Source of the DNA: a virus
Taxonomy: Duplodnaviria; Caudoviricetes
Direction: 5' to 3' (one strand)
Virus record (IMG/VR): IMGVR_UViG_3300022923_000057
Location: 1-32,971 of that record
DNA: 32,971 nt
Shown here: one piece after another, positions 1 to 32,971 of the stretch
Layout of the letters: every line of letters starts with the position of its first letter
Numbering within the stretch: position 1 is the stretch's first letter
Position numbers and translations under genes: made by a program
Notes under the pieces: model-generated
Seen by the model: only the letters and a program-made list of their open reading frames with translations
The model's database searches: none
What the model was told of the DNA's origin: nothing

Positions 1-1
1 A

Positions 2-1222
2 CTTATCACTTATCCATGCTATTGCCTTTTTGGGCAGTTGGAATACACTATCTACAATTTTGTTGAAGGATTCTGTAAAACTAAAATTCTTTACTGCATC
101 TACCGTTGCGGGGTCAACACCGAACTTGCCCATGATCCACGCAATACCGTTCTTCAACATATCAAGAGGTGCCATGATGAGTGAGTTAACAAAACCTTTG
201 ATTGCACCTTTGATAGCGCCAATGATGCCTTCTTCTTCATATCCTTTCATTGCGCCTTTGATGGTATCAAATACAGTTATGATGATTCCAATGGGTTTAA
301 AGATTGTACCCACTGTTTTGGCGACCATCTTGAAGACTGGGCCCATCCCCTTGAAGAATCCCATGACTGCCCTTACACCATCTTGAATAGGTTCGACAGC
401 TTTACCGACTTTTGTTGTACCAGAAGCAAATTTATTTACTGCTCTGAATACTTTAACTATCTCATCAAATGCATCCGTAAACGATTTGGTGATTCTCCCA
501 ACATAATTTCCAATCCCTCTAACAGAATCAGTTACAGGAGCAAAGATACCTTGTAGGGGTCTCAGTAATTTTCGAAACCTTTCACCAAAAGCAACGAAAC
601 TTCCTCTAATCAATTCGAACTGAATAGTTGCTGCTAGAATTAGACCACGAACACTATTACGAATTGATTTGGTTAATTGAGCAAACTGTCTAGGGATAGT
701 TCTTTTGAATAGTATTCTGAGTCTACGTCTCAATGTTTCGATAGGTGGAATCAGAGTTTCGATGACTTTCAACTGACCAAGGACAATACCAGCGGCCGCA
801 CCTAGTGCACCACCCGCAAGGATTGCACCTAAACCGATATCAATGAGTGTTGGGCCACCATCTTTCTTTTCTTTTTCGGGAGCGGGTCTTCCTAATCCTG
901 CGGTGTTTGCAGCGATCTCTTCAAGGAACTTGAGAGTCTGGGATTGCCAAGACTGATCTTCTCTACGGGTCTCTAGATCGTCACCCGTAGTGAGGTTATC
1001 ATCACCAGTGGCGGAACTTGCAACGGAACGAGTCGCAGAGATAGTTGCACCCGCACTCTTACCGATGGCGTTTTTCAACTCCTCGGTTTGAGAACGAGTT
1101 TCTTCTGTCTGCTCTCTCATTATCTCTTTGACAGTACGAATCGAATGTGAGCCAGAGTTTCGGGTCAACTGACCCTCTGCCACTATTCGTTCGATAACGT
1201 CTTGTAATGTCTTTTCGGCCAT
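2..1222 (-). CDS. Putative tail length regulator / tape-measure-like baseplate hub protein (T4 gp29 position), 3' end truncated by the window edge
   Basis: Not in the ORF track. ATG at 1222 reads MAEKTLQDVIERIVAEGQLTRNSGSHSI...; the frame appears to continue to the left edge with helical, G/A/I/K-rich sequence. Lies directly downstream of the gp26/gp51-like genes. Product inferred from synteny and composition. Confidence 0.6.
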   Translation of the reverse strand, partial: MAEKTLQDVIERIVAEGQLTRNSGSHSIRTVKEIMREQTEETRSQTEELKNAIGKSAGATISATRSVASSATGDDNLTTGDDLETRREDQSWQSQTLKFLEEIAANTAGLGRPAPEKEKKDGGPTLIDIGLGAILAGGALGAAAGIVLGQLKVIETLIPPIETLRRRLRILFKRTIPRQFAQLTKSIRNSVRGLILAATIQFELIRGSFVAFGERFRKLLRPLQGIFAPVTDSVRGIGNYVGRITKSFTDAFDEIVKVFRAVNKFASGTTKVGKAVEPIQDGVRAVMGFFKGMGPVFKMVAKTVGTIFKPIGIIITVFDTIKGAMKGYEEEGIIGAIKGAIKGFVNSLIMAPLDMLKNGIAWIMGKFGVDPATVDAVKNFSFTESFNKIVDSVFQLPKKAIAWISDK

Positions 1223-1225
1223 TGC

Positions 1226-1417
1226 CTAGTTCCTGTTAAGTTGTTTTAATCTCTCATTCTCTTCCTTAACATAATCAATTAACATGCTAACGTAAATCTC
1301 CCTTTCCCACGGTATCATCATCTCAAGTTCTGTCAAACTATAATGATGATGTTGCATCAACGAAAAATTGGTCTTATAATGATTGACCAAATTATCATGA
1401 GAAAGGTTTACGATAAA
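1226..1417 (-). CDS. gp51: gp51-like baseplate hub assembly chaperone segment, in the -1 frame relative to gp26 (first ATG at 1357 gives only 43 aa; possibly expressed as a frameshift extension)
   Basis: Hand translation: FIVNLSHDNLVNHYKTNFSLMQHHHYSLTELEMMIPWEREIYVSMLIDYVKEENERLKQLNRN*. The MQHH.YSL.E.E.M.PWEREIY motif is characteristic of T4-like gp51. TAG at 1228-1226. Confidence 0.75.
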   Translation of the reverse strand, partial: FIVNLSHDNLVNHYKTNFSLMQHHHYSLTELEMMIPWEREIYVSMLIDYVKEENERLKQLNRN

Positions 1418-2118
1418 AAATCCTGCATACCCGTTAATGTTGTGGTGTTTACATGATTACAACTTGCACATGTAAACGACACTTCATGTGCCAACTTGGG
1501 TATGTCTCTCAAGAACTCAGACAACTTGGTGAATTGATCTGTAGTCAAGGACTCTAGAAATTCCTCCAGTTCTTCCTTCTTGAAGTCACTCCTTTCAAAT
1601 CTTTCACTCTCAGTATTGATAGAGTCGATACACGTACCGATCATAGCAATACTGTCTTGAAGAGTTTCTCCCGATGCACTGATCTCCATCAATGCGCCAT
1701 ACTGTGGATAGGCCATGTCAACAGAAATATCTTGTGTCAACTGGACTCTATCTCGTTTAATCGTTCCGTCTTCGATCTTCACATCTTCAAGATCGACTAC
1801 TATGTCATTCTTATGTTCACATTCCGAACACGGAATGATGATGTTCGAAGTCTCGCCTACAGACTTTGTTCTCAACATCGTAAAGATGTATTCCACATCA
1901 TACGTTGTCAACTCAAATGCATTGAATCCATCATTCTGTGCACAGGCGTTCAGCGTATTGCCGATTGCCTTGGTTGCCTGTGCAGTATCTTTCGATTCAA
2001 ATGCCAACATCAAGACCTTCTCTTCCTTTACGAGGTAAGGTCTGAAGTCAACTTTCTCACCAGTAGACGGTACTGTTACAGTAAACTCCGGACTACTGTT
2101 AATCTTTGGTAATGCCAT
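1408..2118 (-). CDS. gp26: Baseplate hub assembly protein, T4 gp26-like
   Basis: MALPKI..P.F.V.VPSTG..V.FRPYLVKEEKVL, LR.KSVGE and two CxxC pairs (CSEC, CASC); GGAG Shine-Dalgarno upstream. Confidence 0.85.
   Translation of the reverse strand: MALPKINSSPEFTVTVPSTGEKVDFRPYLVKEEKVLMLAFESKDTAQATKAIGNTLNACAQNDGFNAFELTTYDVEYIFTMLRTKSVGETSNIIIPCSECEHKNDIVVDLEDVKIEDGTIKRDRVQLTQDISVDMAYPQYGALMEISASGETLQDSIAMIGTCIDSINTESERFERSDFKKEELEEFLESLTTDQFTKLSEFLRDIPKLAHEVSFTCASCNHVNTTTLTGMQDFLS
1414..1420 (-). other. Candidate -1 ribosomal frameshift slippery heptamer T TTT TTA
   Basis: The minus strand reads CAG GAT TTT TTA TCG TAA. The heptamer is in the X XXY YYZ register of the gp26 frame, and the -1 frame is the gp51-like frame. 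Confidence 0.6.
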
Positions 2119-2154
2119 TTCACACTCCTAATCTAAAATAATAATTGTATATAT

Positions 2155-2862
2155 TTAATTTAACAACGATCCTAAAATACCACCGAGGATTGCATCCCCC
2201 AAACCGTTGTTCGCTCCTTCTGCACCTTCATCCACCCAATCTCTGGCTGAAAGTTGTACACTAAGTTCTGTAATCTGGTCTACCTGATCGTTACCCAACT
2301 GAATGTCATTCACAGATGTCGGGTATGCTTGAAGCAGTTTGACCTTTCGAATACTCTTTCCACTTGATCCCAAACTAATATCGATCTGTCCCTGCGACAA
2401 GTCTAGGAACCCCAAGTCGGGTAGTCTGTTCTTGATAGACTGAGGAACCTTGTTCATGAATCCAAGTTGTTTCTTGAATGCAGAGAACCCTGTACCTTTC
2501 TGCAACTGTTCGATGGTCACGTCTTTGGTGTAGTCATCAAAGTAACCTACTGTGTACCCTTCGGAGTTGTGTGCAAGTTTCTGCCACTCATCGAAGTACT
2601 TGGTGACCTTGTGGTCGTTCAATACGTAGAAAGTTAGGTTGATATCTGGGATACCATAACCAGACGCAATCTTTCGAACCGATGTTCCGGTTGCATAGTC
2701 TGTGGATGTGATCTGTCGGCCAGGCAGGTTGACACTCTTACAGATCATGTTGAGTTCGCCTCCACTCATTCCTCCTAGTGCGGGAAGAGTGACCTTAAAC
2801 AATGTCGGTAATGCGAAACCACTTCCGCCACTTACCGCACCTTTGAATTCGTCAAGTTTCAT
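2155..2862 (-). CDS. Tail tube-fold protein (T4 gp54 tube initiator / gp19-like)
   Basis: C.SVNLPGRQI, I.LTFYV.ND.....YFDEWQ, Y.DDY.KDVTIEQL and L..AYPTSV..IQL motifs typical of the gp19/gp54 family; position between gp2 and gp26. Confidence 0.75.
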   Translation of the reverse strand: MKLDEFKGAVSGGSGFALPTLFKVTLPALGGMSGGELNMICKSVNLPGRQITSTDYATGTSVRKIASGYGIPDINLTFYVLNDHKVTKYFDEWQKLAHNSEGYTVGYFDDYTKDVTIEQLQKGTGFSAFKKQLGFMNKVPQSIKNRLPDLGFLDLSQGQIDISLGSSGKSIRKVKLLQAYPTSVNDIQLGNDQVDQITELSVQLSARDWVDEGAEGANNGLGDAILGGILGSLLN

Positions 2863-3443
2863 TAGATCATCTGCCTTGAATCGTAGTAGACCTTGTAGTT
2901 GTTCGCCTTACGGAACTGTGCAGTCGGTAGGAAGGTTGCAATCTCCCACTCAGGTGCAGGCACCTCTGCGAACTTACTCTGAACGTGTTTGTTTAAGTAA
3001 TGTTTAAAACACGGTTTGAAATACTTTAACTTAGATGACCTATTCAACAAAGTATAGGACAACTTAAATTTACTGTTGTCGTCTAGTTTGCTTCCTGCAA
3101 TACCCATCAACCCATCCAACATCTTCGCACGAAGAATCGGAGGCAGATAGTGTAGGTTGATTCCGTAGAACCCACCCGCTGCAGGCCCGACAACTACCAC
3201 CAACGGAAACGAATCATAGTAAGGAAGCGTATCTTTGTGTTTGGGGTCGTAGAAGAACATCTGCATGGAACCCACAACACTCTTACTTCCGGACTTAATA
3301 GGGTCTTCGTCCATCAACTGTTCACGGTTGATAGATCGAAGGTTCTTCGCCTTTTTCATGAACCACTCACGACTCTCCTTTGTACGGGGAGTAATCCCTG
3401 CACGGAATGCCTGCAGTTCTAGTCTGTTAAAAATGTTTGACAC
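2862..3443 (-). CDS. gp2: DNA end protector protein, T4 gp2-like
   Basis: FFYDPKHK.TLPYYD.FPLV, GINLHYLPP, KPCFKHYL..HV and W.IA.FLPT..F.K motifs. GTG start with a late promoter upstream. Confidence 0.9.
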   Translation of the reverse strand: MSNIFNRLELQAFRAGITPRTKESREWFMKKAKNLRSINREQLMDEDPIKSGSKSVVGSMQMFFYDPKHKDTLPYYDSFPLVVVVGPAAGGFYGINLHYLPPILRAKMLDGLMGIAGSKLDDNSKFKLSYTLLNRSSKLKYFKPCFKHYLNKHVQSKFAEVPAPEWEIATFLPTAQFRKANNYKVYYDSRQMI

Positions 3444-3468
3444 AAGTGTTCCTCTAAAATTCTATCTT

Positions 3469-3476
3469 TATTTATA
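3469..3476 (-). promoter_or_regulatory. T4-type late promoter TATAAATA for gp2 and downstream genes
   Basis: Exact consensus on the minus strand, in the intergenic gap 26 nt upstream of the gp2 start. Confidence 0.8.
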
Positions 3477-3480
3477 CGAA

Positions 3481-4074
3481 TCAGACTGGAGTTTTGTTCT
3501 TGTGTCCAAAATCTCTCTTGAGGAGATTTGGGTAATCTTCCTTCACAAAGTCGATGAGGGTTTGTATGTTATCATTTACGATATGAAATTCTAGGAATCT
3601 TGCATCGGTGGCTGCAGTTGTGAAGAAATTACGTATCTTGGTTTCCCACCTTTCCTTTTCCTCTTCCCATTGTTCCTTGACTTCTACAGGGGATTTGATG
3701 TTGTTGAACTTCATGTATCTTCTTAGGTAGTCGCCCCGTTTGTGTTTAGTTCTACTCTTGATCCAAGTTTTCGTGTCTCTTGTATTCAAAATAAAATATG
3801 CATCGGGGTATTCTGCATAGTATCTCTTGAAGAAATGTGTGCCTTCGATGTGTTGACTGTTCTTGGTATAACACACGTCAGAGAACACCTCAACGTTCTC
3901 CATCGTGTAGAGAATGGGTTTCTCTGCATCAATATTCTGTTGCATCTGTCTAGCAATATGACCACCCTCATTTTTCAGACAATGACACGAATTATATCCT
4001 GCTTTTTTAAACAGGTAGTGTAAAGAGGTTGTTGCGGTTCGATTGAATCCGATGAAGAATACTTTGCGTCTCAC
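3481..4074 (-). CDS. Sulfotransferase-family (P-loop) protein
   Basis: N-terminal KVFFIGFNRTATTSL resembles the 5'-PSB loop and YPDAYFILNTRD...WIKSR resembles the 3'-PB motif of PAPS-dependent sulfotransferases. The GTG start overlaps the gp4 TGA. Confidence 0.7.
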   Translation of the reverse strand: MRRKVFFIGFNRTATTSLHYLFKKAGYNSCHCLKNEGGHIARQMQQNIDAEKPILYTMENVEVFSDVCYTKNSQHIEGTHFFKRYYAEYPDAYFILNTRDTKTWIKSRTKHKRGDYLRRYMKFNNIKSPVEVKEQWEEEKERWETKIRNFFTTAATDARFLEFHIVNDNIQTLIDFVKEDYPNLLKRDFGHKNKTPV

Positions 4075-4547
4075 TTCTTACGCCTTGTAAATGGTTTGAG
4101 TGGTTTTGTTGACTTGGGAAGTATACCCAACTTGGACAGTTCTTTCTCTGTCCATATCTGAAAAGACCATCCACGGTCAGCTGCATACTCACTTGCAGCC
4201 TCCCACTTGTTCTGGTTCTTGACAAACGTCATTGCCTCGTTGATAAACCTCTTGGTTCGACGTGCACCCGTAGGAGGACGGGTCTCTTTATCTGGTTTGA
4301 TCTCAATTAGGACGGTTTTACCATCCGTGTACTCGACAACCAAATCCATGAAGTATCTATGATATCTTTTGTCTACTTCATATAGATATGGTATGACTAC
4401 TTCTTCACTGCCCCATCGTTTCACTTTGGGACTATTGTCGCACCATTTAAATGCATGTTTTTCCCACAGAGAACGATAGACCACTTGAGAAGGGTCTCCG
4501 ATATATTTGTTTTTGTTCTTTACAGTATACTTTCCGGAATAAGCCAT
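4071..4547 (-). CDS. gp4: Head completion nuclease, T4 gp4-like (TnsA-like endonuclease fold)
   Basis: MAYSGKY...N..KY.GDP..VVYRSLWE, W.SEE..IPY, HRYF.D, EIKP, N..KW.AA, TEKEL. The real start is the ATG at 4547, not the 4709 given in the ORF track. Confidence 0.9.
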   Translation of the reverse strand: MAYSGKYTVKNKNKYIGDPSQVVYRSLWEKHAFKWCDNSPKVKRWGSEEVVIPYLYEVDKRYHRYFMDLVVEYTDGKTVLIEIKPDKETRPPTGARRTKRFINEAMTFVKNQNKWEAASEYAADRGWSFQIWTEKELSKLGILPKSTKPLKPFTRRKK

Positions 4548-4554
4548 ATAAATA
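4547..4554 (+). promoter_or_regulatory. T4-type late promoter TATAAATA for the rightward baseplate operon
   Basis: Exact consensus 38 nt upstream of the gp48 ATG, overlapping the first base of the opposite-strand gp4 start codon. Confidence 0.8.
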
Positions 4555-4573
4555 AACACAGAAGTTTTCAAAC

Positions 4574-4581
4574 TATTTAGT
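4574..4581 (-). promoter_or_regulatory. Candidate variant late promoter ACTAAATA for gp4
   Basis: TAAATA core on the minus strand about 27 nt upstream of the gp4 ATG, nearly the same spacing as the gp2 promoter. Confidence 0.5.
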
Positions 4582-4592
4582 AGGATGGGTAA

Positions 4593-5615
4593 ATGCAATT
4601 TCCAAGCAAGATCGAAGACCGTCTGGGATACGTTTCCTTTACCGTAATTGGCGGTGACGGGGGTGGTGGTAGTGGCGGAGAAGCCGCTGCACCAGATCAA
4701 GGTGCACAAGAATCTAAACTCGCAGAACAGGTAGAAAATGGTGAGGTTAACGGAAGTGACGTTGCCGAAGCAACTGGTGGAGAGGCAGCTGCCGATGAGG
4801 GTGGTGGTTTCTTCAATGCTATAGGTCAGGTGGCTAATGCAATTGGTAATGTCGGAGATGCGATCAATGATGTACTGAATTCTATTGCTGGAAATACTCC
4901 TGAATCAAATACAGTAAAGGGTGGTAAACCCTCATTCGCAGAACCAGGCGGGGACATTGTTCTTTATCTTCCTTCTGGATTTCAGATCACCGAAGGTGTA
5001 CAGTATGACGGTGTTGATCTAGGCCTCGGCGGTGCGGGTGCAGAAGCTGCAGTAAACAATGCGGGTGGTGATGTTGGTGCTGCACTTGGTGGTGCTGCGA
5101 ACAGTTTCATCGATGCACTGAAGACAGATATTGGCGGTGCACAAGGTAGACTCGCTGCGGTTGAACTTGCAAGAAGATCAGGCAAGATTGATGCGGGTGT
5201 TGTTGCGGGTGCACAGAGTGCCGCTGGTGTTGCAGTCAATCCTAACCAACGGGTTCTGTTTAAGAGAGTCAACATTCGTGAATTCAAGTTTGCGTTTACT
5301 CTGATCCCCGTCAATGCGGGAGAATCTGCAACAGTAGAATCTATGGTCAAGAAATTTAGACACTATCTCTATCCCGAAGCAATCGGTGGAGAGATCAAGG
5401 TTGGTTATAAGTTCCCCGAAAAATGGAAGATCAAAGTCGGAAGTGCTCTCGGTTGGAACGCACCTGAAATCAAACCTTGTTATCTAAGAGGTGTGTCAGT
5501 AACATACAACCCAAATAACATGGCATTCCATGAAGACGGTAACCCCGTAGAGACTCAGATTTCTTTGGACTTCATGGAAGCAGCCGCACTCGACAGATCG
5601 GATGTACCATTATGA
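4593..5615 (+). CDS. gp48: Baseplate tail tube cap, T4 gp48-like
   Basis: I.LYLP......GVQY, NPNQRVLF..V..R.F.F.F.L.P....ES, L..V.V.YNP and P.ETQISL.F.E motifs; G/A-rich N-terminal insert. Confidence 0.85.
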   Translation: MQFPSKIEDRLGYVSFTVIGGDGGGGSGGEAAAPDQGAQESKLAEQVENGEVNGSDVAEATGGEAAADEGGGFFNAIGQVANAIGNVGDAINDVLNSIAGNTPESNTVKGGKPSFAEPGGDIVLYLPSGFQITEGVQYDGVDLGLGGAGAEAAVNNAGGDVGAALGGAANSFIDALKTDIGGAQGRLAAVELARRSGKIDAGVVAGAQSAAGVAVNPNQRVLFKRVNIREFKFAFTLIPVNAGESATVESMVKKFRHYLYPEAIGGEIKVGYKFPEKWKIKVGSALGWNAPEIKPCYLRGVSVTYNPNNMAFHEDGNPVETQISLDFMEAAALDRSDVPL

Positions 5616-6730
5616 GATATAGTCAGAAACTACTCTATCTGCTGTATAGGTTTGGTGATGAGAGTAAACCAACCTTCTTTCCTGCGATCAATAGTTACGT
5701 AGATATACTAGATCAAGTCAAACAAGACTTGTCGTTCTATGAGGATTACACCATACTCTCAGGCGAGAGACCGGATATTGTATCGAAGAAACTGTATAAC
5801 AATCCAGATTACTTCTGGACGTTCTTCTTGATGAATGACCACCTACGTGAATCTGGATGGCCTGTTGCACAGGAAAAAATCCACGAGCTCGCTGCAAAGA
5901 GATATCCTCACAGAACCGTAACCACCAAAGAAAACTTTACCGTAGAACCCTTTGGGTTTAAGGTTGGACAAGTCGTAACTGGTTCTGTGTCGGGCACAAT
6001 CGGGACAATCGTTCGTCGTATTCCTGAGTTGGGTCAAATGGTTATTGACACAACCAACACCGTGTTCGATGAACAAAAAGAATACACCGTAGATGTCGAT
6101 GAATCTGGATTCGCTAGTATTGAAGTAGAAGATAGTTTCCGTGAGACATTCCACAGTATAAGTCTATGGACATTCTACCGTGATGGTGTCCTTATGGATG
6201 CAACCATTGAAAGGTCTCTGGATCGTCTTAAGAAAGAGGCTACATTTCAGAACATACCTTATATCGAAGGTACTGAAGTTACAGTAGTCACATCGGTGTT
6301 TGTAGGTAACCCCAAGGACAATAACTTTGGGCCTACCGAATCAATTACATATGTCGATCAAGAGACTGGTGTGACAATTGCGTGTGAACTCTATAGGGAG
6401 TCTCAACAATACAACGCTATACATCACTACGAGAAAACGACATATACTGCATTTGACCTTGACACAGTTTCTAATATTCTGGTATCATATGATAAGAAGG
6501 AAGCTCTTGCTGCGGTTGAAGCATCTGAGAATGCTGAACTGAGAGTCACAAGTGAATGGGTTGGTATCGATCCTCTCACTCAAAATATTCCGGTTGGAGT
6601 TAAAGGTGTGACCGTCTTGGAGTATTATATTCAGAAGAATGATGCACTCAAACAGATGAAGGTTCTGAAACCAGATGTCATAGAAGATGTCGTCAAACGT
6701 GTTTATGAAAAACTTCAAGAAGTAATCTAA
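5612..6730 (+). CDS. gp53: Baseplate wedge protein, T4 gp53-like (LysM-like N-terminus, extended middle)
   Basis: Y.I..GERPD.VS.KLY....Y.WTFFLMN, ...HHYE and a terminal VT..EY....ND..KQ.KVLKP; follows gp48. Confidence 0.8.
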   Translation: MRYSQKLLYLLYRFGDESKPTFFPAINSYVDILDQVKQDLSFYEDYTILSGERPDIVSKKLYNNPDYFWTFFLMNDHLRESGWPVAQEKIHELAAKRYPHRTVTTKENFTVEPFGFKVGQVVTGSVSGTIGTIVRRIPELGQMVIDTTNTVFDEQKEYTVDVDESGFASIEVEDSFRETFHSISLWTFYRDGVLMDATIERSLDRLKKEATFQNIPYIEGTEVTVVTSVFVGNPKDNNFGPTESITYVDQETGVTIACELYRESQQYNAIHHYEKTTYTAFDLDTVSNILVSYDKKEALAAVEASENAELRVTSEWVGIDPLTQNIPVGVKGVTVLEYYIQKNDALKQMKVLKPDVIEDVVKRVYEKLQEVI

Positions 6731-6731
6731 T

Positions 6732-8084
6732 ATGGCCGTAGAATTAAATGCTCAGGATTTTAAATTCGTATCTGCGGTGATAACTCCTTCCCGTGGTAGC
6801 GCACAGGATGTGACCAAAGTTGTATCCGAATATGAAGTCTATGAGGACATTTCAAAACCGTACTGTACAGGAACTCTGTTAGTCGGTGATCAGACTGGTT
6901 GGATTGAGAACTACAGTGTCATGGGCACTGAGAGACTCGCAATTACCATTCAGGTAAACACCAGTAGTAAAGAACCCGATGGCCCAACATTCACGAAGAA
7001 CTGGATTATCCACTCTATCGAACGTGCAGTGAAGACGGGCGATGGTGATGGTAAGAGTGAGATGTACCTCTTCAATCTTGTTGAAGAACATGCCATGACA
7101 AGTAAGATGAAGAAGTTCAGTAAAGTCTATGGCAAAGGGAACAAGATAGAAGTTGAAATACTTAAGATTCTGAAAGCAGAACTTGGTAAAGACTTAAAAC
7201 TCAAGATCACTCCTTCAGTTCAGGAGAACTGGAAAATGATTGTGCCATACATGCACCCTCTTGAGGCTGTAGAGTGGATGCGTGATCGTGCAAGTACAGG
7301 TAGTGGACTACCCTTTTTATTGTATGCAAGTTTATATGATGATGCACTCAGATTAGCATCCTTAGACAAATTACAACAACAGGCTCCTTTCAATAGTGGG
7401 GAACCGTTTGTCTTCGCTGGTACTAACGTGCAATCCCAAGAATACAAAACAGCGTATGCCGGTAGATTCCGTCAAGTCAAAGGTTTTCGTGCAGTCAAAA
7501 TGGCACGTGCTTTCGAACAGATCATATCAGGCACATGTGGTGCAGCCTTCACTATGACAGAATTAGATGAGGGTAGAATTCAAGGTTGGGTTGGGAAACA
7601 TTACTCTATCTTGGACGTATTGGGTGCGATACCTAAAGATGGTACTCAGAACGTGTATGATGAGAAGTTCGCTGGTACTCAAGGGCCTGCTCATGTGAAC
7701 GATGCAAGAGTCATCCATCAAGTGTTGAGTAGAAAGACATATCGACCCGGCCCCAATTACAAGAGTTTCCACTGGGAACCCGATGGTGATGCACACATCA
7801 ACAAGATCAAAACACGTGCATGTCTTCAGATGATGTCCCGCAATACATACGAAGTGCGAATCAGTGGAAGAGACATTGCTGGTGGAAAGAAAGGTGTGGG
7901 TGATAGAATCAATATCCAATTTCCCGATAACAAAGTGGAAGAGGAAGCGGGTGCAGATAAATTAAAGAGTGGTTACTTCTTGATCACAAACAGTAAAAAC
8001 ATCTTTAAACAGGACGGTGGTGCGGGTTTGCACGAAGCGATCTTAACTGTTTCTAAATTCAATGAAGGGCCGAAGGAACTGTGA
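6732..8084 (+). CDS. Putative baseplate hub protein (T4 gp27-like)
   Basis: VYEDI.KPY.TG.L...D at the N-terminus and VGD.I.I.F...D..KSG.FLIT at the C-terminus; position between gp53 and gp5. Confidence 0.6.
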   Translation: MAVELNAQDFKFVSAVITPSRGSAQDVTKVVSEYEVYEDISKPYCTGTLLVGDQTGWIENYSVMGTERLAITIQVNTSSKEPDGPTFTKNWIIHSIERAVKTGDGDGKSEMYLFNLVEEHAMTSKMKKFSKVYGKGNKIEVEILKILKAELGKDLKLKITPSVQENWKMIVPYMHPLEAVEWMRDRASTGSGLPFLLYASLYDDALRLASLDKLQQQAPFNSGEPFVFAGTNVQSQEYKTAYAGRFRQVKGFRAVKMARAFEQIISGTCGAAFTMTELDEGRIQGWVGKHYSILDVLGAIPKDGTQNVYDEKFAGTQGPAHVNDARVIHQVLSRKTYRPGPNYKSFHWEPDGDAHINKIKTRACLQMMSRNTYEVRISGRDIAGGKKGVGDRINIQFPDNKVEEEAGADKLKSGYFLITNSKNIFKQDGGAGLHEAILTVSKFNEGPKEL

Positions 8085-8911
8085 TGGAATTACCAAAAGC
8101 GATACCCTCAGAATTTTATGGTGATAACCCTAGATGGTTCACTGCAATTGTTATTGATGCGAGACCTCCCGAAGGTGAAGGTCTGGAAGGTTATGTTCGT
8201 GTTCGTATTCATGGTGTACATTCTCCCTCACTGTTAGACATTCCAGAAGCTGATCTCCCTTGGGCACAGGTATTGATTCCAACTACCGAAGGTGGTAACT
8301 CAGGACTTGGTTCAACACCAAGAATTGAAGCAGGATCACTGGTCATCGGTCTGTTCATGGATGGACAATATTCTCAGGTTCCGGTTGTGTTAGGATCACT
8401 TCCTCACATGACTGTACCCACACCTATTCAAGAAGGATATGATCCCATCAAACCCGACACTGCGGGTGTTGAGTTGGGTACAATGGACTTGGAAGCTGTC
8501 GATAATGAAAACACAGGCCCAATTAGTAGTGCAGTACAGGAAAAGAGAATCGAAGAGAACATCAAGGCATTGATGGCCGAAGGAATGGACTTTGAGGGTG
8601 CACTAGCAATGACCGCAAAGATGGATGTTGGTTCCAACATGGTTACTGGTGAACATGCAGACGGAAGTTTCGGTATTGACAATTTCAAAGGGGAGAGACT
8701 TGACCAATTGAAAAGTTCTAGTCCGGACTATAATAACTTTGACAAACAGGTTGACTTCGTAAAGAGCGAACTAAATACAACCAAGGCGGAAGTCAAAGCA
8801 AACATGGGTAATAGTCTTACCAGTAAAATCAAAGCAACATCCGAAGGACAAAATGTTCAACAGATTGCGAATAAAGTATATGAACTCAATGACAAGTATG
8901 GGGGTGGTTGA
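8084..8911 (+). CDS. gp5: gp5 N-terminal OB-fold protein with a degenerate tail-lysozyme-like C-terminal segment
   Basis: WF...V.D......G.VRVRIHGVH.......DLPWAQV..P, G..V.G.FMDG..SQ.P.VLGS is the gp5 OB domain. The C-terminal part resembles phage tail lysozyme (see findings). Alternative GTG start at 8081. Confidence 0.8.
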   Translation: MELPKAIPSEFYGDNPRWFTAIVIDARPPEGEGLEGYVRVRIHGVHSPSLLDIPEADLPWAQVLIPTTEGGNSGLGSTPRIEAGSLVIGLFMDGQYSQVPVVLGSLPHMTVPTPIQEGYDPIKPDTAGVELGTMDLEAVDNENTGPISSAVQEKRIEENIKALMAEGMDFEGALAMTAKMDVGSNMVTGEHADGSFGIDNFKGERLDQLKSSSPDYNNFDKQVDFVKSELNTTKAEVKANMGNSLTSKIKATSEGQNVQQIANKVYELNDKYGGG

Positions 8912-10953
8912 TGTCTGTTAGAACTGACATAAAACAGGCCCTTGATATAAAATTAACGAGGGATGGTCAAAACACCACACTCTCAAACGAAATCAAAAAA
9001 GCCAAAGAATCTGAACTGGTTAAGAATGCGACTATTCTTGGTCAGGAAGCGGGGAAGGTAGAGAAGGGTTTCAAGAATCTTGAGACAGCAGTCTCTTCTG
9101 CCGGAACGTTTGAAGCAAAGGGTGAAGCGCTGGTAGAACTAACCGATCAGGTTGACGGTCTTGGTAAGACGTTTGATCGTGCAGCTACCGATATCAATTT
9201 AAGTGTTCCCGAATTGGGTGGAATTTTCGGTGAGGGTGAGGGAAGTCTTGAGAATCTTATTGATGGACTTGGATCCGGTGACTCAGCTTCACTGTTAGAC
9301 GGTCTTACCTCTACGGTAGAGGCAATCGGTGGTGACATTGCGGGACAGATTGCACAGATCATCACACTCCTAACCGGACTCGGTGCAATGCTTGATAACC
9401 TTAGCGCTGCGGGTGTATCTGGTAGTGGTATGGATGCATTGTCTAAGACTGGGGAAACAATGGCTGCAAAGGCAGATGGACTCATGGGAAGTCTGGAAAC
9501 TGCAGCGGGTAGTCTGAGTAGTATCTCCGATGTTTCTAGTTTATCAGAATTGACCGGAACAATCAACAACTTTGCACAAGATATTAGTAATGTTGCGAGT
9601 GAAATATCTGCGATTCAAAATATCAACCCTGCATCCGAATTCACCAACAACCTCTTACAGGATGATGTTGGCGGACTGTCAGAACTTGGAAAGACATTTG
9701 AAGATGCGAAGTCAACGGTTGACGGAATTACAGGTGAAGTCAATAGTGTTCTTGCCGAGGTGGACAAAGCTAAATCTTTTGTAGATGAAAATGTTAGTAA
9801 AGCAAGAGGTTTAGTGAATGAGGGGAAGGCTCTAGTTGGTGATCTTCAGACCGGAGGGGGTAAGTTACAAGACCTCGCTGAGAACACAACCCTGCAAGCC
9901 TCTGGTAAGGTCAATGACCTTCTTGGCGCAACAAGTCTTCGTGGTACAGGAGTAACTCCTAAACCCCAAGGCGGTGGCGGCGGAAGAGGTGGTAGTGGTA
10001 GTCTGAGTAAATCAGCAATATCCAATGTCATCAAACAAACACAAAGTGGTGCTCCTGTCGATCTTGCGAAGGCAGTTCAGACCGTGGGTGGTGGAAACGT
10101 TGGTGTCGATCCTTCAATCAAACCCATCCTTGCTAAACAAAAAGGATTCTCTAATACACGTGAGTTGGTAGAGAAGGTTGTCGCAGAATGTAAAACTAAA
10201 GGAATTGATCCAGCTTTGATTAGTGACTTTGTGAAAGTCATGGGTGTCGTGGAAGTGGGTGTTACCACAATCGACACAACAATCACAGACCAAATTAAAG
10301 TCGGTTCTCAGGAAAGAAGTATCTGGAAAGAGTCTTTCGATGTTGTTGGTTATCCAAGAGAATTTGATACGTATCAACGGTTTGAGACAGGGGAAATTAC
10401 TGCAGCGACACAGGCAAATTCGGTTACCGCAGAAAAGAAACCTATTGTATTCCAGACGTGTGATACCAAAGAAGAACTTCAGGCTGAGGTTCGTCTATTC
10501 AAACGTGAGATTCGATCTTTGATCATTCACTCTACAGAGTCGTTTAAGAATCAATACTTGACTGCAGAGATGTTACACGAAGATGCAAAGGCCCGTGGAT
10601 TCCCCACCATTCAGTATCACTATGTAATTCGCAGAGATGGTACGATGCAGAGGGGTATTCCAACAACATTGATTTCAGAACTTGACCCTAGAGAATACAG
10701 AAACACATCCATCAACATTGCTATGGTCGGTGGTATTGATGCGCCTAGTGGTACAGAGGGTGCAAACTCGTTTAGATCGGGTAACTCGTTCACTCTTGCA
10801 CAGTATCAAACTCTAGACACTTTCCTAGATACATTCTTTAAAGGATATCCTGGCGCCAAAGTATATGGTTATGGTGAACTGGTAGATACTACTAACGAAC
10901 CGTACTTTAACGTGGAGAAATATGTGCAAAGGAAATTTGGTAAAATACGATGA
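8911..10953 (+). CDS. Long low-complexity protein with a C-terminal T7-lysozyme/Amidase_2-like domain (possibly non-catalytic)
   Basis: C-terminal LIIHST...YHYVIRRDG...RG.P...SINIAMVGG...FT.AQ..TL...YPGAKVYG follows the T7 gp3.5 amidase pattern. The N-terminal ~500 aa are G/S/A/L/D-rich. Confidence 0.7.
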   Translation: MSVRTDIKQALDIKLTRDGQNTTLSNEIKKAKESELVKNATILGQEAGKVEKGFKNLETAVSSAGTFEAKGEALVELTDQVDGLGKTFDRAATDINLSVPELGGIFGEGEGSLENLIDGLGSGDSASLLDGLTSTVEAIGGDIAGQIAQIITLLTGLGAMLDNLSAAGVSGSGMDALSKTGETMAAKADGLMGSLETAAGSLSSISDVSSLSELTGTINNFAQDISNVASEISAIQNINPASEFTNNLLQDDVGGLSELGKTFEDAKSTVDGITGEVNSVLAEVDKAKSFVDENVSKARGLVNEGKALVGDLQTGGGKLQDLAENTTLQASGKVNDLLGATSLRGTGVTPKPQGGGGGRGGSGSLSKSAISNVIKQTQSGAPVDLAKAVQTVGGGNVGVDPSIKPILAKQKGFSNTRELVEKVVAECKTKGIDPALISDFVKVMGVVEVGVTTIDTTITDQIKVGSQERSIWKESFDVVGYPREFDTYQRFETGEITAATQANSVTAEKKPIVFQTCDTKEELQAEVRLFKREIRSLIIHSTESFKNQYLTAEMLHEDAKARGFPTIQYHYVIRRDGTMQRGIPTTLISELDPREYRNTSINIAMVGGIDAPSGTEGANSFRSGNSFTLAQYQTLDTFLDTFFKGYPGAKVYGYGELVDTTNEPYFNVEKYVQRKFGKIR

Positions 10954-12467
10954 GTAAGAAGACAGAAGCCGAACAGGGTACTATTCAGGAAAATGAGGGA
11001 ACTAACCTCTATGGGTTTCAAGACCCCACAGGAGAATTCCCTCGTGAAGATTATTGGGGAGAGAGTTCTATCAACCGTGCAGCACGTGGTGCTGGTGGTG
11101 TAGGACAAAAGGACAAACCCAATGATCTCACTATGTCTGCGGTGTTCCCCAATATCGACATGGGTCTTGGTACTGCAACACAGGGCGAAGATGGAACCAT
11201 TGAGTTCGAAACTAACACGGGACGTTCCAAGTATCCTTATAACAAGGTAACAGAGACTTACTCAGGACATGTCATTGAGATTGACGATACCGAAGGTAAC
11301 GAACGTGTCCTGATTCGTCATCGTACTGGTTCTGGTATTGAGATGCGTAAGGACGGGTCTATTTGGATCAGTGCAACCAAGGACAAGTATGAGACTGTCG
11401 GTGCGGACTGTAAGATTGTAGTCGAGGGTAACACGGAGATTGCCTATGAGGGCAACCTTGATATGTGGGTGGGTGGTAACTTCAACCTAGACGTTGGTGG
11501 TAACCAGAACATCAAGATTAAGGGTAACAAGAACGAGAGAGTTGCAAAGGATCACAAACACAGAACCTCTGGTAATTCCGAATATACCACAAAGGGGAAT
11601 GCAAAGATTTCCACAATGGGCATTCACACCGATGCGTGTCTAGGTGATCTACGTAAGACCATCACAAAAGGTAAACACGAAATCTCTGCAGAGGGGGCAG
11701 TAGACTTGGTATCTGATACCACACTCCTTCTTTCGGGTAAAAAGGAGGCGGTCATGGTATCGACTGCCTGTAACATCTCTGGTACAACCGTATCTGCAAT
11801 TGGTATGAAAGGATCGTTTGGTGGTGACTTCGTAGACTTCTTTGGTAAGTCTTTCTCAGGGCCACTTGGGCCCCAACCCGCATCTGGTGCTGCCTTCTAC
11901 GGATCGGTGATCGGGACTTCTCTATTCTCAACTTTCTCACAGTTTGCGGGAGAGTCATTACGTGCGGGAACTGCGGGTGCATTGGGCCCGCCTGGTTGGG
12001 GTCTTGCTGTAGTTCCTCCGGTTGTTCCGATTCCACCTACATCACCCCCTCCTAAAGCTGCATTAGTCGGACTTCACCTTGCGGGCGGTGCGTATGCGAT
12101 TCGTACCGTAACCATCGATGCGGGTGGGACACTGAAATCAAAAATTCTCAAAACAGACTCCTATGGTGGTGTCTTTGATGATGGTGAACCTACGACTCAA
12201 GAAGCACGATCTGCAATGCGAGATGCTTCAAACAAAGATGCGATTGGTGCGTCACTGGCAGTAGACGGTGTTATCAGTGACAAACTTGACGATGTTGTTC
12301 CACCCAACATTGGTAGAACGGCTGGTAAAGCAAGAACAACACAATTTGGTAACACGCCTTTGGGTAATACTATCAAAGGACTTGGTAAACAATTTACAGT
12401 ATCGAAACTAGAAGAGGAAGTGGAGTTACCTCCGCCTCAAATAAGAGTGAGTGAGGATTCGGCATGA
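10950..12467 (+). CDS. gp5: gp5 C-terminal part (beta-helix spike protein)
   Basis: GF.DP.G.FP, YPYNKV.ET.SGHVIEIDDT.G.ER....HRTGS..E, followed by V.GN-type beta-helix repeats (VEGN, YEGN, VGGN, VGGN, IKGN). Confidence 0.8.
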   Translation: MSKKTEAEQGTIQENEGTNLYGFQDPTGEFPREDYWGESSINRAARGAGGVGQKDKPNDLTMSAVFPNIDMGLGTATQGEDGTIEFETNTGRSKYPYNKVTETYSGHVIEIDDTEGNERVLIRHRTGSGIEMRKDGSIWISATKDKYETVGADCKIVVEGNTEIAYEGNLDMWVGGNFNLDVGGNQNIKIKGNKNERVAKDHKHRTSGNSEYTTKGNAKISTMGIHTDACLGDLRKTITKGKHEISAEGAVDLVSDTTLLLSGKKEAVMVSTACNISGTTVSAIGMKGSFGGDFVDFFGKSFSGPLGPQPASGAAFYGSVIGTSLFSTFSQFAGESLRAGTAGALGPPGWGLAVVPPVVPIPPTSPPPKAALVGLHLAGGAYAIRTVTIDAGGTLKSKILKTDSYGGVFDDGEPTTQEARSAMRDASNKDAIGASLAVDGVISDKLDDVVPPNIGRTAGKARTTQFGNTPLGNTIKGLGKQFTVSKLEEEVELPPPQIRVSEDSA

Positions 12468-13054
12468 TATATTTAGCAGACCCCGTTTATAATCCGGAAC
12501 AACACAATCCGGTACAGATCACATCCAAGATTAAACTTGCAAAGGGCATTTCCATTGCAACATTCTTAGGATATGGTGCACCTTCTTTGGGACACATTGG
12601 TAGTGCGGAACAGAGAGCACAGGTTGCACGTAACTTATTGTTGCACGCTGACATCATGAATATGGTCAATGCGGACAAAGACTTTTTTCGTGATGTTAGA
12701 ATAAAGGTATCAGAAGGACTGTATGCTGCAGGCCCAACAGAGACCATTGCGGGTGACAATCTTCTGAAAGCAGATGGACGTATGATTGGTTATCAAGTGA
12801 TCAATGGTTTTGGTAAACTTGATTTGGAAAGAACATTCGATGTTGCTGTCTATCTCAAGGACAATGCGAGATTCAAAAGACTTGTTCTGGACTACGATAC
12901 GTATAATCCAGACGGTTCTTTGACAGCTACTATCTTAGTAGAGTTTCCTATGATTCCTCCCACTTATGATGTGGTGTTCAAACAAGATATTCAGACACAA
13001 TACAACGGAACCTTATTTTCCAATAAAGAACTCGTAGAAGTCTTGCCAAAATAG
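12464..13054 (+). CDS. Hypothetical baseplate-region protein, possibly a degenerate peptidase-M15-like fold
   Basis: Translationally coupled (ATGA overlap) to the gp5 C-part. Only loose resemblance to the M15A motif spacing. Confidence 0.45.
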   Translation: MIYLADPVYNPEQHNPVQITSKIKLAKGISIATFLGYGAPSLGHIGSAEQRAQVARNLLLHADIMNMVNADKDFFRDVRIKVSEGLYAAGPTETIAGDNLLKADGRMIGYQVINGFGKLDLERTFDVAVYLKDNARFKRLVLDYDTYNPDGSLTATILVEFPMIPPTYDVVFKQDIQTQYNGTLFSNKELVEVLPK

Positions 13055-13062
13055 TATAAATA
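13055..13062 (+). promoter_or_regulatory. T4-type late promoter TATAAATA
   Basis: Exact consensus 27 nt upstream of the gp25 ATG. Confidence 0.85.
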
Positions 13063-13089
13063 GAATTAGTCTAACACAAGAGAACTAAG

Positions 13090-13545
13090 ATGGCAATAAA
13101 ACGTGCTCTGTCAATAGAGGATCGCAATCTAGATACGGTTACCTTTAAAACTACAAGGAACCGTAAGAATCTAGATATCGACTTGGGATTCTCCCCCAAA
13201 CCTACAACGGGAGACATCTACAAGAAGACTGAGGCGCAGGCAGTCAAACAGGCTGTTCGTAATCTTCTGACTACAGGTAAATACGAAAAACCATTCCAAC
13301 CGGATTTTGGTGCACGTCTGTACGACTTTCTCTTTGAACTGGACACGCTATATGATGGAGAAGCAATCATCAACAACGTCTATGAGTCAATTAGAGTTTA
13401 TGAACCTAGAGTTGATTTGAGGACACTGGAAGTGATTCCTAGAATTCTACCAGACCAAAACACTCTGCAAGTTGATGTTATTTTCAAAGTAATAAATTCA
13501 GGTGATGAAGTGCAGCTCACCACAACATTAAATAGGTTAAGGTAA
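13090..13545 (+). CDS. gp25: Baseplate wedge subunit / sheath initiator, T4 gp25-like
   Basis: DIDL.F, AVKQAVRNLL.T...EKPF.P.FG..L...LFE, I..YEPRV and terminal L.RLR. Confidence 0.9.
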   Translation: MAIKRALSIEDRNLDTVTFKTTRNRKNLDIDLGFSPKPTTGDIYKKTEAQAVKQAVRNLLTTGKYEKPFQPDFGARLYDFLFELDTLYDGEAIINNVYESIRVYEPRVDLRTLEVIPRILPDQNTLQVDVIFKVINSGDEVQLTTTLNRLR

Positions 13546-15374
13546 TGGCGACAACTATCAAATCGTCCTCGTTGGACTTTGCAAGTATTAAGAACAACCT
13601 TAAGTCGTTCTTACAGGAGAAAGAGGAGTTCAAAGATTATAACTTTGAAGCCTCTGGTCTATCGAACCTATTGGATGTCCTTGCGTACAACACACACCTA
13701 AACGGTCTCACCGCAAACTTTGCATTGAACGAGTCGTTTCTTTCGACCGCTCAGTTGCGTAGTTCTCTGGTGCAACTATCAGAAGCCATTGGTTATATTC
13801 CAGACTCCAAGACCGCATCCGAAGCCATTATTCGAATGGGTATGAACCTATCAAACGTTGCGGGACGTGAAGCCACGATTACTATTGCGTCTGGTTATCA
13901 GTTCACCTCCAAGGTTGATGCTGTAAAATATACATTCCAAACTAACGAAACGTTGATTGCTTCCGACGATGGTGCTGGTTACTATCAATTTACGACACTT
14001 GATGGGAAAGACAAGATTCCTGTCTTTGAAGGTCAGAAGAAAGTTAGAAGTTTTATTGCTGGTAGTAACGACGAAAATGCTGTGTATATCATTCCCGACA
14101 AAAATATGGATATCGATACTGCAGTGGTCAAGGTCTATGAAAACACGAGTACGACAAAATTTGTCACGTACACAAGCATTCTGAAAGCAACAACGATCAG
14201 CGAACAATCCACACTGTACATCCTCAAGGAGATGCCTAACGGTTACTTCGAATTGAGTTTTGGTAACGGTACAACATTGGGTCAGACACCAATTCCTGGC
14301 GGTAAAATTGTAGTCGACTATTTGTCTGTAAATGGTGCAGCCGCAGATAATGCGTTAATCTTTGAACCTAGTTCAACAATCAAAATTACCAATACCGTAT
14401 CAAGAACTCCTGTGGTTAGCACATACTCCAAGTCTGTGGGTGGTGGAGAGAAGGAGTCTATCGAATCGATTCGTAAGAATGCTCCTTTCCAGTATGCTTC
14501 ACAGAATAGGATGGTTACCTTTGCGGACTATAATTCGCTTATCCTGCGTAACTTTTCTACGCTTATTAAGGACATTTCTAGTTGGGGTGGAGAGGACAAT
14601 ATCAAACCTGAGTTTGGTGTTGTCTTCACGTCTATCGAATTCCAAGATGACGTGGGCGAGAATAGAAAACAAGTAACCAAAGATGCTATCGTCGATCTCG
14701 CAGCACAAATTGCAGTCGCTACGTTTGGTATTAAGTTTACCGATCCTGTTAAGACGTGGGTTGAAACAGAGGTGTTCTTTAGATTCAACCCTAACCTAAC
14801 AACCCTGTCCCTGAACACAATTCAGGAAAATGTCAGATCGGTAGTAAATAATTATTTTGCAAAGAACACAGGTAAGTTTGGACAGGCTTTCCGTAGATCG
14901 AACCTGTTAACTCTAGTTGACGATGTTTCTCCTTCAGTCCTTTCTTCTCGTGCAGAAGTTAAGATGCAACAGAGATTCTTCCCGTCCTTGTTAGTAGAAC
15001 AAGATCACACACTTGATTTCCCTGTAGCGATTGCATCCCCCGACGATGTTCTGTATAGAATCACATCGTCCACTTTCTCATATAAAAATCAGAACTGTCA
15101 GGTGAGAAATCAGCTCAACTCTAATAAGTTGCAAGTGATCAACCTAACAACTAATAAACCTATTGTAGATAATGTGGGTTCTTATAACGCTGACCTTGGT
15201 AAGGTAGAGATTGTCGGTCTACAGGTGGATCAGGTTATTGGTGGTAACAACTACATTAAGTTGGCGGTAGTTCCTGCAAACCAGTCCGTTGTACTTCCGA
15301 CAAGAGAATACATCTTAAATCACGATTCCGCTAGATCGGTTGCACGTGCAGTAATAACGGATGCAGATAACTAA
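13545..15374 (+). CDS. gp6: Baseplate wedge subunit, T4 gp6-like
   Basis: LDF..IK.NLK.FL....EF.DYNFE.SGLS.LLDVLAYNTH, NESFL.TAQLRSS, FG.G..G and GG.KESIESIR.NAP..YA.QNR.VT..DY. Confidence 0.92.
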   Translation: MATTIKSSSLDFASIKNNLKSFLQEKEEFKDYNFEASGLSNLLDVLAYNTHLNGLTANFALNESFLSTAQLRSSLVQLSEAIGYIPDSKTASEAIIRMGMNLSNVAGREATITIASGYQFTSKVDAVKYTFQTNETLIASDDGAGYYQFTTLDGKDKIPVFEGQKKVRSFIAGSNDENAVYIIPDKNMDIDTAVVKVYENTSTTKFVTYTSILKATTISEQSTLYILKEMPNGYFELSFGNGTTLGQTPIPGGKIVVDYLSVNGAAADNALIFEPSSTIKITNTVSRTPVVSTYSKSVGGGEKESIESIRKNAPFQYASQNRMVTFADYNSLILRNFSTLIKDISSWGGEDNIKPEFGVVFTSIEFQDDVGENRKQVTKDAIVDLAAQIAVATFGIKFTDPVKTWVETEVFFRFNPNLTTLSLNTIQENVRSVVNNYFAKNTGKFGQAFRRSNLLTLVDDVSPSVLSSRAEVKMQQRFFPSLLVEQDHTLDFPVAIASPDDVLYRITSSTFSYKNQNCQVRNQLNSNKLQVINLTTNKPIVDNVGSYNADLGKVEIVGLQVDQVIGGNNYIKLAVVPANQSVVLPTREYILNHDSARSVARAVITDADN

Positions 15375-16432
15375 TGAGTCATACAGTAGTAGATAGAACT
15401 CTTATCGATATTGGGAGACGTGAACCCAATATCCGTGAGTATGTGATTGAAGAGGCTCTCCCACAACATATTGTAGAGAGTTATCCCAACTTTGTCAAGT
15501 TTCTTGAGGGTTATTTTGACTTTGAAGAAACGATAGAGTCTCCTTCACATCTCATTCAAGAACTATTCTACACACGTGATATAACTCAAACAGACTTGAA
15601 ATTGTTGTCCTTCATTGAGGACGAACTCCTTCTTGGACAGTCATACTTCGAAGGTTTCCAAGATAAGAGAGCGGCTGCAAAATATTCAAGTACTCTTTAT
15701 AGATCGAAGGGTACGAAGTATTCTATTCAACAGTTCTTTCGAACGTTCTTTGCTATTGACCCCGATGTGGTCTACACAAAGGAACAAATTTTCAACGTTG
15801 GTGAATCTAGAATTGGTGCAGAATCTCAGAGATACATCACCGATGATAAATTGTATCAACAATTTGCAATTCTGATTAAGAGTGAACTCTCAGTATCGCA
15901 ATGGAGAAAACCATACAAGTTGTTTACGCACCCTGCTGGTATGTACCTTGGTGCGGAAGTACAACTTGTTGGTGTGTTTGATCTAAACATTCAGGATCAA
16001 CCACCTCCGGGCTTACAAGATATTCCTGAGTTCGAACTTGAAGGTTTTGCATCACTTCAGCCCAGAGCGATCACAAGTGCTACTGGTCTGTTTAATTTCA
16101 ACGCACCAGATGGAACAGTACAAGTGTTCAGAACAACTCTTGGTTCAGAATCTACATATCCGAACCCTGGCGGTAACGATATTATCGACCTACAGAACAG
16201 AACGGTTGGTGAACTTGCTGACATGTACTCGTCCTTGGCTGAGTACCTTGAAGCAGATGCACCTACATTCGACGAAGATTCGGATCGTCAAGGATCGTCT
16301 ATGGACTTCTCTTCTACAGAAACTATCGATCAAGACAAGTTCGATTGGGTGGATTCAGACGGAATCACTAACCTTGATGAATTGCTGGATTCTGACTACA
16401 ATAAAAATATTGACAACACATATGTACCGTAA
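15374..16432 (+). CDS. Baseplate wedge protein, gp7-like (short form)
   Basis: LP......YP.FV.FLE.Y, Y.SKGT..S...FFR.FF, YQ.F...I.S.L....W...YK...HPAG; follows gp6; acidic C-terminal tail. Confidence 0.65.
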   Translation: MSHTVVDRTLIDIGRREPNIREYVIEEALPQHIVESYPNFVKFLEGYFDFEETIESPSHLIQELFYTRDITQTDLKLLSFIEDELLLGQSYFEGFQDKRAAAKYSSTLYRSKGTKYSIQQFFRTFFAIDPDVVYTKEQIFNVGESRIGAESQRYITDDKLYQQFAILIKSELSVSQWRKPYKLFTHPAGMYLGAEVQLVGVFDLNIQDQPPPGLQDIPEFELEGFASLQPRAITSATGLFNFNAPDGTVQVFRTTLGSESTYPNPGGNDIIDLQNRTVGELADMYSSLAEYLEADAPTFDEDSDRQGSSMDFSSTETIDQDKFDWVDSDGITNLDELLDSDYNKNIDNTYVP

Positions 16433-16437
16433 ATTGG

Positions 16438-16445
16438 TATAAATA
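16438..16445 (+). promoter_or_regulatory. T4-type late promoter TATAAATA
   Basis: Exact consensus 29 nt upstream of the ATG at 16475; same GTATAAATAGAA context as the 13055 site. Confidence 0.85.
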
Positions 16446-16474
16446 GAACTATAAGTTTTTAGGGTAAACCGACA

Positions 16475-17470
16475 ATGACTAGACAGGTAATCAACAGAGG
16501 AACAACTGCGAATGACGGAACGGGTGATACCCTCCGTAGCGCAGGCCTGAAGATTGAACAGAACTTCCAAGAAATCTATGAGAAACTTGGTGGAGATAGT
16601 TCTGTCCTCATGCCTAAGGTTTCTTTTGACAGTGACCACCTTATCCTAAATGGTAACATCTGGGATACCAAGATTGGTAAAGAAGAACCCACTTCTGATA
16701 ACACGATTCTCTTCCCCGACTTTACGGGCGAAGTGACGGTTGACTCTGCAACTCAGACAATCGCAAACAAGACGGTTCTTACTACAACCTTGGTTCAGCC
16801 TTTCATTGCGGAGAGTGCGGATGCGGTTCATACGTTCCACATCCATGCACTACCTTTGTCTCAGTACACAGACATCTATCTGCCTTCTCTGACAGACAGT
16901 GATGAGTTTACCTTCAACGATCACACTCAGACCCTAAACAACAAGACAATTAATGCACCTATGTTGAACAATCCTAAGATTGGAACAGAGTTGCAAGATA
17001 GTGCTGGTAACCAACTTATTGAGTTTATCTCAACGCCTGGAGCCGTCAATCACTTTAAGATCACCAATCAAACCAACAACAACACACCTGTGTTTGAAGC
17101 AGTTGGTACAGATGCCGACATCGATCTTGGTTTGAAAGCAAAAGGTGATGGTGGTGTAGAAATTCAGAGTAAACTGAAACTTGGTTATCAGATCATGACA
17201 TCTAACGGTGGAGTTGATGTTAATGTGCCTCTCACATTCTTTAACGCTGGTGGTGCTTTGACTATCACCATGCCCGATGGTGCGGAGAGAGGTGAGATCA
17301 AGTATCTGGTTAACCAGAACAGTGGTACTGCGACGATTACACCCGCAAATTTGCAGAACTTCAGTACAATAACATTACCAGTAAATCACTCATGCACTCT
17401 CGTTTGGGATACAGCTGAATGGATCGTAATAAATACAGGCATCGATTCCGCTGGTGCAATATTAAGTTAA
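16475..17470 (+). CDS. Baseplate wedge / tail-fibre connector with a T4 gp9/gp10-type N-terminus
   Basis: RQ.IN.GT.ANDGTGDTLR.AG.KI..NF.EIY N-terminal motif; QTIANKT and QTLNNKT fibre-type repeats. Confidence 0.75.
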   Translation: MTRQVINRGTTANDGTGDTLRSAGLKIEQNFQEIYEKLGGDSSVLMPKVSFDSDHLILNGNIWDTKIGKEEPTSDNTILFPDFTGEVTVDSATQTIANKTVLTTTLVQPFIAESADAVHTFHIHALPLSQYTDIYLPSLTDSDEFTFNDHTQTLNNKTINAPMLNNPKIGTELQDSAGNQLIEFISTPGAVNHFKITNQTNNNTPVFEAVGTDADIDLGLKAKGDGGVEIQSKLKLGYQIMTSNGGVDVNVPLTFFNAGGALTITMPDGAERGEIKYLVNQNSGTATITPANLQNFSTITLPVNHSCTLVWDTAEWIVINTGIDSAGAILS

Positions 17471-17483
17471 ATAGGACAAACAA

Positions 17484-18881
17484 ATGGCAGCCGTAGTTTT
17501 TGACAGACAAAGAAAGAACTCTATCAGAGATATCCTGATCGATATCAAGGACTCTGATAATTATTACTATGCGGGCATTGGACGTTCTGAAGACTGGAAC
17601 GACTCTGATGTTGCTCCCAATCCTGAGAACTCGTTGCGAGATGCACGTATTGCACGTCTTGCGATTCAATCAGTGAAGAATATCACTGACCAAACATTTG
17701 TGGTTCCTCGTTATAACTGGACTTCTGGTGCAGTATACTCTGCATATGATGATGACCAACAGGGTTATCCCATCAATGCATACTACGTGATGAACTCTAA
17801 CCAACAGATTTACATGTGTCTACAACAGGGTAGAACAAACGCTAACCCTCCTCAAGTAGTCGCATCAACAGTGCAACCTACTGGTAACACTACAGGTACA
17901 CCTTTCCGTACGGCTGACGGATATATGTGGAAATTCCTGTACTCCATCGGTGCATTGAAAGCGTCAAAGTTCATCTCAACTGCGTATATCCCCGTTTCGA
18001 AAGTACAAGACAGTGCAAATGCTACTCTACTATTGGATGAGATTGGAGTAGACTCTGACTCTCCTGCGGAAGACGTGGAACAACAGTTGGTTCAACAGAA
18101 CGCTGTGCCTGGACAGGTGTTGAGTTATGTAATAACTAACAACGGTTCGGGTTACACGTCTGCACCCACAGTTACTATTAGAGGTGATGGTAGTAACGCA
18201 AAGGCCGTTGCAACAGTTGTTGGTGGTCAGTTAACCAAGCTTACAGTACTTGACAGTTCTGACGGTTCTATTGCATTTGGTTCGGGTTATACTCGTGCAA
18301 GTGTTACACTCACCGGCGGTGGTGGTGACTCTGCACAAGCACGTGCAATCATCGGGCCTGATAATGGTATCGGTGCAGACCCTCGTGACGATCTTAAGTC
18401 TGGTGCTATCATGTTCAACACCAAACCTTCTGGTGCAGAAGATGGTTCTTTCTTAATTGATCAAGACTTCCGTCAAGTAACATTACTTAAGAATATCAAA
18501 CAGTGGGACAGTGATGCAGTATTCACTCAAGAAACTGGATCAGGTCTAGACAAACTTATATTGACGGCAGTAAACGATGGCCCATTCGTGGACGATCTTA
18601 TCGTTCAGGGTTCGACATCCGGAACGAAAGCATACATTGATGATGTAGACTCTAACGGAATCTTCTTCCACCAAAGCGATTACACTGGATATGGTAAATT
18701 TGATTCTGGTGAGACTATTTCTATTGTAGAGGGTGGTGGTTCAACTACTGCAACAGTAAGTAATATTCTAAGAGGAGAGTTTGATCCTATGTCGGGTGAA
18801 CTCCTATATATTGATAATCGTGCGGCAGTAATTAGATCGACTGACCAGACCGAAGACATCAAAATCGTAATTCAACTCTAA
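17484..18881 (+). CDS. gp8: Baseplate wedge subunit, T4 gp8-like
   Basis: Y.GIGRS..W, VVPRYNW.SG..Y, YYVMN....Y.CL, T.DGY.WKFLY and C-terminal SGELLYIDNR....R..DQTEDIKIVIQL. Confidence 0.85.
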   Translation: MAAVVFDRQRKNSIRDILIDIKDSDNYYYAGIGRSEDWNDSDVAPNPENSLRDARIARLAIQSVKNITDQTFVVPRYNWTSGAVYSAYDDDQQGYPINAYYVMNSNQQIYMCLQQGRTNANPPQVVASTVQPTGNTTGTPFRTADGYMWKFLYSIGALKASKFISTAYIPVSKVQDSANATLLLDEIGVDSDSPAEDVEQQLVQQNAVPGQVLSYVITNNGSGYTSAPTVTIRGDGSNAKAVATVVGGQLTKLTVLDSSDGSIAFGSGYTRASVTLTGGGGDSAQARAIIGPDNGIGADPRDDLKSGAIMFNTKPSGAEDGSFLIDQDFRQVTLLKNIKQWDSDAVFTQETGSGLDKLILTAVNDGPFVDDLIVQGSTSGTKAYIDDVDSNGIFFHQSDYTGYGKFDSGETISIVEGGGSTTATVSNILRGEFDPMSGELLYIDNRAAVIRSTDQTEDIKIVIQL

Positions 18882-18895
18882 GGTTGTAGAATAAA

Positions 18896-21800
18896 ATGCC
18901 AAAGATATTTAATAAACAAGTATTCCAGACAACATACAAGGACGATCACGCTGATAGTGATGGATACCATCGTATCCTGTTTAACAGCGGACGTGCTTTG
19001 CAAGCCCGTGAGTTGACACAACTTCAGACGATCATTCAGAAAGAGATCACACGTCTGGGACAGAATGTCTTCCGTGATGGTGCGCCTGTAAACAATGCGG
19101 GTTCTGCGTTTGAAAGAAACCTTGAGTTTGTTAAAATCAAAGCAACCACACCACTTCCTTCCAATGTTAGTATCATCGGCAACGTTTTTGTTGGACAGAC
19201 AAGTAATATTAAAATTCGTGTCGAGGATGTCCTTGCGGCAACTGACACCGATCCGGAAACACTTTATGTAACTTACTTGGATACTCCTGAAGCTAGTTCG
19301 GGAGAAACTGCACCTCGTGTAACTCCGGATGAAACACTTTCGGGTACAATCGATGGTAACACATATACCTTCGATGTGCAACAGGAAAATACAGCACTCA
19401 ACCCCGCAACGGGTAGAGGTATTGCATACGCAACGGGCGAAGGTTCATTCTTCGCAGTGGGACGTTTTGTCTTCTCTCCGAAGCAACGTATCTATCTTTC
19501 CAAGTATACTCAGAACTACACTGGACAAATTGTTTTTAAAGTAACAGAAGATATTGTTACTTCGTCTGACAATGCTGCACTATTTGATAACCAAGGTGCG
19601 ACACCCAACAGATCGTCGCCTGGCGCAGACAGATATCGTATTCGTCTGACCCTTTCTAAACTGGAAGACTTGGATGCTGAAGACAACCACGTACCCTATG
19701 CAGACATTGCAGACTCTAAAGAAGTTTCTAAGGTATCTGCATCTGAGGGATACAACGAAATTAGAGAACATGTTGCAACACGTGTTCGTGAGATTCATGG
19801 TAACTTCATTAAGAAGTACTTCAAGGCAAAGTTTATACCTAACAACGATACTACGTTTAAGTTAGTCGTTGACCCTGGCCTTGCATACATCGATGGATAT
19901 CGTGTAGAAAAACTTAAGTCCACACCCATTGTCGTAAAGAGATCACAGGAAACCACAACTGTAGACAACCAAGGTATTCTTGCAAACTACGGTAACTACT
20001 TCTTGGTATCCGATGCACTTGGTGCAAAGGGTATGTTGAACTTTGATGACTGTCAACAAGTAAATCTTTATGATGGTGTTGGCGCAACGGGTAACGTAAT
20101 TGGTACAACCAACGTTCGTGCATTGACTGAGTTCCAAAACTCTCAGTACAGACTCCATGTATTCAACTCAGTAATTACAGACAATACGAAGAGTCTTCGT
20201 AACGTAAGATCGGTAGGTACTGGTACTTCTAGTTATTACAATATCGATTTCAGTGATAACACAACACTAAGAGAAACCAAACAGAAAACACTTCTGTTCG
20301 ATTCTCCCGTGCCTAGACCCAAGAGCTTTAGTAGCATTTCTCTTTCAGTACAAAGAAGATTCTCTGGAACAACCACGGGGTCTGGTGAGTTAACTATTGC
20401 ACTGACCACTACTGGTGAAAACTTTGAAAACGTCAATGATTGGGTGTTCGCATCGGCATCTGACGGTTTCTTGGCTGGTAGCGTTTCTCTGACAGGCGGT
20501 GGAACGTCCGCAACAATCAGCGGTCTTCCCAACAGTGCTGCAGTAGAAATTCTCGCATATGTCAAGAAGGGTCAATCAAAAATTAGACCCAAAACCTTGA
20601 CAGAAACTACTGTTACTGGTAGAATAGATTCTGACGGTGATGGTGTTAAGTATCTTTCTCTAGGTGAGTCGGACATCTTCTCTTTGAATAGAGTTCGTTT
20701 GAATGACTCTGATGGCACCAACATCTTCACCAACTTTACCTTAGACACTGGTCATCGTGATACACACTACGATGATGGTAAACTTCTTTGGAAAGGAACT
20801 GGCCCCATCACCACGGACTCCGCTGGTGGTAATGGTACAACCATATTCGCTAGATTCAAGTACTTCTCACACGGTACAGGAGATTTCTTTGCGGTCAACT
20901 CCTATACAGGTCAGGTTGACTATGTAGATATTCCTGCTCACCGTATGAATAACCGAAGACTAGTTTCTCTTCGTGACGTTCTGGACTTCCGTCCCTCTAC
21001 AGACGGTGCTGGAACTTTTGTAACAGTTAACGAACTTCCTCAACCCACAGATACGGTTGAGATGGATGCAGAATTCTATCTGCCTCGTAAGGACAAACTG
21101 GTTCTTTCTAAGATGGGTGAACTGAGATATCTTCAGGGAACGCCTTCTCTTGATCCTCAGTTTTCCGAAACTCCTACAGACTGTATCGATCTGTATAAGT
21201 TCGAAATGAATCCGTTCACTCTTCACACCAAAGACTTGAAGAGTCGTATCCTTCCTTTGAAAGGATACACGATGGCGGACATCAACAAGTTAGAAACCAA
21301 ACTCGACAAGGTTGAAGAAATGGCCGTATTGTCGATGTTGGAACTCAAGACACAAGCTTTGAAAGCATTGGACTCTGCGGGTGCAGACAGAACCAAGTCC
21401 GGTTTCTTTGTAGACAACTTTGCAAACCACTCTTTCACTGACACTCAGAGTCCGGAACACCGTGCCACCATTGATCCTCAGAAGAAGTTTATGAGGCCTG
21501 GCAAAAAAGAATCGGTTATCGATCTTCGTTTTGATTCTGCAAACTCTAACCAGTTGCGTGTTAAGAAGAGTGGCGATTTGATCACTCTTGATTACACCGA
21601 AGCTGATTTCTACGAACAGGGTGTTGCATCTAGAGTAGAAAACCTGAACCCCTTCTTCGTTGAGAAGTTGGTTGGTTCTATTACCATGTCTCCTGCTTCC
21701 GATTACTGGAAAGAGATTGATATTCAACCTCCTCAGATCATCGATCAACCCTCAGTACTGGATACGTCCAATGCGGTAAACTGGAACAACCATGAATGGG

Positions 21801-24619
21801 ATTGGGGTGGTGTACCTCTTGATGACCTTCAAGTTGGTGCTTCACAGGGACAGGTGACTGGTACATCTACAAGTCGCACAAGTAATACCCTAGAACCTTT
21901 TGTCAGTGGTACTTCAACGTCCCAACAACAAGGCGATTGGGTTGTAACTGGATCAACCAGTAACACCACATCTTTGGGTACTCAGACCAACGTTGTTTCT
22001 CAGTCAACCGAAGAGGTTTCGACAGACTGGGGTTTAGGGGGCGAAACTGGAACAGCGGCCATTGTGGGTGTGGGTCAAGACTTGTGGGTTGCTAACAATG
22101 ATGGAAGGGCTTTCGCTGGTCAGGCCGGGGGGATTACAATTCAAACTGGTCAAGTTGATACTATTCAGACCACCACTTCAGAAACTCGTGAAGCCCTTGA
22201 AACTGTTGATACAACTACCCTAGAACAGACGACTACGACTACAACGGAAACCGAGTTTACTACAGAAACTCAGATCACAACAAATGTGTCAACAACCACA
22301 ACAGTAAACCGTATTTCAGGTGAACATACTGTTCGTGAGGTTGTTGGTCAACGTGTATTTGACTTGATCTCTATTCCTTGGATGCGTTCACGCAAAGTCT
22401 CTTTCCGTGGTGATGGTCTTCGTCCCAACACAAGATACTTCCCGTTCTTTGATGATACGGACGTGGGAACTTTCTGTATTGCGACTTCGAACTTTGTACG
22501 TCACTCCGACAGAAACCCCGAGACAAGAACCGCAAACCTCACTCCTTCTGTAACGCACAGTGAACAGAATGCGGGTAATGAATTGCTTATTAGTGACGCT
22601 TCGGGTACGGTCAATGGTGAGTTTGAAATTCCCAACAACTCCGCTATGCGTTTTGCAACGGGTACGAGAGAGTTTGCTCTCTATGACGTAAGTGTTCCTG
22701 ATACGGATGCAGCCTTGTCTTTCGCTAAGACTAACTTCACATCTACAGGTGACATCGAACCCGTACAAGATATTATCCACAGTACTCGTGTTCTTGAAGT
22801 AACAGGAAGTACTTCTACTTCTGTGTCCAATAACACCGAGAGTGTTTTCTCGACAAGTACAGATGTGGCTATCGTGGAGTCTACTGCACAGGATGTTCAG
22901 ACGAGTTCTACACAGACTGAGGTTGTACTCGGCCAAGAAACTAACTCAGAAGTTATTGATAGTCAGGCGATCAACGTCACAATCTTCCTACCACGTGACC
23001 CTCTGGCTCAGACTTTCTTTGTGGATGTGGATGCGCCTAATGGTGCATTCCTCACTAAAGTACGGGTATACTTTGCAACGAAGGATGATGAAGGTCTACC
23101 CGTAGAAATGCAAATCCGTCCTGTAATCAACGGTGTTCCAGCTTCTTCTGAGATTGTGCCTGGAAGTCGTAAGTTCCTGCAGGCTTCTGAGGTAACTGCG
23201 ATCACTGACACCTACACAGACCCGACTATCGATGAGATGTTGGCAAACGGTACGGACTTTGAGTTCGACGAACCCATCTATCTGAAACCTCTTACAGAGT
23301 ATGCAATCGTTCTGATGACACCTTCTATGAAGTACAGAACCTACATCTCTCGTGTTGAGGACTTTGTACTTGGTTCGACAGAAAGACGTATCTCTGAACA
23401 ACCTTCATTGGCCTCTCTCTTCAAGTCTCAGAACTCTTTCCTTTGGGAACCTTCTCAGACAGAAGACTTGGCGTACAAGTTGTTCCGTGCAGACTTCCAG
23501 ACTTCGGGTAATGTGTTCCTTGAGAACGTAAACCAAGACCCCGTAGTACTTGCGAAGAGCCCCTTTGTTGTACGTCAGGAGAATATTGATTCTGGTGATC
23601 CAGCCACAATTACTGTGATTCATAGAGGACACGGTTTACGTCAGGGAGACCTCACAACTATCACAGGTCTTGATTCCGATACCAGATACAATGGTGTACT
23701 TGGATCAAGTATTATTGGTCAGAGACAAGTAACTTCTGTAGACGGTACTGGTTATGAATTCCTTGCGGACAGTGATTTCACTATCGCAGCAAGGTTTGGT
23801 AACGGTAAGTGTAGTGGTAGTTTCCAACCGACATTCGACTTGGTATGGCCTTCTATTCAAACCATGAAGGTTCCGACTACAGACATCACATTCTCTGCTA
23901 AGTTTACTAGTAACTCTTCTCTAGTAGATTCGTCTTCGGGTAGATTTGTACAAGACTCTCAGTTCACTTTGATTAAGAACAAGTCTAACAATTACTTTAA
24001 TGCACCTAGATGTATTATCAATCCGAACGAAGAGGCAACAGAACTCAGCACATACAGTTATCCTAAGTCTGCAATTGTTCAGTTGAACTTGACAACAACC
24101 GATAGTAAAGTTTCACCTGTCATTGATATGCAACGTGCGGGTCTGACCATGATCGGTAACATGATCGACAAACAAGATTCTGCATCAACAGACGGATTCA
24201 ATGTGCCTCTGAGTTATGTGCCGGAATCTCATCCGTTCTTGGGTAGTTCTTTGTCCAAACACTTAACCAAACCTGTAACTCTAGAAGAAGTTGCGACAGG
24301 TCTGAAAGTGATTCTTGCTGCGAACAAACCACCCGAGGCAAGTTTCCAGTTGTGGTATAGAACTGGTGAGGCTGAAGACGAACTATCTAGAAAGAATTGG
24401 GTCTTGGCTTCTGCGGATAACGTTCTGCCTTCAGACACTAACAAAACCATTTTCCGTGAATATCGATATACCATCGGTGGATTTGGTGACGTGAATAACT
24501 TGAATGGTGGGGATATGTCAGACTTCCGACAGTTCCAATTGAAAATTGTTATGAATTCGACCAATAGTGCAAAGGTTCCAGTCATTCGTGACTTGAGGGC
24601 AATTGCTTTGGCGGTGTAA
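18896..24619 (+). CDS. Large virion structural protein, VrlC-like (DUF4815 type)
   Basis: Y.DD.....GYHRILF..GRALQARELTQLQT, PGADR, GYTM.DI..LE.....VE....LS.LE, KSGFFVDNF, DPLAQTF, SLFKSQN...W...Q.EDL and terminal P.IRDLRAIALA. Confidence 0.8.
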   Translation: MPKIFNKQVFQTTYKDDHADSDGYHRILFNSGRALQARELTQLQTIIQKEITRLGQNVFRDGAPVNNAGSAFERNLEFVKIKATTPLPSNVSIIGNVFVGQTSNIKIRVEDVLAATDTDPETLYVTYLDTPEASSGETAPRVTPDETLSGTIDGNTYTFDVQQENTALNPATGRGIAYATGEGSFFAVGRFVFSPKQRIYLSKYTQNYTGQIVFKVTEDIVTSSDNAALFDNQGATPNRSSPGADRYRIRLTLSKLEDLDAEDNHVPYADIADSKEVSKVSASEGYNEIREHVATRVREIHGNFIKKYFKAKFIPNNDTTFKLVVDPGLAYIDGYRVEKLKSTPIVVKRSQETTTVDNQGILANYGNYFLVSDALGAKGMLNFDDCQQVNLYDGVGATGNVIGTTNVRALTEFQNSQYRLHVFNSVITDNTKSLRNVRSVGTGTSSYYNIDFSDNTTLRETKQKTLLFDSPVPRPKSFSSISLSVQRRFSGTTTGSGELTIALTTTGENFENVNDWVFASASDGFLAGSVSLTGGGTSATISGLPNSAAVEILAYVKKGQSKIRPKTLTETTVTGRIDSDGDGVKYLSLGESDIFSLNRVRLNDSDGTNIFTNFTLDTGHRDTHYDDGKLLWKGTGPITTDSAGGNGTTIFARFKYFSHGTGDFFAVNSYTGQVDYVDIPAHRMNNRRLVSLRDVLDFRPSTDGAGTFVTVNELPQPTDTVEMDAEFYLPRKDKLVLSKMGELRYLQGTPSLDPQFSETPTDCIDLYKFEMNPFTLHTKDLKSRILPLKGYTMADINKLETKLDKVEEMAVLSMLELKTQALKALDSAGADRTKSGFFVDNFANHSFTDTQSPEHRATIDPQKKFMRPGKKESVIDLRFDSANSNQLRVKKSGDLITLDYTEADFYEQGVASRVENLNPFFVEKLVGSITMSPASDYWKEIDIQPPQIIDQPSVLDTSNAVNWNNHEWDWGGVPLDDLQVGASQGQVTGTSTSRTSNTLEPFVSGTSTSQQQGDWVVTGSTSNTTSLGTQTNVVSQSTEEVSTDWGLGGETGTAAIVGVGQDLWVANNDGRAFAGQAGGITIQTGQVDTIQTTTSETREALETVDTTTLEQTTTTTTETEFTTETQITTNVSTTTTVNRISGEHTVREVVGQRVFDLISIPWMRSRKVSFRGDGLRPNTRYFPFFDDTDVGTFCIATSNFVRHSDRNPETRTANLTPSVTHSEQNAGNELLISDASGTVNGEFEIPNNSAMRFATGTREFALYDVSVPDTDAALSFAKTNFTSTGDIEPVQDIIHSTRVLEVTGSTSTSVSNNTESVFSTSTDVAIVESTAQDVQTSSTQTEVVLGQETNSEVIDSQAINVTIFLPRDPLAQTFFVDVDAPNGAFLTKVRVYFATKDDEGLPVEMQIRPVINGVPASSEIVPGSRKFLQASEVTAITDTYTDPTIDEMLANGTDFEFDEPIYLKPLTEYAIVLMTPSMKYRTYISRVEDFVLGSTERRISEQPSLASLFKSQNSFLWEPSQTEDLAYKLFRADFQTSGNVFLENVNQDPVVLAKSPFVVRQENIDSGDPATITVIHRGHGLRQGDLTTITGLDSDTRYNGVLGSSIIGQRQVTSVDGTGYEFLADSDFTIAARFGNGKCSGSFQPTFDLVWPSIQTMKVPTTDITFSAKFTSNSSLVDSSSGRFVQDSQFTLIKNKSNNYFNAPRCIINPNEEATELSTYSYPKSAIVQLNLTTTDSKVSPVIDMQRAGLTMIGNMIDKQDSASTDGFNVPLSYVPESHPFLGSSLSKHLTKPVTLEEVATGLKVILAANKPPEASFQLWYRTGEAEDELSRKNWVLASADNVLPSDTNKTIFREYRYTIGGFGDVNNLNGGDMSDFRQFQLKIVMNSTNSAKVPVIRDLRAIALAV

Positions 24620-24620
24620 A

Positions 24621-24848
24621 ATGTCAAGATATCAGGATATTGAAGGACAAAACGATTTCGTCCGTGATACGAATACGGGGGCAATTTTAAATATAAATAA
24701 ACAAGAGATACAGGCAGCACGTGAAAGAAAAAAGTTGTTAAAAGAACAACACCTCAAAGAGAAACAACTTGAGGAAGACGTACAATCTCTAAAAGATGAG
24801 ATGTCTGATATCAAGAGTTTACTTTCGCAAATAGTAGAGAAATTATAG
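24621..24848 (+). CDS. Small coiled-coil hypothetical protein (75 aa)
   Basis: ATG at 24621: MSRYQDIEGQNDFVRDTNTGAILN...LKDEMSDIKSLL. This type of small gene typically follows VrlC-like genes in T4-like phages. Confidence 0.75.
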   Translation: MSRYQDIEGQNDFVRDTNTGAILNINKQEIQAARERKKLLKEQHLKEKQLEEDVQSLKDEMSDIKSLLSQIVEKL

Positions 24849-27269
24849 ATGGCACGTCCAATTACAGCTTTAACAGATTCGTTTAAGATTCTTAGAGACA
24901 ATCTTAACACCATCTCTAACAATGTCGGCGACCCTGATCTTCTGACTACTACGTCTAGAGCCTTCACTGAGGGTAATACCGATGTTGCACAGAGATCAGA
25001 CTCTTCCGATGTTGTAAGTGCCTTAAACGAACTAGATTCTGACCTTCACGGGCTTGGCGGTGGTGATGTCAAGAACGATCTGAACTACCTCTCGTATGCG
25101 ATTAATCGTGTACGTGACAGTGGTATGACGGGTGCGATCAATGCCATCGACGCATATATCGGTGGTGACTCCGATACTCTTAATGTTGAAGCGAATACAA
25201 TCAGGGATGCGATCAACGAGATCGAAGCTGTCTTTGATGCAAGTACACTCAAGATCAATGCGGGAGGTAACTTCCGGTTTGATGGTGCGGGTGACCTAGA
25301 AGTCAACTTGGATGGGGGTGATGTTACCTTCCTCAAGGACTCTGAACAGTACGCACAACTTACTTTAGGAACAACAACCACACTCGACATTACTGTTGCG
25401 GGTAAGATCGTAACAGCAGATTCGACTGGTGGTACATTTGAGATCGATGCAGGGGGTGACATCACCCTTGACGCAGACGGTAACCAAATCAGATTCAAGA
25501 ACGGTGCGGGTGGAGACGAAGTAACTCACACTCTTGCAGACGATGCAACCTACGAGATTGACGCACCTTCTACTTACACAGTGGACGCAGTTGGGGACAT
25601 TATCCTTGACGCAGACACAGGCAGAGTACGTATCAAAGACGGCGGGACTGAGGCTTATAACTTCCAGTCCAACGGTATCGTAACCTCTGCGAATGCTCTA
25701 TTCGTCAATGCATCTGACTTCACCCTGAACACAGACAGTGCGGGTGTTGCGACTATTTCGTTTACGACTGACAGTGCGAACAGAATTGTCTACACATTGA
25801 CTCCATCGAATCAAACGATGGCAGTAACAAATGACTTGACAATTGACGCTTCTCGTGATATAATCCTAGATGCTGCCGGAGCGGATATAGATATGCAAGT
25901 TTCTGGTACATCCAGAATCAAGCATACTATGGGTGACAGTAATACCGTTGCGGTAACTGGACACTATACTCTCGACGCATCTCAAGACATCATCCTTGAT
26001 GCGGGTGGAGACAACATCTACTTTGCGGATGGTGGTTCTAAGAGATTTACTTATACTCTTGGTACGAACCAAGAAATCGACGTTGTAGGTAACCTCACCT
26101 ATGACGTGGCTGGTGACATCAACCTAGACGCTGGTGGTAATACGGTTAACCTGAAAGGTAACGGTACAACCAGAATCTCACACGAATTGGGTGCGACAAA
26201 CACTACCACAGTAACAGGTAATCTGACAGACAGTATCTCTGGTGACTACATTCGAACTGTAGGCAATCAGACGATTACTGACAGTGATTATACTCACACA
26301 TCGAATACAGCCACTCACAACACTACAGGTGATTTCACCGTAGACGCAGAATTGGATATTGTCCTTGATGCAAATGGTGGAGACGTATTCCTTAAAGACG
26401 GTGGTACAACCTACGGTTCTTTGACTGCGACAGGTTCTAACCTGATCGTCAAGTCTGGTACGACTACTGCACTGACATTCTCTGGTGCGAACGTAACGAC
26501 TGGTGGTACAGTAACCACAGGTGGTAATGTCACGATGGGTGGCACAACCATTTCAAGAACTGGTGTGTTGACCCTTGACGTTTCGTCTAACATTAACCTT
26601 GACGCTGGCGGCGGTAACATCTACCTCAAAGATGATGGTACTCAGTACGGTAACCTAAAGTGGGGGGTTGGAGACAACCTTATCATTCAGTCTAAGAATG
26701 TCACTGCGGTAACATTTGACTCAGGTGAACGTGCAACATTCGCTGGTGATGTTTATCAAGGTACTTCGCTCAACACCGAATCCGGTCACTTGGGTGGTGC
26801 GATCAACGAAGTCCATGATCAATTAGATTCTGCAGCCGGAGAGATTGCACTTCATGCAGGAAGACTAAATACCCTAGAATCTGAGATGGATTCCAACGAG
26901 ACCCTTCTTGGTGCTACTCTACTTTACAATGTAGATAATCCTTATAGTTGGGTTAAGTCTACTCCGGTTAAGACTGCAATCAATGATCTAGATAGTGCAG
27001 TTGGTACGTTATCTGATCTGGATGGAACCACATTCGTATCTGCCTCAGACAAGGCAAATGTTGTGGCTGCACTCAACGTGCTTGCGGGTGACGTACAACA
27101 ACTTCAAGACAGCGCTGGAACACTGGACGCTAGAATCGGATCACTTGCAAACCTTGCTGCATTCTTTGATAGTGCGGGAGCGACTGCAAGTATTGTAAAC
27201 GCCCTGAACCATATGGCAAGTAGAGTAGTGGATATCTATGATGAGAATGGCACTCTCTTAAATACTTAA
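24849..27269 (+). CDS. Fibre protein (fibritin/whisker position) with DxxxDIxLDAxG repeats
   Basis: About 8 copies of xDxxxDIxLDAxG (e.g. DAGGDITLDADG, DASQDIILDAGG), flanked by A(I/L)NE-type helical repeats at both ends. Confidence 0.65.
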   Translation: MARPITALTDSFKILRDNLNTISNNVGDPDLLTTTSRAFTEGNTDVAQRSDSSDVVSALNELDSDLHGLGGGDVKNDLNYLSYAINRVRDSGMTGAINAIDAYIGGDSDTLNVEANTIRDAINEIEAVFDASTLKINAGGNFRFDGAGDLEVNLDGGDVTFLKDSEQYAQLTLGTTTTLDITVAGKIVTADSTGGTFEIDAGGDITLDADGNQIRFKNGAGGDEVTHTLADDATYEIDAPSTYTVDAVGDIILDADTGRVRIKDGGTEAYNFQSNGIVTSANALFVNASDFTLNTDSAGVATISFTTDSANRIVYTLTPSNQTMAVTNDLTIDASRDIILDAAGADIDMQVSGTSRIKHTMGDSNTVAVTGHYTLDASQDIILDAGGDNIYFADGGSKRFTYTLGTNQEIDVVGNLTYDVAGDINLDAGGNTVNLKGNGTTRISHELGATNTTTVTGNLTDSISGDYIRTVGNQTITDSDYTHTSNTATHNTTGDFTVDAELDIVLDANGGDVFLKDGGTTYGSLTATGSNLIVKSGTTTALTFSGANVTTGGTVTTGGNVTMGGTTISRTGVLTLDVSSNINLDAGGGNIYLKDDGTQYGNLKWGVGDNLIIQSKNVTAVTFDSGERATFAGDVYQGTSLNTESGHLGGAINEVHDQLDSAAGEIALHAGRLNTLESEMDSNETLLGATLLYNVDNPYSWVKSTPVKTAINDLDSAVGTLSDLDGTTFVSASDKANVVAALNVLAGDVQQLQDSAGTLDARIGSLANLAAFFDSAGATASIVNALNHMASRVVDIYDENGTLLNT

Positions 27270-27284
27270 TAAAAGGACGGTGGA

Positions 27285-29774
27285 ATGCCAATTGCGAAAA
27301 GTAAACCGCTTAAACTCCAAAGTCCGGATCAAGGCGATTTAAAGAGATTAAGTAGTACCGAAGAAAACTATCTGTCATATCTGGTAGGAACTCATCTTGT
27401 CGAAACAAGTAGCGATATCGGTGATATTACGCTTACTTCGACAGGCAATACTTCTATTGGCTCTCATTTAGATACTTTCTTTAATCAGGCGATAGGTACA
27501 CACCCAGGCTCTTCGATCACTTCAGGAACAACGGAGACCACCCTCTATCAGGTTGCGGGAACTGCATCCGAAACCGATTCGGACTTCCGTAAACCAGTCT
27601 CATACTATAATCCTCCGACAGACGGGCCTACCAGTCTATTGGAGGGTGTGCATGAGATGGCAGATTCAGACATGAACCGTTTGGTTGACCGTCTCAACGG
27701 CCGTATCGCACTATCTGATTATATTGGTCAATATAAACTTGGTTCTTCTTCGCCTGGCGGAGACTACACCACACACATATCTAACGTGTTCTCTGATACT
27801 CTCAATAGTGGACTTGTTGCTAATTATAACATATATCGTAGAACAACGCAAGCACAACCTACCAGTATTTTAGACAGTGATGGTACTGTAACCGCACTCA
27901 TGTCTATTAAGAGAAGTAGCGGCCGCACAGGAACATATCAGGGTGTTGAACGGATGACGAACCGACAGATGAAAATCTCGTTGGGTCAACGTGCGAAGAC
28001 TAGACGTGCAATTGCAGATAGTATTGGGTCTTATCAATTAAGGTCAAGTTCTCAGGGCGCACCTCTGACGGGTTCTTGGAGAGCCGTTGGTACTGCGACT
28101 GACACTAAACAAATCTTGGAAGAGACTGCATATACTCGTACAAGAGTTTCGACTTACAATAGAGACCGAGCTTCAACCTATACTCGTGTATCGACACGCA
28201 CCAGTACTAGAGACTTTGCTGGAGATTATGTAGGTAACTACTCAAGAACGTTTGAAGGTAATTATAACAGAACCTTCGTGGGTAATTATGTAGGCGACTT
28301 CATTGGTAACTACACCCGAACCAGACTCTCCATTTATAACAGAACCAGAACTTCTGCATACACTGGTGACTATGTTGGTAACTACACTAGACTCTTTGGT
28401 GGTAACTATACCAGAGGCTTCCTTGGAGAATATGCCAGAAACTTTGCGGGTGACTACACAGGCAATTACTCTAGAAACTTCGAAGGTAATTATTCTCGTG
28501 CTTTTACTCGGACTAGAGCTTCTAATTATACCAGAACGTCAACCAGAACGTCAACCCGCACAAGAACTTCTGCATATGCTGGTGATTTTGTTGGTAACTA
28601 TGGTCGTTCTTTCACAGGGAATTACAGTCGTGGTTTTGTAGGAAACTATGGTAGAACCAGAGTATCCTCTTATTCCCGAAACTTTGCAGGAAACTTTTTA
28701 GGCGAATATACACGTACATCAACACGTACATCGACAAGAGATTTCACCAGAGATGCGATTTACCCTGACTATACTCGCACAAGTGTCCGTGATGGGTACT
28801 ACTTTAGATTTGGAAACCCCGATACTTGGTCTGAAGTTCAGACCTTTATCGGCCCTGCTTATTATACGGGTAACTATACATTATCTCCTAGCTTTATAGG
28901 TAATTATACTACAGTTAGGTCTTCTGCTGTACAGTATGGTAGACTTATATTTTATATACAAGGCCCAGATAACGTAGATGCCGAAGGATTTCCTATCGGC
29001 AATATGTACAGTCGTTTTTTGTACTATGCCAGAACAGCATTCTACACTGGTAACTATACAAGAACCAGCATTACTTCTTTTACGGGTAACTACTTAGGAG
29101 ACTATGCTGGTAACTTTTTAGGTGATTACACTCGTACATCAACACGTACAAGAACGTCCGGTTATAGTAGAAACTTCGTAGGTAATTATAGTAGAACCAG
29201 AAATTCAGCATACTCACGCACCAGAAACTCAACGTACACACGTACCTCAACCCGAACAAGTTCTACAGATTTTGTTGGAGACTTTGCGGGTAACTTTGTT
29301 GGTGATTATGCTAGGGACTTTGTTGGTAACTATTCACGATCATATACCAGAACAAGAGTCTCGGCCTACACCAGAAACTCTACTCGGACACGTCCCTCTA
29401 CATATTCAAGAACAAGAGTCTCTGCCTATACTCGTGGACGGGCATCCGCATACTCAAGAACCAGAATTACTGACTACTCACGTGATTTTATCGGGGATTA
29501 CTCTAGAGGTTTCTTGGGGAACTACACAAGAAACTCACTAAATACCTTTAGTCGAGATCGTGTATCTGCATACTCCAGAAATAGAGACTCCACATATGCC
29601 AGAACGAGCACACGAACAAGGGTTTCCAGTTATGCAGGAGACTTTACTGGTGATTATGCTAGAACCTTTGTCGGAAATTATTCCAGAAGTTTCTTAGGAA
29701 ACTACGTTGGAACCACGATTGGTTCTTCCACTTCAGTCATTGAAACGTACACCTTGTATGTTCGATATGCATAA
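27285..29774 (+). CDS. Putative virion fibre/appendage protein with mirror-complementary tetrapeptide repeats (paralog 1)
   Basis: ~282-aa non-repetitive N-terminal domain, 52 tetrapeptide units, a 112-aa centre, 52 mirror units and a 19-aa tail. Function inferred from genomic context only. Confidence 0.7.
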   Translation: MPIAKSKPLKLQSPDQGDLKRLSSTEENYLSYLVGTHLVETSSDIGDITLTSTGNTSIGSHLDTFFNQAIGTHPGSSITSGTTETTLYQVAGTASETDSDFRKPVSYYNPPTDGPTSLLEGVHEMADSDMNRLVDRLNGRIALSDYIGQYKLGSSSPGGDYTTHISNVFSDTLNSGLVANYNIYRRTTQAQPTSILDSDGTVTALMSIKRSSGRTGTYQGVERMTNRQMKISLGQRAKTRRAIADSIGSYQLRSSSQGAPLTGSWRAVGTATDTKQILEETAYTRTRVSTYNRDRASTYTRVSTRTSTRDFAGDYVGNYSRTFEGNYNRTFVGNYVGDFIGNYTRTRLSIYNRTRTSAYTGDYVGNYTRLFGGNYTRGFLGEYARNFAGDYTGNYSRNFEGNYSRAFTRTRASNYTRTSTRTSTRTRTSAYAGDFVGNYGRSFTGNYSRGFVGNYGRTRVSSYSRNFAGNFLGEYTRTSTRTSTRDFTRDAIYPDYTRTSVRDGYYFRFGNPDTWSEVQTFIGPAYYTGNYTLSPSFIGNYTTVRSSAVQYGRLIFYIQGPDNVDAEGFPIGNMYSRFLYYARTAFYTGNYTRTSITSFTGNYLGDYAGNFLGDYTRTSTRTRTSGYSRNFVGNYSRTRNSAYSRTRNSTYTRTSTRTSSTDFVGDFAGNFVGDYARDFVGNYSRSYTRTRVSAYTRNSTRTRPSTYSRTRVSAYTRGRASAYSRTRITDYSRDFIGDYSRGFLGNYTRNSLNTFSRDRVSAYSRNRDSTYARTSTRTRVSSYAGDFTGDYARTFVGNYSRSFLGNYVGTTIGSSTSVIETYTLYVRYA
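28131..29714 (+). repeat. Coding 12-nt-period degenerate repeat (units [YF]xRx, [FY]xG[NDE], [RS]xxx) arranged as two mirror arms, 28131-28754 and 29091-29714
   Basis: Parsed by hand from the translation; both arms are exactly 624 nt. Confidence 0.9.
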
Positions 29775-29777
29775 ATA
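29770..29777 (+). promoter_or_regulatory. Candidate late promoter CATAAATA
   Basis: One mismatch from consensus, overlapping the stop codon of the preceding gene, 34 nt upstream of the ATG at 29812. Confidence 0.5.
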
Positions 29778-29811
29778 GAGGAAGAACTAACGATATGGAT
29801 GAGAAATTTTA

Positions 29812-32800
29812 ATGTCTTCGAACATACCACTAAAACTAGAAGGAACGAATGGCGATCTTCAGGAGATGACCTCTACTGAAGAGAACTATTTGGCCTATGT
29901 GGTTGGTAAGGATAACCTAGTAGGAACATCCAATGATGTGAGTGACATCACACTGACATCTGCTGGCAACACAACCATTGGTTCATATGTAGATACGTTT
30001 TACAATCAAGCGGTTGGGACACACCCTGCCTCTTCGATTACTGGCGGATCAACCACAACGACTGTTTACCAGACTGCGGGAACGAAGACACCCTCATCTG
30101 GTTCTTTGCGTCCTGTTGGTTATACGACTGTTAGTTCAACACCAAGTTTATACGAAATGAATGACTCGGACATGAATGTCCTTGCAAGAAGACTTAACTC
30201 TCGTATCGCAACTTCCGACTATCCTGGCGTATTCAAACTCGGATCGTCTTCGCCTGGCGGAGATTATGCAGCACACATTGCCGGTGTCTTTACTGATACA
30301 CAGACCGATGGTACAAGTGTAACATACAACATTTATCAGAGAAATGCAATGACTGCACCAACTACGGTCAGACCTATTGGTCTTCGTAGTGATGGTGATA
30401 CTCAAGAGATGGCGGATTCAGACATCTCTGATAGTATTGGTGCGTTCGTAAGAAATATTCGTGCAACGGCTGGTGAGATTGGTTCTTATCAGTTGCGTTC
30501 TGCTTCGCAGGGTGCACCTACAGATGCTGGTACGTGGACTGCGGTAGGTACTGCCACAGACACTAAGAAAGACACAGCTGAGACATCATACACTAGAACA
30601 CGTACCTCAGCTTATACTAGAAACCGTGCATCGACATACACAAGGGATCGTGTTTCTACCTACACAAGAAACTCGACACGTACTCGCACGTCAAGTTATC
30701 TTGGGGATTATATCGGGGATTACACTCGTGGGTTTATCGGAAACTACAGCCGAGACTTTGCGGGGGATTATGTCGGGGACTATGTTGGTAACTATGCCAG
30801 AACTCGCACATCAACATACACCAGAAATAGAGTAACCAACTTTGCCGGTAACTTTATTGGCGACTATACTCGCACACGTGTTTCATCTTATACTAGAGAT
30901 CGTGTTACCAACTTCACTCGTGATCGTGTTTCTACCTATAATAGAACAAGAACCTCTACGTATTCAAGAACTCGCATCACCGATTATGTTGGCGACTTCA
31001 TTGGTAACTACACCAGAGACAGAATTTCTACCTACTCAAGAACTCGTGTATCATCTTATGCGGGTGATTATGTAGGTAATTATAGTCGTGCATTCCTTGG
31101 GAATTACTCTAGAGATTTCGCAGGTAACTACGCAAGAGATTTTGCAGGCGACTATCTTGGTAACTATGCAAGAACTTCTACTAGGGATTCTACTCTAGGT
31201 AGAGATTCTACTTATTCAAGAACGTCAACTCGTACAAGAGTTTCAACTTACACAAGAACACGTGCAACCAACTATCAACGCACACGTAATTCAGCTTACA
31301 CAAGAAATTCGACTCGTACCAGAACTTCGACTTATACCCGTGACAGAGTAACTAACTTTGCTGGTAACTTCGTAGGCAACTATGCGAGAAACTTTGCAGG
31401 CGACTTTGTGGGTAACTACGCCCGTGGATTCTTGGGTAACTATGTTGGTAACTTTGTGGGTAACTACACTCGCACGGGTTATTATGCCGGTGACTTTGTT
31501 GGAGAATATTCTCGTACAAGAACTGCTACGGGTGATTATACTCGTAACAGTACACGTACAAGTACACCAACCGGAAACTATCAAAGAACCAGAACTGCAA
31601 CAGGTACGTATACTCGTACCTCTACCAGAACAAGTACTCCGACTGGCACATACACTCGTACAAGAACTGCAACGGGTACGTATACTCGTGTATCGACACG
31701 TACAAGAACTGCAACGGGTGATTATACTCGTGTTAGAGCGGCAACGGGTACGTATACTCGGGCCCGTGCTGCAGGGGTTGCGTATACTCGCAACCGTGTT
31801 GGTGCGGTGGCTTATACCAGAACCAGAGTTGCTACGACTAGTTACACAAGAACTCAGAACTACGCCCGAACACTGTATTATGTTCGGTTTAATAATAACC
31901 CTTATGAACCAGACGTTTTAACTTATACTAGTATTGGATATTATGCACGGACAACTAGTTACAACAGATCGGCATCATATACGGGTAACTACTCTCGTAA
32001 CGTAACGTATGCGGGTAACTATGCGAGAACTGTGTACTACACTGGAAACTACACGAGAACCCTGTACTACACAGGTAACTACACGAGAACTCTATACTAC
32101 GCTGGTGACTTTACGGGTAACTATCAAAGAACCCTGTACTACGCTGGAAACTACACGAGAACTCTATACTACGCTGGTGACTTCGTGGGTAACTACACGA
32201 GAACTCTGTACTACGTTGGTGATTATACCCGTACTCTATACTACGCTGGTGACTTTACAGGTAACTATACGAGAACCCTGTACTACGTTGGTGATTACGC
32301 AAGAACGTCTACACGAACATCTACACCAACATTAGATTACACACGTACTCGTGCAACTGATTATACGAGAAACAGAAGTTCAGCTTATACTCGCACATCA
32401 ACTCGTACTCGTGGTTCTGCATATACCCGTGACAGAGTAACTGACTTTGCCGGTAACTTTGCGGGTAACTACGCAAGAAACTTTGCTGGTGATTACACAG
32501 GCAATTACTCTCGTGGATTCCTTGGTGATTATGTGGGTAACTTCGTAGGTAACTATGCGAGAAACTTCGCAGGCGATTATGTGGGTAACTATTCTAGAAG
32601 TTTCCTTGGCAACTTCGCAGGTAACTTTGTGGGTGAATACACAAGAACATCCCTAAGAACTCGTACTTCTTCCTACAACCGAACAAGAACTTCAGCATAC
32701 ACCAGAAGCAGAACATCTGCTTACGCAAGGACATCTACCCGTACAAGTACGAGCGACTTCCTTGGTGAATACACTCGTGGGTTCTTGGGTAACTACACAA

Positions 32801-32970
32801 GAAACAGTCTTAATACATTTACTGGCAATTTCTTGGGTAACTATTCACGAGACTTTGCTGGAAACTACTCAAGAACATTCACAGGCGATTACTTGGGTAA
32901 CTTCATCGGTAACTATACCCGTGGATTCCTTGGGGAGTATACTCGTGATCGTGTGACTGACTTTGCCGGT
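29812..32970 (+). CDS. Mirror-complementary repeat protein, paralog 2 (>1053 aa, truncated by the window end)
   Basis: Not in the ORF track. Begins MSSNIPLKLEGTNGDLQEMTSTEENYLAY. The N-terminal domain is clearly paralogous to 27285..29774 (PLKL..GDL..STEENYL.Y, DTF.NQA.GTHP.SSIT, IGSYQLRS.SQGAP, W.AVGTATDTK). The frame is open to the end of the window. Confidence 0.85.
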   Translation, partial: MSSNIPLKLEGTNGDLQEMTSTEENYLAYVVGKDNLVGTSNDVSDITLTSAGNTTIGSYVDTFYNQAVGTHPASSITGGSTTTTVYQTAGTKTPSSGSLRPVGYTTVSSTPSLYEMNDSDMNVLARRLNSRIATSDYPGVFKLGSSSPGGDYAAHIAGVFTDTQTDGTSVTYNIYQRNAMTAPTTVRPIGLRSDGDTQEMADSDISDSIGAFVRNIRATAGEIGSYQLRSASQGAPTDAGTWTAVGTATDTKKDTAETSYTRTRTSAYTRNRASTYTRDRVSTYTRNSTRTRTSSYLGDYIGDYTRGFIGNYSRDFAGDYVGDYVGNYARTRTSTYTRNRVTNFAGNFIGDYTRTRVSSYTRDRVTNFTRDRVSTYNRTRTSTYSRTRITDYVGDFIGNYTRDRISTYSRTRVSSYAGDYVGNYSRAFLGNYSRDFAGNYARDFAGDYLGNYARTSTRDSTLGRDSTYSRTSTRTRVSTYTRTRATNYQRTRNSAYTRNSTRTRTSTYTRDRVTNFAGNFVGNYARNFAGDFVGNYARGFLGNYVGNFVGNYTRTGYYAGDFVGEYSRTRTATGDYTRNSTRTSTPTGNYQRTRTATGTYTRTSTRTSTPTGTYTRTRTATGTYTRVSTRTRTATGDYTRVRAATGTYTRARAAGVAYTRNRVGAVAYTRTRVATTSYTRTQNYARTLYYVRFNNNPYEPDVLTYTSIGYYARTTSYNRSASYTGNYSRNVTYAGNYARTVYYTGNYTRTLYYTGNYTRTLYYAGDFTGNYQRTLYYAGNYTRTLYYAGDFVGNYTRTLYYVGDYTRTLYYAGDFTGNYTRTLYYVGDYARTSTRTSTPTLDYTRTRATDYTRNRSSAYTRTSTRTRGSAYTRDRVTDFAGNFAGNYARNFAGDYTGNYSRGFLGDYVGNFVGNYARNFAGDYVGNYSRSFLGNFAGNFVGEYTRTSLRTRTSSYNRTRTSAYTRSRTSAYARTSTRTSTSDFLGEYTRGFLGNYTRNSLNTFTGNFLGNYSRDFAGNYSRTFTGDYLGNFIGNYTRGFLGEYTRDRVTDFAG
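30589..32970 (+). repeat. Coding tetrapeptide repeat with mirror symmetry about the loop at 31891-31923
   Basis: Hand translation and unit-by-unit alignment. Includes a perfect 35-bp direct repeat at 32077-32111 and 32149-32183. Confidence 0.9.
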
Positions 32971-32971
32971 G

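Follow-up and report, generated by a model that had tools for sequence, protein, structure and literature searches.

The two long repeat arms of one viral protein match each other when one of them is read in reverse unit order, and the question raised by this locus is whether such an arrangement reflects a chain that folds back on itself and, if so, what kind of structure it builds. The window analyzed here is a 32,971-nt stretch of DNA from a virus of the class Caudoviricetes (IMG/VR record IMGVR_UViG_3300022923_000057). The 829-aa protein is encoded on the plus strand at positions 27285–29774, and its repeat region (28131–29714) corresponds to residues 283–810. It comprises an N-terminal base, an outgoing arm, a variable tip, a return arm and a C-terminal clasp; the middle part of 112 aa and the tail of 19 aa have the lengths given in a preliminary description of this DNA, which had been made from the nucleotide sequence alone. 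A paralogue that shares both the base and the pairing rule (29812–32970, plus strand) is cut by the window end and is 1157 aa long in the sibling locus L004.

Neither protein could be assigned to a family in Pfam, PHROGs or NCBIfam at the thresholds used. Searches of PDB sequences with the 829-aa protein gave only rows of E >0.04, Foldseek found nothing at E 0.001 or better in the PDB and BFVD, and the ESM Atlas returned unnamed viral clusters only, with scores of 0.80–0.81 that lie within the chance range. The largely open-access literature searched contained no description of this family. The family, structure and literature searches are thus in line with the earlier remark that no described phage fibre family with this code was known; the fibre architecture appears undescribed, and no solved structure was found.

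Reverse-order matching of the arms

Four-residue units of three classes make up the arms, namely A (aromatic-x-Arg-x), G (aromatic-x-Gly followed by Asn, Asp or Glu) and R (led by Arg or Ser). The 52 units of the outgoing arm (residues 283–490, 28131–28754, plus strand) had been proposed to match without a gap the 52 units of the return arm (residues 603–810, 29091–29714, plus strand) taken in reverse order, and exactly such a match is found, including every example pair quoted at the time. Under the original class definitions it consists of 30 G:R pairs, 18 A:A pairs, 3 A:G pairs and one pair of A with an unclassified unit, YVGT (aromatic-x-Gly), which corresponds to the fourth G:A pair of the earlier hand count; R:R, R:A and G:G pairs are absent, as had been noted. 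The residues facing each other sum to i+j = 1092. In this register G:R and A:A pairs together make up 48 of 52; the next-best register scores 29/52.

The permutation test that had been suggested was carried out with 180,000 shuffles of three kinds. Free shuffling (100,000 shuffles) gave a mean of 17.4 and a maximum of 32, shuffling of octamer blocks (20,000 shuffles, best of 21 registers) a mean of 23.8 and a maximum of 34, and Markov models of order 1–3 (20,000 each) maxima of 36–40; no shuffle exceeded 40, and the real score of 48 was reached by none. The class mutual information amounts to 1.28 bits for the antiparallel arrangement in register, as against at most 0.54 at any parallel offset. 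All Tyr and Phe residues of both arms occupy one phase of four, and the G units are distributed aperiodically, with up to three in succession.

The symmetry exists at the protein level. No DNA inverted repeat accompanies it, as the preliminary description had remarked: the ORF contains none longer than 21 nt (at 71%), and over 401 offsets the reverse-complement identity between the arms averages 26% and peaks at 35%. An origin of the symmetry from a DNA inverted repeat or from sense–antisense coding is ruled out, since symmetry at the DNA level is absent. An assembly artefact is unlikely because the whole stretch is contained in one contig of run X11, a run which is not marked as a possible source but is identical in year and habitat label to the possible source runs of the stretch.

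The base domain and the predicted structure

The N-terminal base consists of three repeats. Repeat 1 (aa 4–95, 27294–27569, plus strand) is made up of two strands, a helix and a β-hairpin according to the DSSP assignment of the AlphaFold model, with pLDDT mostly >85; in repeat 2 (aa 100–190, 27582–27854, plus strand) the hairpin is closed by a short turn, and in repeat 3 (aa 200–282, 27882–28130, plus strand) the hairpin strand continues into the outgoing arm, both assigned by AlphaFold and hhalign. The hhalign comparisons gave E 1.1e-7 (probability 94%) for repeats 2 and 3, 2.4e-5 for repeats 1 and 3, and 0.017 for repeats 1 and 2, and three matching DSSP units are present in the base of both AlphaFold models, those of the 829-aa protein and of the short homologue P0142 (396 aa), built with 78 and 64 sequences, respectively.

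In the model of the 829-aa protein the base has pLDDT mostly >90, and two long strands, 265–299 and 791–827, extend from it; these proximal strands are continuous. Strand pairing was read from the DSSP strand limits and confidence rather than from coordinates. Adding the strand ends gives 1092 for the query and 636 for P0142, which is the covariation register in each case; in P0142 the ends match the predicted register both at the base and at the tip, apart from one low-confidence strand pair that sums to 632 instead of 636. In the AlphaFold check proposed earlier, the ends of the proximal strands lie on i+j = 1092, and the rest of the arms has pLDDT <50 in both models. The covariation in register and the modelled proximal strands together support the fold-back geometry.

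The clasp (aa 811–829, 29715–29774, plus strand) had been expected to return to the N-terminal domain. The two modelled strands and the repeat homology agree with this expectation: the clasp, with pLDDT 90–96, forms the last strand of base repeat 3 in the model, and weak alignments link its YTLYVR motif to the return strand of the hairpin in repeat 2 (E 0.009) and in repeat 1 (E 0.034). The motif is thus predicted to be the return strand of the hairpin of the third repeat, completing the base. With the last strand of the protein predicted to complete the third of the three base repeats, the arms are best described as one hugely extended hairpin of base repeat 3.

The pairing rule across the family

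Three homologue searches with the base yielded the best 120 of 201, then 113, and then 12 proteins, and an exhaustive search showed that the family comprises 327 clusters at 50% identity. Among 349 proteins, 247 are complete and carry both anchor motifs, with a length range of 381–4046 aa. Phage C48C1 is the only annotated phage record among the matches.

In 49 non-redundant homologues, aligned by motif anchoring only, the pooled mutual information peaks at i+j = 1092, the register of the query, with a value of 0.62, compared with 0.24 (maximum 0.32) in the arm-swap null and 0.57 in the neighbouring register two residues off. The signal is carried by one face, on which aromatic:aromatic, Arg:Arg and Gly:Gly residue pairs are nearly absent. 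The aromatic:Arg and Gly:Arg/Ser cross-pairs envisaged in the preliminary description do lie on one face, and aromatic:Arg and Gly:Ser are enriched in the homologues. On the second face, which is weaker in this respect, Asn:Asn, Asp:Asp and Val:Val/Ile are enriched (58 vs 27, 27 vs 14). A second covariation diagonal was sought in the homologues and was not found; since only the directly opposite unit adds information for predicting Gly (log-loss +0.06, compared with about 0 for offsets of 1–2 units), the coevolution check reveals a single antiparallel diagonal.

When 51 representatives were compared over their first 12 anchored pairs, Arg/Ser-led units stood opposite an aromatic-x-Gly unit in 135 of 175 cases, against a background of 364/1224. 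A wider set of 102 representatives gave 223/322, with an arm-swap mean of 0.38 (maximum 0.48) and 0.41–0.52 in slid registers. The rule is obeyed by 208 of the 249 Arg/Ser units of the 79 representatives that are in phase, and by just 15 of the 73 in the remaining 23, which are out of phase at the fixed anchor. Among 1207 unit pairs from 55 non-redundant homologues, R:A was seen 20 times (167 expected) and R:R 4 times (32 expected, the arm extents having been set by the aromatic-phase rule, which slightly disfavours R:R), while there are 289 A:G and 104 G:G pairs. The strict reverse-complement code proposed at first is not supported in that form, as pairs of the last two kinds are common family-wide; in the query taken by itself the code is nearly realized. 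Because only R:A and R:R are strongly avoided, the pairing rule is one-way and steric, Arg/Ser-led units needing aromatic-x-Gly opposite, and is not base-pair-like. In close orthologues the class changes are mostly one-sided and step through A:G or G:G; with these pairs being so common, the query therefore resembles a two-letter code because Gly is used in it almost only where required.

Arms of equal length in all homologues had also been expected. Instead, small bulges occur in 6 of the 16 proteins that were given gapped pairing, among which P0122, P0007 and P0142 have weak scores (3.3, 8.0 and 5.5), and the return arm of the C48C1 protein contains long non-repeat insertions. With the query-type score, a clear pairing run was obtained in none of the eight long homologues of the Tyr/Gly type. 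In two proteins, P0237 and P0243 (3118 and 4046 aa), the base and the C-terminal clasp are retained and enclose irregular repeats rich in Tyr, Gly and Pro; this score detects no pairing run in them.

Matched changes of arm length

The paralogue shares 55% identity with the query in the base. Its residues 348–555 pair with 843–1050, and i+j stays at 1397 across repeats of 10 and 14 residues as far as a short turn near aa 698; among 69 positions there are no aromatic:aromatic or Arg:Arg pairs. In the complete paralogue of L004 (12528–16001, 1157 aa) each arm is about 440 residues long, and its distal part is built of 10- and 14-residue repeats that match between the arms. The paralogue of L005 (12483–16070) is split by a frameshift near residues 803–815, either biological or an assembly error.

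Compared with its L004 counterpart, the L007 paralogue has six additional units at one position and three fewer at another, in both arms and at mirror positions. The six additional units correspond to a tandem 72-nt copy in each arm, identical at 62/72 (86%) and 60/72 (83%) positions, while the best values of the same comparison in L004 are only 48/72 and 44/72. These copies represent two distinct duplications, located about 2 kb from each other and similar in age. The L006 protein has one unit fewer than the query in both arms. The L005 and L007 proteins each pair internally over 50 units with no gap, although separate alignments of their outgoing and return arms to the query disagree over part of the length, with 30 and 33 of 51 units aligned alike.

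The C48C1 homologue (L001 19995–30038, OQ984149) has 3347 aa and pairs in nested segments, with the long non-repeat stretches inserted in its return arm. One of the six pairing runs (501–576 with 3061–3136, score 20) breaks the nesting, and the register of 583–854 has near rivals. One inserted stretch of about 60 aa occurs twice in tandem in the return arm. A tail assembly chaperone gene (PF16778) is located directly upstream of the gene for this homologue.

The variable tip

The tip (aa 491–602, 28755–29090, plus strand) shares 23–39% identity with five orthologues, compared with 63–79% for the base and 44–66% for the arms. Four of the 24 listed runs were used for strain comparison; the RNA run X12 among them consists of contigs only and does not indicate transcription. 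All four differences within the ORF in run X11 fall in the tip (N540D, T543R, A566G and one added codon), and a strain in run X22 is about 94% identical on both sides, with residues 480–604 replaced by a stretch 63 nt shorter. Variation and exchange concentrated in such a tip are typical of host-recognition modules. The tip may be forked, as two variable loops appear to flank a short segment shared with L005 and L007; that of L006 is shorter and has a single loop.

Genomic context

The window contains a T4-like tail module with genes for the tape measure, baseplate hub, tail tube, gp53, parts of gp5, gp25, gp6 and gp8, and the gene for the 829-aa protein comes after the baseplate wedge genes. 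The best matches of a 1907-aa DUF4815 protein of the module are C48C1 and two Pelagibacter myophages (31–34%). The runs in which the 829-aa gene was found are mostly labelled as salt marsh metagenome.

Several neighbouring genes are worth describing. An upstream gene (24849–27269) encodes an 806-aa protein with about eleven DA.GDI.LDA-like repeats and only a weak PHROG match, likely another fibre or a partner. A sulfotransferase-domain gene (3481–4074, minus strand; PF17784, E 4e-14) lies within the tail module, and gp5 is divided among three genes (8081–12467), encoding the OB domain, an amidase-bearing protein and the C-terminal trimerization part. Three genes for proteins of about 155, 244 and 235 aa follow the fibre genes in all seven loci (L004–L009 and L012) and in C48C1 (L001 30133–32013); the second has a weak match to glycosyltransferase 2 (E 0.025, below the cut-off), and together they could encode a chaperone and modifying enzymes. 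By raw count, N-x-S/T motifs hold 16 of the 33 Asn residues of the arms.

Models of the fibre

That the chain folds back is highly probable, and this element is common to the two leading readings. Of these we favour, at somewhat better than even chance, a virion fibre in the form of a single-chain two-stranded ribbon clamped at its base and bearing a host-sensing tip. The chain would run out for about 208 residues from the three-repeat base, turn at the variable tip and return, and the matching arms would zip into a two-stranded antiparallel β-ribbon of about 70 nm (208 residues × 0.33 nm, or about 69 nm, with an extended shape assumed), holding the tip away from the particle. The last 19 residues are predicted by AlphaFold to complete base repeat 3, which would clamp both chain ends. 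Alternate residues (Tyr/Phe, Arg, Gly, Ser) may line one face as an aromatic–Arg ladder; where a unit has Arg or Ser in place of the aromatic residue, the opposite strand would have to offer Gly and supply the aromatic one, while Thr/Val/Asn/Asp pairs would line the other face. A:G and G:G would be tolerated like wobble pairs, which would allow one arm to change before the other and both to grow through matched duplications. The aperiodic order of units may set the register, the pseudo-threefold base could let one chain stand in for a trimer, and the base would dock at the baseplate with the tip binding the host surface. The fullest version of this proposal, in which single-chain ribbons of 70 to >300 nm have their register set by aperiodic unit order like an RNA stem, with bulges and side domains as well as wobble pairs, and form a programmable, chaperone-light rod that evolves by matched duplications and belongs to a fibre class beyond the trimeric ones, is more tentative and falls a little short of an even chance. 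Several points count against the ribbon. The arms are unmodelled, so that the ribbon itself is absent from the AlphaFold models, and one strand pair of P0142 is off register. With only two strands over 200 residues, the edges on either side would be unprotected, and trimers are the usual form of phage fibres. The out-of-phase representatives, the weak scores of P0122, P0007 and P0142, the long Tyr/Gly-type homologues and the middling Z scores of the fold matches also weigh against it.

The main rival, which we regard as possible but rather unlikely, keeps the same hairpin and tip and assembles three chains into a six-stranded antiparallel barrel like the gp37 needle of T4, with the Thr/Val and Asn/Asp layers inside and the aromatic–Arg ladder outside. 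Strand edges would then be buried, the enrichment of Asn:Asn, Asp:Asp and Val:Val/Ile on the second face would suit a layered core, and the needle offers a six-stranded antiparallel precedent (PMC9659904). Against the barrel, threefold symmetry is already built into the base, which a single chain is confidently modelled to form; the search for covariation gave just one diagonal, although this test is weak; His is missing from the arms; and one-sided bulges and inserted domains seem easier to accommodate in a ribbon.

Two further readings are each improbable. The antiparallel arms might form two small meanders or solenoid halves side by side, the fibre then being much shorter than 70 nm. Although Gly-Asn and Gly-Asp are common turn dipeptides and AlphaFold does not resolve the arms, the aperiodic G units, the tolerance of single-unit paired indels, the continuity of the modelled proximal strands and the residue-level pairing, whose sum does not shift where the period is 10 or 14 residues, argue against this reading. 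Alternatively, the ribbon could be real and serve as a strut, a decoration or a polycation tether binding anionic polymers lengthwise, which would agree with the net charge of the arms of the 829-aa protein (+42) and with there being no annotation that links the gene to adsorption; against it stand the concentration of variation and exchange in the tip and the many homologues with Arg-poor, acidic arms. Finally, the arms are of low complexity and a periodic background raises off-register scores, but low complexity, an inversion in the DNA or misassembly can be dismissed as the source of the symmetry, a view refuted by the shuffle nulls (block and Markov models included), by the register of the homologues and by their arm-swap nulls, with DNA symmetry absent and a one-piece contig in run X11.

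If the fold-back ribbon exists, phages possess a fibre design distinct from trimeric helices, coiled coils and needles. Its likely host-binding part lies in the middle of the gene, where tools inspecting fibre C-termini would miss it. From the family, rules of cross-strand pairing could be tabulated on a large scale from natural sequences, and it could be tested directly how two strands separated by hundreds of residues settle on a single register; a rod lengthened by matched four-residue units would be useful as a protein ruler or spacer.

Comparison with known systems

Cross-strand pairs of aromatic residues and Arg are known to stabilize core-less β structure in tryptophan-zipper hairpins and aromatic–Arg ladders, and the G5-E repeats of SasG form long, thin monomeric β rods. 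These are short peptides or chains of small domains, whereas the fold-back protein would be one continuous hairpin with halves up to 500 residues apart; in the fold searches a G5 domain appeared in a single row of Z 2.1.

In gp37 of T4 the chain goes out and returns to the base domain, and the needle is held by His-bound iron. Out-and-back antiparallel strands of this kind are indicated here by the covariation and the modelled proximal strands, while the arms of the 829-aa protein have no His among 416 residues and hence lack the metal-binding feature. No sequence match to gp37 was obtained in the PDB sequence searches, and no gp37 or collar chain was among the matches listed in the wide fold searches, which does not exclude a collar fold. 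The gp37 needle at the tip of the long tail fibre is a three-chain, six-stranded structure of about 150 × 25 Å (PMC9659904, PMC3004832), and the likeness lies in a slender distal rod that is made of antiparallel β strands and ends in the receptor-binding part (PMC9659904). The fold-back arms are roughly fivefold longer, with about 970 outgoing residues at most, in C48C1, and they differ in having a four-residue pairing rule and a three-repeat base. The gp37 needle can be considered a functional analogue whose base appears to differ.

The top four fold matches of both models are β-prisms of the MABP (MVB12-associated β-prism) type (8b6v, 2qp2, 3tow and 6sb1), with middling Z scores of 5.1–7.2 (<8) compared with at most 2.8 for the next row, rmsd of 3.5–5.5 Å over 113–124 residues, and sequence identity of 7–15% in the structural alignments. 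MABP domains consist of three homologous segments with internal threefold symmetry (PMC2881412), and in MPEG1/perforin-2 one hairpin of the MABP domain is elongated and contacts acidic lipids through its tip (PMC6753088). Three homologous segments are likewise seen in the base by hhalign and in its DSSP units. On the modelled fold, then, the base resembles the MABP β-prisms, as a likeness and not as membership: the gene lies in a phage tail module with no MACPF domain, each base repeat carries a long helix, and the hairpin follows a repeat code over a length of hundreds of residues.
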